Origin: Candidatus Nomurabacteria bacterium | Lineage (GTDB): Bacteria > Patescibacteriota > Minisyncoccia > Phycocordibacterales > UBA9973 | Direction: 5' to 3' | Assembly: GCA_026395995.1 (NCBI GenBank) | Contig: JAPLXQ010000010.1 | Span: 69,296-133,295 of the forward strand | DNA length: 64,000 nucleotides | Part shown: one piece after another, positions 1 to 64,000 of the stretch | Position numbering within the stretch: position 1 is the stretch's first letter | Layout: each line of letters begins with the position of its first letter | Position numbers and translations under genes: made by a program | The notes under the pieces: generated by a model | Seen by the model: only the letters and a program-made list of their open reading frames with translations | Database searches by the model: none | Told to the model about the DNA's origin: nothing

Positions 1-497
1 ATTTAAGAGAATATTTAAAACAGCATATTCAGACATATAAAAATGAAAAAGAGAACAAAATAATTTTTCCTAAAATTATAGTTTCCCCATATACAGTTGA
101 AATGGTTAGTATCCTTTTGGTTGGTTCTGCTCCTTGTGGAGAGCCACTTTTAGGAGAAAGTAATATTGAAGAAATGATATCAGTTGAAAAAAGTAAAATT
201 AGAGCAGGTGTTCAATATTTTATAGTACGAGCGAGTGGTGATTCTATGAATCTTGCAGGCATCAATGATGGAGATTTAGTTTTATGTCGTTATGCTGAAA
301 AAGGGGAAACAGGAGATCGTGTTGTAGCTTTACTTGGTGGTGAAAATGTAACTATTAAATTTTATGACAAAAAAGATGGACGAAGAATTTTGTTACCAAA
401 AAGTACAAATAAAAGTCACCAGCCAATTATTCCAGAAGAAGGTGATGTTGTTCAGGGTATAGTACAAGAAGTTATTAAATTAATAGACGAAGAGTAA
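1..497 (+). CDS. LexA-like repressor / S24 peptidase, 5-prime partial (reading frame open to window start)
   Basis: The frame of the 102..497 ORF has no stop back to position 3. LexA-like autocleavage region (LLVGSAPCGEPLLGESNIEE) followed by S24 peptidase motifs (GDSMNLAGINDGDLVLC ... VVALL). Confidence 0.55.
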   Translation, partial: LREYLKQHIQTYKNEKENKIIFPKIIVSPYTVEMVSILLVGSAPCGEPLLGESNIEEMISVEKSKIRAGVQYFIVRASGDSMNLAGINDGDLVLCRYAEKGETGDRVVALLGGENVTIKFYDKKDGRRILLPKSTNKSHQPIIPEEGDVVQGIVQEVIKLIDEE

Positions 498-500
498 TTT

Positions 501-1004
501 ATGAATGAAAATCAATTTTCTAAAATAAACAATGAAGAACTATGGCTTTTATATGCTGATGCTGAATTGGAATTAAAAAATCGAGGTCTTGTTAGAACTC
601 GCAACATAGTAGGCGAAAGAGGTGAATTTCTTGCAATAGAAACATATAATTCAATTCCAGGTTTACCAAATCTTCAAGCTGCTCCAGAAGGAACACGAAA
701 TATTGATGCAATTAGTCGCAAAGGAGAAAGATATAGTATTAAAACAGTTTCAGAACCAGGTACAACTACTGGAGTATTCTATGGTATTGAAGAAAAAGGT
801 AATACTACGACTCCTGAAAAAAAGTTTGAGTATGTAATTATAGTTCAAATTTTTAAAAACTATCGTCCAAAAAGAATTATTGAATTAACATGGGAACAAT
901 TTTTGAAACATAAAAAATGGCATTCAACAATGAGGGCATGGAATCTTAGTGTAACAAAAGCTTTATTAGAAGAATCTAAGATTATTTTAGATAATATAAA
1001 ATAA
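501..1004 (+). CDS. hypothetical protein; a weak D...E.K pattern hints at a PD-(D/E)xK nuclease fold
   Basis: 167-aa ORF separated by 4-5 bp from both neighbours (operon-like). No family recognised with confidence. Confidence 0.35.
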   Translation: MNENQFSKINNEELWLLYADAELELKNRGLVRTRNIVGERGEFLAIETYNSIPGLPNLQAAPEGTRNIDAISRKGERYSIKTVSEPGTTTGVFYGIEEKGNTTTPEKKFEYVIIVQIFKNYRPKRIIELTWEQFLKHKKWHSTMRAWNLSVTKALLEESKIILDNIK

Positions 1005-1009
1005 TAAGT

Positions 1010-2542
1010 ATGAAAGTAAAAAAATTACAATTAAAAAATGGATACAAAAGATTTTTTAATCTTACTATTGACTTGGGAGATGACCCTAAAAGAATTATTG
1101 CTTTAGTTGGACCAAATGGTTGTGGTAAAAGTAGTGTTCTTGATGGAATGCTTTTTAAAAACAATGCTTACAAAGCATTAGGTAATAAAGGTCAAAAAAC
1201 GTTTGAATTTCATTCTTTAAATAAAGATCCAGGATTTAATCATACTAGTATCGAGATAGAATTTATAGATGGAAATTTTGAGTTGATTAGAAATTCTAAT
1301 GATTTAATTCAAAAACAAAATACTATATTTTCATTTAGAAGCCCTTATCGATATAATAGTAATCTTAAAGTGTCTCAGTCAAAAGCAACTACTGACATAA
1401 AAGAAAATAACTATGGAGCGACAGCTTCTTCTGATCTTGATGATAAAATGGAGGAAAACTATCGTAGGTTAAATATTAAATATAATAGATATTTAAACGA
1501 ACAAGATTGCACTCCTAGCCAAGCAAAAGCTAAAATTATTGGAGATTTAAATAATTCTTTGGTAAATTGTCTTGATTTAGAAATAAAAAGTATCGGTAAT
1601 ATTGAAGCAGGAGAAGGTACTTTGTATTTTAAAAAAAATGACCACTCAGTTGAATTTGAATTTAACGTCCTTTCTTCTGGTGAAAAAGAAGTTGTAGATA
1701 TTTTACTTGATTTATATTTAAGACAAGATGAGTATGACAATACAGTTTTTTTAATTGATGAGCCTGAACTTCATATTAATACTTCAATTCAAAAAAAGTT
1801 GCTTATTGAAATAAATAAGTTAATTGGGGAAAATTGTCAGATTTGGGTGGCTACGCACAGTATTGGATTTTTAAGAGCGCTACAAGAAGATTTAAAAAAC
1901 GATTGCCAAATTATTGAATTTAAAGAAGATTTGAAGTTAGCATCTGAAATAGTTACTTTGAAACCAATGTCGTTAACAAGATCAAATTGGCAAAATATTT
2001 TTAAAACTGCGCTAGATGATCTATCTACTCTTTTAGCACCTCAAGAGATTATTTATTGTGAGGGTAGTATTAGTAGATCATTAGATGAAAAAATGTTTAA
2101 TGATATTTTTTCATCTAAATATCATAATTCTTTATTTGTATCAAGTTTAGGAAAAGATGATAGTCAAAAATACGCAGGAATAGCATTAACTGTTATTAAT
2201 AAAGCTTTTTCAGGAGTAAAAATTAAAGTCGTTATAGATCGAGATGATAACTTAGAAATTCCTAAAGATGGTACTGTTGAAGTTAGAAAGTTAAAAAGAA
2301 GAGAGTTTGAAAATTATTTATATGATATTGAGATAGTAGAGAAGACTTACCCAAATTTAGTTTTAGAAAAATATAAAGAAATTTGTAAGGACATTACAAA
2401 TGATGATGTTAAATCTAAAACTAAAGAATTTATGGCTTTGTGTGGTGAAACTGATAATAAAACTTTTAGGTTAAATCTTGCCGAAAAATTAACAGAAGAA
2501 ACAGAAGTTTTTAAAGAATTAGAAAGAATTATATTTAACTAA
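1010..2542 (+). CDS. OLD-family ABC-type ATPase with C-terminal Toprim-like domain (overcoming-lysogenization-defect-like nuclease)
   Basis: Walker A LVGPNGCGKSSVLDG and Walker B VFLIDEPELHIN. C-terminal IIYCEGSISRSLDEK ... VVIDRDD resembles a Toprim Glu plus DxD pattern. Confidence 0.55.
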   Translation: MKVKKLQLKNGYKRFFNLTIDLGDDPKRIIALVGPNGCGKSSVLDGMLFKNNAYKALGNKGQKTFEFHSLNKDPGFNHTSIEIEFIDGNFELIRNSNDLIQKQNTIFSFRSPYRYNSNLKVSQSKATTDIKENNYGATASSDLDDKMEENYRRLNIKYNRYLNEQDCTPSQAKAKIIGDLNNSLVNCLDLEIKSIGNIEAGEGTLYFKKNDHSVEFEFNVLSSGEKEVVDILLDLYLRQDEYDNTVFLIDEPELHINTSIQKKLLIEINKLIGENCQIWVATHSIGFLRALQEDLKNDCQIIEFKEDLKLASEIVTLKPMSLTRSNWQNIFKTALDDLSTLLAPQEIIYCEGSISRSLDEKMFNDIFSSKYHNSLFVSSLGKDDSQKYAGIALTVINKAFSGVKIKVVIDRDDNLEIPKDGTVEVRKLKRREFENYLYDIEIVEKTYPNLVLEKYKEICKDITNDDVKSKTKEFMALCGETDNKTFRLNLAEKLTEETEVFKELERIIFN

Positions 2543-2557
2543 ATACAAATCAATCCC

Positions 2558-2785
2558 ATGAAAAACCACATTCACTATCATAAAGACGGGAGCCTGTGGG
2601 GCAAGGGGCAGATGGCGGGGGATGTGATGGAAGGATATTGGGAATGGTTTTGCAAGCCTGTAGCGGGAAAGAAGATCGGCACGAGGATGCGCTCGGGGTA
2701 TTTCAAAAACGGCAAACAAGTCGGCGAGTGGACTACGTATGACAAAACAGGTAAAGTTGTGAAAGTTACGAAAATGAAATCATAA
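2558..2785 (+). CDS. MORN-repeat-variant (YwqK-like) small protein; GC about 50% against a 30% background
   Basis: Repeated G..G.W..Y..G motifs (HKDGSLWGKG, YFKNGKQVGEWTTYDKTGK) and strong local GC elevation. Confidence 0.45.
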   Translation: MKNHIHYHKDGSLWGKGQMAGDVMEGYWEWFCKPVAGKKIGTRMRSGYFKNGKQVGEWTTYDKTGKVVKVTKMKS

Positions 2786-2790
2786 ATAAA

Positions 2791-3057
2791 ATGTCCAACA
2801 AATACGAACAAAAGGCGGAGGTGGAGATTGATCTGCATGGGCACACGATGCTCGAGGCGGGGGAGGTTTTGGATGCTTTGTTTCGAGAGATGAGATACAA
2901 ACATGTCCGCATCATCACTGGTAAAGGCAAGAATAGTGAGAATGGTCCCGTCTTGCCGAACTTTGTGCGAAACTATTTGAATTCCCGCGGGGTACATTAC
3001 AATCAATCCAAACTCCAATCCGGTGGCGAAGGCGCCCTCGAAGTTTTCCTACAATAA
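2791..3057 (+). CDS. Smr-domain protein
   Basis: IDLHGHT and ITGKGKNS motifs typical of the Smr/MutS2 C-terminal domain. Also GC-rich. Confidence 0.55.
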   Translation: MSNKYEQKAEVEIDLHGHTMLEAGEVLDALFREMRYKHVRIITGKGKNSENGPVLPNFVRNYLNSRGVHYNQSKLQSGGEGALEVFLQ

Positions 3058-3191
3058 CGTTTCAAACAATCTAAAATCTCTAATTTCAACCTTTTTATCT
3101 ATTTACCCATTCGTACGAATAGGTAAATGAATACAGTGGTGGTATAATATAGATATTAAAGTATTGTATTAAAAATTTAGTAAAATAAATT

Positions 3192-3458
3192 ATGAAAGAA
3201 AAAGAATACGAGAAAATTTTGAAAGCTTTGGCAAATCATCGTCGACTCAAGATCGTGATTTATCTTAAAGATAAAAAAATAGCGACTGTCGGCGCTCTCG
3301 CTTCCCATATCAAACTATCATTCAAATCAACATCCAAACACCTTACTGTTTTATATTCTGCTGGAATTTTAGAAAAAGAACAAAAGAATCTCTCCATGTT
3401 ATATAGTATCGCTGAACCGTTACCAAAGCTTGCTCGACAAATACTAAATACAATTTAG
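3192..3458 (+). CDS. ArsR/SmtB-family HTH transcriptional regulator
   Basis: [13 protein letters not shown] ... [30 protein letters not shown] winged-helix pattern. A TGGTATAAT -10 lies about 40 bp upstream. Confidence 0.55.
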
Positions 3459-3460
3459 AT

Positions 3461-3724
3461 ATGTACTATTTATATATTTTAAAATGTGCGGATCAGAGTT
3501 TGTATACTGGCATCACGACGGATTTGAAACGTCGGGTGGCGGAGCATAATGGTGAGAAGGGAAATAAACTCGGAGCGAAGTACACGAGTGCTCGTCGGCC
3601 GGTGGAAATGGTTTATTCTAATCGATTTAAAAATCGTTCTAATGCGAGCAAAGAAGAAGCGAGAATTAAAAGTCTGAGTAGGGAAAAGAAACTAGTTTTA
3701 ATAAATAAAAAGAAATCTGTGTAA
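3461..3724 (+). CDS. GIY-YIG nuclease-domain protein
   Basis: [29 protein letters not shown] is the canonical GIY-YIG motif. Confidence 0.7.
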
Positions 3725-3760
3725 GGGGAGTCCTTACACAGATTGTGTTAGAATTGGTGA

Positions 3761-4288
3761 ATGGATTTTAGTTATAATTTAAAAACGAATAGGCGGACGC
3801 GCGGAGTGCGGATCAGTGTCGGCGCTGGTGGAGAGGTGGTGGTGACTAGGTCACCGAGAATATCCATCGTACAAGTGGAAAGCCTTGTCACAAAAAGGGC
3901 GGAATGGATACGAGAGAAGATTGCAGAGATGGAAAAAAGGCCAAAGAAAATACTTGCTCATTTTAGTGTGAAGGAATACAAAGAGTTCAAGGAGCTCACA
4001 AGAGCTTTGGTAGAGGAAAGAATAAAAGTTTTAAATCAGAAATATAAATTTGAAGTAATGAGTATCAGCATTAGGAATCAAAAGACGAGGTGGGGAAGTT
4101 GTAGTGGAAAAAAGAATTTAAATTTTAAGTACAAACTTTTCTTTTTGCCACCCGAACTCTCGGATTATATTATCGTGCATGAATTATGTCATTTAAAAGA
4201 GATGAATCATTCGAAAAGGTTTTGGGATCTAGTCGCTTTGCAAGTGCCGAATCATAAAGAATGTCGAAAACAAATACAATTATATTAA
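3761..4288 (+). CDS. YgjP/DUF45-family metal-dependent hydrolase (HExxH)
   Basis: IIVHELCHLKEMNHSKRFWDLV near the C-terminus. Contains an in-frame 15-bp perfect palindrome GGTGACtaGGTCACC at 3840..3854. Confidence 0.65.
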   Translation: MDFSYNLKTNRRTRGVRISVGAGGEVVVTRSPRISIVQVESLVTKRAEWIREKIAEMEKRPKKILAHFSVKEYKEFKELTRALVEERIKVLNQKYKFEVMSISIRNQKTRWGSCSGKKNLNFKYKLFFLPPELSDYIIVHELCHLKEMNHSKRFWDLVALQVPNHKECRKQIQLY

Positions 4289-4305
4289 TAAAATAAAATA
4301 AAATT

Positions 4306-4785
4306 ATGAATACACATACACATCCGATAGTGGGGCATATACATCTAACAGTTTCTGACCTAGATCGAGCACTTTTGTTTTATCGAGACTTGCTCGGTTT
4401 CGAAGTTTCTGCGCGTTATGGAGACAGTGCAGTTTTTCTCTCTAGTGGTGGATATCATCACCATATTGGATTAAATACTTGGGCAGGCAAGGGTGCAAAG
4501 CCAGCACCTATGGGACACACTGGTATGTATCATGTCGCATTTTTATATCCGACGAGAAAAGCTCTCGCTATCGTTTTGAAAAAATTAATTGATGCAGAAT
4601 ATCCGCTCGAAGGCTCTGCTGATCATGGAGTTTCCGAGGCTGTGTATTTGAGGGACCCAGATAATAACGGAGTCGAGATTTATGTCGATCGTCCGAAAGA
4701 AACTTGGAAAGTTTCAAATGATGGGATGGTAGAAATGGTGACAGAAGTTTTAAACATAGAAGATGTGTTAAACGAGCTTGCATAG
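4306..4785 (+). CDS. VOC/glyoxalase-family protein
   Basis: N-terminal HIHLTVSDLDRALLFYRDLLGFEV and the second βαβββ module are typical of the glyoxalase/bleomycin-resistance/dioxygenase fold. Confidence 0.6.
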   Translation: MNTHTHPIVGHIHLTVSDLDRALLFYRDLLGFEVSARYGDSAVFLSSGGYHHHIGLNTWAGKGAKPAPMGHTGMYHVAFLYPTRKALAIVLKKLIDAEYPLEGSADHGVSEAVYLRDPDNNGVEIYVDRPKETWKVSNDGMVEMVTEVLNIEDVLNELA

Positions 4786-4872
4786 TTTTTTTGTGCTATA
4801 ATAAAAGTATTATTAATTTAATTTAAGAGATATTGTGCTTATTCGACACTGTGCAATATTTCTAAGAATCAA

Positions 4873-4938
4873 ATGTCAAAAGGAGATACGCATCAGCGTA
4901 AAGAAAAAAAGAAACCAAAGAAGGTCGTAGCAAAATAG
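4873..4938 (+). CDS. candidate tiny lysine-rich ORF (MSKGDTHQRKEKKKPKKVVAK) immediately upstream of a strong terminator
   Basis: Lies between a TGCTATAAT promoter at 4798..4806 and the terminator at 4951..4985. Could equally be a small RNA. Confidence 0.2.
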   Translation: MSKGDTHQRKEKKKPKKVVAK

Positions 4939-4950
4939 TTTTTTTGAAAA

Positions 4951-4985
4951 CAGTCCTAGTGAATAACTAGGACTGTTTTTATTTT
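4951..4985 (+). terminator. Rho-independent terminator
   Basis: ACAGTCCTAGTgaataaACTAGGACTGT followed by TTTTTATTTT. Confidence 0.6.
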
Positions 4986-5079
4986 GACGAATGAGGAGCA
5001 ATATAAAAATGTAGTTATTTTTATATTGTCCGAATGATGTCAAAAGAAGCTTAGCTTATTTTGTGAGTTTCTTTTTTTT

Positions 5080-5108
5080 TGACAAAAACTCTTTATTTTG
5101 CTATAGTA
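5080..5108 (+). promoter_or_regulatory. sigma70-like promoter
   Basis: TTGACA, 17-bp spacer, extended -10 TGcTATAGT. Confidence 0.5.
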
Positions 5109-5147
5109 TTTTCAGAAATAATAAGTAAATTAAAAAAAGAAAAAGAA

Positions 5148-5891
5148 ATGGGAAATTCTAAAGTATCAGCAATGAATAGAAAATTTGAAAGATTTTTAAT
5201 GGGACCTCGGGAATCTGAATATCCAAAAGCAAACCCTGAAGAATTATTGGCTCTAAAACAATTTAATTGTTTTCAAAAAATTATTTCAAAATTGTCATAT
5301 AATGGTTTTGAATATGTTGATGAAAAAATAATCAGAAAAAACCATGAAAGATTTGGTTATGTACCACCACCAGTAGCAAGAATAAAAGAAACATTAAAAC
5401 AGGTTTCTTTTCAAAAATGGTATGCTGGAGATATTTGTCTGACTATACATACTTCATTTGATGCAGAAAAAGGGTTGTATGGTGAATTTACAAAAAAGGG
5501 AACTGCTTGGGTTGTAGTTTCAGATGGAGTTACTAATGGAATTTATTTCCAACAAGTTAAACGTCATGTTCTTTTAGAAAATTTTGCAGATCGACTAATT
5601 AAAGCTGCTTTATTTATGGAAAACAGAATCAATGGACGTCCTACTGTTCCGGGTACAAATCAATTGTTTGAAATAAAACAAACGAATTCTGAGACATATT
5701 ATGTTTCTCCGTTAGATAAAAAAGATAAACGTTATTTTTTAAATGGAGAAATTCCAAAAGAATTGAGAAGTTATGCTACAACTCTGTTCAACAGGATTAA
5801 GTACTACCAGAAAAACAGGAAGAAAAATGGTATTAAAAAACGCCAAAGAAAAATTCGTAAAACGTGGACAATAAAACATCCACAAAAGTAA
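5148..5891 (+). CDS. hypothetical protein (basic C-terminus)
   Basis: The ORF-track start at 5079 overlaps the predicted promoter, so the start was moved to the first ATG downstream (MGNSKV). Confidence 0.4.
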   Translation: MGNSKVSAMNRKFERFLMGPRESEYPKANPEELLALKQFNCFQKIISKLSYNGFEYVDEKIIRKNHERFGYVPPPVARIKETLKQVSFQKWYAGDICLTIHTSFDAEKGLYGEFTKKGTAWVVVSDGVTNGIYFQQVKRHVLLENFADRLIKAALFMENRINGRPTVPGTNQLFEIKQTNSETYYVSPLDKKDKRYFLNGEIPKELRSYATTLFNRIKYYQKNRKKNGIKKRQRKIRKTWTIKHPQK

Positions 5892-5895
5892 GTAT

Positions 5896-5923
5896 ACGCA
5901 TGGGAAACTATGCGTTTTTTTAT
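5896..5923 (+). terminator. Rho-independent terminator
   Basis: ACGCATgggaaactATGCGT plus TTTTTTTATT. Confidence 0.55.
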
Positions 5924-6024
5924 TGGTTGTTTTTATCTTTTAGATATAGTATTGTAAAGAAAAATAACTAATACCTTAACAAATGAAAAGTGTGAAAAAT
6001 ACGACATTAAAAACAATGAATCAG

Positions 6025-7070
6025 ATGAAAGTCTGTATTTTTGGAATCCATGGACTAGTAGGTCAAAAGATAATTGAAGTTTTAAATGAAAGGTTCTTTA
6101 AAAATAAAGGTCTTTCAGAAGGTGATTTATCACCTGATAATATTATGCTTGTAGCGACAGATAAGTCGGTCGAAAATGGGGCTCGCTCTCATTTGATCGA
6201 TAGATTTCCTTTGACAAAAGGGTTGCCGATTATCAAAGCTATTGATGCAATTATTAAAAAACCAGATATCGTTCTGATGTCTGCTGGTTCGGAGGCTTCA
6301 AAAAAATGGGCAAAACAATTTGTAGAAGCCGGGTCTTATGTGATTGATAATTCTTCAGCTTGGAGAATGGATGACGATATTTCTTTGGTTATCCCTGGTG
6401 TCGCAGATTGGGGTGTGGGTGGAAGTATCCAACTCATTTCGAATCCAAATTGTGTGGCCATAATGGTAGCGACAGCTATCGCACCTCTGATACCTTTTGA
6501 TATGAGTGTCGTAGCTGTGGTGGCTTTGCAGTCGGCCTCTGGTGCTGGAGCTAAAGGACTTGAAGTTTTAGATTTTGAAGAACAGATGAATGAGAGACTG
6601 GCGACACCAAATGTTTTTCCTGGTAAATTGTACAACAATATTCTTCCGGCTTCAGGAAAATTTTCGAGTGAACTTTATAACGAAGAAGAGGAAAAGGGTA
6701 TTCATGAAATACGAAAAATATTTCGGAAAAATGATTTTAAAATATCTTTTCGATCGTTGAGGTATCCTGTGCCATACGGCCATGTAGCTAGTCTTAGAAT
6801 TAAATTTAAAGAAATTGTTTCTTTGGAAAAAATTCGAAACGCTTTAGCTATTGGTAACAATATTAAATATCAACTCGAACCATTTAATCTTGAAGGTGAT
6901 GTACTTGGTCATAATGAGTGTTTTGTTTTTTTGGGGGGGTGCGCCACGATCGAAACAATCATAAGGTGATTGAGATGATGGTAATGTCTGATAATCTTCG
7001 CCTTGGTGCTGCAGCAAACGCTGTTTCTATTATGGAAAAACTTATTGAAAATAAATTGATTCGTTTTTAA
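6025..7070 (+). CDS. asd: aspartate-semialdehyde dehydrogenase with an apparent frameshift in the homopolymer tract at 6934..6950
   Basis: MKVCIFGIHGLVGQ Rossmann N-terminus and SNPNCVAIMVATAIAPL active-site Cys motif. The ORF ends at 6969, but the conserved Asd C-terminus (VMSDNLRLGAAANAVSIMEKL) continues in another frame to 7070 after the tract. Confidence 0.65.
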
Positions 7071-7074
7071 CAAA

Positions 7075-7106
7075 AAAGCCCTGAACATTCGGGGCTTTTA
7101 TTTTTT
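7075..7106 (+). terminator. Rho-independent terminator after asd
   Basis: AAGCCCtgaacattcGGGGCTT followed by TTATTTTTT. Confidence 0.65.
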
Positions 7107-7129
7107 ATAAATATATAGTAGTATAAATA

Positions 7130-7311
7130 TACGAGCGTTGAAGGGCCCTTCCATGACAGTCAGGACAGGGATATCACCCTGGAGCTTTGGGAAGAAACCT
7201 CTAAAAAGGTAGTAGAACCCATTAAATGAGAAGTAAACAAGGTGGTACCACGATGAGAAACTCGTCCTTGTATAGCAATTTAATTATTGTTGTACGCGGA
7301 CGAGTTTTTTT
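7130..7311 (+). promoter_or_regulatory. T-box riboswitch leader, Ile specifier AUC, upstream of ileS
   Basis: Specifier loop cagggatATCAccctg with AUC at 7173..7175 followed by the conserved purine. T-box sequence AACAAGGTGGTACCACG at 7236..7252 (UGGU bulge to pair tRNA ACCA). Terminator CTCGTCC...GGACGAG plus T7 at 7261..7311. Confidence 0.6.
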
Positions 7312-7331
7312 AATTTTAATTTAATAAATAT

Positions 7332-10300
7332 ATGGAAGAAAAAAATAACACAAATAAATCAGAAGTAGCACTTCGTGAAGAAGCAGTTTTAGAATTTTGG
7401 AAAGAAAATGATATTTTCCAAAAAACTTTAAATAAAAAAGAAAATCCAAGAGGTGATTATATATTTTTCGATGGTCCGCCTACTGCGAATGGTATGCCAG
7501 GAATTCACCACATGGAAGCTCAAGCCTTCAAAGATGTCATGCCTCGTTATAAAACAATGAGAGGTTTTCATGTACCTAGAAAAGCTGGATGGGATACTCA
7601 CGGTCTTCCTGTGGAATTACAAGTAGAAAAAGCTCTCGGTTTGAAATCAAAAAAAGAAATTGAAAAATATGGTGTGGAACTTTTTAATCAAAAGTGTAAA
7701 GAAAGTGTTTGGAAATATCGAGATGAATGGATAAAATCACGTCAAAGAATGGGGTATTGGGTAGATATGGATAATGCTTATGTAACTTATAAAAATGATT
7801 ACATTGAAGCACTTTGGGGAGTAGTAGCAAAAGCCAATGATCGCGGACATTTATACAAAGACTTCAAAGTTCTTCCGTGGTGTACTCGTTGTGGAACAGC
7901 ACTTTCCAGTCACGAGCTTTCTCAACCAGGAGCATATAAAGATGTAAAGGATCTTTCAGTCTATGTGAAATTTAAAATAAAAGGTTTTGAAAATGGATAC
8001 TTTTTAGCTTGGACGACGACACCTTGGACTTTGCCTGGAAACGTGGGGCTAGCAGTCGGTAATGATTTTACTTATGTAGAAGCTAAAGTTGGTAATGATA
8101 TTTTGGTTCTTGCGAAAGAAAGATTAGAAATGATTACTGAGCCATACGAAATAATAGCAGAACATAAAGGTAGTGAAATGATTGGTATGGAATATGAACC
8201 ACTGTTTCCATATTTGAAAAATAATATAGAGAGTGATGTACGGACACAAATAGAAAATCTAAAAAACGCATTTAAAATTTATGGTGCAGATTTTGTGACG
8301 ACGACAGATGGTACAGGAATAGTACACACAGCAGTGATGTATGGAGCAGATGATTTTGACCTCGGTACAAAAGTTAACTTACCTAAATATCATACAGTAA
8401 ACGAAGAGGGAAGATTTGTTGCGGGTACTGATTTCCTCGAGGGACGATATGTAAAAGAAGCTGATGAGAATGGTAAGCCTACACTCGCGGTAGACATAAT
8501 AGACAATCTCACTGGCCGTGGACTTTTATTTAAAAAAGAAAATCACATGCACAGTTATCCGCATTGTTGGCGTTGTGATACACCGCTCATTTATTATGCG
8601 AGAACTTCTTGGTATTTCCGTATGAGTGCACTTCGTGATCAACTCCTAGCAGGAAATGAAAATATAAATTGGGAACCAAAACATATAAAAGAAGGACGTT
8701 TTGGTGAATGGCTCGACGGTATCAAGGATTGGGCTATTTCTCGTGATCGTTATTGGGGGACGCCGTTACCTATCTGGCAGAAGGCTGATGGAAGTTATAA
8801 AACTATTTCATCTCTTTTAGATTTGAAAAAATATACAAAGAAATCTGGAAATAAATATTTCATAATGCGCCACGGTGAGACAGAAGCCAATAAAAAAGGA
8901 ATTATTTGTTCATTACCTTCTGGTAAATGGCATCTAGATGAAGACGGAAAGAGGCAAGTAAATGAAACAGCTGAAAAATATAAAGATCAAAAAATTGATT
9001 TGATTTTTACTTCAGATTTTACTCGTACTCAAGAAACGGCAGAAATAATGGCTGATAAACTTGGATTAAATTCTGATCAAATTATCGTAGACCAAAGACT
9101 TCGTGAAATAGGTGCTTATTCTTTTGATGGAAAAAGTTGGAATGAATATCACGAGTATCATACAAAAACAGTTGAGAATTTCAACAAGCGTGTAAATGAA
9201 GATGAATCATATGAAGATGTAAAAATTCGTGTCACTTCTTTCCTTTATGAAATAGAAGAAAAATATAAAGATAAAAATATTTTATTTGTGACACATGGTG
9301 GACCAGCATGGTTGCTATTTGCTGGGGCTGAAGGTAAAGACCCAAAAGAAACATTAGACATGGTAATAGATAAGAAAGACTATCATTATTTCCAAAATGC
9401 AGAAATAAAAGAATTAAATTTTACTCCATTGCCACACAATGAAAAATTCGAATTAGATTTTCATAAACCATTTATTGATAATGTTGTATTAGAAAATAAC
9501 GGAGAAACACTTACTCGTACTTCAGAAGTGATGGACGTATGGTTCGACTCTGGGTCTATGCCTTATGCACAGGGTCATATACTTGGAGAAGAAATGAATT
9601 TCTCTCCCGCTAAAGCTGATTTTATTTCTGAAGGACTCGATCAGACTCGTGGTTGGTTTTATACTTTGCACGCTGTTTCAAATTTACTTTCAGACAAACC
9701 AAGTAATGCATATAACAATGTAATTTGTCTCGGGCTTATTCTGGATGCGAATGGACTCAAAATGTCCAAGTCTCGTGGTAATGCTGTAGACCCTTGGGCT
9801 ATGTTTGAAAAATATGGAGCAGACACTATTCGTCTCTGGATGTATTCTGTGAATCAGCCAGGGGAGTCAAAGAATTTTGACGAACGAACTGTGATGGAAC
9901 TTCACAGACAAGTTTTCGGACTTTTGTATAACATAGTTTCTTTTTATGAACTTTACCGAGACCATGACTTAGAAAGGTCTTTCCTTGAGGAGGAACATAG
10001 TGACGGGAAGGGTAAGTCCTTGCTAAGTCAGAACGTACTCGATATTTGGATTCTCGCTAGACTAAACGAATTAACAAAAAATGTTACAGAAAATTTGGAT
10101 GGCTACAAAACACTTGAACCAGTGCGCGCTATTCGTGATTTCATCGATGATTTATCTACATGGTATCTCCGTCGTTCACGTGAGAGAATTAAAGAAGGTG
10201 ATAAAAATGCAAAAGTTACTTTGTATTATGTTTTGAAAAACTTAACAAAACTTATGGCACCATTTGCACCATTTGCTAGTGAAGATATTTATCGAAAATT

Positions 10301-10862
10301 AAGAAATGAAAATGAGCCGGAATCTGTGCATCTTTGTGAATGGCCTAAATTCGAGGTTCTAGTTTCTAGTGATGAGGTTCTAGTGAAAATGCAGAAAACA
10401 AGAGACATTGTTTCTGTGGGATTAAAAGAGAGACAGAAATCAGGAATACCTGTGCGTCAGGTTTTGGGTAGTGTAAAGGTTCTTGTTGAAAAATTAGATA
10501 CTGAATACATTGATTTAATAAAAGAAGAATTGAACGTCAAAGAAGTAATACTAGAACCTAGCAACTCGAACCTAGAAACTAGTGTCGTACTCGACACAGT
10601 TATAACCCCTGAACTCAAAGAAGAAGGGAACTATCGCGAACTCGTTCGCGCTATTCAAGACATGCGTAAAAAAGCCGGACTTACTCCTTCAGACATAATT
10701 TCTCTTTCTATAGAAACTGATGAAATAGGAAAATCATTAATTCAAAAATTCGAAGCTGATTTCAAGAAAACTATTCTAATAAATGAAGTAAAATTTGAAA
10801 ATAACAGTGGGGAAGAGGTAAAAGTAGGCGCTTTAAATTTCAAAGTTAGTATTCTTAAATAA
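7332..10862 (+). CDS. ileS: isoleucyl-tRNA synthetase (type 2-like) carrying an inserted histidine-phosphatase domain at about 8790..9420
   Basis: HMEAQAF (HIGH-like), KMSKS, WAISRDRYWGTPLPIW and DVWFDSGSMPYAQ class-I editing aaRS motifs. The insert carries RHGETEAN, TRTQETAEI and VTHGG, the signature of the phosphoglycerate-mutase-like histidine phosphatase family. Confidence 0.85.
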   Translation: MEEKNNTNKSEVALREEAVLEFWKENDIFQKTLNKKENPRGDYIFFDGPPTANGMPGIHHMEAQAFKDVMPRYKTMRGFHVPRKAGWDTHGLPVELQVEKALGLKSKKEIEKYGVELFNQKCKESVWKYRDEWIKSRQRMGYWVDMDNAYVTYKNDYIEALWGVVAKANDRGHLYKDFKVLPWCTRCGTALSSHELSQPGAYKDVKDLSVYVKFKIKGFENGYFLAWTTTPWTLPGNVGLAVGNDFTYVEAKVGNDILVLAKERLEMITEPYEIIAEHKGSEMIGMEYEPLFPYLKNNIESDVRTQIENLKNAFKIYGADFVTTTDGTGIVHTAVMYGADDFDLGTKVNLPKYHTVNEEGRFVAGTDFLEGRYVKEADENGKPTLAVDIIDNLTGRGLLFKKENHMHSYPHCWRCDTPLIYYARTSWYFRMSALRDQLLAGNENINWEPKHIKEGRFGEWLDGIKDWAISRDRYWGTPLPIWQKADGSYKTISSLLDLKKYTKKSGNKYFIMRHGETEANKKGIICSLPSGKWHLDEDGKRQVNETAEKYKDQKIDLIFTSDFTRTQETAEIMADKLGLNSDQIIVDQRLREIGAYSFDGKSWNEYHEYHTKTVENFNKRVNEDESYEDVKIRVTSFLYEIEEKYKDKNILFVTHGGPAWLLFAGAEGKDPKETLDMVIDKKDYHYFQNAEIKELNFTPLPHNEKFELDFHKPFIDNVVLENNGETLTRTSEVMDVWFDSGSMPYAQGHILGEEMNFSPAKADFISEGLDQTRGWFYTLHAVSNLLSDKPSNAYNNVICLGLILDANGLKMSKSRGNAVDPWAMFEKYGADTIRLWMYSVNQPGESKNFDERTVMELHRQVFGLLYNIVSFYELYRDHDLERSFLEEEHSDGKGKSLLSQNVLDIWILARLNELTKNVTENLDGYKTLEPVRAIRDFIDDLSTWYLRRSRERIKEGDKNAKVTLYYVLKNLTKLMAPFAPFASEDIYRKLRNENEPESVHLCEWPKFEVLVSSDEVLVKMQKTRDIVSVGLKERQKSGIPVRQVLGSVKVLVEKLDTEYIDLIKEELNVKEVILEPSNSNLETSVVLDTVITPELKEEGNYRELVRAIQDMRKKAGLTPSDIISLSIETDEIGKSLIQKFEADFKKTILINEVKFENNSGEEVKVGALNFKVSILK

Positions 10863-11006
10863 TTGACAATTAATTTAAAAGTAATATCATATAAGTGTAT
10901 GAATATAAATTTTGTATTAAAAACAAAGAAGTCAAAGAAACTCTCAATCGAGGGCTCTTTTGCTTCATAATTTAGATACAACTTTCTCAAGTCAGTCTAT
11001 AAGCAA

Positions 11007-11035
11007 AAAGTCCCCCTCGATGGGGGCTTTTGTTT
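11007..11035 (+). terminator. Rho-independent terminator after ileS
   Basis: AGTCCCCCtcgatGGGGGCT followed by TTTTGTTT. Confidence 0.6.
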
Positions 11036-11465
11036 CGTAGTCTGACTCTTGTGTAGAAATTTTCCACCTAAAAGCCAGATTACCAAACAGTGTGCTTTGG
11101 TAAGGACTGGGATTAGTTATTTAACAATAAAATCAAAATAGGATGAAAAAAATCAACACATTTTTTCGGTTTATTATGTCTTTCTTTAAAAAGAAACAAA
11201 ATAAAAAAGTAGCAACATCACAAGAAAAACCATCTTTTCATCCAAATGATCCATTTGGTGAGGGGTGGAGCGGGCAAATATAATTTTGCTCGCTTTTTCT
11301 GTTTAGATAAGATAAATTGACTTTTTATATAAAATACTTTATAATAATTCAAATTCTAAGGTTCTTCGAAAATGTTATTTTTGTTGTATTCGTTTGAGTT
11401 ACTTTGTATTCCTATATGGAATTTAAGGTAATTCAAATTAATATTAACAATTAAAACCTATAAAA

Positions 11466-12305
11466 ATGAAAAATAATACTATCGAAAAAACGGTTTTCTC
11501 TATCAATGAACTTTTAGAGAGAAAAAAAGAAAATGAAGATTTATATATTCAAGATGAATTAAGATCTTTAATTAGTGACATATTTAAAAGCCCGAAAGAT
11601 GCTGCGGAGTTCTTTTCCAAAGAAGTTAAATCTACTCTAAAAAAAATTATCTGTATGGATAAAAGTACGGGTGCGTACAGTCTATATAAGTATTTGAAAG
11701 AAAGCGATTTTTCTTTTTCTGAAGGGCTTCTCATGTATGCAATAGACAATGAACCTTATTATAACAATAATGACAGTGCTTTCGTTTATTACTTATTAAA
11801 AGCTGTGCATAAAACAGAATTAGAAAAAAGTGTAACACTTTTTGTAAATCAAACTCTTCTCTTAGAAGGACATTTTTGGGATTATAAAGAGATATTTATA
11901 AATTCATACGAGTTGCACAGAAAAAATCTAATTCCTCAAATTCCTCAAAATATAGAAAGAGAAATAATTCATTCTGTAAGTACAGGTCAGCATCATCACC
12001 GCAAAATGAAAGCAATAGCTACTTCTGTTTTCTTGGGTATACAGGGAGCAACGCCTCATATTTTAAACACTTTCCTCTCAAAAGTAAGAGAGGTGATTAA
12101 AATGAAAGAGCAAGGAGAAATTAAAGTTAACTACAACATAAATAATTCAGTTCAAAATTTGGGATTTGTTCTGTATTGTTTAACTAATGAAGAAAAATAT
12201 AAGGAGTTAAGCATTTGCCCAACTGACGGACTATTTGACGGGGACGATGTAAGAATACCAATCTTTAACACTATATATGAAACTATTAAAAAATATAATT
12301 ATTAA
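11466..12305 (+). CDS. hypothetical protein
   Basis: 279-aa ORF. No family recognised. Confidence 0.4.
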   Translation: MKNNTIEKTVFSINELLERKKENEDLYIQDELRSLISDIFKSPKDAAEFFSKEVKSTLKKIICMDKSTGAYSLYKYLKESDFSFSEGLLMYAIDNEPYYNNNDSAFVYYLLKAVHKTELEKSVTLFVNQTLLLEGHFWDYKEIFINSYELHRKNLIPQIPQNIEREIIHSVSTGQHHHRKMKAIATSVFLGIQGATPHILNTFLSKVREVIKMKEQGEIKVNYNINNSVQNLGFVLYCLTNEEKYKELSICPTDGLFDGDDVRIPIFNTIYETIKKYNY

Positions 12306-12321
12306 TATAGTTATATTGAGG

Positions 12322-12352
12322 ACGGATACGAGTAATCGTATCCGTTTTTTTT
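12322..12352. terminator. bidirectional Rho-independent terminator between the converging 11466 gene and recG
   Basis: ACGGATACGagtaatCGTATCCGT flanked by T and A runs. Confidence 0.6.
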
Positions 12353-14570
12353 ATTCAAAATGCAATTCTAAATGCTTTTTGGAAAGCATAGTTTTTAGTA
12401 GAGGGTGGTGTATGAGGTCTGGGTCGGTGGCGATAATGTTTGTCGCTTCGAGGCGGGCGGCTTCAACCATTTTTATATTTTTTATGGCTTCCATTCCGAG
12501 GTCAGTGATGCCCCATTGTTTCGCGCCGCCTAGTTCACCTGCACCGCGAAGTGTGAGGTCGAGTTCGGAAAGTTCAAAACCATTTTTAGCAGTTTTGAGA
12601 GCATTCAATCTGTGCATAGTTTTTTCAGATTTTGCTTCTGCGAAAACATAGCAAAAAGCTTGGTGATTACTACGGATCACGCGTCCACGGAGCTGGTGTA
12701 GTTGTGCGAGCCCAAATCTCTCTGCACCTTCGATGATTATTATCGTCGCATTCGGAACATTCACGCCCACTTCGATTACAGATGTTGCAACGAGAATATC
12801 AATAGCACCCAAAGTAAAACGCTCCATCACTTCTTCTTTTTTTTCTTTACTCATCTTGCTATGAAGTACTCCGATTTCACAATCTGTAAATATTTCTTTT
12901 TTAAGTCTTTTTGCTTCAGCTACTGCAGACTTCATTGTGAGAGCTAGTTCCTTTTCCGGATCTGGTTCGTCGATACGAGGGCAGATGACATAGAGCTGTC
13001 TACCTTTGGCCATTTCTTCTTTTATTTTTTTATAAGTATCTTCTCTTTTGTCTGGAGTAATTATTTCTGTAATCACTGGTTTTCTACCTGCTGGCATTTC
13101 GTTGAGCAAACTTAAATCAAGGTCACCATAAATAGTGAGCGCAAGAGTGCGGGGAATCGGTGTCGCTGTCATTGAAAGTAGATGAGGGGCGAAGCCGTCT
13201 TTGCGAACAAGATTTCTTCTTTGGTTTGTACCGAAACGATGTTGTTCATCGATTATTGTGAGTGCGAGGTTTTTAAATTTCACCGATTTTGAAATGAGTG
13301 CGTGGGTGCCGATAAGTATTGGAATTTCACCATTAGCAGTCCATTTCAAAAGTTGAGCTCTGGAAATATTTGTCCAGCCGTCAGGACTAACCTTTGAAGG
13401 AAACTTCCGACAGGTCTTGCCTGTCAGCAAGGCGACGTTGATCGGTAAATGTTTAAAATATTTTATAAACGATTCAAAATGTTGAGTTGCTAAAATTTCC
13501 GTCGGTGCCATATATGCGACTTGGAGATTTCCGAATGTTTGAGGCTTGCCCTGAGCGGAGTCGAAGGGTCTTTGAGTAACTGTCGCATAAGTCACAGTCG
13601 CTGCGACGGCAGTTTTACCAGAGCCTACGTCGCCTTCGAGAAGGCGAGACATTGGGTGGTCCGCTTTAATATCAGTGAGAATTGTATTAATAGCATCGAC
13701 TTGTCCTTGAGTCGCTTGAAAAGGAAAACGTTCCAAGAATTCTTGCACCTTAGCTTCATCTGGATTAACGCAAAATGATTTATTATTTTTATATTCTCTG
13801 CGGTCTTGTTGTCTTTGTAATTGGATGAAAAAAACTTCTTCAAAAGCAAAACGCTTTCTAGCTGAAAGGGAATCGTGTTCATTTTGCGGTGTATGAATCC
13901 AAATGAGTGCAGTCTTCAAACTCGGTAAATGATATTTATCTAAAATGTCTTTTGGTATGTAATCGAAAAAACTATCCAATACACCACTGTTAAATATTTT
14001 TTGTATTGTATGATAAATCCACTTTGAAGTAATACCTCTAGTTTCTCTGTATACAGGATATGAAAGTCCTACTCCCTCTCCTTTATAAGGAGAGGGTCGG
14101 GGTGAGGTGGATTTTTCAGGGGGTGAATTCTTAAATAAACTCTCATGTTTATCTATAGGAAGGCTTCCAATTTTTTCAAATTCTGGATTAGTAAGATATA
14201 AACCGCTTTTACTTTCGGTAACTTTCCCTGTGAGTTTGATGTTTTCTCCTTCATGAATCATTTTTGCAAGGTAAGCTTGGTGAAACCAAATTATTTTTAT
14301 TCTTCCTGAGAGGTCTTCGATGTAAGCTTCGCCCATAGGAATCTTTGAACGGAAACCTTTTTTTGTTTTTAAATTTGTTACTTTTCCATACACTGTGGCT
14401 GTTTCACCAGCTACTAACTCATCAATTTGTTTTATTTGAGAAATATCTGAGTAACGAACAGGGAAGTAGAATAGTAGGTCGGCAACAGAAAAAAGCCCGA
14501 GCTTGTGAAGGGCTTTTTTCTGATTGATGTCGAGGCGTGAAATGTCCTCAAGTTTGTCACCTATATTCAT
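12351..14570 (-). CDS. recG: ATP-dependent DNA helicase RecG, with an in-frame GC-rich palindromic insert near its N-terminus
   Basis: DVGSGKTAVAA Walker A and DEQHRFG DEAH box, plus the N-terminal wedge-domain region. 739 aa. Confidence 0.8.
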   Translation of the reverse strand: MNIGDKLEDISRLDINQKKALHKLGLFSVADLLFYFPVRYSDISQIKQIDELVAGETATVYGKVTNLKTKKGFRSKIPMGEAYIEDLSGRIKIIWFHQAYLAKMIHEGENIKLTGKVTESKSGLYLTNPEFEKIGSLPIDKHESLFKNSPPEKSTSPRPSPYKGEGVGLSYPVYRETRGITSKWIYHTIQKIFNSGVLDSFFDYIPKDILDKYHLPSLKTALIWIHTPQNEHDSLSARKRFAFEEVFFIQLQRQQDRREYKNNKSFCVNPDEAKVQEFLERFPFQATQGQVDAINTILTDIKADHPMSRLLEGDVGSGKTAVAATVTYATVTQRPFDSAQGKPQTFGNLQVAYMAPTEILATQHFESFIKYFKHLPINVALLTGKTCRKFPSKVSPDGWTNISRAQLLKWTANGEIPILIGTHALISKSVKFKNLALTIIDEQHRFGTNQRRNLVRKDGFAPHLLSMTATPIPRTLALTIYGDLDLSLLNEMPAGRKPVITEIITPDKREDTYKKIKEEMAKGRQLYVICPRIDEPDPEKELALTMKSAVAEAKRLKKEIFTDCEIGVLHSKMSKEKKEEVMERFTLGAIDILVATSVIEVGVNVPNATIIIIEGAERFGLAQLHQLRGRVIRSNHQAFCYVFAEAKSEKTMHRLNALKTAKNGFELSELDLTLRGAGELGGAKQWGITDLGMEAIKNIKMVEAARLEATNIIATDPDLIHHPLLKTMLSKKHLELHFE
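14071..14125. repeat. GC-rich palindromic element inside recG (CCCTCTCCtttataaGGAGAGGG followed by TCGGGGTGAGGTGG)
   Basis: Perfect 8+8 palindrome plus conserved tail. Encodes SPRPSPYKGEGVG in frame. Related copies at 39371..39418 and 33567..33600. Confidence 0.6.
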
Positions 14571-14578
14571 AGGGTTTA

Positions 14579-14953
14579 TTAGTTACCGATTAAATCTTTA
14601 ACCTTCTTGGTGAGTTCATCAAGAGTAAAATTGGACTTTACCATAAATTCACTGATACCGAGCTTTTGGGCACGAGCAATATCTTTTTCTTCTGAAAGGT
14701 TTGAGAAAACTATTACAGGCACTGTGAGCATTGCTTTATTTTCACGAATTTTCTCTAGAATCATAAAACCGTCGACTTCAGGAAGAAGAAGGTCTAATAA
14801 GATTAAATCAATTTTTTCTCCACCGTCAATGATCTTAAAGGCTTCTTTGCTGTTTACAGCTGTGACTAGTTCATAGCCATCCTTTTTAAGCTTGGTTGCT
14901 TCTAAACCTTGAAGGAATAAATCGTCTTCTATTATAAGTATTTTTTTAGCCAT
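14579..14953 (-). CDS. response regulator, receiver domain only (CheY-like)
   Basis: KILIIEDD ... DLILLDLLLP ... phosphoacceptor Asp context. 124 aa. Confidence 0.7.
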   Translation of the reverse strand: MAKKILIIEDDLFLQGLEATKLKKDGYELVTAVNSKEAFKIIDGGEKIDLILLDLLLPEVDGFMILEKIRENKAMLTVPVIVFSNLSEEKDIARAQKLGISEFMVKSNFTLDELTKKVKDLIGN

Positions 14954-14990
14954 ATGTATATTTTACTCTGATATATTTTTTTTGCAAATC

Positions 14991-15746
14991 TTAGCTTTTC
15001 CAGACCGGTACAGTAAATAAAAACGTCGCCCCTTGGCCTTCCAGTGATTCAAACCAAACTTTACCACCATGAGTCTCTATTATTTTCTTTGAAGTATAAA
15101 GTCCAATACCAGAACCCATGGCTTCTTTCTTCTGGGCCTTATCTGTACGATAAAATTTCTCAAATATTTTTCCTTTACTGTCTTCAGAAATACCAATACC
15201 AGAATCTTTTACTGAAACTTCAACAAAATCATCCTCATTTACTTTTATTGAAACAAAAATCTTTCCATGGTAATTGCTATATTTGATAGCATTTTCAATT
15301 AAATTTTGAAGCACAACACGAATTTTTTCTTTATCAGCTTTTACATGCGGAATTGTATTAATTGGTTTTAAGAAAATTAATTCAATACCACGAGCAGCTG
15401 ACTCTCCAGAAAAATCAAAAATTGTATTTTCTATAGTATCTATTAAATTTGTGTTTTCAAAAATATATTCTTTTTCTACGACATCTTCTGACTTATTGAT
15501 TAATAAGATTTCACTGACTAAACCAATAGATCTTTCATTACCCTCATAAGCTCTTCGCAAAAGAGTCTCTTGTTCAGAAGTTAATTTGCCGAGATCACCA
15601 TCGAGAAACATTTTAATAATCCATTTGAGAGCAGCAAGGGATGTACGTATTTGGTGCGCCCCAATAGAAACTATTTCTGATTTTACAGCATTTAGCTTTA
15701 TAAGTCTCTCATTTTCTTCAAGTAATTTTTGAATGTCTTCTGTCAT
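14991..15746 (-). CDS. cytoplasmic sensor histidine kinase (HisKA + HATPase_c, no transmembrane or sensor domain)
   Basis: H-box SIGAHQIRTSLAAL, N-box NLIENAIKYS, G-boxes DSGIGI and GSGIGL. Confidence 0.7.
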   Translation of the reverse strand: MTEDIQKLLEENERLIKLNAVKSEIVSIGAHQIRTSLAALKWIIKMFLDGDLGKLTSEQETLLRRAYEGNERSIGLVSEILLINKSEDVVEKEYIFENTNLIDTIENTIFDFSGESAARGIELIFLKPINTIPHVKADKEKIRVVLQNLIENAIKYSNYHGKIFVSIKVNEDDFVEVSVKDSGIGISEDSKGKIFEKFYRTDKAQKKEAMGSGIGLYTSKKIIETHGGKVWFESLEGQGATFLFTVPVWKS

Positions 15747-15811
15747 ATAAATATTTTAGCACAAGATTTGTCTATTAGATATTCTTTAAGAGAAGTATTA
15801 TAATATAGCCT

Positions 15812-16786
15812 ATGAATAAAAAAGTCTTTATAACAAGGAAAATTCCAGACCTCGGAATTACAATGTTAAAAAATAAGGGTTATGAGGTAGATGTTTATCC
15901 AAAGAATAAAATAATGTCTCAGAAGGAGCTGGTATCTGTTCTTAAAAAGAAAGATTATGATGCTGTTTTGTGTTTATTGACCGATAAAATAGATGCTAAG
16001 ATTTATAGTGCTGCACCAAACACAAAGTTGTACGTGAACTATGCGACCGGCTTTGATAATTTAGATTTGGCTGAAGCTAAAAAACGTGGAATTTTGATTG
16101 CCAATGCTCCTGCCGATTTAGCCTCAGAAGCTGTCGCCGAGCATGCTCTCGTAATGATGCTAGCTCTTGCAGCGAGAATTGTCGAAGCCGATGATTTTGT
16201 TCGTCGTGGAAAGTATAAAGGTTGGGATCCGATGCATTTTATCGGTACAGATATTTTAGGGAAAACTCTCGGTCTTGTCGGTGCTGGTAGAATAGGGGAA
16301 CGAGTAGCTTTTTATGCAAAAGGGTTAGGAATGAAAATAATCTATACTGATGTCACAAAAAATTCTAGGATTGAAGAATCGGTCGGTGCAGAATACGTTT
16401 CTTCTATTGAAGAACTTTTACCAAAAGCTGATCTTGTGAGTTTGCATGTTCCACTACTTGATTCGACAAAGCACCTGATGAATGAAAAACATTTTAAGAT
16501 GATGAAATCGACTGCTTTTTTAGTAAATACTTCTCGTGGCCCTGTCGTTGATGAAAAAGCTCTCGTAAAAGCTTTGAAAGAAAAAGTTATTGCTGGAGCC
16601 GGTCTTGATGTTTTTGAGTTTGAACCAAAATTGGTTTCTGGTTTAGCAAAACTTAATAATGTTATTTTGACACCACACATAGGTTCAGCCAGTGTCGAAG
16701 CACGCAATCAAATGGCTGAGGTCGCAGTAAATAATATAATAGATTTTTTTGAAGGAAAACTTCCAAAGAATATTGTAAATAAATAA
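15812..16786 (+). CDS. D-isomer-specific 2-hydroxyacid dehydrogenase (D-lactate / glycerate / hydroxypyruvate reductase-like)
   Basis: [16 protein letters not shown]-binding motif and the catalytic region LHVPL ... [10 protein letters not shown] ... HIGSAS. Confidence 0.7.
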
Positions 16787-16790
16787 AAAT

Positions 16791-18218
16791 ATGAATGGAA
16801 AATTAATTATCGCAAGGCATGAAGAATCAGAATGGAATAAACTCGGCAAATGGACTGGTTCTGTGAATATTGGTTTAACTGGTGAAGGCTTTAATCAGTC
16901 CAGAAAAATGGGTGAACTCATTCGTGGTATTCCTATGGATCAAGCTTTTGCTTCAGCGCAAATCAGATCACTTGAAACACTTCTTTGTATGGAGGACGAC
17001 ATTTGTATTGATTTACCGATTACTCGATCCGATGCTTTAAATGAAAGAGATTATGGTGATTATACTGGAAAAAATAAATGGGAAATGAAAGATATTCTAG
17101 GCGAAGAAGAGTTTGATAAGCTTCGTCGTGATTGGGATTATTCTGTGCCAAATGGTGAGACTTTGAAAATGGTTTATGAAAGAATTGTGCCATACTACCT
17201 AAACACTATTTTGCCAATCTTAAAAGAAGGGAAGACCGTGCTTCTCGTCGCTCACGGAAATTCTTTGCGAGCCTTGATGAAATATTTAGAAAATATTTCT
17301 GATGAAAACATCTCTCATTTAGAAATGCTTTTTGATACTGTAGTAATTTATGAAATAAATGAAGAAGGAAAAATGGTTAGTAAGGAAGAGAGACATTTGC
17401 CAGCCATAAAAAATGATACAAAAAAGGTTGCACAAATTGTCGCAACGATTGGAATAAATTCTGGAAATAGAGAAACTCTTTTAGAATTGTTTAAAAATGG
17501 TATGAATATTGCTCGTTTGAATTTTTCTTGGTCTAGCCTAGATTGGCATGCAGAAAAAATAGCTTTAATTAAAGCTTCAGCCAAAGAGGCTGGAAAAAAT
17601 ATTTTGATTATTCAGGATTTACCAGGACCTAGAATTCAAGAAGAACATGGGCATACATATGACAAGACTACGACTTTCGATATGACAGAGCAAGATAAAA
17701 ATTTTGTGAAATTTGGTGTCGAGCAAGAGGTAGACTACACAGCACTTTCATTTGTCGGTAGTAAAAAAGAAATATTAGAATGTCGTGAACTTATAAAAAG
17801 TCTTGGTGGTACACAAAAAATAATTGCGAAAGTAGAGAGAAAAATCGCCGTCGATAACCTCGAAGAAATTATTTCTTCGGCTGATGCAGTGATGGTAGCC
17901 AGGGGAGATCTGGGCGATGAATTTCCACTTGAACAAGTTCCATTTATACAAGATAAAATTATTAAAGCTTGTAATAAGGCTGGTAAGCCCGTAATCACTG
18001 CTACACAAATGATGCTGTCGATGACAAATAGTCCGACGCCGACACGTGCTGAAGTAACAGATGTTTACTCTGCAATCTCACAAGGTAGCGATGCAGTAAT
18101 GCTTTCAGAAGAAACAGCCACAGGTAAATATCCAGTCGAAGCTGTGACTATGATGGAGAAAATTATTCTAGAAGCCGAAAGCCATATGACTAGTGATAAA
18201 AAATTAAATCTTTTGTAA
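16791..18218 (+). CDS. fusion of 2,3-BPG-dependent phosphoglycerate mutase (N-terminal) with a minimal pyruvate kinase A-domain (C-terminal)
   Basis: N-terminus: [15 protein letters not shown] and [13 protein letters not shown] (dPGM). C-terminus: [10 protein letters not shown] ... [10 protein letters not shown] ... IIAKVE ... [12 protein letters not shown] ... [20 protein letters not shown] ... [32 protein letters not shown] (pyruvate kinase), but with no B-domain lid and no C-terminal regulatory domain. Confidence 0.75.
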
Positions 18219-18220
18219 AA

Positions 18221-18253
18221 CTGCAGGGCGGAGGGGAACCCTCCGCCCTGCAG
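18221..18253. repeat. 15-bp perfect GC-rich inverted repeat CTGCAGGGCGGAGGG/CCCTCCGCCCTGCAG with 3-nt loop, no U-tract
   Basis: Lies directly after the pgm-pyk stop and before the TA pair. Highly atypical composition for this genome. Confidence 0.6.
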
Positions 18254-18298
18254 TTATCCACTTGACTTCTATATACACTCTATATATACTGTGTGTAT

Positions 18299-18571
18299 AT
18301 GTCAGAAACAGTAATAAATTTTAAAACAAGTGCAAAGCTTAAAGCACAAGCGAAAGAGGTCCTCGATGAAATGGGACTCAATTTTTCTATTGCTTTAAAT
18401 GATTATTTAAAAAAAATAATTCTCGAAAAGAGAATTGAATTCACTGTGCCTGAAATCCCAAATGCTCGTTTACGAAAAGCTATCAAAGAATCTAGGGAAG
18501 ATTATAAAAATGGAAAATCTTTTGGACCATTTAAGAATCATGAAGATTTTGAAAAATCATTAATGTCCTAA
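18299..18571 (+). CDS. dinJ: type II antitoxin, DinJ/RelB family
   Basis: MSETVINFKTSAKLKAQAKEVLDEMGLNFSIALNDYLKKII ribbon-helix-helix pattern. Immediately upstream of the toxin. Confidence 0.6.
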   Translation: MSETVINFKTSAKLKAQAKEVLDEMGLNFSIALNDYLKKIILEKRIEFTVPEIPNARLRKAIKESREDYKNGKSFGPFKNHEDFEKSLMS

Positions 18572-18575
18572 ATTT

Positions 18576-18839
18576 ATGCTTAATGCTATTTTCTCTAAAA
18601 ACTTTAAAAAATCTTTCAAAAAGAAAGATAAAATTATTCAAGAAAAAGTAAAAATACGCATTAGACTCTTTAGAGAAGATCCAAATAATTTAATTTTAAA
18701 TAATCATAAACTTTCAGGTGAGTATGAGGGTTGTAGTAGTATAAATATAACTGGTGATTATAGAGTAGTTTTTGAATTTCTTGATAAAAATACTGTGAAC
18801 TTAGTAGATATCGGAACTCATTCAGAATTGTATGAGTAA
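18576..18839 (+). CDS. yafQ: type II toxin, YafQ/RelE family
   Basis: NHKLSGEYEGCSSINITGDYRVVFEF ... VDIGTHSELY matches the YafQ/RelE mRNA-interferase core. Confidence 0.6.
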   Translation: MLNAIFSKNFKKSFKKKDKIIQEKVKIRIRLFREDPNNLILNNHKLSGEYEGCSSINITGDYRVVFEFLDKNTVNLVDIGTHSELYE

Positions 18840-18868
18840 TGATAAAAATTAAATCTTTTGTAAAAATT

Positions 18869-20122
18869 ATGACAAAAATAAAAAAAGTTACGGGGAGGGA
18901 AATAATAGATTCACGGGGGAATCCGACTGTCGAAGTCGAGTGTGAACTTGAGAGTGGGGCAGTGGCTGTGGCGGGTGTGCCGTCTGGGGCGAGTACAGGA
19001 ATACATGAAGCTTTGGAATTGCGAGATGCAGATAAGGCTAGGTACAACGGCCTCGGAGTTTTGAATGCAGTAAATAATGTAAACACAATAATCAATGAAA
19101 ATATTTCTGGAAAAGAATTTGATCAGAAATCTTTAGATGAGGCATTGATAAATTTAGATGGAACAAAAAATAAATCCAAACTCGGAGCGAATGCAATACT
19201 CGGTGTGTCGCTCGCTTTTGCTCGTGCAGTCGCAAATGAAAAGAAAATAAATTTATATGAATATTTAGGGAGCTTAGTAGGGAATACAGAATATGCTTTA
19301 CCCGAGCCGATGTTTAATGTTATCAATGGTGGTAAACATGCCGACAGTGGACTCGACATTCAAGAATTTATGATTATCCCTGTCGGTATAAAAACTTTTA
19401 AAGAAAAAGTCCGTGTAGTTTCAGAAGTGATTTCAGCTTTGAAAAAAGTTTTAGTGGAAAAAGGATTTGGTGTCGGAGTAGGGGATGAAGGTGGCTTTGC
19501 ACCAAAACTCGCTTCCAATGAAGAAGCTTTTGATATTTTAATTATGGCGATACAAAATGCTGGTTATACTACAGAGCAAATAAAGATCGGTATTGATGCT
19601 GCAGCATCTAGCTTCTTCTTCGAGGGAATGTATAAATTAAAAATAGCAGGGGAGGAGAAAAGTTTTAATACCGATGAAATGATAGCTTGGTATGAAAAGC
19701 TCGTATCTACATACCCGATAATTTCTATCGAAGATGGACTCGACGAAGAAGACTGGGCGGGATTTGTATCATTAAATAAAAAACTCGGAGACAAGATAAA
19801 AATAATAGGGGATGACCTTCTTGTGACGAATATAGAAAAAATCCAAAAAGCTATTTCAGAAAATGCTGTGAATTCTGTTTTGATAAAATTGAATCAAATC
19901 GGAACTTTGTCTGAGACAATCGACGCAATACAAATGACTAAAAAACAAAATTGGAACGCTATCGTTTCGCACCGTTCAGGGGAGACAAATGATACATTTA
20001 TCGCCGACCTTGCCGTAGGACTATCATGTGGTTACATAAAATCTGGCTCACTAACCCGCGAAGAAAGAGTCTGTAAATATAATCGTTTGATGGAGATAGA
20101 AGAGAATTTACTATCTAAATAA
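18869..20122 (+). CDS. eno: enolase
   Basis: MTKIKKVTGREIIDSRGNPTVEVE N-terminus and SHRSGETNDTFIADLAVG active-site motif. Confidence 0.9.
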   Translation: MTKIKKVTGREIIDSRGNPTVEVECELESGAVAVAGVPSGASTGIHEALELRDADKARYNGLGVLNAVNNVNTIINENISGKEFDQKSLDEALINLDGTKNKSKLGANAILGVSLAFARAVANEKKINLYEYLGSLVGNTEYALPEPMFNVINGGKHADSGLDIQEFMIIPVGIKTFKEKVRVVSEVISALKKVLVEKGFGVGVGDEGGFAPKLASNEEAFDILIMAIQNAGYTTEQIKIGIDAAASSFFFEGMYKLKIAGEEKSFNTDEMIAWYEKLVSTYPIISIEDGLDEEDWAGFVSLNKKLGDKIKIIGDDLLVTNIEKIQKAISENAVNSVLIKLNQIGTLSETIDAIQMTKKQNWNAIVSHRSGETNDTFIADLAVGLSCGYIKSGSLTREERVCKYNRLMEIEENLLSK

Positions 20123-20128
20123 AAATTG

Positions 20129-20215
20129 CGGAGGATGTGAGATTCGAACTCACGGACCCTTTTACAGGTCGGCGGTTTAGTAAACCGCTAGTTTAAACCA
20201 CTCACTCAATCCTCC
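20129..20215 (-). tRNA. type II (long variable arm) Ser-like tRNA with anticodon loop UUACUAA (anticodon ACU, i.e. A34)
   Basis: Acceptor GGAGGAT/ATCCTCC, D-loop with GG, anticodon stem GCGGU/ACCGC, long variable arm, T-arm GTGAG-TTCGAAT-CTCAC, discriminator G. Same architecture as the tRNA-Ser(GCU) copies but G34 to A. Confidence 0.55.
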
Positions 20216-20265
20216 AAGATTGTATTGCTATTGTAATTTATTTTGTAATTTTATACAATAGAAGT

Positions 20266-21303
20266 ATGGTAGAGACGTTAATATTAAATAGGATAAAATT
20301 TAATAAAAAAGGAATTCAAAAAAAGCTTATTTTGCAAGCTAAAAAGTCTTTAAATTTAACATGGTCTGAATTTGCTAAAGAATTAGGTGTAAGTACTAGA
20401 ACACTTACAAATTGGAGTTGTGAAAAGTTAAATATGTCTTTTGTCTCTGCTGAAAGAATTTCAAAATTAACAGATCTTAAAATTCCTAAAGGCTATTTAG
20501 TTATAAAATGGGATGATCATTTAAGAAAGATTAGTGCATCTGGTGGAAAGAGTAGTTTCAAAAAACATGGAAGAGTTGGTGGTGATGAAATATATAGAAA
20601 AAATAAATGGAAAGAATGGTGGACTAAAAATGGAAAGTATCAAAAAGCTCCTAGTGGTTATAATTCATTGTTAAATATAAAAAAACCAAAACATAATAAA
20701 TTGCTTGCTGAATATGTCGGTATTATGCTAGGTGATGGTGGAATAGCAAAATATTCTACGACAATTACTCTTTCAAATGAAGAAATAAATTATGTTAATT
20801 ATATATCAAGTTTGATAAATAAATTATTCGGTTTGACCCCAAAAGTTTATAAAAAGAAAAACGCTAATGCTGTCGATATAGTAGTTCAAAGAAAAGCTTT
20901 GGTAGATTTTTGCCAAAGTATTGGACTTGTTCAGGGAAATAAAGTTAAACATCAAGTAGATATTCCAAGCTGGGTCAAAGAGAATAAAAGTTTTTCGATA
21001 GAATGTGTTAGGGGATTAATAGATACTGATGGGTGCTTTTACACTAATTCGTATTATGTGAATGGTAAAAAATATTTTTATTTTAAAATTGCTTTTAAAA
21101 ACAGTTCTTTGCCGTTAATTAAATCAGTGGCAGAGATTTTAGCTAGTTTAGGAGTAAAAGTGAGAATAAGTAGAAATTTAAAAGACGTGCGAATTGAAGA
21201 AAAAGAATCAGTTTTAAAATATATAAAGGAAATAGGGACATATAATGATAAACATTTACAAAAAATAATAAAATGGAAAAATAGCAAAAATATGTTAGAG
21301 TAG
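20266..21303 (+). CDS. free-standing LAGLIDADG-family homing-endonuclease-like protein with an N-terminal HTH domain
   Basis: Two LAGLIDADG-type motifs (VGIMLGDGG and RGLIDTDGCF) and an N-terminal HTH (SEFAKELGVSTRTLTNW). Sits between two tRNA genes. Confidence 0.6.
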   Translation: MVETLILNRIKFNKKGIQKKLILQAKKSLNLTWSEFAKELGVSTRTLTNWSCEKLNMSFVSAERISKLTDLKIPKGYLVIKWDDHLRKISASGGKSSFKKHGRVGGDEIYRKNKWKEWWTKNGKYQKAPSGYNSLLNIKKPKHNKLLAEYVGIMLGDGGIAKYSTTITLSNEEINYVNYISSLINKLFGLTPKVYKKKNANAVDIVVQRKALVDFCQSIGLVQGNKVKHQVDIPSWVKENKSFSIECVRGLIDTDGCFYTNSYYVNGKKYFYFKIAFKNSSLPLIKSVAEILASLGVKVRISRNLKDVRIEEKESVLKYIKEIGTYNDKHLQKIIKWKNSKNMLE

Positions 21304-21313
21304 TTGGGTCAAA

Positions 21314-21402
21314 GGAACCGTGTCTGAGCGGTCTAAGGTACCTCTTTGCTAAAGAGGCAGGGGCTTTAAAACCCCTCGCGAGTTCGAATCTCGCCGGTTC
21401 CG
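21314..21402 (+). tRNA. tRNA-Ser(GCU), copy 1
   Basis: Acceptor GGAACCG/CGGTTCC, anticodon arm CCTCT-TTGCTAA-AGAGG, long variable arm, T-loop TTCGAAT, discriminator G. Confidence 0.75.
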
Positions 21403-21423
21403 CAACAAATCTAAACCCAAATC

Positions 21424-21447
21424 CGCGGCGACCGCGTTTTTCGCGTG
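21424..21447 (+). terminator. Rho-independent terminator after tRNA-Ser copy 1
   Basis: CGCGGcgaCCGCG followed by TTTTT. Confidence 0.45.
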
Positions 21448-21629
21448 AATTTGGATTTTTTACGGTATCTGATGGACAAAGTTCGAAATTACTTCGAGCA
21501 GAACCCCAATGATTTAAAAAGCTTTAGCTTTTTATTTTGGCGAAATTCGGGCGGGCTTCCATAAATACATACTATCATATTATTCTAAGTTTGAATATCC
21601 TTGTTGTGAATATACACTTATGATATACT

Positions 21630-21851
21630 ATGGGTAAATCAATTAGAACAAAAGAATACGGAGTATTCGTCAAAAGTCTTCGCCAAGCTCGTGAAGAAAT
21701 GGGATTAACACAGGTTGAGGTCGCAAAGAAACTTAAAAGACCACAATCGTACATTTCTAAATGTGAAGCTGGCGAACAAAGGATTGATGTGGTTGAATTA
21801 AATAAGTTTGCGAAACTTTATAAAAAAAACATTGGATACTTTATAAGTTAA
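21630..21851 (+). CDS. XRE-family HTH regulator
   Basis: LTQVEVAKKLKRPQSYISKCEAGEQRIDVVELNKFAKLY matches the Cro/C1-type HTH. Confidence 0.65.
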   Translation: MGKSIRTKEYGVFVKSLRQAREEMGLTQVEVAKKLKRPQSYISKCEAGEQRIDVVELNKFAKLYKKNIGYFIS

Positions 21852-21861
21852 TTATAAAATT

Positions 21862-22512
21862 ATGGAAAACAAAGAAAAACAAAATAATTTGCCTTGGATA
21901 ATTGTTGGTGTAGTTGTAATCGTTTTTATTATTTTTTTGGTAAGTAGTTCTAACAAAGGAAACACGAATCAATCAGGTAATTCTCCAACAAATAGTATAA
22001 CTGGATTTTTTACGCCAGAAAGTGATGCTCAAATAAAATGCAAATCAGTTACTCAAAAAGCCTTCGATAATTGGTCGGGGAAATTATCTAAGCAACTTTA
22101 CGATTCCATAATGATTGGTACCGACACAGGTCAAATAATCAATACTGGCTCAACTGTTGATTACAAATATAATTACAATACTGATGTAAATCTTTGTTTT
22201 ATGGAATATGTTTTTTCATGGAAAGTTAAAAAGGTTAGTTCGGGAAATGAAGGACAGGTTGATATAAAAGTTGTGCAAACACTCTTTTCTGATACCAACG
22301 ACCCTACAACCACAGGAAATACAGCTCTCGCAACTTTAGCTACAGGAACTGGCCCAAGTGGAAGTCAACTAGTACAACTTTGTTCTGTTATGGTGCCAGG
22401 GCATTATGACGACCCAACACAAAAACCAGTAGGCGAATTACTTGCTCCTACACAATGCAAGTCGGAATCAGAGTTTAATTCATTGGTGCTCGAAAGATTT
22501 GGCATTAAGTAG
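21862..22512 (+). CDS. membrane-anchored extracytoplasmic protein (N-terminal TM helix)
   Basis: LPWIIVGVVVIVFIIFLV signal-anchor followed by a Thr/Gly-rich region. Confidence 0.4.
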   Translation: MENKEKQNNLPWIIVGVVVIVFIIFLVSSSNKGNTNQSGNSPTNSITGFFTPESDAQIKCKSVTQKAFDNWSGKLSKQLYDSIMIGTDTGQIINTGSTVDYKYNYNTDVNLCFMEYVFSWKVKKVSSGNEGQVDIKVVQTLFSDTNDPTTTGNTALATLATGTGPSGSQLVQLCSVMVPGHYDDPTQKPVGELLAPTQCKSESEFNSLVLERFGIK

Positions 22513-22520
22513 TAAATTTT

Positions 22521-22925
22521 GTGCAAAAACTTTCAAAAAAATCCTTAATATCATTAGTAGTAATAATTCTTTTGATATTTTTGGGTTTATATTTCTCGCG
22601 AGATTCTATAACCAAACAATGGAAAGAATTTCAATTGAATAAAGAATTCGTTTGCCCAGAAAATCAAACTGCTGAACAAGCTGACGCTTATCGGTATAAG
22701 CAAACTAAATTTTACGTAGATAATTACCCCGATATAACCTTTCAGAATTTTTTAAGTAGGCGTATGCAACTTTTAGTTTCTCATAAATGTTCAGTTACTC
22801 TGCAGAATCTAGCGAATGATAATAATGGTGTATTGCCAGATCAAAATTCTGTTAATGAACTTAAAAATGCACCTTACGGACCAAACAATCTAACTCTAAA
22901 AGAAATGGCGAAAAATTTAAAATAA
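22521..22925 (+). CDS. small membrane-anchored protein
   Basis: N-terminal hydrophobic helix SLISLVVIILLIFLGLYF. Confidence 0.4.
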   Translation: MQKLSKKSLISLVVIILLIFLGLYFSRDSITKQWKEFQLNKEFVCPENQTAEQADAYRYKQTKFYVDNYPDITFQNFLSRRMQLLVSHKCSVTLQNLANDNNGVLPDQNSVNELKNAPYGPNNLTLKEMAKNLK

Positions 22926-22930
22926 TTAAG

Positions 22931-23497
22931 ATGGAAAGCGCAGAACAAGATTGTCATATGTTGGAAGAATATCTAAAGGTATTTCAAGATTTGATGTTGA
23001 CCATTTTACAGCGTCGCGCTCTTTTTAGAGCTTTTGAGGAATCCTTGATTGGTAAAAATATATCTGATGAAAATCCTTTTTTAAAATTTTATGCAGGTGA
23101 TTATAGGCGTTCTCAATTTGCTGATTTAAGAAAATTTTTTGATAATAACAAACGATACCCGACTTATAAGTTTTCTTTTATTACGGAACATTGTTCCGAT
23201 AAAACTATTCTAGATAGCCATAAAGAATTATTAAAAAGTTGGCAAGATAAATTTCAGGACATCGCAAATAAAATTGATTTTCATATTGAACAAGGGTTTG
23301 TGGCTACTCCTGTCTTCAAAAAACAATTTGATGATTTCACTGACGAAGTAAATGAATATATTGATAAGGTCATTGAGGTTTTGGTAAAGGACGGTCATAA
23401 AATAAGTTATCAAATGGGAAGAAAATCAGAATCTGATTTTCTAGTGAATTGGCAAAAAGAATATTTTGATGAGTTTAAGAAGATTGTTTGCGAATAG
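22931..23497 (+). CDS. hypothetical protein
   Basis: 188-aa ORF. No family recognised. Confidence 0.35.
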   Translation: MESAEQDCHMLEEYLKVFQDLMLTILQRRALFRAFEESLIGKNISDENPFLKFYAGDYRRSQFADLRKFFDNNKRYPTYKFSFITEHCSDKTILDSHKELLKSWQDKFQDIANKIDFHIEQGFVATPVFKKQFDDFTDEVNEYIDKVIEVLVKDGHKISYQMGRKSESDFLVNWQKEYFDEFKKIVCE

Positions 23498-23885
23498 GGA
23501 GCAATCCCCGCCGTTTTATAATGTTTCTTCAAAACGGCGTGGATTTGTGCGCGAACGGGTGGGTGGGTCAAGCACATAAAGAAATTTAGGACTCGCCATC
23601 CTTTTTTTTGTTATAATTGTATGGTGAGACATTTTTTTGAATTTATAAGCCCGCCCGAATTTCGCCAAAACAAAAAGAGGAGCAAGCGGAGGATTCCTCC
23701 CCAGACCCCTCCTCCTCCGTTTGCGACATCCGAATTCAGAAAAAAGGAATCAGCCGAAGTTTTGCGGAATCCTTTCCCCAGAAAATTGTTTCCGCAAAAC
23801 TTCGTCCGCATTGTTTCAGATTTCTTTTTCTGGATTTTCTTCGAAAAAAGTTCGAATTTTGTCCAGAATATACCGCAAATGTTTT

Positions 23886-23974
23886 TGGAACCGTGTCTGA
23901 GCGGTCTAACGTACCTCTTTGCTAAAGAGGCAGGGGCTTTAAAACCCCTCGCGAGTTCGAATCTCGCCGGTTCC
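23886..23974 (+). tRNA. tRNA-Ser(GCU), copy 2 (2 mismatches to copy 1)
   Basis: 89 nt, same cloverleaf as 21314..21402. Differs only at taaggt/taacgt in the D-region. Confidence 0.75.
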
Positions 23975-24012
23975 GCTTGTAATAATTTTATACATTTAAC
24001 GGCAATAATAAT

Positions 24013-24270
24013 ATGAACGGTACAAATTGGTCGGAAGTTTTCTTTTTTATTTCTTCAATAGGTTTTATATCTCTATGGGTTTTAACTATAGTATTTTTAT
24101 TTTACTTGATAAAAACTATGCACACTTTTTCTAGAATTATGAACAAATTAGAAAAAGATATAGAGAATATAAGTGAAGAAGCAAAAGATATGATAGACGA
24201 TGTGCGAGACAATATGATTTTCAAATTTTTATTCGGGAAAAAGAAGAAACATCACAAGGTTAAAAAATAG
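24013..24270 (+). CDS. small membrane protein
   Basis: N-terminal TM helix FFFISSIGFISLWVLTIVFLFYLI. Confidence 0.35.
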   Translation: MNGTNWSEVFFFISSIGFISLWVLTIVFLFYLIKTMHTFSRIMNKLEKDIENISEEAKDMIDDVRDNMIFKFLFGKKKKHHKVKK

Positions 24271-24288
24271 TTTTAATAATAATTAATT

Positions 24289-24630
24289 GTGCAAATCACA
24301 ATTGAAAAAAGAATGAAAAAAACAAAAGGAATGTCAGTAGGGAAGAAGGTGGCAATAGGTGCAGGAGTAGCAGCTATCGGAGCAATAGGAGCGTATGCTT
24401 TTATGGGTCCAAATGGAAAAAAGAATCAAAAGAAAGCGAAAGTTTTAGTAAATAAAATGGTTAAGACAGAAAAGAAAATCCAAAAAGATTGGAAAAATTT
24501 AAAAACAAAAGCCGGACCATCTCTAAAAGAATTCAAAGCTACCGTAAAGAAAGTAGCAGGCCAAACAAAAAAAGAAATTAAGAAAGAGGTAAAGAAAGCT
24601 AAAAAAGTAATAAAAAAGATTAGTAAGTAA
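24289..24630 (+). CDS. lysine-rich small protein with N-terminal hydrophobic segment
   Basis: VAIGAGVAAIGAIGAYAF followed by a KKxK-rich tail. Confidence 0.35.
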   Translation: MQITIEKRMKKTKGMSVGKKVAIGAGVAAIGAIGAYAFMGPNGKKNQKKAKVLVNKMVKTEKKIQKDWKNLKTKAGPSLKEFKATVKKVAGQTKKEIKKEVKKAKKVIKKISK

Positions 24631-24731
24631 ATACAATAATTATTGATTCTTGCAACAAAAAGTCACTCAAATAGACTTGTAGTTTTTACTGATAAAATAT
24701 AAGGAGGATTTACTATTTTCTTTATAGTGTT

Positions 24732-25007
24732 ATGATTCTTTCTATGGCAACAATAACAAAAAAGATTGATACAGAGTGGTTTGAATTAATTTTGTCTGGA
24801 AAGAAAAAATATGAGCTTCGACTTGCTGATTTTGATATTCAAGAAGGGGATACAATCAGGCTTGAAGAGTATAATGAAGAAAAAATACCTACTGGAAGAT
24901 TTATCGAAAAGATCGTGACTTACGTTCGAAAACCAGATTTATCTGAATGGATAGAAAAACAACCAGAACTTTTAGAAAAGTCTTTTTATGTTATTTCGTT
25001 TGAGTAA
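24732..25007 (+). CDS. ASCH/DUF3850-like (PUA-like) small protein
   Basis: WFELILSGKKKYELRLADFDIQEGDTIRLEE pattern. Confidence 0.45.
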   Translation: MILSMATITKKIDTEWFELILSGKKKYELRLADFDIQEGDTIRLEEYNEEKIPTGRFIEKIVTYVRKPDLSEWIEKQPELLEKSFYVISFE

Positions 25008-25015
25008 TATTTTTT

Positions 25016-25522
25016 ATGGCTTTGAATATTCAAACAAAAAATAATACAGAACAAGAATTAGCCACTAAAGTGGTTATTGAATATGTTATTAAAAAGTATT
25101 CTGTACCTTTGTATACTTCCAATGTACTTATTGAAGAAAAGGTTATTCCACATTCTCATCCTGTTTTGACTTTAAATACTCGAACGACTGAGCCGTTATT
25201 TGTATTAAAGACTTTTGTACATGAGCAGTTTCATTGGTTTGTACAAAATAATGAAAAATATGCTGAATGTATTATGTATTTAAAAAAGTACCCTGATTTA
25301 GGAGATTGTAATAAAACTGGCACGTATCCAAACAGTTTTTGGGAGCATTTGATTGTTTGCTGGAATACGAAAAATTTCTTGAATCAATTGCTTGATATAG
25401 AAAAAATTAATTTCATTGATACTGATCGAAAAGTATATCCATTGACAGAAAAGTTTGTTGAGGAAAATTTTGAAACTTTAAAGAAAGATTTATCTAAATG
25501 GCAAATGGTATATAATTTTTAA
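25016..25522 (+). CDS. hypothetical protein
   Basis: 168-aa ORF. No family recognised. Confidence 0.35.
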   Translation: MALNIQTKNNTEQELATKVVIEYVIKKYSVPLYTSNVLIEEKVIPHSHPVLTLNTRTTEPLFVLKTFVHEQFHWFVQNNEKYAECIMYLKKYPDLGDCNKTGTYPNSFWEHLIVCWNTKNFLNQLLDIEKINFIDTDRKVYPLTEKFVEENFETLKKDLSKWQMVYNF

Positions 25523-26190
25523 TGCGCTAAAGTAAAAGCTATTACTTTTTTAGCTCCAGCATTTTTTAGTATTTTTCTAGCTTCGTTTAAGGTTGCGCCG
25601 GTGGTCGTCACATCGTCTATTAATATTATATTTCTATTTTTTATTTTAGCTTCATTGATAATTCCAAAAGTCCCGATGAGATTTTGTAATCTTTTATTTC
25701 GATCACGAATGAGGGCTTGATGCTCAGTCTCTTTTGTTTTTATTAAAACATTATTTACTAATTCCCAATATACGCCATGGCGTATATTGTTTGATTGATT
25801 ATTTATTTTAATTAAATGTTTACAGACTAATTCGGCTTGGTTGAAACCCCGCTCATTTGTTCTCTTTTTAGAAAGGGGAATAGGGATCAGGATTGGCTCG
25901 CGGAAATTTTCGAAAATTGAGAGATCAGTAAGTTCTTCATTTATTTTTCCATATAAGCTTTCTGCGAAAATTTCCGCGAGCCTTTTTTTACCTTTATATT
26001 TTAGTAGACTAATAGCTTTTTTAATCGGTGGATGTCGATAATCATATAAAGCAAAAATCCATTTTACCGTTTCTCTTTCGGCTATGGGAAAACTAGAAAT
26101 ACAATCTAAACATAAAATTTCTCCAGATTTTTTACAAGAGAGGCAATTCACAGGAAATATTAAATTCAATATAGTATTTAAAATACTCAT
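25519..26190 (-). CDS. comF: ComF-family phosphoribosyltransferase-domain competence protein
   Basis: N-terminal Cys4 (CLSCKKSGEILCLDC) and the PRTase motif ILIDDVTTTGATL. Confidence 0.7.
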   Translation of the reverse strand: MSILNTILNLIFPVNCLSCKKSGEILCLDCISSFPIAERETVKWIFALYDYRHPPIKKAISLLKYKGKKRLAEIFAESLYGKINEELTDLSIFENFREPILIPIPLSKKRTNERGFNQAELVCKHLIKINNQSNNIRHGVYWELVNNVLIKTKETEHQALIRDRNKRLQNLIGTFGIINEAKIKNRNIILIDDVTTTGATLNEARKILKNAGAKKVIAFTLAH

Positions 26191-26220
26191 ATGTTATAAT
26201 ATATAGATATTTTATCATAT

Positions 26221-27351
26221 ATGGCGAACCCATTTCAAAAATTAATAGATGCAAGTAAAGGTATCTTCTCTAGTAGCTCATCAGAGAGTGCTGTAGGTAT
26301 TGATATAGGAACTTCTGCTATAAAAGTAGTTCAAATAAAAAAGAAAGCTGGACGTGCTGTTCTTGAGACTTATGGTGCTGTCTCTCTCGGTCCCTATGCT
26401 GGTATTGATATTGGACGAGTGACAAATTTAAATGAAGAAAAAATAATTGAAGCATTAAAAGAAGTTATTAAACAATCTGGTGTCACTACTATATCATCAG
26501 CCTTAGCTATTCCTTCTCAGTCTAGCTTGGTTTTTTCTTTTGAACTTCCGTCTCAGGTAAAAGAAAGTGATATGGCAAGTATAGTGCCAACAGAAGCACG
26601 TAAATATATTCCTGTACCAATGTCAGAAGTTACTCTTGATTGGTTTTTATTACCTAAAAAACAACCTAGTTTTGAAGAAGAAAATAATCCAAATATTCCT
26701 ATTGTACAAGAGCAAAATAATGAAGTTTTAGTTGTGGCTATACAAAATGAAGCAGTTTCCAAATATAGTACAATTATGAATCAGTCAGGTCTCGATGCTA
26801 GTTTTTTTGAATTAGAAATATTCTCTTCTATTCGTTCTAATTTTGAACACGAACTTTCTCCAGTTTTAATTCTTGATTTTGGTGCAAGTAAAACAAAGCT
26901 TTCAATTGTAGAATTTGGTTCTGTAAAAAGTTTTCATACAATCACTCGTGGTTCAGCTGATATTACAGAATCTATTTCTAAATCCTTAGATATTACTTTT
27001 GGCAAAGCAGAAGAAATGAAAAAAGAATTTGGTTTGTTTGGTAATGGAGCAGAAAAAAGTTTAACAGATATTATTAAAATTCATACAGACTATTTGTTTT
27101 CAGAAACAAATAGTGTTTTATTAAACTATGAAAAGAAGTATAATAAAGCTATTAGTAAAGTTATTTTAACAGGTGGCGGATCTCTCCTAAAAGGTTTTAA
27201 GGAAGTAGCAATTAGTAATTTTCCAACTCAAGTAGAAATGGGTAACCCGTTTTCAAAGGTTGATGCACCGGTTTTCTTGGAAAAAGTTTTAGAATCCACA
27301 GGTCCAGAGTTTGCAGTTGCTTTGGGTCTTGCTTTGAGGAAGTTACAATGA
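26221..27351 (+). CDS. pilM: type IV pilus assembly ATPase-fold protein PilM
   Basis: VGIDIGTSAIKVV actin-like fold. Confidence 0.7.
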   Translation: MANPFQKLIDASKGIFSSSSSESAVGIDIGTSAIKVVQIKKKAGRAVLETYGAVSLGPYAGIDIGRVTNLNEEKIIEALKEVIKQSGVTTISSALAIPSQSSLVFSFELPSQVKESDMASIVPTEARKYIPVPMSEVTLDWFLLPKKQPSFEEENNPNIPIVQEQNNEVLVVAIQNEAVSKYSTIMNQSGLDASFFELEIFSSIRSNFEHELSPVLILDFGASKTKLSIVEFGSVKSFHTITRGSADITESISKSLDITFGKAEEMKKEFGLFGNGAEKSLTDIIKIHTDYLFSETNSVLLNYEKKYNKAISKVILTGGGSLLKGFKEVAISNFPTQVEMGNPFSKVDAPVFLEKVLESTGPEFAVALGLALRKLQ

Positions 27352-27392
27352 GATAATGTATATACACCGAGTGTGATCTTTTTAAATCAACT

Positions 27393-28004
27393 ATGGAACA
27401 AAATTTTCAAACATCATTTATACCAAAAAAACCAATGGTAGAAGAACAAGTTGTACGTTCACGTCCGACTAGTTTTTTTACGATCCTTTCTATTTTTATT
27501 TTCTTCACTGTTGTATTGGCTTCAGGTGGTGTTTATTTCTATCAAATATCGTTGACTAATCAAGCTGATCAAATGGCCAAGGATTTGAGTATTGCTCAAA
27601 ATCGTTTTGAGCCGACTTTGATATCCAAATTACAACAATTAGACAAAAGATTGAATTCTGCAAATCAAATATTATCAAAGCACGTAGCAGTCTCTCCAGT
27701 TTTTGATTTGTTGCAAAAGGTTACACTGAAGACTATTCGTTATTCTAAATTTTCTTATACTTTAGGTGATACTGCTAGCTCAAAAATTAATATTACAATG
27801 ACAGGGCAGGCAATAGGTTATCGATCAATAGCTTTACAATCTGATGTTTTTACAAAATACAGTCAGGATATAATAGACCCAGTTTTTTCTAATCTTTCTT
27901 TGGATGCTAAAAATAATGTTGTCTTTAACTTAGATTTTTCTATTAATCCTTCTTTTGTAAATTATAAACAGTTGATTTCTCAAGGTAATCTTTCAACACA
28001 ATAA
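27393..28004 (+). CDS. pilN: PilN-like bitopic protein
   Basis: Single N-terminal TM helix. Position after pilM. Confidence 0.55.
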   Translation: MEQNFQTSFIPKKPMVEEQVVRSRPTSFFTILSIFIFFTVVLASGGVYFYQISLTNQADQMAKDLSIAQNRFEPTLISKLQQLDKRLNSANQILSKHVAVSPVFDLLQKVTLKTIRYSKFSYTLGDTASSKINITMTGQAIGYRSIALQSDVFTKYSQDIIDPVFSNLSLDAKNNVVFNLDFSINPSFVNYKQLISQGNLSTQ

Positions 28005-28005
28005 T

Positions 28006-28605
28006 ATGAGATTTTTAATTCCAATCATTTTAATACTAATATCAGTTGCAGGGTTTTTCATGTTTTTAAATCCAAACTATGCTCAAATAAAACTTTTAAC
28101 AAATAAAATTACTTCTTACAATACAGCCCTAACTAATTCTAAATCTTTAGAAAACGAAAGAGATAAACTTGCAACAAAATATAACTCAATAGACACAGAA
28201 AATTTAAAGAAACTATCTGTTATGTTGCCGGACAATGTAGATAATATTAGACTTATTTTGGAGATTGAAAAAATAGCAGCACCATACGGTATGGTCTTAA
28301 AAGATGTAAAATATAGTGCTGTAGTAGAACCAGTAGTTACTACTAAGGTAAAGCTAGCAAAAACAGCTGTCGTCAAAAAAGATTATGGAGATTGGGATCT
28401 AGAATTTTCTACTTCTGGTACTTATACTAATTTCATTAAACTCTTAAAAGACCTAGAACACAATCTTCGTATTGTCGACATTGCGTCTATAGATTTTTCT
28501 TCTGACGTTTCTACTGCTCCAAATACTGGAGCCTCTCTTTCTACTTCTTCACCTGATACCTATAAATTTAATTTTAAAATTAAAACTTATTGGCTTAAAA
28601 ATTAA
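28006..28605 (+). CDS. pilO: PilO-like bitopic protein
   Basis: N-terminal TM helix and a coiled-coil region. Gene order. Confidence 0.5.
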   Translation: MRFLIPIILILISVAGFFMFLNPNYAQIKLLTNKITSYNTALTNSKSLENERDKLATKYNSIDTENLKKLSVMLPDNVDNIRLILEIEKIAAPYGMVLKDVKYSAVVEPVVTTKVKLAKTAVVKKDYGDWDLEFSTSGTYTNFIKLLKDLEHNLRIVDIASIDFSSDVSTAPNTGASLSTSSPDTYKFNFKIKTYWLKN

Positions 28606-28607
28606 AT

Positions 28608-29090
28608 ATGAACCCACAAATAAAAAAAATAATATTGTTCGTAGGTATAGCATTAGTAGTTATTTTAGTTGCAATTTTTTTCTTTAAAAAATCACCGACT
28701 ACTACAGTAAGTTTAACTTCTTCTGCTAAAAATTCTGCACCAGTGACGACTAGTGGAACAGTAGCTAAGGCTTCTCCTGTTGTCGGACAACAATTTTTAA
28801 CCACATTACTCAATATAAATAATATTAAATTAGATGATAGTATTTTTTCTGATCCTAGTTTTGCTACATTAACTAATTCAAGTATTGAACTAGTTTCTGA
28901 GGGAAATGAAGGAAGACTATGCCCATTTCTTCCAATTGGAACCGAATGTTCACCTATACTTTCTAACACAAATCCTCTTACTGGAGCTGTTTTGCCACCT
29001 ACTCCCGACAGTAGTATTATCCCTCCAGGAAATACTGTGCAAAATCCTCCAGTTAATCCACCTGCTCCATTAACAGGTGGAACAAATTAA
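28608..29090 (+). CDS. PilP-like membrane-anchored Pro/Thr-rich protein
   Basis: TM helix followed by low-complexity PPxNPP repeats. Gene order. Confidence 0.4.
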   Translation: MNPQIKKIILFVGIALVVILVAIFFFKKSPTTTVSLTSSAKNSAPVTTSGTVAKASPVVGQQFLTTLLNINNIKLDDSIFSDPSFATLTNSSIELVSEGNEGRLCPFLPIGTECSPILSNTNPLTGAVLPPTPDSSIIPPGNTVQNPPVNPPAPLTGGTN

Positions 29091-29092
29091 AT

Positions 29093-30841
29093 ATGAGCTT
29101 TTTAGAAGAACTTGCAAAACAAGGCTTGATAAACGAGAGCCAAATAGGGGAAATCAAAGGAAAAGCAGAAGAGAAATATGCTGGTGATATTGATGATGCT
29201 CTTTTAGAATTTGGTATTAATAAAGATAAGGCTCTAGAAATAAAGGGGCAGTATTTTTCTATGCCAATAAAAAAAATTTTAACAAAAACTCTTTCTTTTG
29301 AAGCCTTAAAATATATTCCGGAAGATTCAGCGACACATTATCATTTTGCCCCAATTGGTTTCAAAGAGGGTGTACTAGAAGTAGGTATTACTGATCCAGA
29401 AAATATTCAAGCGATGGATGCTTTGCAATTTATTTCTGCCAAATTAAACACTCCTTTTAAAATTTTTCTTATTTCCAAGAGTGACTATATGGATATCATG
29501 GAAAATTATAAAGGTATATCTGGCGAAGTAAATCCAGAGCTTAATGAAATAAATAAAGAAGAGACTGCTGATTTAAAAGATTTGAGTGAGGCCTCTCTTA
29601 GTAAGGATATAAAAGAAATAAAAATTGGTGAAGAAGCTAAAATAGTAGAATCAGCTCCGGTAATAAAAATCGTAGCTGTTATTTTGCGTAATGCTATTGA
29701 AGGAAATGCTTCAGATATACACATAGAATATACTGGTGAAAAAGTAAAAGTCCGATATCGTGTGGACGGAATACTTCATACTACAATTGTCTTACCATCA
29801 AATGTTTACAATGGTATTGTTTCCCGTATTAAAATATTAGCTAAGATGCGTTTAGATGAAAAAAGAAAACCACAAGATGGGTCTTTTTCTACAAATATTG
29901 ATGGACGAAAAATTGATTTTCGTGTTTCCACAATGCCAGCTTATTATGGAGAAAAAGTCGTGATGCGTATACTGGATTCTGAAAAGGGGGTAAAGCCACT
30001 AGATACTCTAGGTCTTTCAAAAAGAAATTTGGAAATGGTCAGAGAAGCTTTGACTCGTCCATATGGACTGATTCTTATCACTGGTCCGACTGGTTCCGGA
30101 AAATCTACTACTCTTTATTCTATGATCAATGAGTTAGACAAAGACAGAAGCAATATTGTGTCCCTTGAAGATCCAGTAGAATATCATATTCCAGATGTAA
30201 ACCAAAGTCAGATGATGCCAGAAATTGGTTATGATTTTGCTTCCGGACTCCGATCTATTTTACGTCAGGATCCAGATATTATTATGGTGGGAGAAATTCG
30301 TGACAAAGAAACAGCTCAGCTCGCTATTCAAGCAGCTTTGACGGGTCACCTTGTTCTTTCAACATTACACACTAATAATGCTATTGGTGCTGTGCCTAGA
30401 CTTGTCGATATGGGTATTGATCCATATCTAATAGCTCCAACATTGATATTGTCTATTGGTGAGAGACTTTCTCGTCTTACTTGTCCTTCTTCTAAAAAAT
30501 TATCTCAAATGGATCCTAGTGTTCGAGCTCAGCTTGAAAAATCATTAATTGATTTACCAGAAGAATATAAAAAAGAGATTACAATAGGTGAACAAATGTA
30601 TGAAACAGTTCCTTCGCCTGAGTGTCCTTCTGGAACTCGTGGACGTATTGCTGTCTTTGAAATGTTTAAGGTTGATAAGGGTATGCAAGAGGTTATTTTG
30701 AAAAACCCCGTCGGTTCTGAAATTTATAAACAAGCTAGGTCTAAGGGCATGCTAACAATGAAAGAAGATGCTATGATTAAAGCAATCGAAGGTACAATAC
30801 CTTTTCAAGAAGTTTACAATTTTACCACTGATATAGATTAA
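29093..30841 (+). CDS. pilB: type IV pilus assembly ATPase PilB (GspE family)
   Basis: Walker A GPTGSGKSTTLY, Asp box, His box and Cys4 zinc motif (CPSS...CPSGTRGR). Confidence 0.85.
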   Translation: MSFLEELAKQGLINESQIGEIKGKAEEKYAGDIDDALLEFGINKDKALEIKGQYFSMPIKKILTKTLSFEALKYIPEDSATHYHFAPIGFKEGVLEVGITDPENIQAMDALQFISAKLNTPFKIFLISKSDYMDIMENYKGISGEVNPELNEINKEETADLKDLSEASLSKDIKEIKIGEEAKIVESAPVIKIVAVILRNAIEGNASDIHIEYTGEKVKVRYRVDGILHTTIVLPSNVYNGIVSRIKILAKMRLDEKRKPQDGSFSTNIDGRKIDFRVSTMPAYYGEKVVMRILDSEKGVKPLDTLGLSKRNLEMVREALTRPYGLILITGPTGSGKSTTLYSMINELDKDRSNIVSLEDPVEYHIPDVNQSQMMPEIGYDFASGLRSILRQDPDIIMVGEIRDKETAQLAIQAALTGHLVLSTLHTNNAIGAVPRLVDMGIDPYLIAPTLILSIGERLSRLTCPSSKKLSQMDPSVRAQLEKSLIDLPEEYKKEITIGEQMYETVPSPECPSGTRGRIAVFEMFKVDKGMQEVILKNPVGSEIYKQARSKGMLTMKEDAMIKAIEGTIPFQEVYNFTTDID

Positions 30842-30876
30842 AAGTCGTAATTATAATATAATAAAGATATAAAAAT

Positions 30877-31278
30877 ATGGAAGGAGACAAGAAAAAAATT
30901 TTAATAGTAGATGATGATACATTCCTTATTGATATGTATGCTTTGAAATTTAGCCAAGGTCCTTTTGAAGTCTATACTGCTCAAAGTGCCATGGAAGCTT
31001 TAGAAAAAATAAAAAATGGATTAACTCCAAATATTATTTTGTTAGATATTATGATGCCAGAAATGGATGGTTTTGAAATGTTAGAAAAAATGATTAATGA
31101 AAAATTGGCATTAGATTCTTTAAAAATAATTCTCTCAAACAAAGGACAACAGTCAGATATTGACCGTGGTTTACAATTGGGTGCTTCTGGTTATATTGTC
31201 AAAGCTAGTAGTACACCAGCAGAAGTGATAGATAAAGTTATGGAAATTTTAAATAAAAAATTAGCAGCAGCTAAATAA
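30877..31278 (+). CDS. receiver-only response regulator (PilH/CheY-like) embedded in the pilus cluster
   Basis: KILIVDDD ... ILLDIMMPEMDGFE. Confidence 0.65.
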   Translation: MEGDKKKILIVDDDTFLIDMYALKFSQGPFEVYTAQSAMEALEKIKNGLTPNIILLDIMMPEMDGFEMLEKMINEKLALDSLKIILSNKGQQSDIDRGLQLGASGYIVKASSTPAEVIDKVMEILNKKLAAAK

Positions 31279-31283
31279 TATCT

Positions 31284-32345
31284 ATGGATTATCAAAAAAC
31301 ACTTGAAGAATTAATATTGACAGTAATGCGAGAAGGGGGTTCAGACCTTCATCTTGGTGCTTTGCGTGTACCTGCTGTTCGTGTTTCAGGTGAACTTATT
31401 TTTTTAGTCAAAATGCCTGTCTTATCAAAAGAGGATATGTCGGCTATTTTAAATATTTTGATTGGTCAAAAAAAGTTTGATGATTTTCTTCTTAAACAAG
31501 AAATTGATTTTTCTTATGATTTTAATAACGGGCAAGCTAGACTTCGTGGTAATGCTTTTTTTCAAAAAGGTCTTATTAGTATTGCACTTCGTTTGATACC
31601 AAAAGTTCTTCCTCTCGAGGAATTAAATTTATCTCCAATGATTGCTGAGATTGCTAGAAAAAAACAAGGATTTTTTCTTTGTGTTGGCCCTGTCGGACAA
31701 GGTAAATCTACTACTCTTTCAGCGATGATTAATCTTATAAATAATGAACAAGCTCGCCATATTGTAACCATTGAAGATCCTATTGAGCATATTTATGTTC
31801 CAAATAAATCTATTATTGATCAACGCGAAGTAGGTATTGATACCGAAGATTTTCATATTGCTTTAAAATCTGCTTTTCGTGAAGATGTAAATGTTATCAT
31901 GATCGGTGAAATGCGTAATACTGAAACTATTGGGACAGCTGTCACTGCTGCTGAGACAGGACACTTGGTGCTTTCTACTCTTCATACAAATAATGCCTCT
32001 CAAACTATCGACCGTATTATTGATTCCTTCCCTGGAAGTCAGCAAGATCAAATTCGAATCCAGCTCGCTTCATCTTTGCTTGGTATATTTTCTCAAAGAC
32101 TTGTACCAAAAATAACTGGTGGATTGATACCTGCCTATGAACTACTTTTAAATAATAATGCTGTCTCGAATCTGATTCGAGAAAAGAGAACTCATGAAAT
32201 AGATGTCGTCATTGAAACAGGAACTGAAAATGGAATGATAGACCTCAATCGCTCTTTACTAGAATTGGTTCGAAAAGGTGAAATTTCAATGGAAACTGCT
32301 TATCAATATTCTTTAAATCCAAAAGGTTTAGAGAGAATGGTCTAA
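31284..32345 (+). CDS. pilT: twitching-motility / retraction ATPase PilT
   Basis: Walker A GPVGQGKSTT, AIRNLIRE-like motif AVSNLIREKR. Confidence 0.8.
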   Translation: MDYQKTLEELILTVMREGGSDLHLGALRVPAVRVSGELIFLVKMPVLSKEDMSAILNILIGQKKFDDFLLKQEIDFSYDFNNGQARLRGNAFFQKGLISIALRLIPKVLPLEELNLSPMIAEIARKKQGFFLCVGPVGQGKSTTLSAMINLINNEQARHIVTIEDPIEHIYVPNKSIIDQREVGIDTEDFHIALKSAFREDVNVIMIGEMRNTETIGTAVTAAETGHLVLSTLHTNNASQTIDRIIDSFPGSQQDQIRIQLASSLLGIFSQRLVPKITGGLIPAYELLLNNNAVSNLIREKRTHEIDVVIETGTENGMIDLNRSLLELVRKGEISMETAYQYSLNPKGLERMV

Positions 32346-32352
32346 TAAAAAT

Positions 32353-33558
32353 ATGCTTTTTAAATATAAGGTTGTTGATGACAAAGGAATAAATCGAGAG
32401 GGAAGTATTGATGCACCTAATAAGGATTTTGCTATTTCCGGTCTTCAACATCGTGGTTTCATTGTCGTTTCTATTTTTGAAGAAGATGAAGTTAAAAATA
32501 TTTTTAACTTTTCTTTTTTGATGCGTATACCAGTGAAGGATGTAGTGATACTTTCTCGTCAGATCTCTACTCTTTTCGGTGCTCAGGTTTCTGCTTTGAA
32601 AGCTTTTTCTTTACTTGCTAGTAATACTGAAAACAAACTCTTAGCTAAAAAATTAACCCAAGTAGCAGATGACTTGCAATCCGGTGTATCTATTTCTGGA
32701 GCATTAGCTAAGCATCCAGATGTTTTTTCTGAGTTTTATGTGAACATGGTCAAGGCTGGTGAAGAAACAGGAAAATTAAATGAAACATTTTTATACTTGG
32801 CTGACTACTTAGATAGACAGTATGAACTCACTTCTAAAACAAAGAATGCTTTGATTTATCCGATTTTTGTTATTATTACATTTTTTGTAGTTATGGGTCT
32901 TATGTTTGTCGTCGTTATTCCGAAGCTTTCAGCTATTATACAAGACACAGCACAAACAATTCCTTTTTATACAAAAGTCGTTATTGCTATTTCCGATTTC
33001 TTTGTAAATTATGGTTTTATTTTCTTAATTTTTATTGTGCTTATGGGTATTTGGGTTTGGAGACTTTCTAGTACTGAGGCAGGTAAGACTTATTTGGATA
33101 GATTAAAATTGAACACTCCAGGTATTGGTAATTTGTATAAAAAATTGTATCTTTCTCGTATTGCTGACAATATGGACACTATGCTTTCTTCTGGGATTCC
33201 TATTGTTCGAGCGATAGATATCACTGCTGAAGTCGTGGATAGTAAAGTCTATAAAATAATCTTAAAAGATGCTGCTGAAGGCGTGAAGTCTGGACTTTCT
33301 TTTTCTATGGCCTTAGAACGTCATCCAGAATTACCTAGTATTTTGGTGCAGATGGTAAAAGTCGGAGAAGAGACAGGGGGGCTCGGTTCTATTTTAAAAA
33401 CATTAGCAACTTTTTATAAAAGAGAAGTGGATGATGCTATTGATACTCTCGTCGGACTCATTGAGCCGGTGATGATTGTCGTCCTTGGTCTTGGTGTCGG
33501 AATTTTACTTGTGTCTGTTCTCGTACCTATCTACAACGTCGCTGGAAGTATTAAATAA
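32353..33558 (+). CDS. pilC: type IV pilus platform protein PilC (GspF family)
   Basis: Two GspF repeats and three TM segments. Confidence 0.8.
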   Translation: MLFKYKVVDDKGINREGSIDAPNKDFAISGLQHRGFIVVSIFEEDEVKNIFNFSFLMRIPVKDVVILSRQISTLFGAQVSALKAFSLLASNTENKLLAKKLTQVADDLQSGVSISGALAKHPDVFSEFYVNMVKAGEETGKLNETFLYLADYLDRQYELTSKTKNALIYPIFVIITFFVVMGLMFVVVIPKLSAIIQDTAQTIPFYTKVVIAISDFFVNYGFIFLIFIVLMGIWVWRLSSTEAGKTYLDRLKLNTPGIGNLYKKLYLSRIADNMDTMLSSGIPIVRAIDITAEVVDSKVYKIILKDAAEGVKSGLSFSMALERHPELPSILVQMVKVGEETGGLGSILKTLATFYKREVDDAIDTLVGLIEPVMIVVLGLGVGILLVSVLVPIYNVAGSIK

Positions 33559-33566
33559 AACAACCT

Positions 33567-33600
33567 CACCCTAACCCTCTCCTGGAAAGGAGAGGATGGA
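33567..33600. repeat. intergenic copy (reverse orientation) of the GC-rich palindromic element: CCTCACCCTAACCCTCTCCtggaaaGGAGAGG
   Basis: Matches the recG and ligA elements (CCTCACCCcgACCCTCTCC reverse-complemented). Confidence 0.55.
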
Positions 33601-33717
33601 GAATGGGGTACGTTTTCCACAGGTAGTATTGTTATAATTTAAACCATGTTATAATTAACCTATTAAAAATAAGTCGAAATTATTTTATTAATTATTAGTT
33701 TAAGTTTAAAAAAATTT

Positions 33718-34169
33718 ATGAAGAAAATGAATCTTAAAAAAGGTTTCACATTAATCGAATTGTTGGTTGTTATTGCAATCATCGGTATCTTGGCCTCAGT
33801 CGTATTGGCATCACTTAACTCTGCACGTACAAAAGGAAAGGATGCATCTGCAAAGACACAAGTGTTCGTTCACAAGCTGAAATATTTTACAATACTGTAG
33901 GCACAACACCTGCTAACTCTTATGGTGCTGCTGACGTTGCTGGTGCTAACCAAGCTGGTAGTGTCTGTCAAGATGGTACTGTAGCTGGTTTACTTACAGC
34001 TGCTGGTACTCAAACAGGAACTACAGCAAGTTGTCACGTTGCTGCTGATCATGGATCATACGCAACTGAAATAGTACTAGCAGACGCTAGTAGATTCTGT
34101 GTTGATAGTACAGGTTTTGCTGGTGCATCATCAGTTGCTCTTGGTTCAGGAACAGTTTGTACTCGTTAA
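33718..34169 (+). pseudogene. type IV pilin gene 1; +1 frameshift at about 33865..33875 between the N-terminal module and the C-terminal domain
   Basis: Prepilin leader plus [23 protein letters not shown]. After DASAKTQV the pilin-like C-terminus ([13 protein letters not shown] ... FCVDSTGFAG) continues in another frame to the stop at 34167. Confidence 0.6.
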
Positions 34170-34207
34170 TAGTACTTTTATAGTATAAAAATACTATAAT
34201 ATTTTTT

Positions 34208-34254
34208 CAAAAACCACCTTCGGGTGGTTTTTGTTTTGTGTAACATGCTATAAT
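34208..34254 (+). promoter_or_regulatory. repeated terminator-promoter unit (AAAAACCACCttcgGGTGGTTTTTGTTTT ... TGCTATAAT); further copies at 34834..34878 and 35463..35510
   Basis: Three near-identical units, each between consecutive pilin genes. Hairpin plus T-run followed by an extended -10. Confidence 0.6.
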
Positions 34255-34292
34255 AGTACTATTATTAAAGTAATTAAAAATTAACATTTTAT

Positions 34293-34809
34293 ATGAAGAA
34301 AATGAATCTTAAAAAAGGTTTCACATTAATCGAATTGTTGGTTGTTATTGCAATCATCGGTATCTTGGCCTCAGTCGTATTGGCATCACTTAACTCTGCA
34401 CGTACAAAAGGAAAGGATGCATCTGCAAAGACCCACTCCACCTAATTCTTACGGAGTACCACCTACTAGTGTTTGTGAAGATTTACAAGTTCAGAAGTTG
34501 TTTACAGCCGCACATCTTCAAACACAAAGCAATGCTAGTTGTTTTGTTTCTGCTGATAGTAATTCTTATTCTGCTAGTGTAACCCTCAATGATCATACAG
34601 ATTTTTGTGTGGATAGTTCTGGTTTTGCGGGAGTAGGAACAGCTGTTCCTGTTGATGCAGATGGTAATGCTAGTTGTGGCGCTGCTGGTACTGGTGGAAA
34701 TAATAATCCTTTACCTCCTTGTGATCTTGAATCTGCACCTGGTAGTGGTTTGTTCAATTTGTTAGCTGGTGGTGCACCTGGTGGTGGTGATTGTACAATT
34801 AATCCTTAA
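34293..34809 (+). pseudogene. type IV pilin gene 2; first 140 bp identical to pilin 1, joined out of frame to a divergent pilin C-terminal domain
   Basis: 34293..34432 is identical to 33718..33857. The N-terminal frame stops at 34443, while the C-terminal ORF (PTPPNSYG ... FCVDSSGFAG ...) is in the -1 frame. Confidence 0.55.
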
Positions 34810-34914
34810 AAGATTTTTACATAATCACAAAACAAAAACCACCTTCGGGTGGTTTTTGTTTTGTGTACTTGATATAATGGTTCTATTATTAAAGTAATTT
34901 AGAAAAGATATTTT

Positions 34915-35445
34915 ATGAAGAAATTAAGTTTCAAGAAAGGTTTTACATTGATAGAACTGTTGGTTGTTATTGCTATTATCGGAGTACTCGCTAGTGTTAT
35001 TTTAGCTTCAATCAATACTGCTCGTACAAAGGGAACAGATGCTGCTATTAAATCACAATTAGCAAATGCTCGTGTTCAGGCAGAGCTTACTTATGATGCA
35101 AACGGTTGTTATGGTGCTACTTGTTCTGCTTCAGCTCCAGCGATTCTTGCTCCAGGGGCATGTTCTGTCGGTATTGCACTTGCTAATAGTATTTTTAATA
35201 CATCTGTGGATTCAAAATTTTCAGCACAGATTAGTGGTGCTATTGCCAATGATATAGGAGGATATAATGCTTGTTCTGCAGCTGTCGGAGGTACTACTTG
35301 GGCTGCTTCAGTCGGTCTTCGTACAAATCCTACGATACAAGCATGGTGTGTAGATAGTAGTGGTACATCAAAACTTGAGACAATTGCTGCCAATTCACAG
35401 GCTGCTTTAAATGGAACAGTTACTGCAGCAGGTCTTTGTTTATAA
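34915..35445 (+). CDS. type IV pilin (intact)
   Basis: [32 protein letters not shown]-methylation/cleavage motif. C-terminal Cys pair. Confidence 0.75.
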   Translation: MKKLSFKKGFTLIELLVVIAIIGVLASVILASINTARTKGTDAAIKSQLANARVQAELTYDANGCYGATCSASAPAILAPGACSVGIALANSIFNTSVDSKFSAQISGAIANDIGGYNACSAAVGGTTWAASVGLRTNPTIQAWCVDSSGTSKLETIAANSQAALNGTVTAAGLCL

Positions 35446-35543
35446 TTACTTTTAATCTCTCAAAAACCACCTAAATAGGTGGTTTTTGTTTTGTGTAGAT
35501 ATGCTATAATTATAATGTTTATTAATATAATTTTTAAAATTAA

Positions 35544-36332
35544 ATGATTCTTACTATTACAATACTTTTCTTTCTTTTTGGTGCTATTATAGGCAGTTTT
35601 TTGAACGTCGTAATTTACCGTTTTAATACTGGTAAAACATTTGGTGGACGTAGTATGTGTATGGCTTGCAGTAAAAGTCTTTCTTGGTATGAGCTTGTAC
35701 CTGTTTTTAGTTTTTTAATTCAAAAAGGGAAGTGTCGTAATTGTAAAGCTAAAATTTCTATTCAATACCCGTTGGTCGAAGTTTTGACTGGTTTTGTTTT
35801 TGCAGCTATTTTCTTAAAATATCAGCTTTTGTTTTGGCTTAATACTGTCGACTTCACAATAACTTTGGCTTATTATGCGACACTATTTTCTTTGTTGATT
35901 GTGATTGCTGTCTATGATGTTCGTCATAAAATAATTCCAGATATTTTAGCTTTTGTTTTTGGTTTAATTTCTTTTATTGGAATTTTCTTTTTCTTGAATG
36001 GTAATTTTTACCCACACCTTCCAGCTCTTTTAGAATATTTGTCTGGTTTAATTTTGGCTTTACCATTTGCTTTCTTTTGGCTTGTCTCTCGTGGACGATG
36101 GATGGGGCTCGGTGATGCTAAGCTATCTCTCGGACTCGGATGGATGCTCGGTCTATCTCTTGGTCTTTCTGGTCTAGTCTTAGCTTTTTGGCTTGGAGCT
36201 ATTCTGGGTATTGGACTTTTGATTTTTTCTAAAAAACATAATATAAAAAGTGAAATTCCATTTGCACCATTTTTGATTATTGGTACATTTTTGACTTTCA
36301 TTTTTGAAATGAATTTCTTCCCGTTTTATTAA
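35544..36332 (+). CDS. pilD: prepilin peptidase / N-methyltransferase PilD (A24 family)
   Basis: Cys4 motif CMACSKS ... CRNC and catalytic Asp regions VYDVRHKIIPD and GLGDAKL. Confidence 0.8.
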   Translation: MILTITILFFLFGAIIGSFLNVVIYRFNTGKTFGGRSMCMACSKSLSWYELVPVFSFLIQKGKCRNCKAKISIQYPLVEVLTGFVFAAIFLKYQLLFWLNTVDFTITLAYYATLFSLLIVIAVYDVRHKIIPDILAFVFGLISFIGIFFFLNGNFYPHLPALLEYLSGLILALPFAFFWLVSRGRWMGLGDAKLSLGLGWMLGLSLGLSGLVLAFWLGAILGIGLLIFSKKHNIKSEIPFAPFLIIGTFLTFIFEMNFFPFY

Positions 36333-36340
36333 TTTAAAAT

Positions 36341-37084
36341 ATGGTAAATTTTTTAAAAAAAATAAAGAATAATTTATTTCACCCTTTTATTAAAAAGGGT
36401 AGTAGTCAATCTGGAATGACATATATAGAGCTAATCGTAGTCCTTACTATTTTTGGAATTATGTCTACTGTGTTGCTTTTTAAGTACGGCACATTTAATG
36501 CTCAGATTGATTTACAAAATTTATCTCAAGATATTGCCTTGCAAATAGTTTCTGCTCAAAAATCTGCTTTATCAGGTAAGTTGCCTGACATTGGTGGAGC
36601 TGGCTATGACTTAGTAAATCCTACTTCATTTCCAAATTGGAGACCTGCTTATGGTGTTTATTTTAATTCAAATCCAGCTACTGTCGCTAGTACTATTGCT
36701 AATCCAGATAACAAAAAAATTATTTCTTTTGTTGATACAAATAATGTGAAATATTACCAAGAAGGATGTAATGATTTGAATAGACCTGGTGAGACATCAG
36801 ATCAGTGTATTGATGTAATAAATATTCAAAAAGGAGATTATGTTAGTAATATTTGTACAAAGCAGAATATTTCTGATGCTGACTGCGTTAGACATGAATC
36901 TGTTTCCATTACTTTTACTCGTCCTGATTCTAGTGCTTTTATTGTCACAGAAACAAATCCTGATTTAGCAGACCTTTCTATAAACCAAGCTGCTGTGGTT
37001 ATTATTACTATTTCTTCAGAAAATGATAATACTTTAATTAAACAAATCACTATCGACGCCTCTGGTCGTATTTCAGTAAGTTAA
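36341..37084 (+). CDS. minor pilin / pseudopilin
   Basis: GMTYIELIVVLTIFGIMS prepilin N-terminus. Confidence 0.55.
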   Translation: MVNFLKKIKNNLFHPFIKKGSSQSGMTYIELIVVLTIFGIMSTVLLFKYGTFNAQIDLQNLSQDIALQIVSAQKSALSGKLPDIGGAGYDLVNPTSFPNWRPAYGVYFNSNPATVASTIANPDNKKIISFVDTNNVKYYQEGCNDLNRPGETSDQCIDVINIQKGDYVSNICTKQNISDADCVRHESVSITFTRPDSSAFIVTETNPDLADLSINQAAVVIITISSENDNTLIKQITIDASGRISVS

Positions 37085-37085
37085 T

Positions 37086-37757
37086 ATGCAAAAAATTATT
37101 AATAAAAAAGAATCAGGTTTTACTATAATTGAAGTGATGATTTCAGTCGCACTTTTTACGACTATTATTATTGTCGGTATTGGTGCTTTGATAAATGCTG
37201 GTAATTTGCATAATAAATCTTCAAAAGTCAGATCAATCCTAGATAACTTATCTTTTGTGATGGAAGATATGTCTCGTAATTTACGAACAGGTGATACTTA
37301 TTTGTGTACCAGTGACGTAGAAGCTGGTCCTGATTGTTCTGATGGAAAGCAAATTATTTTTAATAATAATACCGCTGGAGTAGCTGGTGAAAAATGGTTA
37401 TATGCTTTTACTGATTCATCTATGTACACAGGAAGTGTCAATATTATTAAAGCTACTTCTACAGACTTACAGACATTTCCAGTAATGTCTGTCGATAATA
37501 TTATTCAACTAAACCCAGACGAAATTAGACTAGACTCTTCTTCTGGTTTTACTGTAGTCGGAGCTAATACAGATGATACATTTCAACCATATGTAATAAT
37601 TAGACTTTCAGGTAAAATTATTTATAAGAATAATGAAATACCTTTTAAATTAGAGACTTCGGTATCACAAAGGTTTAATGATATTGTTTCACCTCCACCA
37701 CCAGTAGCTGGTGCACTTGGTGCAGGTCCCGTCGTGCCAGCGGTCACAATTCCTTAA
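37086..37757 (+). CDS. minor pilin / pseudopilin
   Basis: SGFTIIEVMISVALFTTIIIVG prepilin N-terminus. Confidence 0.55.
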   Translation: MQKIINKKESGFTIIEVMISVALFTTIIIVGIGALINAGNLHNKSSKVRSILDNLSFVMEDMSRNLRTGDTYLCTSDVEAGPDCSDGKQIIFNNNTAGVAGEKWLYAFTDSSMYTGSVNIIKATSTDLQTFPVMSVDNIIQLNPDEIRLDSSSGFTVVGANTDDTFQPYVIIRLSGKIIYKNNEIPFKLETSVSQRFNDIVSPPPPVAGALGAGPVVPAVTIP

Positions 37758-38334
37758 ATATATTATGATTAATTTTTTATTAAAAACAAATAAGAATTCA
37801 AAAGGTTTCACTTTGGTTGAAACACTTGTCGCTATTTCAATATTTACTATTTCTATTTTAGGAATGATTTCAATTTTATCTAATGGTATTACTGATACAA
37901 ATTATGCTAAAGATAAGATTATTGCTACTTATTTAGCTCAAGAGGGGGTTGAATTTGTTCGTAATGTTCGAGATGATAGTGTTTTGTATAATACTACAAA
38001 TTCAGGCTGGAGTGATTTTTTAAATAGGACAACAAATTGTGTTCCAAGTGGCACAGATCAAATTTTGGGTTGTCGTATGAATGATGATTTATCAACTACT
38101 GATAATTTTGCTGCATGTGCAGATTTTTCTAGTTGTGAGTTGTATATAAATACTGGGACTAATAAATATAGCTCTGATCCTCAAAGCGGTGACGATTCTG
38201 GTTTTAGTCGTATTATTACATTGAACACTGGTGTCAGTCCTAATAAAGTTACTATAACATCAAATGTTTCTTGGATGCAAAAATCAGGAAGACAAAGTGT
38301 TTCATTTACCGAAGATTTATTTAATTTATATTAA
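37757..38334 (+). CDS. minor pilin / pseudopilin
   Basis: KGFTLVETLVAISIFTISILG prepilin N-terminus. Start moved to the ATG overlapping the stop of the previous gene. Confidence 0.5.
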
Positions 38335-38336
38335 AA

Positions 38337-40927
<2,591 letters not shown>

Positions 40928-40957
40928 AAAAAGTCTTTATTTTGTTATACTTTTAGT

Positions 40958-41233
40958 ATGGAAATCAAAGATGTGGAAAACTTGGCAGAGATGTCAAAAA
41001 TAGAGCTTACAGACGCAGAAAAACAGCAAATCCTCAAAGATATGGATGGTATTTTAGGCTATGTGAAGCAAGTGGAAGAAGTTCAAGTTCCTGACACAAA
41101 AATGGAGTATGCACACAGAAATATTTGGCGTGAAGATGATAGTGAGAGAGGTGCAGAATTTTCTGCAGATTTAATCAAAGGTCAATTCCCAGACAAAGAC
41201 GGAGATTATATAAAAGTGAAGAAGGTTTTATAA
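40958..41233 (+). CDS. gatC: aspartyl/glutamyl-tRNA amidotransferase subunit C
   Basis: 91 aa, ELTDAEKQQILKDMDGILGYVKQVEEV pattern, immediately upstream of gatA. Confidence 0.65.
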   Translation: MEIKDVENLAEMSKIELTDAEKQQILKDMDGILGYVKQVEEVQVPDTKMEYAHRNIWREDDSERGAEFSADLIKGQFPDKDGDYIKVKKVL

Positions 41234-41287
41234 AAATGTTACAGATTCTGCTATCGCAGAAAATCTAACAAATATTATATAAAAAAT

Positions 41288-42703
41288 ATGACAGAAAATA
41301 TTGATATAAAAAATTTAAATATAGAGAAGGCAAGTGAGATGCTACGAGACGGAAAAATAACTTCTGTCGGTTTGGTGGAAGCTTGTTTGAAAAATATTAC
41401 AGAGAGAAATGGAGAATTGAATGCAATACTCGAAGTTTTTTCTGATGCACTTGAAAATGCAAAAAAAGCAGATGAAATGATTACGAGAGGGGAGGGAGAC
41501 CAATTGACTGGTATACCTCTCGTTATCAAAGACAATATTTTTATCACAGGGAAAAAAGTTTCAGCTTCTTCAAAAATTTTGGAAAATTATGTTGCATCTT
41601 ATGATGCATTTGTTATAGAAAAATTAAAAAAAACTGGAGCAGTATTTATCGGCCGAGCAAATATGGATGAATTTGCGATGGGAAGTTCTACAGAAAACTC
41701 AGCTTATGGTCCGACAAAAAATCCATTTGATATTACTCGTGTTCCTGGTGGAAGTTCTGGTGGCTCAGCTTGTTCTGTAGCTGCTGGTTTTTGTCTGGGA
41801 GCACTTGGTACTGATACTGGAGGTTCTATTCGTCAGCCAGCAAGTTTTTGTGGACTCGTCGGCATGAAGCCTACATATGGTGGAGTATCGCGCCGCGGAA
41901 CTATCGCTATGTCTTCATCTCTCGATCAGATCGGCCCGATAACAAAAACAGTTGAAGATGCAAAAATTATTTTTAATACTATTGTTGGGAAAGATAGTAT
42001 GGATGCGACTTCAATAGATTTAAATTCTACTGGTTCAGATATTACTGGAGCAAAAATCGGTATTCCACGAGACTGGCTCAAAGAAGGTATTGATGCTGAT
42101 ATTATGGAAAACTTTAATATTTCAGTTGAGAAATTAAAAAAACTTGGTTATGAAATAGTAGACATCGATTTACCTTATGCAAAATATTCTCTAGCTGTGT
42201 ATTATATTTTGATGCCAGCAGAAGTGAGTACAAATTTGTCACGACTCGATGGTATTCGATATGGAAATCGTGTAGAAGGGGAGAATATTTTTGATACTTA
42301 CAAAAAAACCAGAAGTGCAGGTTTTGGTCCTGAGACTCGTCGTCGTATTATTCTCGGCTCATATGTTCTTTCTCATGGATATTATGATGCTTATTACAAT
42401 AAAGCTTGGAAGGTTCGTCATGCTATAGAAAAAGAATTTGAAGATATTTTCAAAAAAGTTGATTTTGTTTTAACTCCTACTACTCCTTCTGTGGCATTTA
42501 AATTTGGTGCCAAAAAAGATCCACTACAAATGTATTTGTCAGATATTTTTACAGTACCAGCAAACATAGCAGGTGTTCCGTCTTTATCTGTACCTAGTGG
42601 TTTTTCTTCTGAAGGATTGCCTTACGGTGTTCAATTTATGGCTCCTTTATGTGCAGATGAAAAATTATTTGCAATAAGTCTCGAATTAGAGGAAAATATA
42701 TAA
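41288..42703 (+). CDS. gatA: aspartyl/glutamyl-tRNA amidotransferase subunit A (amidase signature)
   Basis: GGSSGGSACSVAAG amidase signature, Ser-cisSer-Lys triad context. Confidence 0.85.
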   Translation: MTENIDIKNLNIEKASEMLRDGKITSVGLVEACLKNITERNGELNAILEVFSDALENAKKADEMITRGEGDQLTGIPLVIKDNIFITGKKVSASSKILENYVASYDAFVIEKLKKTGAVFIGRANMDEFAMGSSTENSAYGPTKNPFDITRVPGGSSGGSACSVAAGFCLGALGTDTGGSIRQPASFCGLVGMKPTYGGVSRRGTIAMSSSLDQIGPITKTVEDAKIIFNTIVGKDSMDATSIDLNSTGSDITGAKIGIPRDWLKEGIDADIMENFNISVEKLKKLGYEIVDIDLPYAKYSLAVYYILMPAEVSTNLSRLDGIRYGNRVEGENIFDTYKKTRSAGFGPETRRRIILGSYVLSHGYYDAYYNKAWKVRHAIEKEFEDIFKKVDFVLTPTTPSVAFKFGAKKDPLQMYLSDIFTVPANIAGVPSLSVPSGFSSEGLPYGVQFMAPLCADEKLFAISLELEENI

Positions 42704-42704
42704 T

Positions 42705-43349
42705 ATGCAACCAAATATCATTGATACAGTCACTTCTAAGCCAGTATTTAATCCAACTTATATAAACTTAGAATATGTCTTTAATAAAATATATGAGTTT
42801 TTTCATGCTATTTATAATGCTTTGTTTGCTGCTAATAATACAAGCACTAGTAGTAGCCAGGGTGTTTCTAATTTTCAAGGAATTTTAATTTTATTTTGTA
42901 TTTTTTTTATTATTATAATAATTTACTGCACGGTTAGAATTTTTGAAATTAGAAAACAAGAGCAAGAATACATGGATAATGAATTTGCTGTCTATGCAAA
43001 AAAACATGAAGAAAAGGATAAATACATTCCTTTAAATAATCAACGTTGGGAAAATGTTTTGAAATATTTACACTCTCAAAGTCCGAGTGATTGGCGTGTA
43101 GCTATTATTGAAGCAGATTTGATTCTTGAAGATATGACAAAAGATATTGGTTTGGAAGGGTTGAATTTAGGGGATCGTTTAAAATCAGCCAATCGAGACA
43201 AATTTAAAACACTCAATGATGCCTGGGAAGCACATCTTGTACGTAATAGAATTGCTCATGATGGAACAAAATTTGAAATCAATCAACGTGAAGCACAAAG
43301 AGTTGTTTTTCTTTATGAAAAAGTCTTTAACGAGTTTCGTATTATATAG
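42705..43349 (+). CDS. hypothetical membrane protein occupying the position where gatB would be expected
   Basis: One strong TM helix (ILILFCIFFIIIIIYCTV). No GatB motifs. Confidence 0.35.
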   Translation: MQPNIIDTVTSKPVFNPTYINLEYVFNKIYEFFHAIYNALFAANNTSTSSSQGVSNFQGILILFCIFFIIIIIYCTVRIFEIRKQEQEYMDNEFAVYAKKHEEKDKYIPLNNQRWENVLKYLHSQSPSDWRVAIIEADLILEDMTKDIGLEGLNLGDRLKSANRDKFKTLNDAWEAHLVRNRIAHDGTKFEINQREAQRVVFLYEKVFNEFRII

Positions 43350-43374
43350 ATACTTATAAACTCTTGTTTCTTGT

Positions 43375-43444
43375 TGCGGGGCCAGGAATCGAACCTAGGT
43401 CCTAAGGTTATGAGCCTTATGAGATACCACTTCTCCACCCCGCT
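43375..43444 (-). tRNA. tRNA with CAU anticodon (elongator Met or Ile2/lysidine type)
   Basis: Anticodon arm TAAGG-CTCATAA-CCTTA, D-arm GAGA/TCTC with GG loop, T-loop TTCGATT, 4-nt variable loop. The anticodon stem lacks the 3 GC pairs of an initiator. Exact 5-prime end uncertain by 1 nt. Confidence 0.6.
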
Positions 43445-43480
43445 ATGTAGTGGAATCTATTATACTACATTTTTAAAAAT

Positions 43481-44242
43481 ATGCAAAAGATTTTCAAGAA
43501 TATAATTTTGTTAAATAAAAAAGAAGGAGAGACTCCGCTTGAATCTTTGGAGTCTTTTCGATTGAAACATGCAGAATATAAAAATTTACCAATGACATAT
43601 GCAGGGAGGCTTGACCCTATGGCCGAAGGTTTGATGATTGTTTTGACAGGAGAAGAATGTAAAAACAAAGAAAAATATTTATCTTTTGATAAAGAATATG
43701 AATTTCAAGTTTTATTTGGTTTTGCTACTGATACTTATGATATTTTAGGGAAGGTGACCCAACCCCATAGGCAAGGCCTATGGGGTAAAAAAGAATTAGA
43801 AAAAGTTTTGAAAGAATTTTTAGGAAAAAGGAAACAAAAGTATCCTGTATATTCTTCAAAGACTGTAGACGGTAAACCGCTTTTTTCTTATGCACGTAAT
43901 GGTGAAAATGTGGAGATACCAGAAAAGGAAGTGGAAATAAAAAGTTTGAAATTAATAAAAATACAAAGTATTAAAAAAGAAAAACTTTTGAAAAATATTG
44001 AAAAGAGAATAAATAAAGTAAAAGGGGACTTTAGACAAAAAGAAATTATAAAAATTTGGAAGAAAAACTTAAACACAAAAAATGTTCAACACCGAGTGTT
44101 GAACATAGCGAGTTTTAAAGTTAAATGCTCCAGTGGTACCTATGTCCGTTCTATCTCAAATGAAATGGGAGAAAAACTCGGTATCCCAACACTTGCATAT
44201 TCAATCAAAAGAACAAAAATAGGGAAGTATAGCTTGAAATAA
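43481..44242 (+). CDS. truB: tRNA pseudouridine(55) synthase TruB
   Basis: GRLDPMAEGLMIVLTGE with catalytic Asp. Contains an in-frame perfect palindrome CCCCATAGGcaaggCCTATGGGG at 43763..43785. Confidence 0.75.
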   Translation: MQKIFKNIILLNKKEGETPLESLESFRLKHAEYKNLPMTYAGRLDPMAEGLMIVLTGEECKNKEKYLSFDKEYEFQVLFGFATDTYDILGKVTQPHRQGLWGKKELEKVLKEFLGKRKQKYPVYSSKTVDGKPLFSYARNGENVEIPEKEVEIKSLKLIKIQSIKKEKLLKNIEKRINKVKGDFRQKEIIKIWKKNLNTKNVQHRVLNIASFKVKCSSGTYVRSISNEMGEKLGIPTLAYSIKRTKIGKYSLK

Positions 44243-44246
44243 AACG

Positions 44247-44255
44247 TGCTATAAT
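44247..44255 (+). promoter_or_regulatory. extended -10 TGCTATAAT placed 6 bp before the ATG at 44262 (probable leaderless transcript)
   Basis: The same TGnTATAAT motif recurs at 4798, 34246, 35502 and 59986. Confidence 0.4.
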
Positions 44256-44261
44256 TTGCCT

Positions 44262-45173
44262 ATGCTATTTTCAGCAATTTTTACAATATTAGGTCTTTCA
44301 GTTTTTGAGGCAATTTCATCTATAGATAATGCGGTTATAAATGCCGAAGTGCTTTCGACGATGGGGAATAAGGCTCGTAAATGGTTCCTTCTTTGGGGCT
44401 TTTTAATAGCTGTTATTGTGGTCCGTGGAGTCTTGCCATTTATTATCGTTTGGGGCTTTAATCCTTCATTATCAGCCTCACAGGTCCTATCTGCTGCTTG
44501 GTCATCTGATCCAATAGTCCATGAGTCAATAGTGAAATCAGCCCCGATACTCCTTGTAGCTGGTGGAATATTTCTTTTATTTTTATTTTTACATTGGTTA
44601 TTCTTAGAAGATAAACATTTTGGAATACCAAAGACTGAAAAATTCTTTATGAAAAATGGTCTTTGGTTTTATACAATTGTTTCCATCCTTCTCACATTTA
44701 TTTGTTGGTTTGCTTTAAAACAAAATCCTATGATGGCCTTCGGGGCGGTGATAGGTTCGACTTTGTTTTTTATCACTCACGGCTTCAAACAAAATGCTGA
44801 AGCTGAAGAAAAAAGTTTATCAACATCAGCTCGTAGTGATTTGAGTAAATTATTTTTCTTGGAAATTATTGATGCTACATTCTCTATTGATTCTGTGCTC
44901 GGAGCTTTCGCTTTTACATTATCTGTGCCACTTATATTGTTAGGTAATGGACTTGGTGCATATTTAGTTCGTAAGCTTACAATAGGTAATATAGAAAATA
45001 TTAAAAAATACGTCTTATTAAAAAACGGAGCAATGTACTCTATTTTGGTCCTCGGTATTATTATGATTTTGCAAAGTTTTGGTCATGAAATTCCTGAATA
45101 TGTTTCTCCATTACTTACAATTATGATTATTACTTTTTTCTTCTTAAAATCTAAAAAACTTCTAAAATCTTAA
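44262..45173 (+). CDS. TerC/DUF475-like integral membrane protein
   Basis: Repeated SIDNAVINAEVL / FSIDSVLGAF motifs in a multi-TM protein. The ORF-track start at 44256 is a TTG overlapping the -10 box, so the ATG at 44262 is preferred. Confidence 0.5.
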   Translation: MLFSAIFTILGLSVFEAISSIDNAVINAEVLSTMGNKARKWFLLWGFLIAVIVVRGVLPFIIVWGFNPSLSASQVLSAAWSSDPIVHESIVKSAPILLVAGGIFLLFLFLHWLFLEDKHFGIPKTEKFFMKNGLWFYTIVSILLTFICWFALKQNPMMAFGAVIGSTLFFITHGFKQNAEAEEKSLSTSARSDLSKLFFLEIIDATFSIDSVLGAFAFTLSVPLILLGNGLGAYLVRKLTIGNIENIKKYVLLKNGAMYSILVLGIIMILQSFGHEIPEYVSPLLTIMIITFFFLKSKKLLKS

Positions 45174-45288
45174 GTATCTTTTAATTGTCTGGACAATTTT
45201 TGTTAATTTCGCTAGAATTGTAAGCTGTTAGGGTTAATAGCCATATTAGCCTTATATTATAAAAATATGATAATGTATTTGTGTATAT

Positions 45289-45822
45289 ATGAATCTTTTT
45301 CTAAAAATATTTAAGACTTCAAAAAATTTAATTTCTGTAAAAGATATTAATTCTGAAAAAACAGAAATAATTGAAGTTGGTGAAAAAATAAATAAAAAAA
45401 TAAAAAAACTATTTAATGGTTCTTTGGCTATTCGGCAAGTAGATGCTGGTTCAGATAATGCTTGTGAACAAGAACTTGTTGCGCTATCAAATGCTTTTTA
45501 TGACGTTGAGCGTTTTGGTATACATTTTGTAGCTTCTCCAAGACATGCCGATATGCTCATGGTTACTGGTCCTGTAACACGTAATATGGCTGAAGCCCTA
45601 AAAAGGGCATATGAAGCGACACCAGAACCAAAAATAATAATTGCTGTCGGAGATGATGCAATAAATGGTGGTATATATAAAGATTCTTATGCTGTTGTTG
45701 GTGGTGTTGATTCTGTGATACCTGTTCATTATCAAATTCCTGGTGATCCACCAAGTCCAAAAGTTATTTTATTTCATCTTTTAAATATTCTTGAAATTAT
45801 TGAGAATAAAAAATTAATTTAA
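45289..45822 (+). CDS. NuoB / group-4 [NiFe]-hydrogenase small-subunit homologue lacking three of the four [4Fe-4S] Cys ligands
   Basis: SPRHADMLMVTGPVTRNMAEAL ... EPKIIIAVGDDAINGG ... PGDPPSP. CC(A/V)E becomes ACEQE, GxCxxxGG becomes GDDAINGG, PGCPP becomes PGDPP. Confidence 0.7.
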   Translation: MNLFLKIFKTSKNLISVKDINSEKTEIIEVGEKINKKIKKLFNGSLAIRQVDAGSDNACEQELVALSNAFYDVERFGIHFVASPRHADMLMVTGPVTRNMAEALKRAYEATPEPKIIIAVGDDAINGGIYKDSYAVVGGVDSVIPVHYQIPGDPPSPKVILFHLLNILEIIENKKLI

Positions 45823-45827
45823 ATATT

Positions 45828-47876
45828 ATGATAAATTTTATTACATCAGAATTTAGTTTTGAGATTTTGTTTTTACTTTTTAGTGTTGGGGCTATTGGTT
45901 CTCTGTTTTTAAATAAAAACGACAAATTGGCAAACTTCTGGAGTAGTTTCTTTTCAATCAGTAGCTCTATTTGGGGTTTGATAATATCTATCTGTGCTAT
46001 TTCTTTTGGACAAGATCTTCTTTTTTCTGTAGGTCATTCAGTCTTCTCTGTTTTTTCAGTGTCTTTTCATGTTGATAAATTATCTGCTTTTTTTATCTTT
46101 ATAATTTCTTTAATTTCTTTGTTTTGTTCTATTTATGGTATTGGTTATGTAAAGCATTTTTATAAAAAATATAATATTGGTGCTTTAGGGTTCTTTTATA
46201 ATACTTTTATTTTAGGAATGTTACTCGTCGTCTCATCTTCCAATGGAATATTTTTCCTTTTAGCTTGGGAATTGATGTCTCTAGCTTCTTATTTCCTTGT
46301 TGTTTACGATAGAAATGATGAAGAAAATATAAAAGCTGGTTTTTTATATTTTATAATGACTCATGTCGGTACTGCTTTTATTATATTGGCATTATTATTG
46401 TTGTATAAATTTACAGGCTCATTTGATTTTGATATTGTTAAATCAAACATGGGATTAGTTCCTCTATATATTAAAAATCTTGTTTTTATATTCTCAATAA
46501 TTGGTTTTGGCACAAAAGCAGGTATTGTACCTTTCCATGTTTGGCTTCCTAGCGCTCACCCAGCAGCACCTTCACATGTTTCAGCTTTAATGTCTGGGGT
46601 GATGATCAAGACAGGTATTTTTATGATGATCAAAATTTTTCTTGATATTCTTCAGCCAGTACCTGTTTGGTGGGGGCTTACTATTTTAGTTATTGGTTCT
46701 GTCTCTTCTTTGCTTGGAGTTTTATATGCACTTACAGAACATGATTTAAAAAGACTTTTGGCTTATCATAGTATTGAAAATATTGGTATTATTTTGCTTG
46801 GTCTTGGTAGTGCTCTTACTTTTACATCTCTCGGTTTACCAGCATTAGCATTACTTGGTCTTATTGCTGCACTTTTTCACACATTAAACCATGCCACATT
46901 TAAATCATTACTTTTCCTTAGTGCTGGTTCAGTAATTAGTCAAACACACACTAGAAATATGGAAGAATTTGGTGGTCTTATAAAATACATGCCACAGACA
47001 GCCTTCTTCTTTTTAATTGGTTCAATGGCGATATCAGCACTTCCTCCTTTTAATGGATTCTTTAGTGAATGGTTAACTTTTCAATCACTTTTCCAAGGTA
47101 TAATGTCCTTAGATTTTTATTCTAAAGGAATTTTTATTTTTGCAGTTGGTTCATTAGCCTTTACTGGGGGATTAGCTTTAGCTTGTTTCGTAAAAGCATT
47201 TGGTGCTACATTTTTAGCTCGTCCTAGAAGTGAAGAGGTTAAACATGCTAAAGAATCTTCCTTCTCTTTACTTTTTGGTATGGGAGCTTTAGCTTTATTG
47301 TCTTTAGTATTTGGTATTTTTTCTGGATACTTGGGATCTTTTTTTGAAAAGATAGCTAAGAGTTTTACTTTTGCTCAAAATGTTTTTTATCCATCTTTCT
47401 CTACTGACTCTATGTTAAAAGTCGGTAACAGTTTCTCTTCTGTTTCAGCCCCAGCTATTTTTATATTTTTTGCTATTATCTTTTTAATTGTTATTTTTGT
47501 GACTAAGTTTTTGATTAATAGAAATCAAAAAGTAACTATAAATTCTACTTGGGATTGTGGTACAGATTTGACTCCACGTATGGAAATTACTGCGACAGGA
47601 TTTTCTAGATCTATTATTGTTATTTTAAAAGGAATACTTCGACCAAATATTAAAAAAGAAATAGTATATAATGATGCCGGTAGTAAATATCTACCAAAAT
47701 CACGTTTTGTTATTTTGAGTATTAAAGATATATATCAAGCATATTTTTACACACCCTTACATAAAATTACAACTTTCCTTTCTTTGCAGATAAAAAAGAT
47801 ACAAAATGGAAATGTAAATTCTTATATTTTGTATATCTTTTTTGCATTAATAGTCACTTTATTTTTAGCGATATAA
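45828..47876 (+). CDS. NuoL/MrpA/HyfB-like antiporter-type membrane subunit
   Basis: LLAWELMSLASYFLV and VPFHVWLPSAHPAAPSHVSALMSGVMIKTG motifs. 682 aa. Confidence 0.7.
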   Translation: MINFITSEFSFEILFLLFSVGAIGSLFLNKNDKLANFWSSFFSISSSIWGLIISICAISFGQDLLFSVGHSVFSVFSVSFHVDKLSAFFIFIISLISLFCSIYGIGYVKHFYKKYNIGALGFFYNTFILGMLLVVSSSNGIFFLLAWELMSLASYFLVVYDRNDEENIKAGFLYFIMTHVGTAFIILALLLLYKFTGSFDFDIVKSNMGLVPLYIKNLVFIFSIIGFGTKAGIVPFHVWLPSAHPAAPSHVSALMSGVMIKTGIFMMIKIFLDILQPVPVWWGLTILVIGSVSSLLGVLYALTEHDLKRLLAYHSIENIGIILLGLGSALTFTSLGLPALALLGLIAALFHTLNHATFKSLLFLSAGSVISQTHTRNMEEFGGLIKYMPQTAFFFLIGSMAISALPPFNGFFSEWLTFQSLFQGIMSLDFYSKGIFIFAVGSLAFTGGLALACFVKAFGATFLARPRSEEVKHAKESSFSLLFGMGALALLSLVFGIFSGYLGSFFEKIAKSFTFAQNVFYPSFSTDSMLKVGNSFSSVSAPAIFIFFAIIFLIVIFVTKFLINRNQKVTINSTWDCGTDLTPRMEITATGFSRSIIVILKGILRPNIKKEIVYNDAGSKYLPKSRFVILSIKDIYQAYFYTPLHKITTFLSLQIKKIQNGNVNSYILYIFFALIVTLFLAI

Positions 47877-47878
47877 AT

Positions 47879-48805
47879 ATGAATATTTTAATTTGGATAA
47901 TTCAAATAGTTTTTATACCAATAATGTCACCATTGTGTGTCGGTATTATTAGAAAAATAAAAGCCAAACTTCAAAATAGAAAAGGGGCTAGTATTTTTCA
48001 ACCATATAATGATTTATGGAAACTCTTTAATAAAGATGAAGTTATCAGTAAAGATGCTTCTTGGGTTTTTAGATATGCCCCTTTTGTTATTTTTTCAGTG
48101 ACTATCTTTGTCGGTATGAGTGTTCCAATTTTTATGTCTTTTGTAAACAACACTTTTACTAGTGACATATTGGTAATTATTTATATGCTTGCATTGGGAA
48201 CATTTTTCTTGGCTCTTTCTGGTTTAGATACAGGTGGAGCTTTTGGTGGTTTTGGTTCAAGTCGTGAAATGACTATGTCTGCTTTAGCAGAAGGTGGTTT
48301 TATCTTCTCTCTTTTAACAATTTCTTTCATAGCTGGTACTACCAATCTATTGGCTATTTCTAATGTTGGAATTCTTCAACATGGACATTTGCTACTTTCA
48401 TCTATATTGGCTTTTATATCATTCTTCATAATATTATTAGCAGAAAATACAAGATATCCTTTTGATAATCCGTCTACTCACTTGGAATTAACTATGATTC
48501 ATGAAGCTATGATTTTAGAATATTCTGGAAAAAGATTAGCTCTTATTGAATGGGCATCTTCAAATAAACTTTTAATTTTTATTTCTTTGGGCTCCAGTTT
48601 GTTTTTCCCTTGGGGTATAGCTGGGGCACTTAGTTTAAGTGCGTTACTTTTCGGTTTATTTATTTTTTGTTTAAAGGTATTTATTTTTTGTTTAGCAATA
48701 GCTGTATTGGAATCAAGTATAGCAAAATTGCGATTCTTTAAATTACCTGATTTATTGTTGATAGCCTTTATTCTTAATGTGATAGCAATTATTTTAATTT
48801 TTTAA
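47879..48805 (+). CDS. NuoH/HyfC/EchB-like membrane subunit
   Basis: ENTRYPFDNPSTHLELTMIHEAMILEYSG conserved loop. Confidence 0.7.
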   Translation: MNILIWIIQIVFIPIMSPLCVGIIRKIKAKLQNRKGASIFQPYNDLWKLFNKDEVISKDASWVFRYAPFVIFSVTIFVGMSVPIFMSFVNNTFTSDILVIIYMLALGTFFLALSGLDTGGAFGGFGSSREMTMSALAEGGFIFSLLTISFIAGTTNLLAISNVGILQHGHLLLSSILAFISFFIILLAENTRYPFDNPSTHLELTMIHEAMILEYSGKRLALIEWASSNKLLIFISLGSSLFFPWGIAGALSLSALLFGLFIFCLKVFIFCLAIAVLESSIAKLRFFKLPDLLLIAFILNVIAIILIF

Positions 48806-48807
48806 TT

Positions 48808-49455
48808 ATGAATATTTTATTTTATACAATTTTGCCGGAGATAGTTTTATTAAGTATTATTTCTTTACATTTAGTAAAGAAAAATAGTGAGATGGTCTTT
48901 CTTTATGGTTTTCAATCAATCGCAATTGTTTTAATGTTGTTTTGTTCGTTTTTAACGACAGGTAAACTTTCTTTGTTATTGGTTACGGTTGTTGTATTAC
49001 TTGCCAAGGTAATATTAGCACCATTATTTTTTAATAAATTAATTTTAAAACACAAGCTGGTTTTTTCTGTAAAAAAGTATGTTAATACATCTTTTAGTTT
49101 GGTAATTATAGCTATTTTAATTATCACAGCTTATTCAGATAAATTTACTTCATTAACAAATATTATTCCAGCAAATCACGCATCGCTATCTCTAGCATTT
49201 TCTGCAATGTTATTGTCTTTGTTTTTGATTGTGAATAGTAGGGGAGCATTGTCTCAAATTGTAGCCATTCTTTCTTTGGAAAATAGTATTGTCGCTTTTG
49301 CTGTTTTTGCAGAACTAGAACAATCTGCTGGTTTGCAAATAGGTATAGTTTTTGATATCTTTGTTTGGATGATAGTAGCAACAATGTTTGTTTCAATGAT
49401 TCAAAAGCATTTCGGGTCGATTGACGTTACTTCAATGAAAAACCTAAAAGATTAA
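48808..49455 (+). CDS. HyfE-like small membrane subunit
   Basis: About 215-aa polytopic protein in the HyfE position. Confidence 0.45.
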   Translation: MNILFYTILPEIVLLSIISLHLVKKNSEMVFLYGFQSIAIVLMLFCSFLTTGKLSLLLVTVVVLLAKVILAPLFFNKLILKHKLVFSVKKYVNTSFSLVIIAILIITAYSDKFTSLTNIIPANHASLSLAFSAMLLSLFLIVNSRGALSQIVAILSLENSIVAFAVFAELEQSAGLQIGIVFDIFVWMIVATMFVSMIQKHFGSIDVTSMKNLKD

Positions 49456-49459
49456 ATTT

Positions 49460-50902
49460 ATGGAATTATTATTTATTTTTACATTTTTATTACTTGCTTC
49501 ACTTATTGGCCTCTTTACTAAAAAGAGATTATTTATTGAGTTTGTTTCTGTTTTTGCTTCTATTTTTGCTTTGTTTGGGTCAATCAACGTTGCTATGAAG
49601 GTAGTAGCTCTTGGTTCTTATAGTCCATTTAGTTTTTTATATGTTGAATCTTTTGGAGCAGTTTTACTACTTATTATTTCTTTGATTGGTTTGTCAACGA
49701 CTGTTTATTCTATACAATATCTTCGTCAAGAAAGTGCTAAAAATATTATTGGACCTGCTAGAGTTAGACAGTATTTTGTCTTGTTGAATTTATTTATTCT
49801 TTTTATGTTTTTAGCAACAACAGTAAATAGTCCAATTTTTAGTTGGATTTTTATTGAGGCTACAACATTATCGACTGTTTTTCTTATTAGTTTTTATAAT
49901 AAATCATCTTCAGTTGAGGCTGCTTGGAAATATCTAGTAGTGAACTCTGTTGGATTATTATTTGGTTTCTTTGGAACACTTTTATATTTTACTTCTTTAC
50001 ATTCCGTTGATAATGGTTCAATCGTTAGTTGGAATGGTCTTTTGAATGGCGCAACAAGCCTCGATCCTGTTATTGCCAAAATAGCTTTCATATTCGTCTT
50101 GATTGGTTATGGTGCTAAAGTGGGTCTTGCACCTATGCATACATGGAAGCCAGATGCTTATAGTAAGGCCCCAACACCGCTAGGAGCATTGTTTTCAGGT
50201 GCTTTGTTGCCGGTGGCTTTTGTAACTATTTTAAAATTTAAAACAATAACTGATACTGTTGTTGGTTTGTCATTTAGTCAAAATCTACTTATTTTATTTG
50301 GAACACTATCTGTTTTTATCTCAGCCTTTATTATTTTTTCTTCTAGAAATTATAAAAGACTATTAGCTTATTCTGGTATAGAAAATGCTGGAATTATGGC
50401 TCTCGGTTTTGGTTTTGGTGGGTTGGGTATTTTTGCTGGAACCTTACATATGATTTATCATTCTTTGATTAAATCTGCTCTTTTCTTTTGCTCAGGTAAT
50501 TTTTTATTGAAATATGGTTCAGCAAAAATAAAAAATATTAGAGGTGCTATAAATGTCCTTCCTTTCACTAGTGTTGTTTTTGTTGTTGGATTTTTGGCCT
50601 TGATTGGTATGCCACCATTTGGTGTATTTTTTACAAAGTTAACAATTCTTTCTGCTGGAATAAAAAATCATCAATTGTTTTCAATAGTTCTTATTTTCCT
50701 AGTCTCTCTTTTGTTTATTGGTTTTTTGAAACATGTGACTGCTATGGTTTTTGGAAAAAAACCAGAGGACATGTCTATTAAAAAAGAGAGTGTTTGGTTG
50801 ATCATTCCACCATTAGTATTGATTGGTGTTGTTATTTGTTTAAGTTTTTATATACCACCATTTTTATATACCTTATTTAATAATATAGTTTTACATTACT
50901 AA
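49460..50902 (+). CDS. NuoN/NuoM/HyfF-like antiporter-type membrane subunit
   Basis: GLAPMHTWKPDAYSKAPTPLGALFSGALL motif. Confidence 0.7.
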   Translation: MELLFIFTFLLLASLIGLFTKKRLFIEFVSVFASIFALFGSINVAMKVVALGSYSPFSFLYVESFGAVLLLIISLIGLSTTVYSIQYLRQESAKNIIGPARVRQYFVLLNLFILFMFLATTVNSPIFSWIFIEATTLSTVFLISFYNKSSSVEAAWKYLVVNSVGLLFGFFGTLLYFTSLHSVDNGSIVSWNGLLNGATSLDPVIAKIAFIFVLIGYGAKVGLAPMHTWKPDAYSKAPTPLGALFSGALLPVAFVTILKFKTITDTVVGLSFSQNLLILFGTLSVFISAFIIFSSRNYKRLLAYSGIENAGIMALGFGFGGLGIFAGTLHMIYHSLIKSALFFCSGNFLLKYGSAKIKNIRGAINVLPFTSVVFVVGFLALIGMPPFGVFFTKLTILSAGIKNHQLFSIVLIFLVSLLFIGFLKHVTAMVFGKKPEDMSIKKESVWLIIPPLVLIGVVICLSFYIPPFLYTLFNNIVLHY

Positions 50903-50903
50903 T

Positions 50904-52478
50904 ATGAATAAAGAAATAATAAAAAATTATATACCAGAAAATACAAAAGTAGATTTTGTTGGAAATATTGCTCTTGTAAAAGTTGAAGCAGTAAATATTT
51001 TAGAAATTGCTAATGATTTATATAATCATAAAAATCTTCCGCTTAAACTCGTTACAGCGACAGATGAAAGGTTTGAAAATGGATGTTTTAAAATTTGGTA
51101 TATTTTTGGAATTCCAAAAGAAAATATTTTTATAGCCTTATTTATTGAACTTAAGAATATTGAGGAATTCCCATCAATAGTCTCAGTTGTTTTTGAGGCT
51201 GGTAACTATGAAAGAAAAATAAAAACTTTTTTCGGTCTTACTCCAGCAGGGGCTTTTGATACAAGGCCAATAATTTTACATGAAAATTGGCCAATTGATG
51301 TTTTTCCACTTCGAAAAGATTTTAATTTACAAACAAAAGTAAAACAATCAACTGGAACATATGAATTTCAAAGAGTTGATGGTGAGGGTATTTATGAGAT
51401 TCCTGTCGGTCCAATTCATGCTGGTATTATAGAACCTGGTCATTTTCGATTTAGTGTCGCTGGAGAAGAAATAATGCTCTTAGAAGCAAGACTTGGTTTT
51501 GTGCATAAAAGTATAGAAAAAATATTTGAATCAGAAATATCAATAGATGAAAAAATAAAACTTTCTGAAAAAATTTCAGGAGATAGTTCTTTCTCTTATT
51601 CTGCTGCTTTTTGTCGATCGATAGAAAATTTAGCTGGAATTGAAGTTTCTAAAAGAGCTGAGTATTTGCGTGCTATTTATTCTGAATTAGAAAGATTAAC
51701 AAATCATTTTGGCGATGTTGGTGCTATGATGCTAGATACAGGGTTTAATTTTGGTGGAGCAAACGGTTCTCGTTTACGTGAGATAGTTATGCAACTAAAT
51801 GAAAGACTTACTGGTAGTAGGTTTTTGCGTGGAGTAAATGTCGTAGGTGGTGTGACTAAAGATATAGATTTAAATGAAAAACAAATTTTATTAAACAACC
51901 TTGAAAAGATATTTAAAGATTTTGAAGAAGTTATTGAAGTAGTAGAAAGTAAAATTTCTTTATTGAATCGTTTACGAGGAACTGGAGCTATTACTCATAC
52001 TATTGCTAAAGATTTTGGAGTGCTGGGTGTACCTGCTAGGGCTGTAGGCATTGAAAATGATACACGTTTAGATTTTCCATATAGTGTGTATCAAGAATTA
52101 GATTTTAGTAAAGCTGAAGTTCAAACTACAGGAGATGTATATGCTCGTTTCTATGTTCGAATAAAAGAAATTCGTACTTCATTTAACCTTATTGAAAAAG
52201 CCCTAATCAATTTACCAGAAGGAAAAATAAATTCATCATTAGATAAAATAGTTTTAAAGAAGAATTCTGTAGTTATTACCCTTGTGGAGGGGTGGAGAGG
52301 GGAAATAGCATATTTCATTACTACCGATTTAAATGGAAATATTAGTAGAGTTTATCCTCGTGATCCATCTTTTCTAAACTGGTCAGCCGTCGGCTGTGCT
52401 GGTCCTGGCAATGTCGTTCCAGATTTCCCACTCATAAACAAAAGCTTCAATCTTTCTTATACAGGAAATGATTTGTAA
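50904..52478 (+). CDS. fused NuoC-NuoD / hydrogenase large-subunit homologue with NiFe-binding Cys motifs replaced
   Basis: PVGPIHAGIIEPGHFRF and IENLAGIEVSKRAEYLRAIYSELERL are conserved. The L1 motif RxCGxCxxxH is ISGDSSFSY. The C-terminal DPCxxCxxH-equivalent is NKSFNLSYTGNDL. Confidence 0.7.
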   Translation: MNKEIIKNYIPENTKVDFVGNIALVKVEAVNILEIANDLYNHKNLPLKLVTATDERFENGCFKIWYIFGIPKENIFIALFIELKNIEEFPSIVSVVFEAGNYERKIKTFFGLTPAGAFDTRPIILHENWPIDVFPLRKDFNLQTKVKQSTGTYEFQRVDGEGIYEIPVGPIHAGIIEPGHFRFSVAGEEIMLLEARLGFVHKSIEKIFESEISIDEKIKLSEKISGDSSFSYSAAFCRSIENLAGIEVSKRAEYLRAIYSELERLTNHFGDVGAMMLDTGFNFGGANGSRLREIVMQLNERLTGSRFLRGVNVVGGVTKDIDLNEKQILLNNLEKIFKDFEEVIEVVESKISLLNRLRGTGAITHTIAKDFGVLGVPARAVGIENDTRLDFPYSVYQELDFSKAEVQTTGDVYARFYVRIKEIRTSFNLIEKALINLPEGKINSSLDKIVLKKNSVVITLVEGWRGEIAYFITTDLNGNISRVYPRDPSFLNWSAVGCAGPGNVVPDFPLINKSFNLSYTGNDL

Positions 52479-52496
52479 TTTTTTTTAAATAAAAAA

Positions 52497-52523
52497 ATCG
52501 CATAGTGTTTTTCACTATGCGAT
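52497..52523. terminator. bidirectional terminator
   Basis: ATCGCATAGTGtttttCACTATGCGAT flanked by A/T runs. Confidence 0.6.
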
Positions 52524-52527
52524 AATA

Positions 52528-53667
52528 TTAATTTTCTGAAATTTTACTTATAAAGGTTAATTCCTCCGGATAAACAATCGTTCCTTGTTCAAAAGTTTTT
52601 TCGAATTCTGTCGGGTCGAATTCTGTAAAAAGTCTTGTATCGTGACTTGTTACTCCTACTACGTATTCCAAATTATAATTTAATAATTCTGGAACTCTTT
52701 TTTCAATAACCTTTTTTGCTGTTTTGTAAAGAAAATGAGCACGCATTTTTTGTGCTTCATCGTTTGTGTGTTCTTTAAACAACAAACCAGCGCACATAAT
52801 GGTTACACCGTCTTTTTCATCAACTCTTCCTGATTTGATATTTTTTAAGATTATACTAGCTGCAATAGCTATACAATCATCAAGGGTTTTTAAATGACTC
52901 CTGAAAGGGCTAACAATAAGAGCTTTGTTTGGTATATGCAACCAATCAAAACCTAATCCTATACAAAGAGAAAGTTCTTTATGCTCTCTGTCTAATGCAA
53001 CTTCTTCACTTGTGGAATTTTTAATATAGTTATAGTTTCCCATAACCAATTCCATTAATGCGTTCATCACCTCATCAGAAACATCTGGAAATATCTTCAA
53101 CATTTTAAGAATTATTTCTTCTCTCGAAGAATTTAAATTTTCAAAAACATTAAAAATTTCTCCATTTTTATTGTGAAATATCAGAGACTGATTGTCTGTT
53201 TCTATACCCATCACAATAGAGTATAAAATACCCTCATTCCTCTTTTCAAGAAAAACTGATTTAAATTGGTCTCTTAGTCTCTTTGCCCATACTAAGGCTT
53301 GACCAGTATTATTATCATGTCCAGCACAGCAACGTTTCTCACTTCCTTTTGAAAAGTGGTATGTCGAAACTATTAAACAAGGTTTTTTACTTGAGCAGTG
53401 TTTAATTGTTTTTTCGATTAAGTCACTCAAATAAGAGTCTCCTAAGTCAAAAATTCCACCAAGTGTTCTATACGGTCGTAATATCCCAGTAGGAATATTG
53501 GTAAACTTTGCAATATGGACTCTTCCGTCCATACACTTGAATAGTAGTATTCTCGCAGGGTGTAACTCTTTGTAAAGCATTCTTGCGTGCTTTCTTTCAG
53601 GGCTACGGTGTTTAATGCTTTCCTCGATGTTATGACTAATCAAAAATTCAGTTGTTTTATTTGCCAT
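52528..53667 (-). CDS. hypothetical protein with a CxDGR motif and Cys/His-rich segment
   Basis: LFKCMDGRVH ... YHFSKGSEKRCCAGHD. Weak resemblance to β-carbonic-anhydrase ligand motifs, not convincing. Confidence 0.35.
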   Translation of the reverse strand: MANKTTEFLISHNIEESIKHRSPERKHARMLYKELHPARILLFKCMDGRVHIAKFTNIPTGILRPYRTLGGIFDLGDSYLSDLIEKTIKHCSSKKPCLIVSTYHFSKGSEKRCCAGHDNNTGQALVWAKRLRDQFKSVFLEKRNEGILYSIVMGIETDNQSLIFHNKNGEIFNVFENLNSSREEIILKMLKIFPDVSDEVMNALMELVMGNYNYIKNSTSEEVALDREHKELSLCIGLGFDWLHIPNKALIVSPFRSHLKTLDDCIAIAASIILKNIKSGRVDEKDGVTIMCAGLLFKEHTNDEAQKMRAHFLYKTAKKVIEKRVPELLNYNLEYVVGVTSHDTRLFTEFDPTEFEKTFEQGTIVYPEELTFISKISEN

Positions 53668-53776
53668 GCCTTAGATCTTTTTAAGGTTCAATTTGAATAC
53701 ATTATATCATATTAATTATAATTAGCAAGCTTATTTTAGAAATTATATTGCATATATTTTATGCTAAAATGGATGT

Positions 53777-56770
53777 ATGTCAGACATATTTACTGAAAAA
53801 TATAAAGCTTTAAATAAAGCCCAGAAAGAAGCTGTGGAATTTATAGATGGACCAGTGATGGTCGTCGCAGGGCCGGGAACAGGTAAAACTCAAGTCCTCG
53901 CTCTTCGCATAGGACATATTCTAAAAGAAACTGATACAAAAGCAGACAGTATTCTTTGTCTTACTTTTACCAATTCTGGAGTGAAAGCAATGAAGAAAAG
54001 ACTCGAAGAATATATAGGTACCGATGTAAATAATGTAAAAATTTCTACTTTCCATGCTTTTGCTATCAAACTCGTCGAAGATAATTATGAACTTTTGGAT
54101 TTTAAAAGAATGCCAAAATTGCTCGAAGATGACGAGGCTGTTTTTCTCGCAGATGAGATAATGCAAAACAATACTTGGGAATATTTGCGTCCTCGTTCAA
54201 ATCCGACGATGTATTTCAATGATTTGAAAAGTCTCATTTCAGTTTTAAAGAGAGAGCGCCTAACACCTGAAGAATTTTTGAAAGAAGTTGAACATGATAT
54301 TAAGTTTTTTAAAAATGATCCAGATAGTATTTCTACTCGTGGAGAAAGTAAGGGAAAATTAAAAAAAGAAATAGAGAAAAAAATAGAATCACTAGAACGC
54401 ACTCGTGAAGTTGTGGAATTTTATCGTATTTATGAAGAGAGAAAAAGGGAAGAGAATCTGATGGATTATGATGATGTTTTAGAATATGCAGTAAAACTCG
54501 TAGAAGAATATGAAGATGTTCGCGCTAGTGTTTACGAAGATTATTTATATGTATTAGTGGATGAACATCAGGATTCGAGTGGTGTGCAAAATAATTTCTT
54601 GAAAGCTGTTTGGAAAGATACAGAGAAGCCAAATATTTTCGTAGTGGGGGATGACAGGCAATTGATTTATGCTTTTTCTGGTGCAAAGCTTTCATATTTT
54701 GAAGAATTTGCACACTTCTTTGGTAAAGCGAAATTAATAATTCTCACAGAGAATTATCGTTCCACTACACCGATTCTCGCTCTCGCTGATAATTTACTCA
54801 GTAGTTCTATTACGAAAGAAAAATTAAATTCCAATACAAAGGGTGAAGAAAAAATATTACTGAATGAATATAGTTATCCGAGAGATGAGATAATCGGTGC
54901 AGGTTTGTATTTCAAAAATAAAATAGCAGAATCAACTGATAGAGATAAAATGAAACCAGAAGACTGTGCGATATTAGTGCCGAAGAATTTCCATGTTCGC
55001 ACAGCTATACAAATACTGGGAGATATGGGTTTGCCTGTTTCGACTGGTAAAAGTATGTCACTTTTTAATGTAAAAGAGACATATAGCTTTTTGCGAGTTT
55101 TAAATATTATCACTGAGCCTTTTAATTCTGTATTCCTGTCAGAAAGTTTACTCGATAAGACTAGCGGAGTAAGTCCTTTTGAAGCACATAAATTTTTGAA
55201 AACTTTAAAGCCAGATAGGATGACTATCGATGATTTGATAAACAATGGTGGTGGAGATGGGCTTTTTGCGGGGGAGAATGATATTTCAAAATGGGGTAAG
55301 GTTTTAAAATCTTGGACAGAATTAGCGAATGACAAACTCTCTATTATTGTGAGTAAAATAGGTAATGAACTTCTGATAGATAATTCCAAGACTCATACTG
55401 AGCTTTTGAAAAATGTCGAAGTGGTTCGTAGCTTTATTCATACTGCGATGATTTTTGAGCAAAAACATAACAACGCAAGTTTGAAAGATTTTATAGAATA
55501 TTTTAAGAGATTAGAAACTTATGGTAATCATATTACACTAGCTACTTTTGAATCTGATAATGGTATCCAAGTAATGACACTTCATAAGTCAAAAGGTTTG
55601 GAATATAAAAATGTCTGGATTGCACATATGAATGAAGAAGTTTTAATGTCTGAAAAGAGAAATGGTTTTACGCTTCCTGAAAAAGTAAAAGAGCACATAC
55701 ACGAGCGTGATATTGAAAATGCGAAGAGGGAACTCTATGTAGCCATAACCCGTGCGAAGGAGAATTGTATTATTTCACATGCAAATGAAAGCTATAATGG
55801 GGCGCAAATGGAACTCGCTCAAATAATTCGTGAATTACCTGGTACACATTTTGTTAAAAAAGAAAAAGAAGAAACAGAAAAAGAAATAATGGCAGGCGAG
55901 AGTGGAGTAAAAATATATACAAATATCGTTGAGAAAAAAGAAGGGAAGATCATTGATGAAATTAAAGATTTTGCACGAGAAAATTATAAAAATACGAAAG
56001 TTACAGTCACACTTCTCAATAACTTTTTTGAATGTCCTTGGAAATGGTATTTTAGAAATTTTTTGAAATTACCTGAAGTAAAAGGTACATCACTTGCTCT
56101 CGGTTCTGCTGTTCACTCTACTATAGAATTTATTTTGAAAAATAAAGAATTGCCGAGTGATAAAGTAATTAAAGAAAAAATACAAGAATCTTTAAATAAA
56201 GAAGGAGTTCAAGATGAGAAAGAGATTAAAACTTTAGCGAAAGATGCAGAAAAAGCTATTAAAAATTGGATTGATAATTATTATGCTAATTTAGCAAAAG
56301 ATTACAGTTCAGAGCGCTCCGTGCAATTCACCGATCCAAAATATCCTGATTTGCTTATGTATGGAAAGCTCGATTTGACAGAGAGAGAAAATGGAAATAT
56401 TACAATTACTGATTTTAAAACTGGTAAACCAAAAACAAAAAGTGAAATTGAAAAGATTGACGAAGAGGGTAGACTCTCTGGCTATATGCGCCAGCTCGCT
56501 ATGTATTCATATCTCGTGGCGGGAGCAGAACGTGGAAAGAGTGTAGAAAGTTCACGACTTCTTTTTCTCGAAGCAAAAGAAGATGATAAGAATGCTTTGT
56601 ATTCTATACACATAGACGAAGAAAAAATTGATTTATTAAAGCGTGACATTTCAGACTATGTTAAAAATCTCGAAACTGGAGAATGGACAAATTTAGAATG
56701 CCACTACAAACCTTGGGGAAGTAGTAAGGATGAGTGTGAATATTGCGCACTCGCTAAAAAGATTATTTAG
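53777..56770 (+). CDS. UvrD/PcrA-type SF1 helicase fused to a C-terminal Cas4/AddB-like PD-(D/E)xK nuclease with Cys4 cluster
   Basis: Walker A AGPGTGKTQVL and DExQD (VLVDEHQDSS). Nuclease core DLTERENG ... ITDFKTGKP ... RQLAMYSY. Cys ligands in FECPWKWY ... CHYKPWGSSKDECEYC. Confidence 0.75.
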   Translation: MSDIFTEKYKALNKAQKEAVEFIDGPVMVVAGPGTGKTQVLALRIGHILKETDTKADSILCLTFTNSGVKAMKKRLEEYIGTDVNNVKISTFHAFAIKLVEDNYELLDFKRMPKLLEDDEAVFLADEIMQNNTWEYLRPRSNPTMYFNDLKSLISVLKRERLTPEEFLKEVEHDIKFFKNDPDSISTRGESKGKLKKEIEKKIESLERTREVVEFYRIYEERKREENLMDYDDVLEYAVKLVEEYEDVRASVYEDYLYVLVDEHQDSSGVQNNFLKAVWKDTEKPNIFVVGDDRQLIYAFSGAKLSYFEEFAHFFGKAKLIILTENYRSTTPILALADNLLSSSITKEKLNSNTKGEEKILLNEYSYPRDEIIGAGLYFKNKIAESTDRDKMKPEDCAILVPKNFHVRTAIQILGDMGLPVSTGKSMSLFNVKETYSFLRVLNIITEPFNSVFLSESLLDKTSGVSPFEAHKFLKTLKPDRMTIDDLINNGGGDGLFAGENDISKWGKVLKSWTELANDKLSIIVSKIGNELLIDNSKTHTELLKNVEVVRSFIHTAMIFEQKHNNASLKDFIEYFKRLETYGNHITLATFESDNGIQVMTLHKSKGLEYKNVWIAHMNEEVLMSEKRNGFTLPEKVKEHIHERDIENAKRELYVAITRAKENCIISHANESYNGAQMELAQIIRELPGTHFVKKEKEETEKEIMAGESGVKIYTNIVEKKEGKIIDEIKDFARENYKNTKVTVTLLNNFFECPWKWYFRNFLKLPEVKGTSLALGSAVHSTIEFILKNKELPSDKVIKEKIQESLNKEGVQDEKEIKTLAKDAEKAIKNWIDNYYANLAKDYSSERSVQFTDPKYPDLLMYGKLDLTERENGNITITDFKTGKPKTKSEIEKIDEEGRLSGYMRQLAMYSYLVAGAERGKSVESSRLLFLEAKEDDKNALYSIHIDEEKIDLLKRDISDYVKNLETGEWTNLECHYKPWGSSKDECEYCALAKKII

Positions 56771-56829
56771 GAAAATAATAAAGCTAAAGCAAAATGTATT
56801 TTCTTTATGCAAAGCTTAGGAAAATAAAA

Positions 56830-56858
56830 ATCCCGTTGCAAGAACATTGCAACGGGAT
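56830..56858 (-). terminator. Rho-independent terminator (minus strand) directly after the 23S-like fragment
   Basis: Minus-strand CCCGTTGCAAtgttcTTGCAACGGG followed by ATTTTTATTTT. Confidence 0.6.
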
Positions 56859-57060
56859 TACCTGGGTACTTAGATGTTTCAGTTCTCCAGGGCAGTAAGA
56901 TCTATGGATCAAGTCGTAGTGTTCAATCCCCATAGCTTATCGTAAATGATTAAATCTACGTCCTACTATTAAATTTTTCGTGAGTAAGTTAAGTTTACTC
57001 CTGTCAAAGAACTATTTTTATTCTTCCAATCTTAACTTGGGTAATCTTCGTGCTTGTATT
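56859..57060 (-). rRNA. orphan 5-prime-domain fragment of 23S rRNA, truncated
   Basis: Minus-strand GATAAGCTATGGGGATTGAAC ... TTGATCCATAGATCTTACTGCCCTGGAGAACTGAAACATCTAAGTACCCAGG aligns to E. coli 23S positions about 60-200 (GAACTGAAACATCTAAGTACCC universal). No further 23S sequence follows. The upstream extent is uncertain. Confidence 0.5.
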
Positions 57061-57426
57061 GTTTCAATATTGTAGAGTTTTTGTTTAACCAAATCGGTTA
57101 ACTTTGTTCGGTAAACTAAACAAAAGTTTGTATACAGCCGGACTTTGTCTTAGTATGATTCCCAACGATGTATAGATCGTTACTAGGATTGACGCAGTTC
57201 ACATTGAAAGTAATACATCTTCAAAGTACCACTATTTAAAATAAAAATCAACTAGAAAAGACTAGGTCCGTTATCCATCCAGCCGAGAATAAGCCCTAAA
57301 AGGGTGAAAGTTATAATGAGTATTATTAAAAGATTGATATTCTTTTTCATAATTTAAGTATACTATAAAGTCTTGCAAATAAAGCCTTTTGCCGTTAATA
57401 TCATATGTATGTATAAAAAGGCTAAT

Positions 57427-58440
57427 ATGAAAAATAAAGAAGAGCTTTTGGCTGATTTAGCAAAAGAGAATTTTAAACGCCGAACTCTTTCTTTTTATAA
57501 ATATGTCAAAATAGAAAATCCAAAAGAAATGCGTGATATGCTTTTTGATAAACTTTCAGAGCTTAAATGTCTGGGTAGAATCTATGTCGCACATGAAGGT
57601 ATCAATGCGCAGATGAATGTACCTGAACACAATTGGGATGCTTTTAATTCTTTCTTACAAAATATTCCAGAATTCACAGGTGTACCATATAAATTCGCAG
57701 TAGAAGAAAAAGGTAGTAGTAGTTTTATAAAATTAATTATAAAAGTGCGAGAAAAAATTGTTGCTGATGGACTCGATGATAGTACTTTTGACCCGGCAAA
57801 TACAGGTGAATATGCTCTCGCAGAAGAAGTGAATGAAATGATAGATCGTGGTACGACAGTTATCGATATGCGAAATATTTACGAAGCAGCCATTGGTCAC
57901 TTTGAAAATGCAAAGATAATGAATGTCGATACTTTCCGAGAACAACTTCAAAAAGTGCAAGACATGTTCAAAGATAAAAAAGATGAAGAAGTTTTGCTAT
58001 ATTGTACTGGAGGAATTCGTTGTGAAAAAGCTTCTGCGTGGATGAAACATAATGGTTTTAAAAATGTGAAACATATAAAAGGTGGAATTATCGATTATGC
58101 TCACAGAGTAAAAGAATTAGGTTTACCAAATAAATTTAAAGGCAAGAATTTTGTCTTTGATGAGAGAATGGGGGAGAGAGTTGGCGATGAGATTATTTCT
58201 GCTTGTCAGATTTGTGAAAAGGAAAAGTCGGACGAATATATACACTGTAAAAATCTTTCTTGTCATATGTTATTCATATCTTGTAAAAAGTGTGAGAAAA
58301 ATTTAGATGGTTACTGTAGTCGCATTTGCCAAATTTGTGATAAATTTCCTAAAAAAGTAAATCAACTTTTTATCAATCGAAATCAACAAAAGCATTCAAA
58401 TCAATACAAGAAGAATTACAAGAGAACAAATGTGGTATAA
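57427..58440 (+). CDS. trhO: rhodanese-domain tRNA uridine(34) hydroxylase TrhO/YceA-like
   Basis: LSFYKY N-terminus, VAHEGINAQM, rhodanese loop LYCTGGIRCEKASAWMKHNGF and C-terminal Cys-rich tail. Confidence 0.65.
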   Translation: MKNKEELLADLAKENFKRRTLSFYKYVKIENPKEMRDMLFDKLSELKCLGRIYVAHEGINAQMNVPEHNWDAFNSFLQNIPEFTGVPYKFAVEEKGSSSFIKLIIKVREKIVADGLDDSTFDPANTGEYALAEEVNEMIDRGTTVIDMRNIYEAAIGHFENAKIMNVDTFREQLQKVQDMFKDKKDEEVLLYCTGGIRCEKASAWMKHNGFKNVKHIKGGIIDYAHRVKELGLPNKFKGKNFVFDERMGERVGDEIISACQICEKEKSDEYIHCKNLSCHMLFISCKKCEKNLDGYCSRICQICDKFPKKVNQLFINRNQQKHSNQYKKNYKRTNVV

Positions 58441-58472
58441 TTTATAAATTAAAAGATAACTTAAATTTTATT

Positions 58473-58709
58473 ATGAAACACGAAATAACTACAAAATACA
58501 GCGCTGTTCATGTTTTTTACGAAGGAGGTAGTTCTACTTTAGATGAATATAGTGTTCCTTGGTTTCAAAAACTACAATCTTCAGAAGTAAAAACATTTTG
58601 TGACTCTGCATACTCAAATGGTAAGGCAGATCTTGAAGATAATTATAGCAACAATCTTTCGCTTGTTTACAATGGTGATAGTACTTATACATTAAAATTA
58701 AGAGATTAA
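58473..58709 (+). CDS. small hypothetical protein
   Basis: 78-aa ORF. Confidence 0.3.
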   Translation: MKHEITTKYSAVHVFYEGGSSTLDEYSVPWFQKLQSSEVKTFCDSAYSNGKADLEDNYSNNLSLVYNGDSTYTLKLRD

Positions 58710-58721
58710 TAAAATAAAAAT

Positions 58722-59915
58722 ATGACAAGTTTAGAAAAAGCAAAAATAGAAATCCCAAAAGAAAATCCAGATTTACCCATGCAATTAAAATTTGATGTTT
58801 CTTCATCTGAAACAATAGAAAAACTTTTGTCCGTAAAAGATTTAACTTTACCTACAGAAAATGGAGAAAGTAGAAATATTATCGGTAAAGTTTTTGACCA
58901 AGTAATTAAAAAATTAGAAGAACATAATTTTTCTGATATAAATGTTGTGCGAGGTAATCCTATTGTTCTAGCTAGTGATAACTTTGATAGTCTTTTATTT
59001 ACTCCAGGAAATCCTGGAAGGTCTGCGACTTATACTAGATATACTGACGAAGATCACGTTCTCCGTACTCATACCTCTGCACTTATTCCACAAACATTTA
59101 AAAATTTCAAAAAGGAAATTGATCGTTCTACTTTTGTTTTACCTGGGCTCGTATACAGAAGGGATGTTATCGATCCTAGGCATTTAGATGTTTTTCATCA
59201 GATAGATGTTTGGACTTTACAGGATAATAGTAAGTACGGAAAAGTAAATCGAGAAAATTTATTAGAATTAGCTAGAACTGTTTTCGAAGCTGCTTGTCCT
59301 GATGCTGAGATGATAGTCTATGAAGCGAAGCATCCATATACAGTTGATGGTATTGAAGTCTATGCAAAAGTAAATGGTGTAGAAATAGAAGTTTTTGAAG
59401 CAGGTCTCGCTCATCCAGAAGTTTTGAAAAATTGTGGTATTGATCCTGAAAATTATTCCGGTCTCGCTCTCGGTATGGGAGTGGAGAGATTAATAATGGC
59501 TAGAAAGAATTTACCAGACATTCGCCTCATACGTTCTACTGATCCGAGAATTATCAAACAAATGACTGATATGGAACCATATAAAAATGTTTCTAATCAG
59601 CCAGCTATTTCTCGTGACATGTCTTATATTGTGAATAAAAATGATTCTGAAGAAGATCTTTGCGAAGATATCAGAAATGTTTTCGGTGAACATGCTGATC
59701 TACTCGAAGAAGTAAAAATATTAGAGAGAACTCCTTTTGATAAATTGCATCCAGTAGCAAAAGAAAAACTCGGAGCAGTCGAAGGCCAAGATAATGTTTT
59801 GGTACGTATTATTCTTCGTCACCCTGATAAAACTTTAACTAAAAAAGAAGCCGCTGATTTGTATGAAATGGCTTATCCAAAACTTCACAAGGGAAGTACT
59901 CAAGGATATAAGTAG
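58722..59915 (+). CDS. monomeric (mitochondrial-type) phenylalanyl-tRNA synthetase-like protein: PheS class-II core fused to an FDX-ACB anticodon-binding domain
   Basis: VLRTHTSALIPQ, VLPGLVYRRDVIDPRHLDVFHQID, motif 3 GLALGMGVERLIMARKNLPDIRL, then a C-terminal FDX-ACB-like region (PAISRDMSYIV ... ILRHPDKTLTKKE). 397 aa. No pheT adjacent. Confidence 0.65.
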   Translation: MTSLEKAKIEIPKENPDLPMQLKFDVSSSETIEKLLSVKDLTLPTENGESRNIIGKVFDQVIKKLEEHNFSDINVVRGNPIVLASDNFDSLLFTPGNPGRSATYTRYTDEDHVLRTHTSALIPQTFKNFKKEIDRSTFVLPGLVYRRDVIDPRHLDVFHQIDVWTLQDNSKYGKVNRENLLELARTVFEAACPDAEMIVYEAKHPYTVDGIEVYAKVNGVEIEVFEAGLAHPEVLKNCGIDPENYSGLALGMGVERLIMARKNLPDIRLIRSTDPRIIKQMTDMEPYKNVSNQPAISRDMSYIVNKNDSEEDLCEDIRNVFGEHADLLEEVKILERTPFDKLHPVAKEKLGAVEGQDNVLVRIILRHPDKTLTKKEAADLYEMAYPKLHKGSTQGYK

Positions 59916-59934
59916 AATAAACCTTAAAATTACT

Positions 59935-59994
59935 AAAAAATCCCCTAAAATAGGGGATTTTTTAGTTTTGTTTTAATAAAAAAAATGCTATAAT
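59935..59994 (+). promoter_or_regulatory. terminator (AAAAATCCCCTAaaaTAGGGGATTTTTT) followed by extended -10 TGCTATAAT at 59986..59994 for gyrB
   Basis: Hairpin with T-run, then the promoter 11 bp upstream of the gyrB ATG. Confidence 0.55.
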
Positions 59995-60004
59995 GGGTGT
60001 ATAT

Positions 60005-62047
60005 ATGGCAAAAGAAAAAGAACAAAAATATGGGGCAGAACAAATATCTGTCCTAGAGGGGCTTGAGCCGGTTCGCCGCCGTCCTGGTATGTATATCGGT
60101 ACTACTGGTATCGATGGTTTGCACCACCTCGTATGGGAAATATTCGACAACTCTCGTGACGAAGCCATGGGAGGATATTGTGATGAGATTGAAGTAGTCG
60201 TTTTACCTGGAGACATTATCCGTGTGACAGATAATGGTCGCGGAATTCCTACAGACATTCACCCTAAAACAAAAGTTTCTGCACTTGAGACAGTTATGAC
60301 TACACTCCATGCTGGAGGTAAATTCGGTGGAGAAAATTCTGGTTACAAAGTTTCCGGAGGATTGCACGGAGTGGGTGCTTCTGTGGTGAACGCTCTTTCT
60401 CTTTATACAAAAGCAGAAGTACATCACGATGGTGGAAAATTCATGCAAGAATATACCCAAGGCAAGAAAAAAGCTGCTGTTAAAAAAGTCGGTTCTTCAA
60501 AAGCTCATGGTACAGTCATCACTTTCCAGCCAGACCCAGAAATTTTTAAAGAAGGAGTTATTTTTGATTATGATACGATTGTAAATCGTTTTCGTCAGCA
60601 AGCATATCTTGTAAAAAAACTTCGCATTCGTGTGATCGATGCTAGAAAATATGAAGGAAAAATAAATACTGATGATGTGGTTTATTTTAGTGAACTTAAT
60701 TTGGAAGTTCCATCTACTACCTTTTATTTTGAAGGAGGATTGGTGTCTCTCGTAAAATATACAACACGTCTACAAAAATCTTTATCTAATAAAATCTTTT
60801 ATGTTGAAAAAGACCAAGACAATGTCGGAGTTGAAATAGCGCTTCGCTATGTCGATGATATGACAGATAAGATTATTCCTTTCGCAAACAATATTTATAC
60901 ACCAGAAGGTGGTACACATGTGACAGGTTTCAAAACTGCTCTCACAAGACTTTTGAATACTTACAGTAAAAAAAATAATGTCTTAAAAGAAACTGAAGGT
61001 GGTTTTACTGGTGAAGATGTTCTCGAAGGTTTAGTCGTCGTAGTCTCAGTCAAGCTTCCAGAAATTCAATTTGAAGGACAAACCAAAGCTAAGCTTGGAA
61101 GTATGGAAGCTCAGGGAGCGGTAGCGACAGTCTTTGGAGAAGCCTTCTCTGCTTTCTTGGAAGAGAACCCAGATGAAGCTAAAGTCATCATGAATAAGGC
61201 TATTTTGGCCCTCAAGGCACGTAAAGCAGCCAAAGCAGCCAAAGACTCAATCCTTCGTAAAGGAGCCCTAGAAGGTATGACTTTGCCTGGAAAGCTTGCA
61301 GACTGTCAAAGTAAATCAGCGGCTGAATCTGAAATATTCATCGTGGAGGGAGATTCCGCTGGAGGTACAGCTAAAATGGGGCGTGATAGAAAGACTCAAG
61401 CTATCTTGCCACTTCGTGGAAAGATTTTGAATGTCGAGCGTGCACGTCTCGATCGTATGCTAGGATCTGAACAAATAAAAAACCTAGTCATTGCGATGGG
61501 TACATCTATTGGTGATACTTTTGATCTTGAAAAAATCCGTTATCATAAAATAATTATTGCGACTGATGCCGACGTGGACGGAGCCCACATTACGACCTTG
61601 CTCTTAACTCTATTCTACAGATATTTCCGCCAAGTCATTGATGCTGGATATTTATATATTGCTCAACCTCCACTTTATAAAATTAAAAAAGGCAAACAAA
61701 TTTCTTACGCTTATACAGATGAAGAAAGAATTAAATTAGCAGGAGAGGGAGATGTAGAAATTGAAAACTTGGAAGATGGTGTCGTCGAAGAAGTAGAAGA
61801 GACAGAAGAAGACGTAAAAAAGAAAGCCAACAAAGTTCATATTCAAAGATATAAAGGTCTCGGAGAAATGAATGCCGAAGAACTTTGGGAGACTACTATG
61901 GATCCAGCTCACCGTATGATTAAAAAAGTAAATGTCGATGATGCTGAAGAAGCCAATAAAATCTTTGATATTTTGATGGGCTCAGAAGTGCCACCACGTA
62001 AATCTTTTATTCAATCAAATGCCAAGCTGGCAGAGATTGATATCTAG
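60005..62047 (+). CDS. gyrB: DNA gyrase subunit B (ParE not excluded)
   Basis: GHKL ATPase motifs, EGDSAGG, PLRGKILNVE, ATDADVDGAHI Toprim, C-terminal tail. Confidence 0.8.
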   Translation: MAKEKEQKYGAEQISVLEGLEPVRRRPGMYIGTTGIDGLHHLVWEIFDNSRDEAMGGYCDEIEVVVLPGDIIRVTDNGRGIPTDIHPKTKVSALETVMTTLHAGGKFGGENSGYKVSGGLHGVGASVVNALSLYTKAEVHHDGGKFMQEYTQGKKKAAVKKVGSSKAHGTVITFQPDPEIFKEGVIFDYDTIVNRFRQQAYLVKKLRIRVIDARKYEGKINTDDVVYFSELNLEVPSTTFYFEGGLVSLVKYTTRLQKSLSNKIFYVEKDQDNVGVEIALRYVDDMTDKIIPFANNIYTPEGGTHVTGFKTALTRLLNTYSKKNNVLKETEGGFTGEDVLEGLVVVVSVKLPEIQFEGQTKAKLGSMEAQGAVATVFGEAFSAFLEENPDEAKVIMNKAILALKARKAAKAAKDSILRKGALEGMTLPGKLADCQSKSAAESEIFIVEGDSAGGTAKMGRDRKTQAILPLRGKILNVERARLDRMLGSEQIKNLVIAMGTSIGDTFDLEKIRYHKIIIATDADVDGAHITTLLLTLFYRYFRQVIDAGYLYIAQPPLYKIKKGKQISYAYTDEERIKLAGEGDVEIENLEDGVVEEVEETEEDVKKKANKVHIQRYKGLGEMNAEELWETTMDPAHRMIKKVNVDDAEEANKIFDILMGSEVPPRKSFIQSNAKLAEIDI

Positions 62048-62080
62048 TTAGATAAAATAGAACTAATGTAAAATAAAAAA

Positions 62081-62118
62081 GGTTGAATCGCATTGTGCAA
62101 TTCAACCTTTTTGTTTTT
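62081..62118. terminator. bidirectional Rho-independent terminator
   Basis: GGTTGAATcgcattgtgcaATTCAACC followed by TTTTTGTTTTT. Confidence 0.6.
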
Positions 62119-62336
62119 CAGTCCTCCTCTTTTTTTGGAGGAAGAGACATTAACTTTTGCTCTTTTTGTTCTTGTTTTTTTACCGACCAGAGAACGGCAA
62201 TAACAACAACAATGATAAAACAAATAGACAGTGGATTATACTTCCCGGAATATGTTTCCGGACCAAAATCTGATGCCTCGGCTGTTACACTTACCATAAG
62301 TGTAAACAGTAATAAAAAAATTTTTTTCATGTACAA
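62118..62336 (-). CDS. small secreted/membrane protein (signal peptide plus TM helix)
   Basis: MYMKKIFLLLFTLMVSVTAEA ... ICFIIVVVIAVLWSV. Confidence 0.4.
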   Translation of the reverse strand: MYMKKIFLLLFTLMVSVTAEASDFGPETYSGKYNPLSICFIIVVVIAVLWSVKKQEQKEQKLMSLPPKKEED

Positions 62337-62436
62337 TTATTTTTTTAATTTATTCTAAAATAGAGAATATCATATCTATATTAAAAAGTCAAGGTAAATA
62401 TAGATAAAATAAAAATCACCCCGGAGGGTGATTAAC

Positions 62437-63012
62437 TTAAACAAGAAAATTAACTATTTTTATTATAGGTTCTCCTATTAATTTCTTTTGAAATGGACCA
62501 TAATGAAAAGTCGCTTCAATTTTTTTACCATCTAAAAGTATTGGCAGGAATAGCTTATCAGCAGGCATCATTTTTTTTAATGGTAAGTCGTGAATATGGA
62601 ATAATGTCGGTTTTAGCATCTCTTTAGTTTCTTTGATTTTACCTTTCCATTTTTCTGTAATATAAAAATGAACTCGGCATACAAAAGTAGTATTATCACT
62701 TTTTGTATTATGAAAATCAATAATAGCTACTTTTACCAAATTCTTCTGTAAGACTTTTACCTTACCTTCTTCTTTGGCTTCTCTGGTGGCTGCTTTTTTT
62801 TGAGTTTCTCCTTTTTTAATTCCACCTCCTAAGCCGTTCCAGCAACCTTTGCCAATTTTGTCAGCTTTAATGCTGAGCCAAATTTTATTTGTTTTTTTGA
62901 CCTTTAAATAAAGAACTGTGGCTTCTTTTAAAGTTTTCTCTTTTCTTTTCTTAAGTACCTTTTTCATGATCTTTATATTTTTAAATAAGTATTTTCTTTG
63001 CTGATTATACAA
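62437..63012 (-). CDS. NUDIX hydrolase
   Basis: Nudix box GGGIKKGETQKKAATREAKEEGKV. Confidence 0.6.
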   Translation of the reverse strand: MYNQQRKYLFKNIKIMKKVLKKRKEKTLKEATVLYLKVKKTNKIWLSIKADKIGKGCWNGLGGGIKKGETQKKAATREAKEEGKVKVLQKNLVKVAIIDFHNTKSDNTTFVCRVHFYITEKWKGKIKETKEMLKPTLFHIHDLPLKKMMPADKLFLPILLDGKKIEATFHYGPFQKKLIGEPIIKIVNFLV

Positions 63013-63067
63013 CCATTAAAATAAATAGCAAACAAAAAATCGAGGGTTAGCCTCGATTTTTTGTTTG

Positions 63068-64000
63068 CTATAGTTCTAAAGATTTTGAATTTATTTTCTC
63101 TAAAGTTTGATTTAAGAATTCTTCTGGAGAGATATTTTCTATTTTTGTATTATCTCGTTTTTCGATAGTCAGAGTGTTGGCATCTTTTTCTTTATCACCA
63201 ATGACGATGACATAAGGTGTTTTGTTTGTCTTAGCATTACGAATTCTTTTGCCGAGACTTTCATTCGAATCATCGAGTTCAACTCTGATATCACTATTTT
63301 GGAATAAATCAAAAACAGTCTTGGCGTAATTTCCATGATTTTCTGCAGAGATTGGAATAATGGTGACTTGGGCAGGAGAGAGCCAAAGAGGGAAATTACC
63401 AGCAGTATGCTCGATCATCACACCCATAAATCTTTCGAGTGAACCAGAGATGGCACGATGAATAACAACTGGGCGTTCTTTTTTGCCTTCGTTATTCACA
63501 AAACTTAAATCGAATCTTTCAGGAAGATTGAAATCACATTGTATTGTTGCTAGTTGCCACTCACGTCCGATAGCATCTTTAAACATGAAGTCTAATTTTG
63601 GTCCGTAAAAAGCCGCTTCATCTTTTGCTGGTTTATAAGGAAGGTTCTCTTCGATACAAACTTTTGTCAAAGCTGATTCTGCCTTGACCCAGACATCATC
63701 AGAACCTAAATATTTTGTTTTATCATCTCCACGCAAAGAGAGTCGTACCCAATATCCATCAATTAGACCCATTGTAGTATAAAATTCTTTAATAATACCA
63801 ACAATTGTTTTTATCTCATCTCCGATTTGATCACTAGTACAGAAAAGATGTCCATCATCTTGAGTGATAGATCGTACACGAGTCAATCCTCCTAATTGTC
63901 CAGATTTCTCATCACGATAGACTGTCGCTGGTTCAAAATATCGTATTGGCATATTACGATAAGAGAATTGGTTGTCTGCAAAGATTTGCATATGGTGAGG
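63068..64000 (-). CDS. thrS: threonyl-tRNA synthetase, C-terminal part (gene continues beyond the window end)
   Basis: Class-II core motif 3 region (GPKLDFMFKDAIGREWQLATIQCDFNLPERFDL, HRAISGSLERFMGVMIEH) and anticodon-binding domain. The reading frame is open past position 64000. Confidence 0.75.
   Translation of the reverse strand, partial: PHHMQIFADNQFSYRNMPIRYFEPATVYRDEKSGQLGGLTRVRSITQDDGHLFCTSDQIGDEIKTIVGIIKEFYTTMGLIDGYWVRLSLRGDDKTKYLGSDDVWVKAESALTKVCIEENLPYKPAKDEAAFYGPKLDFMFKDAIGREWQLATIQCDFNLPERFDLSFVNNEGKKERPVVIHRAISGSLERFMGVMIEHTAGNFPLWLSPAQVTIIPISAENHGNYAKTVFDLFQNSDIRVELDDSNESLGKRIRNAKTNKTPYVIVIGDKEKDANTLTIEKRDNTKIENISPEEFLNQTLEKINSKSLEL

Follow-up and report, generated by a model that had tools for sequence, protein, structure and literature searches.

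Results

Layout of the locus

An ORF check of the window (the whole 64,000-nucleotide stretch that we analyzed) recovered all five ORFs of the first-pass annotation at the coordinates it gave (Table 1). The gene order it described, a 2-hydroxyacid dehydrogenase followed by a fusion gene and eno, is correct and recurs in three related loci (L002-L004). Because the genes upstream of position 15776 lie on the minus strand, the plus-strand transcription unit plausibly begins at the promoter-like site located there.

Table 1. Features of the locus in window coordinates.
Feature	Position	Strand	Basis
Promoter-like site upstream of the operon	15776..15804	+	TAGATA-17-TATAAT, 10/12, consensus match only
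D-isomer 2-hydroxyacid dehydrogenase, glyoxylate/hydroxypyruvate-reductase-like, 324 aa	15812..16786	+	Pfam, NCBIfam, PDB matches
Fusion ORF, 475 aa	16791..18218	+	Pfam, NCBIfam
Fusion N-terminal half, short-form 2,3-BPG-dependent phosphoglycerate mutase, aa 1-205	16791..17405	+	His_Phos_1, TIGR01258, 1fzt alignment
Fusion C-terminal half, minimal pyruvate kinase A-domain (beta/alpha)8 barrel, aa 211-475	17421..18218	+	Pfam, NCBIfam, Foldseek
Lid-replacement segment, beta-hairpin, aa 281-297	17631..17681	+	AF2 strands, length comparison, conservation
Left copy of 36-nt direct repeat, true fusion-gene 3' end and stop codon	18185..18220	+	Repeat alignment
GC-rich perfect hairpin, 17-bp stem, 3-nt loop, left edge of inserted block	18219..18255	.	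Repeat search, folding
Promoter-like site of the toxin-antitoxin cassette	18262..18299	+	TTGACT-17-TATACT, 10/12, promoter scan
RelB/DinJ-family antitoxin, 92 aa from GTG	18293..18571	+	PF04221, TIGR02384
RelE/StbE-family (YafQ-like) mRNA-interferase toxin, 87 aa	18576..18839	+	PF15738, TIGR02385
Right copy of 36-nt repeat, remnant of fusion-gene 3' end and stop	18831..18866	+	Repeat alignment
Enolase, 417 aa from probable start	18869..20122	+	TIGR01060, homologous starts

The dehydrogenase matches 2-Hacid_dh_C (Pfam, E 6.5e-60) and passes no NCBIfam cut-off, its best match there being glyoxylate reductase PRK13243 (372 bits, below the cut-off of 455). Its best PDB matches, over the full length, are the glyoxylate reductases 5aov, 2dbq and 6bii (E 3e-90 to 2.5e-86). 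The earlier suggestion of a D-lactate dehydrogenase catalyzing a final step to lactate did not hold up: the protein is closer to glyoxylate/hydroxypyruvate reductases, with E 3e-90 against archaeal glyoxylate reductases and only ~1e-46 against D-lactate dehydrogenases. The enolase scores 581 bits against TIGR01060 and, over residues 1-417, shares 61-65% identity with the enolases encoded immediately 3' of the fusion in L002-L004. Its longest ORF opens at 18839, and its start is probably ATG 18869 (MTKIKKVTGREI...), which is homologous to the starts of other enolases.

A phosphoglycerate mutase joined to a pyruvate kinase barrel

The motifs quoted in the first-pass annotation are present in the fusion protein, and its assignment of the N-terminal ~200 residues to a 2,3-BPG-dependent phosphoglycerate mutase (dPGM) is well founded. 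This half matches His_Phos_1 (aa 5-195, E 1.9e-30, Pfam) and the dPGM model TIGR01258 (146.7 bits, cut-off 81.7, NCBIfam). Its best solved relative, the monomeric short-form dPGM of S. pombe (1fzt, 211 aa; aa 5-199 against 10-207, E 5.8e-39), aligns with it end to end, shares its RH(G/x)ESxWN and HGNSLRAL motifs, and likewise has neither the ~25-residue loop nor the C-terminal tail found in long dPGMs. Unlike 1fzt, the mutase half is covalently joined to a pyruvate kinase (PK) barrel, and lineages differ in the terminus that is used; in the fusion family the RHG motif varies at its Gly, which is Glu in the window protein. Across 101 homologs, R9, H10, N16, R59, E85, K96, R113, G156 and N157 are invariant and H155 is conserved in at least 90%. 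The mutase half is under strong purifying selection (dN/dS 0.055-0.068).

The C-terminal ~270 residues form a PK A-domain barrel, as had been proposed. They match PF00224 (E 3.3e-75, Pfam) in two stretches, the second aligning aa 298-452 to profile positions 174-328, and the fusion scores above the equivalog cut-off of the pyruvate kinase model TIGR01064 (311.4 bits against 306.4, NCBIfam). The named alternative, a PEP mutase or PPDK fragment, gave no better match and was rejected: PK is the sole Pfam family of this half, and all of its top 50 Foldseek PDB matches are pyruvate kinases. One example is 6qxl_J, the P. aeruginosa PykA of the K+-independent Lys117/Leu113 branch, whose A-domain barrel corresponds over 259 columns with an rmsd of 1.5 A and 42% identity. 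Rabbit M1 PK (1a49) aligns without gaps over 172 residues (query 297-468, chain 219-390), which places K347, E349, D373, T405 and S439 on K269, E271, D295, T327 and S361; in rabbit numbering, R72, N74, D112, K269, E271, D295, T327 and S361 are all identical to canonical PKs. Within the family (27 and 101 homologs), R242, N244, D276, K347, E349, R371, G372, D373, T405, S439 and E441 are invariant. This half, too, is under strong purifying selection (dN/dS 0.065-0.122).

The lid replacement and changes near the nucleotide site

Pfam, PK alignments, residue spacing and segment lengths all agree with the earlier claim that the B (lid) and C-terminal domains are missing. PK_C (PF02887) has no match anywhere in the fusion ORF. 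Against G. stearothermophilus PK, query 211-284 aligns to residues 2-75 and query 292-465 to 165-339, so that ~90 B-domain residues oppose ~7 query residues. The R72-to-K269 spacing, measured by motif search in 114 of the 120 top homologs, is 101-107 residues in these, compared with 197 in rabbit PK. Similarly, D112 and the post-lid helix delimit a segment of 31-35 aa in these mini-PKs; in the nearest canonical PKs, where its motif is DL[SP]GPK[IL]R, it has 113 aa.

In the fusion, ~80-90 residues of the ~100-aa lid domain are swapped for a ~17-residue beta-hairpin, with AF2 strands at 281-284 and 287-290 (pLDDT ~59-70). The mini-PK hairpin motif is short and conserved, DL(P/S)GPR(I/V)Q...GH(T/S)(Y/F)D; H288 is invariant, and conservation of R281 and Y290 reaches at least 90% (27 and 101 homologs). 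The AF2 arrangement of the two domains is not confident (pTM 0.59, linker pLDDT < 50) and has no confident interface.

L277 and R281 occupy rabbit positions 113 and 117. K+-dependent PKs have E117, whereas K+-independent PKs have K117 with L113 (PMC8835810, PMC4284704), and the fusion resembles the latter in its Leu at 113 and basic residue at 117 (PMC8835810). It differs from canonical PKs in the change of Lys117 to Arg and in that of His77, in the ARLNFSHG motif, to Trp, which is family-wide; Pro52 of TIGPAS is Ile in the window protein. The His77 and Pro52 substitutions lie near the nucleotide site. Furthermore, in the lidless barrel Arg119 is replaced by Gln and Lys206 is missing. In the rabbit M1 PK-ATP complex the lid closes on the active site, and Arg119 and Lys206 contact the nucleotide phosphates; without them, phosphoryl transfer to ADP could be lost or altered. 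We found no characterized lid-less pyruvate kinase in the literature. Finally, unlike canonical PKs, the barrel lacks the C-terminal allosteric/tetramerization domain and is fused to another enzyme.

Distribution and gene neighborhoods

Far from being peculiar to this locus, the fusion makes up a large, conserved family in which both domain orders exist: it occurs in at least 120 protein clusters of Parcubacteria/Paceibacterota. All 120 best homolog matches carry both PF00224 and PF00300, with the order dPGM-PK in 99 clusters and PK-dPGM in 19, and the ~100 with the dPGM-PK architecture show 50-87% identity (NCBI, JGI, ENA, Logan). Standalone mini-PKs of ~265 aa make up at least 120 clusters, and the lidless PK is also found joined to glycerate kinase (GK), enolase or both, in GK-PK, PK-eno and GK-eno-PK architectures. 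The mini-PKs group as a single clade, separate from canonical PKs, in an NJ tree. Our literature search found no paper on the mutase/lidless-PK architecture.

For the permuted PK-dPGM form, gene order is mirrored: eno precedes the fusion in L083-L086, and the dehydrogenase gene follows it in L083/84. L006 has the dehydrogenase gene followed by glycerate kinase, eno and a mini-PK. Overall, L001-L004, L083/84 and L087-L089 all have the dehydrogenase gene linked with the fusion. The barrel is consistently linked to enolase, which produces PEP, and this argues that PEP is its substrate.

A toxin-antitoxin cassette at the fusion-enolase junction

The pair between the fusion and eno had been called DinJ-YafQ, of which the antitoxin assignment stands: RelB scores 39.4 bits against PF04221 (cut-off 22.4) and 47.3 bits against TIGR02384 (cut-off 45.65), and probably starts at ATG 18299 (90 aa) rather than GTG 18293. 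The toxin matches PF15738 (39.8 bits, cut-off 30) and TIGR02385 RelE_StbE (42.5 bits, cut-off 27.9). It scores only 36.7 bits against the YafQ-specific NCBIfam model TIGR00053 (cut-off 87.25) and is best filed under RelE/StbE. The pair resembles RelBE/DinJ-YafQ type II modules in its gene order, with the antitoxin first and the toxin after a 4-nt gap (92 and 87 aa), in its Pfam RelB and YafQ_toxin matches above cut-offs, in its palindromic AT-rich promoter/operator region and in its C-terminal GTHSxLY motif. It differs in that the toxin stop codon falls inside duplicated target sequence. The promoter-like site of the cassette overlaps a possible operator, an AT-rich palindrome at 18270-18299 (inverted repeats I3 and I14).

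The 15-bp perfect GC palindrome reported at 18221..18253 is real (arms 18221-18235 and 18239-18253; shuffles with 2 matches, 0/100) and belongs to a hairpin with a 17-bp stem at 18219-18255 (-36.8 kcal/mol, z = -8.3). Downstream of it there is no T-run on the plus strand and TTTT on the minus strand, and a terminator scan made no call for this hairpin.

Together, the cassette and hairpin form a 646-bp insertion between 36-nt duplications of the fusion-gene 3' end (33/36 identical, one 1-nt gap, alignment score 55 where shuffles reached at most 32). The right copy, which includes the last codons and stop of the toxin gene, lies 5 nt ahead of the enolase start codon and is the ancestral fusion-eno junction. 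In L002-L004 the fusion stop lies 1-5 nt before the enolase ATG, with no toxin-antitoxin pair. The flanking repeat and these uninterrupted junctions confirm the first-pass view of an insertion into the operon. GC content is 0.25 inside the cassette and 0.33-0.41 in flanking genes.

Discussion

In a tiny-genome Patescibacteria/CPR bacterium, one protein combines phosphoglycerate mutase with a PK cut to its catalytic barrel. We consider it likely (probability about 0.7) that this Parcubacterium protein carries out two steps of lower glycolysis, with an active lidless PK, and that the toxin-antitoxin pair was inserted later. The mutase half would interconvert 3-phosphoglycerate and 2-phosphoglycerate via a phospho-His10 intermediate. 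Because the A-domain residues for PEP/pyruvate, Mg2+ and the transferred phosphate are all kept, the barrel most likely converts PEP and ADP to pyruvate and ATP. A single deletion probably removed the lid at the root of a mini-PK clade specific to CPR, and this clade would descend from the K+-independent (Lys117/Leu113) branch of pyruvate kinases. The enzyme would itself be K+ independent, with Arg281 at position 117 supplying the charge that normally comes from K+ or Lys117, and the invariant His288 and the Tyr of the hairpin may help stand in for the nucleotide-phosphate contacts of lid Arg119 and Lys206. Having no C domain, it would not respond to the sugar-phosphate or AMP effectors that usually control PKs, and its activity is probably constitutive. 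The gene for enolase, whose reaction falls between those of the two fused activities, lies beside the PK half, and that for a glyoxylate/hydroxypyruvate-reductase-like dehydrogenase, presumably using NAD(P)H, beside the mutase half; thus, the locus would encode the path from 3-phosphoglycerate to pyruvate plus a putative 2-oxoacid reductase.

Alternatively, and with low probability, the barrel may lack efficient kinase activity and serve as a PEP/pyruvate-binding regulatory or scaffold module, or retain a nucleotide-independent side activity such as PEP hydrolysis or oxaloacetate decarboxylation. This would fit the missing lid and C domain, the changes of His77 to Trp and Arg119 to Gln near the nucleotide site, and the lack of experimental precedent for a lid-less PK in the literature. 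Yet all catalytic residues, among them the acid/base Lys (K347) and both Mg2+ ligands (E349 and D373), are invariant across hundreds of lineages, which together with a dN/dS of ~0.1 is unexpected for a mere scaffold, the barrel consistently adjoins enolase, and the equivalog cut-off of TIGR01064 is passed. Furthermore, according to Jaffe et al. 2020 only about one-third of CPR genomes have a PK, with no obvious substitute (PMC7304191), so the fusion gene is plausibly the PK of its lineage.

As for the history of the locus, we favor the later entry, exactly at the fusion-enolase junction, of a RelB/RelE (YafQ-like) cassette that brought its own promoter and a strong hairpin and duplicated 36 nt of its target. 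It is improbable that the pair was instead ancestral at the junction and lost elsewhere, or that the block downstream of 18222, including eno, was imported. Either history could account for the closest relatives (L087-L089, 97% DNA identity; also L001, 86%), which diverge at 18222, where the hairpin begins, and carry tatC/tatA rather than eno downstream of the fusion; the exact empty site is known only from more distant relatives, and the downstream region has a LAGLIDADG ORF and duplicated tRNA-Ser genes, which are hallmarks of mobile elements. However, what brackets the cassette is a duplication of this lineage's own fusion 3' end (...DKKLNLL-stop), and its position at the eno ATG is the signature of insertion into a pre-existing fusion-eno junction, one that L002-L004 keep uninterrupted. 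The enolase is as similar to those of L002-L004 as the flanking genes are to their counterparts there (55-68% identity), which suggests vertical inheritance of eno, and GC content drops inside the cassette.

We give little credence to a third possibility, that the barrel is a PEP-dependent phosphotransferase to mutase His10, acting in cis across an oligomer or in trans. The mutase would then be primed without 2,3-bisphosphoglycerate, with release of pyruvate, and, with the lid removed, the active site would become accessible to a protein substrate instead of ADP. Such a role could explain why the lid and nucleotide-contacting residues are gone and the PEP/Mg2+ residues all invariant, and why mutase-barrel fusions arose repeatedly, in both orders, despite joining non-consecutive steps; PEP-dependent phosphorylation of His11 of mammalian PGAM1, reportedly described by Vander Heiden and colleagues in Science in 2010, also counts in its favor. 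But the standalone 265-aa barrel is abundant, and GK or enolase fusions occur in genomes and loci without an adjacent mutase, which argues that the barrel can function with no mutase fused to it. In a (beta/alpha)8 barrel the active site is on one face and both termini are on the other, so short linkers, in either order, would hold the mutase away from the PEP site. The AF2 model (pTM 0.59) gives no confident interface, and fermentative CPR bacteria need the ATP from the PK step. That the fused ORF is an artefact joining two genes (an assembly chimera, frameshift or mis-called stop) is refuted for practical purposes: the source is a metagenome-assembled genome and some other multi-domain relatives (P0123, P0129 and P0203) are singletons, but the reading frame is uninterrupted, the same 475-aa ORF occurs in three independent assemblies at 97% DNA identity, dPGM-PK is shared by ~100 of the 120 best-match clusters, and dN/dS is low across the junction.

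For a bifunctional enzyme of this kind, the rationale of fusion would not be substrate channelling between consecutive steps, and is more likely to be co-expression/stoichiometry and assembly. The mutase may be attached to the non-catalytic face of the barrel, the location of the N- and C-domains in canonical PKs. Thermotoga maritima, with its small or streamlined genome, has a PGK-TIM fusion that likewise places two non-consecutive glycolytic activities on one polypeptide. The fusion described here differs in that its PK partner is radically truncated, and in that dPGM and PK are fused in both orders, alongside glycerate kinase and enolase fusions.

Organization of the locus

Five open reading frames (ORFs) run in one direction on the plus strand at 15812-20122, in the order dehydrogenase, fusion, antitoxin, toxin and enolase (see the table below). 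Because the genes upstream lie on the opposite strand, the transcription unit plausibly begins at the promoter-like site that precedes the dehydrogenase. The enolase scores 581.3 bits with its family model, against an equivalog cut-off of 300 bits, and the fusion protein is identical to an NCBI entry named 'MAG: pyruvate kinase'. Searches by tblastn within the 64-kb window returned no second copy of pyruvate kinase (PK), 2,3-BPG-dependent phosphoglycerate mutase (dPGM) or eno, and no glycerate kinase.

Features of the dPGM-PK locus and its flanks, in window coordinates
Feature	Position	Strand	Remarks
RecG-like ORF, 739 aa	12351-14570	-	assigned by eye
Promoter-like site	15776-15804	+	promoter scan; 10/12 consensus match
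D-isomer 2-hydroxyacid dehydrogenase, 324 aa	15812-16786	+	
Fusion ORF, 475 aa	16791-18218	+	4-nt gap after dehydrogenase
Direct repeat, left copy	18185-18220		
Hairpin	18219-18255		
TA promoter-like site, TTGACT-17-TATACT	18262-18290		promoter scan; strong; overlaps AT-rich palindrome
RelB/DinJ antitoxin, 92 aa	18293-18571	+	
RelE/YafQ-type toxin, 87 aa	18576-18839	+	
Direct repeat, right copy	18831-18866		
Enolase	ATG at 18869	+	last of five ORFs; TIGR01060
tRNA-Ser call, anticodon ACT	20128-20215	-	ARAGORN
LAGLIDADG_3 ORF, 345 aa	20266-21303		
tRNA-Ser(GCT)	21314-21403	+	
XRE-type HTH ORF	21630-21851		
tRNA-Ser(GCT)	23887-23976	+	

Both halves of the fusion retain their catalytic residues

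The first-pass annotation had read the ORF as a dPGM followed by a PK barrel stripped of its lid (B domain) and C domain, with the motif DTKGPEIR altered to DLPGPRIQ, and this reading is borne out on each point. The N-terminal half carries His_Phos_1 at aa 5-195 (Pfam) and scores 146.7 bits with the dPGM model TIGR01258 (NCBIfam; cut-off 81.7), a score that the phosphatase models cobC, PspA and GpmB fall far below. Its PDB matches are phosphoglycerate or bisphosphoglycerate mutases in 29 of 29 cases, and the short dPGM of S. pombe (1fzt, 211 aa) aligns with it end to end (E 5.8e-39). The dPGM catalytic set is complete: the motifs RHEESEWN (aa 9-16) and AHGNSLRAL (aa 154-162) hold the histidines of RHGxxxWN and HGNSLRAL, and R59, E85, K96 and R112/R113 are the counterparts of E. 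coli R62, E89, K100 and R116/R117. Among 101 homologues R9, H10, N16, R59, E85, K96, R113, G156 and N157 are invariant, and the half is predicted to interconvert 3-PG and 2-PG in a 2,3-BPG-dependent manner.

The C-terminal half matches PF00224 at 253.6 bits (cut-off 30 bits, E 3.3e-75; Pfam), in two pieces with profile positions ~80-173 unmatched between them; with NCBIfam it narrowly passes TIGR01064 (311.4 vs 306.4 bits) and falls under the cut-off of every PRK model for a PK subfamily. Pfam found no PK_C domain (PF02887) and no other PEP-utilising family in the fusion. The best 50 Foldseek matches in the PDB are all pyruvate kinases (rmsd 1.0-2.5 Å), and the barrel aligns with P. aeruginosa PykA (6qxl) over 259 columns at 1.5 Å and 42% identity. 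An identity as PEP mutase, PPDK or HpcH, the first two singled out at first pass as fits that could displace PK, is rejected, since Pfam, NCBIfam and Foldseek matched PK alone; PF03328 appears faintly, and in a few relatives only.

Residues 211-284 lie ungapped on residues 2-75 of G. stearothermophilus PK, and residues 292-465 on 165-339, so that the ~90 reference residues of the B domain (76-164) have no counterpart. The insert between beta3 and alpha3 that bears Arg119 and Lys206 is absent, with Gln at position 119, and the chain stops 11 residues past the last barrel helix, with no C domain of the kind that serves effector binding and tetramerisation. What remains is the PEP, Mg2+ and phosphate site. 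A match to rabbit M1 PK (1a49), with query 297-468 on chain 219-390 and 172 residues on each side, places K347, E349, D373, T405 and S439 on K269, E271, D295, T327 and S361. In the rabbit enzyme K269 is the catalytic lysine, E271 and D295 are Mg2+ ligands, and T327 and S361 are phosphate/PEP ligands. Further upstream, ARLNFSW aligns with ARLNFSHG (R72, N74, S76, H77) of canonical PKs, and DLPGPRIQ with DTKGPEIR (D112-R119). All nine residues of the PEP/Mg2+/phosphate set (R242, N244, S246, D276, K347, E349, D373, T405, S439) are present, S246 being the only one not scored invariant in the homologue alignments; the other eight, together with R371, G372 and E441, are invariant in the alignment of 101 homologues.

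Two substitutions were also seen close to where canonical PKs bind the nucleotide. Trp replaces His77 at aa 247 throughout the family, and both the window protein and P0003, the relative nearest to it, read TIGINSG in the region of aa 220-223 where the family has TIGPAS, which puts Ile at rabbit Pro52.

An AlphaFold2 model built from the 101 homologues gives confident domains (mean pLDDT 91.6) in a low-confidence arrangement (pTM 0.59; pLDDT below 50 in the linker, aa 205-210), and places a beta-hairpin at aa 281-290 where the lid would be, with moderate confidence. Comparison with relatives at 84% and 96% nucleotide identity across the gene yields dN/dS values of 0.055-0.068 (mutase half) and 0.065-0.122 (kinase half). 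Selection acts on the two catalytic centres, and both are intact. The same ORF occurs in three independent assemblies at 97% DNA identity, which together with the wide homologue set rules out an artefactual fusion.

Domain order and synteny across the family

All of the best 120 database matches carry both Pfam domains (470-533 aa, 50-87% identity). They come from MAGs of Nomurabacteria, Zambryskibacteria, Paceibacterota, Minisyncoccia and the 'Parcubacteria group', under pipeline names that vary among pyruvate kinase, dPGM, histidine phosphatase and hypothetical. Residues equivalent to R72 and K269 are ~105 positions apart in the family vs 197 in rabbit PK. The order is reversed, with kinase before mutase, in 19 of these 120 matches, and the lid and C-domain deletions are identical there.

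Gene order follows domain order. The window and three related loci (L002-L004) have dehydrogenase, dPGM-PK and enolase in succession, with 1-5 nt from fusion stop to enolase start in the related loci; two others (L083/L084) have enolase, PK-dPGM and dehydrogenase, and a further two (L085/L086) enolase and PK-dPGM. Given this mirrored order, enolase is always on the kinase side of the fusion and the dehydrogenase always on the mutase side. In a neighbor-joining (NJ) tree of PK cores, which is crude and carries no support values, PK-dPGM forms fall at three or more positions among dPGM-PK forms, a polyphyly that is only suggestive and that suggests repeated fusion or permutation. A scan of genome contigs with the family alignment was dominated by generic PK motifs, and its informative hits were L003-L007.

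Lid-less barrels as a wider CPR module

A search of the barrel by itself against 1.84 billion cluster representatives, followed by Pfam scans, recovered lid-less, C-domain-less PKs (mini-PKs) well outside the fusion family. Standalone forms of 251-269 aa (P0121, P0122, P0126 and others) make up at least 120 clusters, many of which bear the name Kaiserbacteria. Others are joined to different enzymes: to enolase in a 679-aa singleton (P0123); to glycerate kinase (DUF4147 + MOFRL) in proteins of 690 aa (P0129) and 703 aa (P0321, 13 contigs); and to glycerate kinase and enolase in a 1092-aa singleton (P0203). The singleton architectures could be frameshift artefacts. Glycerate kinase-enolase fusions of ~825 aa form 45 clusters (P0276-P0320), are common in Kaiserbacteria-like CPR, and are named only 'phosphopyruvate hydratase' at JGI and 'DUF4147 domain-containing protein' at NCBI. 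In one locus (L006) dehydrogenase, glycerate kinase, enolase and mini-PK follow in order with 4-nt overlaps, including one between the separate glycerate kinase and enolase genes at L006 3501-5992.

Some PKs have lost the lid and kept the C domain (P0260; P0266, 385 aa; L007). The last, a 380-aa protein of a Dehalococcoidales MAG (L007 142-1284; LDLPGYKRRSGGIVEVF), falls among canonical PKs in the NJ tree, which points to a separate loss of the lid, outside CPR.

The lid segment of mini-PKs reads DL(P/S)GPR(I/V)Q-x(3-5)-GH(T/S)(Y/F)(D/N), 31-35 aa in total and 33 aa in the fusion, and the nearest canonical PKs have DL(S/P)GPK(I/L)R and then 113 aa. This likeness argues that mini-PKs descend from the Lys117/Leu113 branch of PKs, which is K+-independent (PMC8835810, PMC4284704). 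Relative to that branch, mini-PKs have Lys117 changed to Arg, Arg119 to Gln, and a new invariant His.

A proposed bifunctional enzyme and its rivals

The explanation we favor, at a probability of roughly 0.70, is that the fusion is a bifunctional enzyme made of a mutase and a lid-less, ADP-dependent PK, the kinase activity being predicted from residue conservation and from the linkage to enolase. One end would convert 3-PG to 2-PG and the other PEP and ADP to pyruvate and ATP, while the adjoining enolase would cover the step between them; the mini-PK barrel is constantly linked to enolase, the enzyme that makes PEP. Arg281 would put a positive charge at position 117 and so confer K+ independence, the hairpin with His288 and Tyr290 may partly take over from Arg119 and Lys206 of the lid at the phosphates of the nucleotide, and loss of the C domain would free the enzyme from the usual effectors. 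The two ends of a (beta/alpha)8 barrel both emerge on the side away from the active site. The mutase, in either order, would thus be tethered where the N- and C-domains of an ordinary PK sit, a placement that speaks for assembly or co-expression as its role and against a new lid.

The main reservation is that we found no characterised lid-less PK in the literature, and in PKs the lid normally contributes to nucleotide binding. A barrel with a different or reduced activity is the better of two unlikely alternatives. More improbable still is a PEP:protein-histidine phosphotransferase that passes the phosphate of PEP to His10 of the mutase, an idea weakened by the abundance of mini-PKs that stand alone or are fused to enzymes other than the mutase. 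If true, the mutase would have no need of 2,3-bisphosphoglycerate, PEP would go to pyruvate without ATP, and the protein would be a natural, hard-wired form of the PEP-dependent phosphorylation of PGAM1 that is reportedly found in mammalian cells and is disputed. More broadly, CPR lower glycolysis would then run on covalently joined mutase, glycerate kinase, enolase and mini-PK modules with chemistry unlike the textbook.

Implications of a lid-less pyruvate kinase

PK is among the best-studied of enzymes, and its B-domain lid is regarded as necessary for closing the active site and keeping the nucleotide in place; to our knowledge, all known allosteric control of PK rests on the C domain. Here a large natural clade has neither lid nor C domain, and strong purifying selection has preserved its full set of catalytic residues. 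Should this clade be active, it would define a minimal pyruvate kinase, a barrel of ~265 aa, in which a short Arg/His hairpin substitutes for a 100-residue domain.

The component families (pyruvate kinase, dPGM, enolase, 2-hydroxyacid dehydrogenase and a RelBE-type TA pair) are already known, and the sequences are not new, as the proteins are in public databases under automatic names. The new part lies in recognizing the architecture and what it implies. Our literature search found no description of a natural PK clade without both lid and C domain, of a mini-PK-dPGM fusion in either order, or of the wider set of glycerate kinase and enolase fusions, and neither the fusion nor a lid-less PK is described in PMC7304191, PMC4508563 or PMC5220378. 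In surveys of CPR metabolism, PGM, enolase and PK are detected only patchily, a pattern on which the fusion set bears (PMC7304191, PMC4508563). Combinations of truncated enzymes (mutase-PK, PK-mutase, glycerate kinase-enolase, glycerate kinase-PK) offer a concrete view of how the reduced genomes of CPR/Patescibacteria encode the ATP-yielding end of glycolysis. They also carry a warning for annotation, with the same proteins called 'pyruvate kinase', 'phosphoglycerate mutase', 'histidine phosphatase' or 'hypothetical'. The architecture is not a new kind of system; it is one that should surprise enzymologists and that is directly testable.

Identity of the dehydrogenase

The lactate end of the pathway proposed at first pass is unsupported. 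The best PDB matches of the dehydrogenase are archaeal glyoxylate reductases (5aov, 2dbq, 6bii), full length at E 3e-90 to 2.5e-86, followed by phosphoglycerate, glycerate and hydroxypyruvate enzymes, whereas D-lactate dehydrogenases reach only 2e-46 and 9e-39. The family models likewise gave no support to a D-lactate dehydrogenase identity (PRK08605, 131.9 bits, cut-off 356; PRK12480, 116.1, cut-off 579). The best family by far is the glyoxylate/hydroxypyruvate reductase clade (GyaR/GRHPR), with the glyoxylate reductase model PRK13243 at 372 bits over residues 1-324 against a cut-off of 455; the protein passes no NCBIfam equivalog cut-off. Its conserved linkage suggests a redox partner of the pathway, with pyruvate, hydroxypyruvate, glyoxylate and 3-PG as candidate substrates.

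A toxin-antitoxin cassette at a rearrangement breakpoint

The suggestion that the toxin-antitoxin (TA) pair was inserted into the operon is supported by a 36-nt direct repeat that brackets the hairpin and TA genes, with starts 646 bp apart. The copies are identical at 33 of 36 positions with one 1-nt gap (score 55; highest of 500 shuffles, 32). Of the two, the left one forms the genuine 3' end of the fusion gene; the right is a decayed duplicate that contains the final codons and stop of the toxin gene and has a TAA 5 nt before the enolase ATG, reproducing the layout of the uninterrupted junction in L002-L004. Enolase identity to these three loci is 61-65%, in line with neighbouring genes (55-68%), so eno looks vertically inherited. 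The insertion is a neat small-scale case of a cassette entering a metabolic operon and duplicating its target.

The block opens with the GC palindrome noted at first pass, a perfect hairpin with a 17-bp stem (-36.8 kcal/mol, z = -8.3), present as a single copy in the window. Lacking a T-run on the plus strand, it was not picked up by the terminator scan, and an exact search of metagenome contigs with 33 nt of the hairpin gave no match that would mark it as recurrent or mobile. GC falls to 0.25 within the cassette, and enolase expression may have come to rely on the TA promoter. The antitoxin matches PF04221 (39.4 bits, cut-off 22.4) and TIGR02384 (47.3, cut-off 45.65) and the toxin PF15738 (39.8, cut-off 30) and TIGR02385 (42.5, cut-off 27.9); with genes 4 nt apart, the pair qualifies as a type II TA system. 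An assignment of the toxin as YafQ proper was rejected (TIGR00053, 36.7 vs a cut-off of 87.25 bits).

Similarity to the closest loci, L087-L089 (97% DNA identity over window 15929-18222) and L001 (86%), ends exactly at 18222, 4 nt past the fusion stop. Beyond it all four have convergent tatC/tatA, and L087-L089 also a phage-tail-like ORF and a 770-aa ORF, none of which is in the 64-kb window. These close relatives, with loci rearranged at this very position, did not provide an empty site; only more distant genomes show the true one. Position 18222 is a strain-level breakpoint, a hot spot of rearrangement.

Neighbouring elements

Several other elements lie near the operon. The tRNA-Ser call with the unusual anticodon lies 6 nt past the enolase stop and stays under the gathering score of the Rfam tRNA model; a degenerate or atypical tRNA is a possible reading. 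Between it and the first tRNA-Ser(GCT), in a stretch of GC 0.27-0.29, lies a free-standing, homing-endonuclease-like ORF with an N-terminal HTH and two LAGLIDADG_3 repeats. The two tRNA-Ser(GCT) copies differ by one base, lie 2.5 kb apart and enclose the XRE-type ORF and three small ORFs without obvious function, an arrangement that resembles the outcome of an element integrating at a tRNA gene and duplicating its target. On the other side of the operon, the RecG-like ORF contains short Pro/Gly/Ser-rich stretches (…STSPRPSPYKGEGVG…, …RPFDSAQGKPQTFGN…) that may be lineage-specific insertions, and part of it (12400-12799) has a GC of 0.47 vs ~0.35 around.

Follow-up and report, generated by a model that had tools for sequence, protein, structure and literature searches.

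Why would a bacterium keep a serine tRNA with adenosine at the wobble position (A34), in a codon box that serine shares with arginine? Ehrlich et al. (2021) described ANN anticodons of split boxes as universally missing, naming the Ser-Arg box, and reported that phage tRNAs lack the same genes (PMC8007984). In GtRNAdb, across 4,047 bacteria, Raval et al. (2026) found ANN tRNAs of two-fold boxes to be sporadic, with no lineage retaining one, and called their rarity unexplained; Patescibacteria are not mentioned (bioRxiv 10.64898/2026.05.15.725136). Both surveys held essentially no Patescibacteria or uncultivated phages. The 64,000-nt stretch of a Candidatus Nomurabacteria contig analysed here (the window) carries such a gene, a class II tRNA-Ser(ACU) at 20129..20215 on the minus strand. 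No prior report of tRNA-Ser(ACU) in CPR bacteria (Patescibacteria) or phages was found in the open-access literature. Automatic genome annotations surely already label these genes, and the novelty lies in recognising the ACU family and its conservation, not in detecting a tRNA.

Structure and anticodon of the tRNA gene

ARAGORN called a tRNA-Ser(act) of 87-88 nt at 20128-20215 on the minus strand. With the Rfam model RF00005, the match spans 20129-20215 and model positions 1-71 of 71, scores 52.0 bits against a gathering score of 29 (E = 1.6e-10) and contains no non-canonical pair. The score above the gathering threshold and the full cloverleaf identify a class II tRNA, as does the covariation within its family described below. 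The acceptor stem has 7 bp, the D stem 3 bp, the anticodon stem 5 bp and the T stem 5 bp, and the variable arm consists of a 4-bp stem with an 8-nt loop. There is a GG in the D-loop, the discriminator is G73, and CCA is not encoded. The T-loop, UUCGAAU, is the canonical GTTCGAATC expected of a ribosomal tRNA. The folding energy was -33.8 kcal/mol (z = -3.85). Allo-tRNAs and tRNA-Sec-like tRNAs have 8/4 or 9/3 acceptor/T stems, a geometry that differs from the 7-bp and 5-bp stems found here.

The anticodon occupies 20179..20181 (minus strand; AGT on the plus strand), with A34 at 20181, and RF00005 places ACU at positions 34-36 within the 7-nt loop UUACUAA. An earlier note, made from the letters of the window, had described a canonical type II cloverleaf with this loop and this anticodon, and had remarked that A34 is in bacteria otherwise restricted to tRNA-Arg(ACG). 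Every feature that it listed is present, and A34 outside tRNA-Arg(ACG) is indeed highly unusual in bacteria. ARAGORN, which the note had proposed as a check, and RF00005 both give ACU rather than GCU or a pseudogene, and no alternative register yields GCU, CUA or another stop-codon anticodon. The note had also judged that the gene does not fit an amber suppressor, and we agree: the loop has 7 nt, U33 precedes A34, and TAG ends 9 of the 55 open reading frames in the window, with TAA ending 44 and TGA 2. Amber or ochre suppression through a loop shift is ruled out by loop geometry and stop-codon usage. Nor is there any sign of recoding, as ACU pairs with the serine codon AGU and all three stop codons terminate reading frames.

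The window also holds two tRNA-Ser(GCU) genes, which score 45.9 and 40.8 bits with RF00005, below the ACU gene. The statement in the earlier note that the ACU gene mirrors these copies holds for architecture but not for sequence, since all stems differ. A strict sigma-70 scan found no promoter on the strand of the window tRNA-Ser(ACU), and promoter-like motifs upstream of ACU family members were modestly enriched (25% versus 11% in shuffles), without fixed spacing. An Rfam cmscan of the whole window at the gathering threshold omitted this 52-bit tRNA, a loss to the speed filter that a local run recovered; such whole-window scans can overlook good tRNAs in the AT-rich sequence of the window.

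Conservation and distribution of the ACU family

Relatives of the locus were picked through the enolase protein (94-96% identical), a choice blind to the anticodon, in NCBI, ENA and JGI assemblies. The window enolase gene (18839..20122, plus strand) ends 6 nt from the 3' end of the tRNA and served as the synteny anchor. All four related enolase loci with a tRNA at that place carry tRNA-Ser(ACU) with A34. These four copies show compensatory paired changes in the acceptor, D, anticodon and variable stems, and their anticodon loop is identical.

For the wider distribution, we used a generic pattern of a type II tRNA with the loop TTACTAA and the T-loop GTTCGAATC, which had one match in the window and none in 100 shuffles. 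Scanning one genome per GTDB species returned at least 120 matches, and as the distribution scans demanded the loop TTACTAA, these counts alone are silent on other anticodons in relatives. ARAGORN, run over the window and 126 loci, called 123 Ser(ACU) genes with 111 distinct sequences. Among the 120 GTDB matches listed, 95 are Patescibacteria by record title, comprising 39 Saccharibacteria and 56 others (Paceibacteria, Nomurabacteria, Parcubacteria, Magasanikbacteria, Adlerbacteria, Taylorbacteria, Minisyncoccia and "Patescibacteria group"); a further 13 are titled "bacterium" and 12 bear other names. In the CPR loci listed, 72 of 118 hold both ACU and GCU genes, 51 of these pairs lying within 500 nt, and most pairs are either divergent (42) or tandem, GCU then ACU (24).

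Among the 12 with other names, four contigs of 58-60% GC (L009, L022, L095 and L118), labelled Planctomycetaceae, Phycisphaerales (twice) and Chitinophaga pinensis, carry identical or 99% identical tRNA-Ser(ACU) genes whose T stem contains a U:U mismatch. Of these labels, Chitinophaga looks like a binning error. Since L009 encodes ordinary chromosomal genes (MoeA, MoaA, redoxin), tRNA-Ser(ACU) is not confined to CPR bacteria. A scan of IMG/VR viral contigs returned at least 120 loci. A Ser(ACU) gene is present in each of the 120 listed, in most cases as part of a tRNA array, and these arrays reach 23 genes. Sampled open reading frames of these viral loci match phage protein families. When the window tRNA and two viral medoids were compared by BLAST with isolated phages in GenBank, a search that is not exhaustive, the only tRNAs matched were Ser(UGA) or Ser(GCU). 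One locus binned as Candidatus Planktophila (L107, 1887-2812) packs six tRNAs (Glu, Ser-ACU, Asn, Gln, Thr, Lys) within 1 kb; its layout is like that of the viral arrays, and it is probably a phage or prophage fragment. The same collections contain tRNA-Ile(UAU), with 8 genes in CPR loci (L011, L030, L043, L046, L082, L083) and 21 in viral loci and phage arrays; a review lists the anticodon UAU as lost in prokaryotes (PMC8007984).

Sequence variation in the family speaks to whether these genes are maintained. In 38 distinct 88-nt members, 99.5% of 912 pair cells were standard pairs, and in 15 of 24 pairs both partners had changed (187 cells). In 500 column shuffles of this alignment the observed pairing and covariation were never reached, and sliding the register by 1-3 columns lowered pairing to 31-57%. 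Across all 111 distinct ACU sequences, each stem position is paired in 96-100% and G73 is invariant; CCA is encoded in 31 copies. The variable region measures 16-20 nt and contains a paired stem.

The nearest neighbour of every ACU gene was another ACU gene. Identity between an ACU gene and the GCU gene of the same locus had a median of 0.60 and a maximum of 0.69. With the 22 positions fixed by the pattern masked, identity was 0.72 between CPR ACU genes and 0.49 between ACU and GCU genes, with viral ACU genes intermediate at 0.58. Judged by these identities, the ACU genes are a family of their own, separate from GCU. The fixation of A34 was followed in a metagenome scan with a motif of the D-loop and anticodon stem that allowed R at position 34, which returned 90 A and 30 G matches. 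This motif is not family-specific, the 30 G34 matches coming from other tRNA-Ser(GCU) lineages, and matches were therefore sorted by full-length identity. Among full-length tRNAs at least 85% identical to the ACU family, 86 had A34 and none had G34, and all 25 full-length G34 tRNAs were more distant (at most 84% identity).

These patterns suggest that tRNA-Ser(ACU) is very probably a working tRNA under selection. The earlier note had offered a decaying paralogue as one reading, which we reject because relatives show compensatory changes and over 100 further genomes conserve the gene. As the window has two copies of a normal tRNA-Ser(GCU), an extra copy could drift, whether as a pseudogene or as a neutral, recent G34A duplicate; an error of sequencing or assembly would give the same appearance. 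All three are extremely improbable. A34 recurs in independent NCBI, ENA and JGI assemblies, the diversity of the loci excludes a single contaminating sequence, and the ACU gene is only ~60% identical to the adjacent GCU gene. Furthermore, the 111 distinct variants keep the cloverleaf by compensatory change, and the ACU gene outscores the GCU copies on the tRNA model. A relic of an attachment (att) site, also raised in the note, is rejected for the tRNA itself, which is full length and under selection, with 99.5% of stem cells paired in 38 variants and 15 covarying pairs, though the tRNA pair is an insertion hotspot, as described below.

Proposed decoding of AGU and the state of A34

The window uses AGU 324 times, AGC 51, AGA 223 and AGG 56. 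When the enolase was compared with 115 distant homologues, AGA and AGG fell at arginine columns and AGU and AGC at serine columns. Across 30 orthologue pairs with relatives, 37 AGA changes were seen, of which 28 led to CGN or AGG, 5 to AAA and 2 to AGU, while AGU and AGC swap with each other and with neighbouring codons, as serine codons should. By these comparisons the genetic code of the lineage is the standard one and AGA is arginine. Reassignment of AGA to serine is ruled out by the enolase columns and the codon changes between orthologues. Because AGA evolves as arginine, the ACU tRNA cannot read it to a notable extent.

We propose that the gene probably encodes an elongator tRNA-Ser isoacceptor that works in translation and belongs to an old tRNA-Ser(ACU) family of wide distribution. 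Two features of the seryl-tRNA synthetase (SerRS) identity set, a long variable arm and G73, are present in the ACU family, and the anticodon is not an identity element for bacterial SerRS. The enzyme would thus charge this tRNA through its variable arm and discriminator, and the A34 version would remain a serine tRNA. On the ribosome, it is expected to read AGU by a full Watson-Crick A34:U3 match, with the neighbouring tRNA-Ser(GCU) covering AGC, plus AGU by wobble. If A34 is left unmodified, as seems most likely, the tRNA would be AGU-specific and kept off the arginine codons AGA and AGG. Taken by itself, the reading of AGU as serine within the standard code is probable.

Experiments in E. 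coli bear on this proposal. An orthogonal tRNA with an ACU anticodon read AGU at 9.4% and AGG at 0.36%, with AGC and AGA below detection, and inosine was not detected in it in the presence of the deaminase TadA (PMC11066159). In the same study, changes at loop positions 32, 37 or 38 abolished the action of TadA on other ANN tRNAs (PMC11066159). Overexpressed Ser-tRNA(ACU) improved the growth of E. coli, unlike most ANN tRNAs of two-fold boxes (bioRxiv 10.64898/2026.05.15.725136).

The principal alternative accepts a functional tRNA but has a TadA-type deaminase convert A34 to inosine (I34), so that ICU would read AGU and AGC, and weakly AGA. Across the 120 viral Ser(ACU) loci listed, Ser(GCU) genes number just 2, as though a single tRNA served the whole box, and 11 viral arrays also hold Arg(ACG), implying hosts with TadA. 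Moreover, a genome-encoded Phe-tRNA(AAA), also from a two-fold box, is converted to I34 in E. coli (bioRxiv 10.64898/2026.05.15.725136), and the ACU loop shares U33-A34-C35 with tRNA-Arg(ACG). The rest of the loop fits less well. It reads U32 U33 A34 C35 U36 A37 A38, compared with C32 U33 A34 C35 G36 A37 A38 in the TadA substrate, so that the ACU family differs from tRNA-Arg2 by U32 in place of C32 and U36 in place of G36, and position 32 is one of those at which changes blocked TadA. The ACU tRNA in TadA-bearing E. coli likewise showed neither inosine nor AGC reading (PMC11066159). In addition, AGA is a frequent arginine codon here, and I34:A reading would place serine for arginine; the GCU gene kept beside ACU in 72 of the 118 CPR loci listed would be unneeded if ICU read AGC.

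The loci were also searched for the deaminase itself. In this small sample, neither the 64-kb window nor any of the cellular loci with ACU gave a tblastn hit to TadA. The search was able to detect the enzyme, since TadA turned up alongside Arg(ACG) in the unrelated loci L265 and L315. The only CGN-box arginine tRNAs in ACU-bearing cellular loci have the anticodons GCG (3) and CCG (1), with no Arg(ACG) seen in this small sample. Arg(GCG) occurs in the ACU-bearing loci L036 (542-614), L064 (5649-5721) and L114 (3778-3854), the usual bacterial arginine tRNA being Arg(ACG). Lineages that carry ACU may lack TadA, a suggestion that should be read with the small sample in mind.

Overall, it is somewhat likely that A34 of tRNA-Ser(ACU) is unmodified, and deamination to I34 is unlikely. 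In the viral arrays, where GCU is nearly absent, the host could supply it, or the phage tRNA could be deaminated to ICU. The earlier note had offered, as one option, a functional tRNA decoding AGY or AGA via inosine. That the tRNA is functional is well supported; the decoding via inosine is not, as AGA behaves as arginine here and the ACU tRNA in E. coli carried no inosine and did not read AGC or AGA.

We also compared codon usage in the carriers, as the note had recommended for AGU and AGC. AGU exceeds AGC in the window (324 versus 51). Carriers show no special preference for AGU: CPR loci have a U-fraction of 0.66 in the AGY box and viral loci one of 0.63, no different from other NNY boxes, with no AGU excess in either set. 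Codon usage thus gives no sign that faster AGU reading brings a selective benefit. Members of the family are found, too, in the contigs of ~58-60% GC, where AGC exceeds AGU. Its selective advantage is left unexplained by codon usage.

Other two-codon boxes suggest why the exception falls on serine. The synthetases of the other NNY boxes use position 34 as an identity element. In the viral arrays listed, the tRNAs of these boxes all have G34 (158 genes: Asn 68, Asp 32, Tyr 23, Cys 18, His 13, Phe 4), and the only other A34 tRNAs are Arg(ACG) (11), Gly(ACC) (1) and Leu(AAG) (1). Because SerRS does not read position 34 and those synthetases do, Ser AGY is probably the only two-codon NNY box in which A34 can evolve.

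Natural and engineered A34 tRNAs provide several points of comparison. Bacterial tRNA-Ser(GCU) is also class II with G73, has the same loop frame (U32-U33-N34-C35-U36-A37-A38) and codon box, and its gene usually lies no more than a few hundred bases from that of the ACU tRNA. It differs in having G34, belongs to a separate family with ~60% identity to its co-resident ACU gene, and reads both AGU and AGC, whereas ACU is expected to read AGU only. The tRNA-Thr(AGU) of Mycoplasma and other Mollicutes is a natural tRNA with an unmodified wobble A34 in AT-rich, reduced genomes (PMC11066159). Its box, however, is four-fold, so any third base is harmless, whereas in the split Ser/Arg box reading A or G at the third base would insert the wrong amino acid. 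The tRNA-Leu(AAG) of Lactobacillales, Streptococcus and Oenococcus and tRNA-Arg(ACG) are likewise encoded with ANN anticodons and retained across whole lineages. These serve four-fold boxes with TadA-dependent I34 and replace the GNN isoacceptor; Ser(ACU), in contrast, serves a two-fold box, stands beside GCU in CPR bacteria, has a loop unlike that of a TadA substrate and is probably unmodified. Two counterparts with the same anticodon are the engineered Ser-tRNA(ACU) of Raval et al. (2026) and the orthogonal ACU tRNA of Schmitt et al. (2024), which in E. coli are tolerated, even beneficial, AGU-specific and not deaminated. Those are laboratory constructs, whereas the Ser(ACU) tRNAs of Patescibacteria and phages are natural, old and widespread.

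On balance, we lean slightly towards a broader reading, in which an unmodified A34 tRNA for the split Ser/Arg box is standard and ancient in much of Patescibacteria, some Planctomycetota and many phages. If so, the rule that excludes ANN anticodons from split boxes is not universal, and the exception would be allowed by a SerRS that ignores the anticodon and by an anticodon that is intrinsically AGU-specific; loss of TadA may have helped. A conserved ACU family takes the word "universal" out of the rule of missing A34, shows which box can escape it and suggests why. It also offers natural systems in which split-box A34 decoding, its modification and its cost or gain can be measured, and some Saccharibacteria can be cultured and genetically manipulated. 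The family also matters for how CPR bacteria and phages are annotated and how their codon adaptation is modelled, and for genetic-code engineers in search of an AGU-specific adaptor.

The tRNA pair and its surroundings

The window has ~33% GC, and the neighbours of the tRNA encode RecG, a two-component pair, a 2-hydroxyacid dehydrogenase, a phosphatase/pyruvate-kinase fusion, enolase, a ComF-like protein and PilM. The window enolase is 100% identical to an enolase annotated in a Candidatus Nomurabacteria MAG, and its next relatives are from other Paceibacteria and Parcubacteria. From these gene neighbours and enolase relatives, the window is a Patescibacteria (CPR) chromosome, not a phage, and megablast of 8 kb of it against GenBank phages gave no match.

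The usual partner of the ACU gene, a tRNA-Ser(GCU) at 23887..23976 (plus strand), is contiguous with a conserved DUF948 gene downstream of it, an arrangement shared with relatives. The two tRNA genes of the window stand apart, separated by 3.7 kb of foreign-looking DNA that contains a LAGLIDADG reading frame, a second GCU copy and a 2.1-kb segment. The first of these is a 345-aa frame with HTH and LAGLIDADG_3 domains (20266..21303, plus strand), which is inserted into the spacer that separates the divergently oriented ACU and GCU genes. It is also found in the relative L002 and is absent from L001, L005 and L006. The earlier note had drawn attention to the adjacency of tRNA and LAGLIDADG gene, which is incidental, since the relatives L001, L005 and L006 carry the tRNA pair without it. 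A functional link between the two is ruled out on the same grounds. The additional GCU gene (copy 1; 21314..21403, plus strand) is a 90-nt duplicate within the inserted DNA, and the two copies differ at a single base of the D stem, tRNA position 24, which is either G or C. Relatives have one or the other there, with G in L005 and L006 and C in L001.

Between the two GCU copies lies a further insertion, the 2.1-kb segment (21528..23677), bounded by 31-nt inverted repeats (21528-21558 and 23647-23677) that are 97% complementary. It holds an HTH_3 regulator frame (21630-21851) and three frames without an informative family match. The segment could be mobile or invertible, but a search of its content revealed no recombinase. 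A sequence of ~64 nt on the 3' side of GCU copy 1 (21458-21521) recurs in L002 at 3942-4005 and 9320-9381 with ~90% identity. The two L002 copies form an inverted pair around a 5.4-kb block that encodes a DUF4411 protein, an M78 peptidase, an HSP70-like protein and an HTH protein.

In related loci the pair is compact, with the genes divergent and 62 nt apart in L001 and tandem and 10 nt apart in L005 and L006. L002 shares the junction between ACU and LAGLIDADG genes with the window (94.7% identity) and has a further insertion of ~8 kb between enolase and tRNA-Ser(ACU). At its end, a large serine recombinase gene (Resolvase, Recombinase and Zn_ribbon_recom domains; 9386-11038) overlaps the 3' end of the L002 tRNA-Ser(ACU) (11026-11113) by 13 nt, which suggests that an element of ~8 kb integrated beside the tRNA. 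The 3.7-kb split in the window and the ~8-kb insertion in L002 make the ACU/GCU pair an insertion hotspot, as tRNA genes often are.

Such a hotspot raises the question of whether the gene is kept for a role other than decoding, as an attachment site, as a decoy or resistant substitute against a nuclease of tRNA-Ser(GCU), or as a regulatory RNA. Foreign-looking DNA splits the pair in the window, the recombinase gene abuts the tRNA 3' end in L002, and phages often carry tRNAs that resist host anticodon nucleases. An attachment site, however, needs only a short 3' segment, whereas the family covaries in all five helices and has an invariant loop and G73. The canonical T-loop is that of a ribosomal tRNA, phage ACU genes sit among ordinary decoders in their arrays, and no nuclease specific for tRNA-Ser(GCU) was identified in this analysis. 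We therefore consider a non-decoding role quite improbable and prefer an elongator that reads AGU.

Three further features of the neighbourhood were observed. Beside recG, L001 carries a bAvd gene followed by a reverse transcriptase gene (RVT_1; 2683-4088), the hallmark pair of a diversity-generating retroelement, and the corresponding place in the window holds unannotated frames (11466-12651) with no Pfam hit. An IleRS-type class I aminoacyl-tRNA synthetase of 1176 aa (7332-10862, plus strand) has a His_Phos_1 domain inserted at residues 510-680 (E = 1.2e-35), between the catalytic-core segments and the anticodon-binding domain, and its L001 orthologue (1-1389) has the same architecture. Directly upstream of enolase, a 475-aa fusion (16791-18218, plus strand) joins an N-terminal, phosphoglycerate-mutase-like His_Phos_1 domain to the C-terminal half only of a pyruvate-kinase barrel, and this fusion is conserved in L001, L003 and L005.

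What the first reader, a model, noticed from the sequence alone, without database searches (positions are those of the whole stretch)
20266..21303. Free-standing LAGLIDADG endonuclease with an N-terminal HTH, wedged between two tRNA genes
The ORF has two LAGLIDADG-type motifs (IMLGDGG, GLIDTDGCF) preceded by about 90 aa with an HTH. It is not inside an intron or intein as far as the sequence shows. It lies between a minus-strand Ser-like tRNA and tRNA-Ser(GCU) copy 1, at the edge of the tRNA-bounded islet. It may be a domesticated or mobile homing endonuclease targeting a tRNA-Ser gene, or the relic of an intron now excised.
Basis: partly seen in the sequence, partly recalled or inferred. Interest (0 to 1): 0.5.

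Follow-up and report, generated by a model that had tools for sequence, protein, structure and literature searches.

The report
Mobile endonuclease gene between tRNA-Ser genes
This is a selfish, free-standing homing-endonuclease gene (a DNA-cutting enzyme with an extra DNA-binding domain) sitting in the short spacer between two serine-tRNA genes of a Parcubacteria-type bacterium; it belongs to a large uncharacterised family, is missing from about 93% of related genomes at the same spot, and shows signs of having moved between genomes.

Summary
ORF 20266-21303 (+) encodes a 345-aa protein: an Xre-like HTH, a helical Trp/Lys-rich connector, and a single-chain two-motif LAGLIDADG core. Both catalytic Asp residues (D157, D255) are invariant in 30 homologues. 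The ORF lies between tRNA-Ser(ACU) (-) and tRNA-Ser(GCU) (+).

The family is large (721 clusters at 50% identity; at least 456 species representatives) and, judged by record names, Parcubacteria-type. In 73 of 77 evaluable loci the gene ends within -57 to +63 bp of a same-strand tRNA-Ser gene.

It is not a fixed host gene. Of 106 evaluable metagenomic loci chosen only by their tRNA-Ser(GCU) sequence, 7 carry it. The other 99 lack it, and 82 of those have the ACU tRNA within 900 nt upstream (spacers mostly 62-130 bp). No remnants were found.

The last 11 codons and the stop of the ORF match tRNA-Ser(GCU) promoter DNA that is also present in empty sites. Three genomes share an identical tRNA-Ser(ACU) and an 88-92% identical endonuclease gene, but their outer flanks match different endonuclease-free lineages.

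Verdict: a mobile, intronless homing endonuclease using the divergent tRNA promoter spacer as a harmless site. It is a new variant of a known kind, of moderate interest. Cleavage itself is untested.

The parts
20128..20215 (-). tRNA-Ser(ACU), class II tRNA with A34. It is the left neighbour and diverges from the endonuclease gene. In relatives it travels together with the endonuclease gene.
   Evidence: ARAGORN; Rfam tRNA 52 bits, E=1.9e-9. An identical ACU tRNA is shared by the occupied loci L002, L005 and L096 and is absent from all empty loci.
20231..20259 (+). The endonuclease gene's own promoter-like site, TTGTAA-17-TACAAT. It ends 6 nt before the ATG, which suggests a leaderless mRNA (inferred).
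   Evidence: Consensus scan. A TAnnAT-type hexamer ending 6 nt before the ATG is seen in most occupied loci of this clade.
20240..21269 (+). Approximate extent of the inserted element: own promoter plus the ORF up to codon 334. The right edge is good to about +/-3 nt, the left edge to about +/-10 nt.
   Evidence: Empty-site loci align to the window only from 21267-21272 onward. The left edge is placed by comparing occupied and empty spacers.
20266..21303 (+). HTH-LAGLIDADG endonuclease ORF, 345 aa.
20314..20472 (+). N-terminal Xre-like helix-turn-helix domain (residues 17-69).
   Evidence: Pfam HTH_3, sub-threshold; four helices at pLDDT 90 or above; conserved R45, W50 and E53.
20509..20634 (+). 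Two long helices (residues 82-123) with the invariant basic/aromatic block YRKxKWxEWW (R111, W115, W118, W119). A low-confidence linker follows (residues 124-144). Probably a second DNA-contacting or spacer module (inferred).
   Evidence: Alignment A1; model.
20698..21282 (+). Single-chain two-domain LAGLIDADG core (residues 145-339). Motif 1 (LAEYVGIMLGDGG) is at 20704-20742, with the D157 codon at 20734-20736. Motif 2 (RGLIDTDGC) is at 21010-21036, with the D255 codon at 21028-21030.
   Evidence: Pfam. Foldseek best match is I-Tsp061I (2dch), E=3.8e-12, followed by intein endonucleases, I-AniI and I-DmoI. D157 and D255 are invariant in 30 sequences.
21270..21303 (+). The ORF tail (KWKNSKNMLE plus stop) matches tRNA-Ser(GCU) promoter DNA found in empty sites. 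It holds a -35-like TGGAAA at 21274-21279 and an extended -10, TGTTAGAGT, at 21293-21301. The stop TAG is at 21301-21303.
   Evidence: The same block, ATGGAAAAAtAGCa..AATATGyTAGAGTAA, is found in 41 empty spacers. The blastn boundary agrees.
21314..21403 (+). tRNA-Ser(GCU) copy 1, the right neighbour. A same-strand tRNA-Ser follows the gene in nearly the whole family.
   Evidence: synteny in 73 of 77 evaluable loci.

Best explanation
This is a free-standing ('intronless') LAGLIDADG homing-endonuclease gene, about 1.03 kb with its own promoter. It is inserted in the short spacer between the divergently transcribed tRNA-Ser(ACU) and tRNA-Ser(GCU) genes.

Shown:
- The protein has a complete single-chain LAGLIDADG core, with both metal-binding Asp residues invariant across the family. 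It also has an N-terminal HTH and a Trp/Lys-rich helical module.
- The gene is missing from about 93% of related loci at the same site. Most of those have a short, clean spacer between the two tRNA genes.
- The insertion keeps the whole tRNA-Ser(GCU) promoter. The ORF runs into that promoter and stops in its -10 box.
- A cassette of tRNA-Ser(ACU) plus the endonuclease gene is shared by genomes whose other flanks match different lineages that lack the endonuclease gene.

Inferred:
- The enzyme cuts the empty spacer. The likely site is the conserved block GAGTATAGCAGAAAAA|ATGGAAAAATAGC that spans the insertion point. The HTH and connector probably lengthen the recognised site.
- The break is repaired from an occupied allele. 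The two conserved tRNA genes serve as homology arms, so the neighbouring tRNA-Ser(ACU) is co-converted.
- The site is harmless to the host because it lies between two back-to-back promoters.
- The mRNA is probably leaderless.
- Donor DNA probably arrives by DNA uptake.
For: - Architecture and catalytic residues.
- Family size and constant length.
- Fixed position next to tRNA-Ser: 73 of 77 evaluable loci.
- Unbiased occupancy test: 7 occupied against 99 without the gene, no remnants (best hmmsearch E=0.004).
- Insertion edge and promoter-matching ORF tail.
- Identical tRNA-Ser(GCU) in occupied and empty alleles, so the discriminating target must include the spacer.
- Mosaic cassette:
  - L002, L005 and L096 share an identical ACU tRNA and an 88-92% identical endonuclease gene.
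  - Their GCU tRNAs are only 86-88% identical between L005 and L002/L096.
  - The outer left flanks of L002 and L005 cannot be aligned.
  - The right flank of L002 matches the empty locus L157 (89% over 1550 nt).
  - The left flank of L005 matches the empty locus L148 (79% over 1510 nt).
- Lower G+C than the neighbours: 27.5% against 36-37%.
- Own promoter-like site 6 nt before the ATG.
Against: - No cleavage data exist, and the target site is inferred only from the insertion point.
- No occupied/empty pair with near-identical (over 95%) flanks on both sides was found. The gain or loss events seen are therefore not very recent.
- Across the family, upstream context tracks the protein tree. Much of the inheritance is therefore vertical.
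- No pseudogene was seen among about 87 occupied loci. That could also reflect selection for a host-useful function.
- The peripheral catalytic Lys positions of I-DmoI are not clearly conserved (one search compared with PMC3384342).
- The mosaic could in principle come from ordinary homologous recombination between tRNA genes, without any endonuclease action.
- The occupancy test covered only the window's own clade.
Confidence: 0.78

Rival explanations
1. Domesticated host factor. On this reading the HTH-LAGLIDADG protein is kept because it does something for the cell at the tRNA-Ser locus, such as regulating the divergent tRNA-Ser promoters or making a programmed break. It would not be kept as a selfish element.
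For: - The gene is linked to tRNA-Ser throughout a deep radiation (36-60% identity).
- Every copy seen is intact and of constant length.
- Upstream context tracks the protein tree.
- The C-terminal codons overlap the tRNA promoter.
Against: - Only 7 of 106 evaluable related loci carry it, and 99 do well without it.
- The cassette shows horizontal, mosaic inheritance.
- Both catalytic Asp residues are invariant. The known domesticated regulator WhiA has lost them (PMC3384342).
Confidence: 0.1
2. A dead passenger. On this reading this copy, or the clade's copies, no longer cleave DNA. They persist and move only by general recombination between the conserved tRNA genes on either side.
For: - There is no direct evidence of activity.
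- The recombination tract ends coincide with the tRNA genes. tRNA genes would favour ordinary recombination in any case.
Against: - The ORF is intact, and all family-invariant residues listed for alignment A1 are by definition present in it, including D157, D255, K226 and N327.
- A 94% identical copy exists elsewhere.
- No frameshifted or truncated relics appear among the occupied loci, and none in the empty ones.
- Purifying selection over the full length across 721 clusters is hard to explain without a function.
Confidence: 0.08
3. A relic of a group I intron or an intein that once interrupted a tRNA or another gene.
For: Most characterised LAGLIDADG enzymes are intron- or intein-encoded. 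The closest structures are an archaeal intron enzyme and intein enzymes. Patescibacteria carry tRNA and rRNA introns (PMC13011429, PMC11270868).
Against: - Rfam finds no intron match in 19900-24100 even at E<=1.
- Both flanking tRNAs are complete.
- Empty alleles show an intergenic spacer, not an interrupted gene.
- The element has its own promoter-like site and start codon.
Confidence: 0.02
4. It is part of the adjacent tRNA-bounded islet (21404-23886), that is, one module of a larger integrative element.
For: It lies directly next to an islet that is bounded by two 99% identical tRNA-Ser(GCU) copies and contains a 31-nt inverted repeat.
Against: - A related islet follows the tRNA in L194, which lacks the endonuclease gene.
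- No other fetched occupied locus gave a blastn match to the islet region.
Confidence: 0.02

Closest known systems
Single-chain (two-motif) LAGLIDADG homing endonucleases such as I-Tsp061I, I-DmoI and I-AniI, and the intein enzymes PI-PfuI and the TliVMA intein
   Same: The fold is the same, a pseudo-dimeric core with two LAGLIDADG helices. One acidic residue sits at the end of each motif. The size of the core (about 195 aa) is similar. Foldseek E-values run from 3.8e-12 to about 1e-7, and PDB sequence hits agree.
   Different: Those enzymes are encoded in group I introns or inteins inside conserved genes. This one is free-standing in an intergenic promoter spacer. It also carries about 145 extra N-terminal residues (HTH plus a helical connector). 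Sequence identity to any solved structure is at most 22%.
Free-standing phage homing endonucleases that home without an intron, with co-conversion of flanks. Examples are T4 MobE (PMC2790892) and SegB in the T4 tRNA gene cluster (SegB from my own recall, not read here)
   Same: The gene is intergenic and stand-alone. It is polymorphic for presence or absence between relatives. Neighbouring markers travel with it (here, tRNA-Ser(ACU)). It sits close to tRNA genes.
   Different: The catalytic families differ (HNH and GIY-YIG against LAGLIDADG). The host is a cellular Parcubacteria chromosome, not a phage. No relative with the N-terminal domain was found in viral contigs.
WhiA/DUF199
   Same: A LAGLIDADG scaffold is fused to an HTH domain in a bacterial chromosome.
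   Different: WhiA has a C-terminal HTH, has lost both catalytic acidic residues and is a universal regulator in its lineages (PMC3384342). Here the HTH is N-terminal, both Asp residues are invariant and the gene is sporadic.
LAGLIDADG genes in the rRNA insertion sequences and introns of CPR bacteria (PMC11270868)
   Same: The host group and the enzyme superfamily are the same. Both use a highly conserved RNA-gene neighbourhood.
   Different: Those lie inside rRNA genes. That paper does not contain the terms tRNA, free-standing or HTH. The tRNA-intron survey of Patescibacteria reports HNH, not LAGLIDADG, enzymes in tRNA introns.

Membership tests
LAGLIDADG homing endonuclease (single-chain) | [quoted passage not shown] | tested here: met
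   Pfam LAGLIDADG_3 with two stretches, E=6.7e-14. The model core has pLDDT above 90, and Foldseek hits I-Tsp061I, I-AniI and I-DmoI.
LAGLIDADG homing endonuclease (single-chain) | A metal-binding acidic residue at the C-terminal end of each LAGLIDADG helix | tested here: met
   D157 (LGDGG) and D255 (DTDG) are invariant in 30 diverse homologues.
LAGLIDADG homing endonuclease (single-chain) | Conserved basic residues beside the active site (K43 and K130 of I-DmoI) | tested here: inconclusive
   The positions equivalent by sequence vary (S/N/K and T/K). Other invariant Lys or Asn residues exist (K226, K274, N327, K329). No structural superposition at residue level was possible.
LAGLIDADG homing endonuclease (single-chain) | Site-specific double-strand cleavage of a long (about 20 bp) target | not testable with these tools
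   This needs biochemistry. The candidate target is the empty spacer consensus.
Mobile homing element | Presence/absence polymorphism at one fixed genomic site, with clean empty alleles | tested here: met
   7 occupied against 99 without the gene among loci chosen by tRNA sequence only. 82 of the 99 have the ACU tRNA within 900 nt upstream. No remnants were found.
Mobile homing element | Horizontal spread with co-conversion of flanking DNA | tested here: met
   The mosaic cassette [tRNA-Ser(ACU)+endonuclease gene] occurs in L002, L005 and L096 with discordant outer flanks. That the endonuclease caused the transfer is inferred.
Intron- or intein-encoded homing endonuclease | The ORF lies inside a self-splicing intron or in frame within an intein | tested here: not met
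   No Rfam intron match. The location is intergenic, with the gene's own promoter-like site and start codon.
WhiA/DUF199 | LAGLIDADG fold without catalytic acids, C-terminal HTH, universal single-copy regulator | tested here: not met
   The catalytic Asp residues are retained, the HTH is N-terminal and no WhiA family hit appears. The distribution is sporadic.
   Only residues 24-50 match HTH_3, weakly. Residues 145-339 form a full two-motif nuclease core.

The most novel reading that the evidence does not exclude
The protein may be bifunctional. Besides homing, its HTH and connector would bind the back-to-back tRNA-Ser promoters and tune its own transcription and that of the two AGY-decoding tRNA-Ser genes. 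This would resemble I-TevI autorepression, but acting on host tRNA genes. Its homing would also drive horizontal exchange of the unusual A34 tRNA-Ser(ACU) gene among Parcubacteria. On this reading the element shapes the host's decoding apparatus and is partly mutualistic. That would explain why every copy seen is intact and why the family has stayed beside tRNA-Ser genes through a deep radiation.
Probability: 0.12. Interest if true: 0.65.

Novelty: new variant of a known kind. Interest (0 to 1): 0.45.

Why it matters
- It defines a large, uncharacterised family of bacterial LAGLIDADG endonucleases (721 clusters at 50% identity) with an unusual domain layout (N-terminal HTH) and an unusual niche. 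The niche is the spacer between tRNA genes, where the insertion leaves the tRNA-Ser(GCU) promoter intact, instead of an intron or intein.
- It offers naturally diverse enzymes with easily predicted targets (the empty spacers). That is useful for meganuclease engineering and for studying how an added HTH extends LAGLIDADG specificity.
- It gives sequence evidence for gene-conversion-type DNA exchange between Parcubacteria genomes. These are uncultured episymbionts whose recombination biology is barely known.
- It shows that conserved tRNA genes can serve as homology arms, so that neighbouring genes (here an A34 tRNA-Ser) are carried between lineages.
- For annotation, the last 11 codons of such ORFs match tRNA promoter DNA. 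Some 'longer' homologues simply read into the tRNA gene.

Tried and rejected
1. Domestication. This was my first idea after seeing near-universal linkage to tRNA-Ser and invariant residues. I rejected it after the tRNA-anchored metagenome scan showed about 93% of loci without the gene.
2. A target inside the tRNA-Ser(GCU) gene. Rejected as the sole target, because identical tRNA sequences occur in occupied and empty alleles.
3. A leader-embedded gene that depends on RNase P, with the tRNA made only by read-through. Not needed: the tRNA keeps its own -35/-10 downstream of the insertion.
4. Intron relic. No Rfam hit.
5. Decayed copies in long 'empty' spacers (up to 763 nt). A six-frame hmmsearch with --max found nothing; best E=0.004 at 11.7 bits.
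6. A phage vector. Viral contigs hold only distant core-only LAGLIDADG relatives at 24-31% identity.
7. A link to the neighbouring islet. Rejected.
8. PHROGs and NCBIfam gave only weak or partial hits, to intein-containing RFC/RtcB models and to HTH antitoxins.
9. Literature searches found no description of this family.
11. An exact-protein look-up found only a 1.3-kb contig and gave no extra context.

Full report
**1. Observation**

- The ORF listing gives an ORF at 20266..21303 (+), 345 aa, exactly as reported.
- ARAGORN finds tRNA-Ser(ACU) at 20128-20215 (-), tRNA-Ser(GCU) at 21314-21403 (+) and a second tRNA-Ser(GCU) at 23887-23976 (+).
- Rfam confirms the two GCU copies at gathering threshold. 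In a focused scan it also confirms the ACU tRNA at 52 bits.
- Pfam LAGLIDADG_3 matches with two stretches (E=6.7e-14). HTH_3 matches residues 24-50 only weakly, at E=1e-3 and below the family cut-off.
- The nearest solved sequences are intein endonucleases and the archaeal intron enzyme I-Tsp061I.

**2. The protein**

- A search of 5.8 billion proteins returned 310 homologues. Almost all are 330-350 aa, 43-60% identical over the full length, and come from Parcubacteria-type CPR bacteria such as Nomurabacteria, Zambryskibacteria and Moranbacteria.
- A profile search of 1.84 billion representatives found 721 clusters at E<=1e-30, again almost all full length.
- In an alignment of 30 diverse members, both motif blocks are invariant: LAEfvGImLGDGG and RGLiDTDGC. 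This includes the two acidic residues D157 and D255.
- A basic/aromatic block in the N-terminal half (R111, W115, W118, W119) is also invariant.
- The AlphaFold2 model (mean pLDDT 87.9) has four parts:
  - a four-helix HTH domain (residues 17-69);
  - two long helices (82-123);
  - a low-confidence linker (124-144);
  - a compact two-domain core (145-339).
- Foldseek places the core closest to I-Tsp061I (E=3.8e-12), then intein endonucleases, I-AniI and I-DmoI.
- WhiA, the known LAGLIDADG-plus-HTH regulator, has lost the acidic residues and has a C-terminal HTH (PMC3384342, read). This protein is not WhiA-like in those respects.

**3. A striking, family-wide linkage to tRNA-Ser**

I fetched 80 loci.
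- The gene ends within -57 to +63 bp of a same-strand tRNA-Ser gene in 73 of 77 evaluable loci, counting the window. The tRNA is GCU in most, UGA in four and ACU in one.
- The exceptions are two larger gaps (+177 and +268), one inverted tRNA (L010) and one tRNA fragment (L007).
- Upstream context differs by clade: tRNA-Ser(ACU)(-) in the window's clade, tRNA-Arg(GCG)(-) in another, tRNA-Ser(UGA)(+) in others, and protein genes elsewhere. It tracks the protein tree.
- The junction sequences show a -10-like hexamer right after or over the stop codon. In many clades a TTGAAA lies within the conserved ...HNPKHLKRY codons.
- At this stage a domesticated, vertically inherited gene looked plausible.

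**4. The decisive test: occupancy at loci chosen without regard to the gene**

- I scanned metagenome contigs with a degenerate pattern for the tRNA-Ser(GCU) of the window's clade. This gave 120 loci.
- Only 7 carry the endonuclease ORF upstream, and 14 are not evaluable.
- 99 evaluable loci lack the ORF. In 82 of them tRNA-Ser(ACU)(-) lies within 900 nt upstream of tRNA-Ser(GCU)(+), with spacers mostly 62-130 nt.
- A maximum-sensitivity profile search of the six-frame translated upstream regions of the empty loci found no remnants.
- The gene is therefore a sporadic insertion, with about 7% occupancy in this clade.

**5. Anatomy of the insertion**

- Empty-site loci align to the window only from about 21267-21272 onward, through the tRNA.
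- The empty spacers carry the block ATGGAAAAAtAGCa..AATATGyTAGAGTAA. In the window the matching sequence forms the last 11 codons and the stop of the ORF (21270-21303). 41 empty spacers and 5 of the 7 occupied loci share it.
- This block reads as the tRNA-Ser(GCU) promoter: a -35-like TGGAAA and an extended -10, TGnTAGAGT. The insertion therefore lies just upstream of the -35 and leaves the tRNA promoter intact. The ORF simply runs on until the TAG or TAA inside the -10 box.
- On the left, the element brings its own promoter-like site: TTGTAA-17-TACAAT at 20231-20259.
- A TAnnAT hexamer ends exactly 6 nt before the ATG in most occupied loci of the clade. This suggests a leaderless mRNA, which is an inference.
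- The empty-site consensus across the insertion point is ...GAGTATAgCAGAAAAA|ATGgAAAAAtAGC.... Its left part is the reverse-strand extended -10 of tRNA-Ser(ACU).
- The element thus sits between two back-to-back promoters, a place where it does little harm.

**6. Evidence for horizontal movement**

- Identical tRNA-Ser(GCU) sequences occur in occupied and empty alleles: L096 with L091, L127 and L186; L002 with L132; L160 with L195. The tRNA gene alone therefore cannot be the discriminating target.
- L002, L005 (=L124) and L096 share an identical tRNA-Ser(ACU) that no empty locus has. Their endonuclease genes are 88-92% identical.
- Their GCU tRNAs are only 86-88% identical between L005 and the other two. 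The outer left flanks of L002 and L005 cannot be aligned.
- The right flank of L002 matches the empty locus L157 at 89% over 1550 nt (GCU tRNA 98%, ACU tRNA only 88%).
- The left flank of L005 matches the empty locus L148 at 79% over 1510 nt (GCU tRNA 97%, ACU tRNA 76%).
- This mosaic is what homing with co-conversion predicts. The tract ends in the two conserved tRNA genes.
- The endonuclease gene is also more AT-rich than its neighbours: 27.5% G+C against 36-37%.
- No relative with the N-terminal domain was found in viral contigs.

**7. Mechanism proposed**

- Shown: the architecture, the invariant catalytic Asp residues, the presence/absence polymorphism, the intact host promoter and the mosaic cassette.
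- Inferred:
  - The enzyme cleaves the empty spacer across the insertion point, and the HTH and connector extend recognition.
  - Repair from an occupied donor copies the gene, with the tRNA genes acting as homology arms.
  - tRNA-adjacent spacers are favoured across the family because tRNA genes offer conserved homology and conserved core promoters.
- Caveats:
  - No activity data exist.
  - No near-identical occupied/empty pair was found.
  - Much of the inheritance looks vertical at the family scale.
  - Occupancy was measured in one clade only.

**8. Rivals**

- Domesticated factor: about 0.10.
- Inactive passenger moved by ordinary recombination: about 0.08.
- Intron or intein relic: about 0.02. 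Rfam finds no intron even at E<=1.
- Module of the neighbouring islet: about 0.02. A related islet follows the tRNA in L194, which lacks the endonuclease gene.

**9. Comparison and novelty**

- Enzyme family membership (single-chain LAGLIDADG) is met on fold, motifs and acidic residues. Cleavage is untestable here.
- It works like the free-standing 'intronless' homing endonucleases of T-even phages (for example MobE, PMC2790892). It differs in three ways: a different catalytic family, a cellular CPR chromosome as host, and an N-terminal HTH.
- The papers on CPR rRNA insertion sequences and on Patescibacteria tRNA introns do not describe it. A further full-text search found nothing on it. Databases merely label members 'LAGLIDADG family homing endonuclease' or 'XRE regulator'.
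- I rate it a new variant of a known kind, interest about 0.45. It is a solid, sizeable and tidy case with useful experimental handles, but the underlying biology (homing) is established.

Noticed in passing
window 20128-20215 (-); also L001-L012, L031, L054, L061 and about 88 of L081-L200: A class II tRNA-Ser with anticodon ACU (A34) is conserved in this clade. It was found in 105 loci, and 103 of them have the anticodon loop UUACUAA. It scores 52 bits against Rfam tRNA and almost always diverges from tRNA-Ser(GCU). A 2026 preprint (10.64898/2026.05.15.725136) states that 15 ANN anticodons are absent across bacteria. A conserved A34 tRNA in the split AGN box would therefore be unusual and deserves its own study: its decoding of AGU, and any risk of misreading AGA if it were deaminated.
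   Followed up: partly
window 21404-23886, bounded by 21314-21403 and 23887-23976: This 2.5-kb islet lies between two 99% identical full-length tRNA-Ser(GCU) copies, and the duplication stops exactly at the tRNA ends. The islet holds an Xre HTH gene (21630-21848), three small ORFs with no informative Pfam match, and a 31-nt inverted repeat (21528-21558 / 23647-23677, 97%). Parts of it recur downstream of the tRNA in L194, a locus without the endonuclease gene, at 91.5%, 81% and 99% identity. It is therefore a separate variable or mobile region.
   Followed up: partly
window 23648-23876: A relatively G+C-rich non-coding stretch just upstream of tRNA copy 2 is 99% identical to the end of L194 and 94% identical (reverse strand) to L199. 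It contains a perfect 15-nt inverted repeat (23755-23769 / 23790-23804). It may be the end of a mobile element or a small structured RNA. Rfam gives only sub-threshold chance hits.
   Followed up: no
L008, L009, L011, L012, L065 (and the proteins that end in ...KVALNGKAAVC): In these homologues the ORF has no stop before the tRNA. It reads 38 nt into tRNA-Ser(GCU) and stops at the TAA formed in the anticodon loop (GCU AA). RNase P cleavage of a co-transcript would leave a non-stop mRNA. Gene callers therefore report artificially extended C-termini.
   Followed up: partly
L051 and L075 (same MAG, CAZSQP01); L057, L078, L080, L048: A distinct clade of the family sits upstream of tRNA-Ser(UGA) instead of GCU. 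One MAG carries two paralogues, one before each isoacceptor. In L062 the gene points at tRNA-Ser(ACU) instead. This suggests target switching among tRNA-Ser promoters.
   Followed up: partly
L010 1150-1250; L007 1290-1330: Two occupied loci are rearranged at the junction. In L010 the tRNA-Ser(GCU) is inverted right after the retained ATGGAAAAA block. In L007 only a T-arm-like fragment of a tRNA remains. These may be scars of faulty break repair.
   Followed up: no
window 16791-18215 (+): A single 475-aa ORF fuses a histidine-phosphatase (phosphoglycerate-mutase-type) domain to the C-terminal part of a pyruvate kinase barrel (Pfam His_Phos_1 E=1.9e-30; PK E=3.3e-75, best stretch profile positions 174-328). 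This is an unusual glycolytic fusion just upstream of enolase.
   Followed up: no
window 18293-18836 (+): A RelB antitoxin / YafQ-ParE-type toxin pair is wedged between the mutase-kinase fusion and enolase.
   Followed up: no
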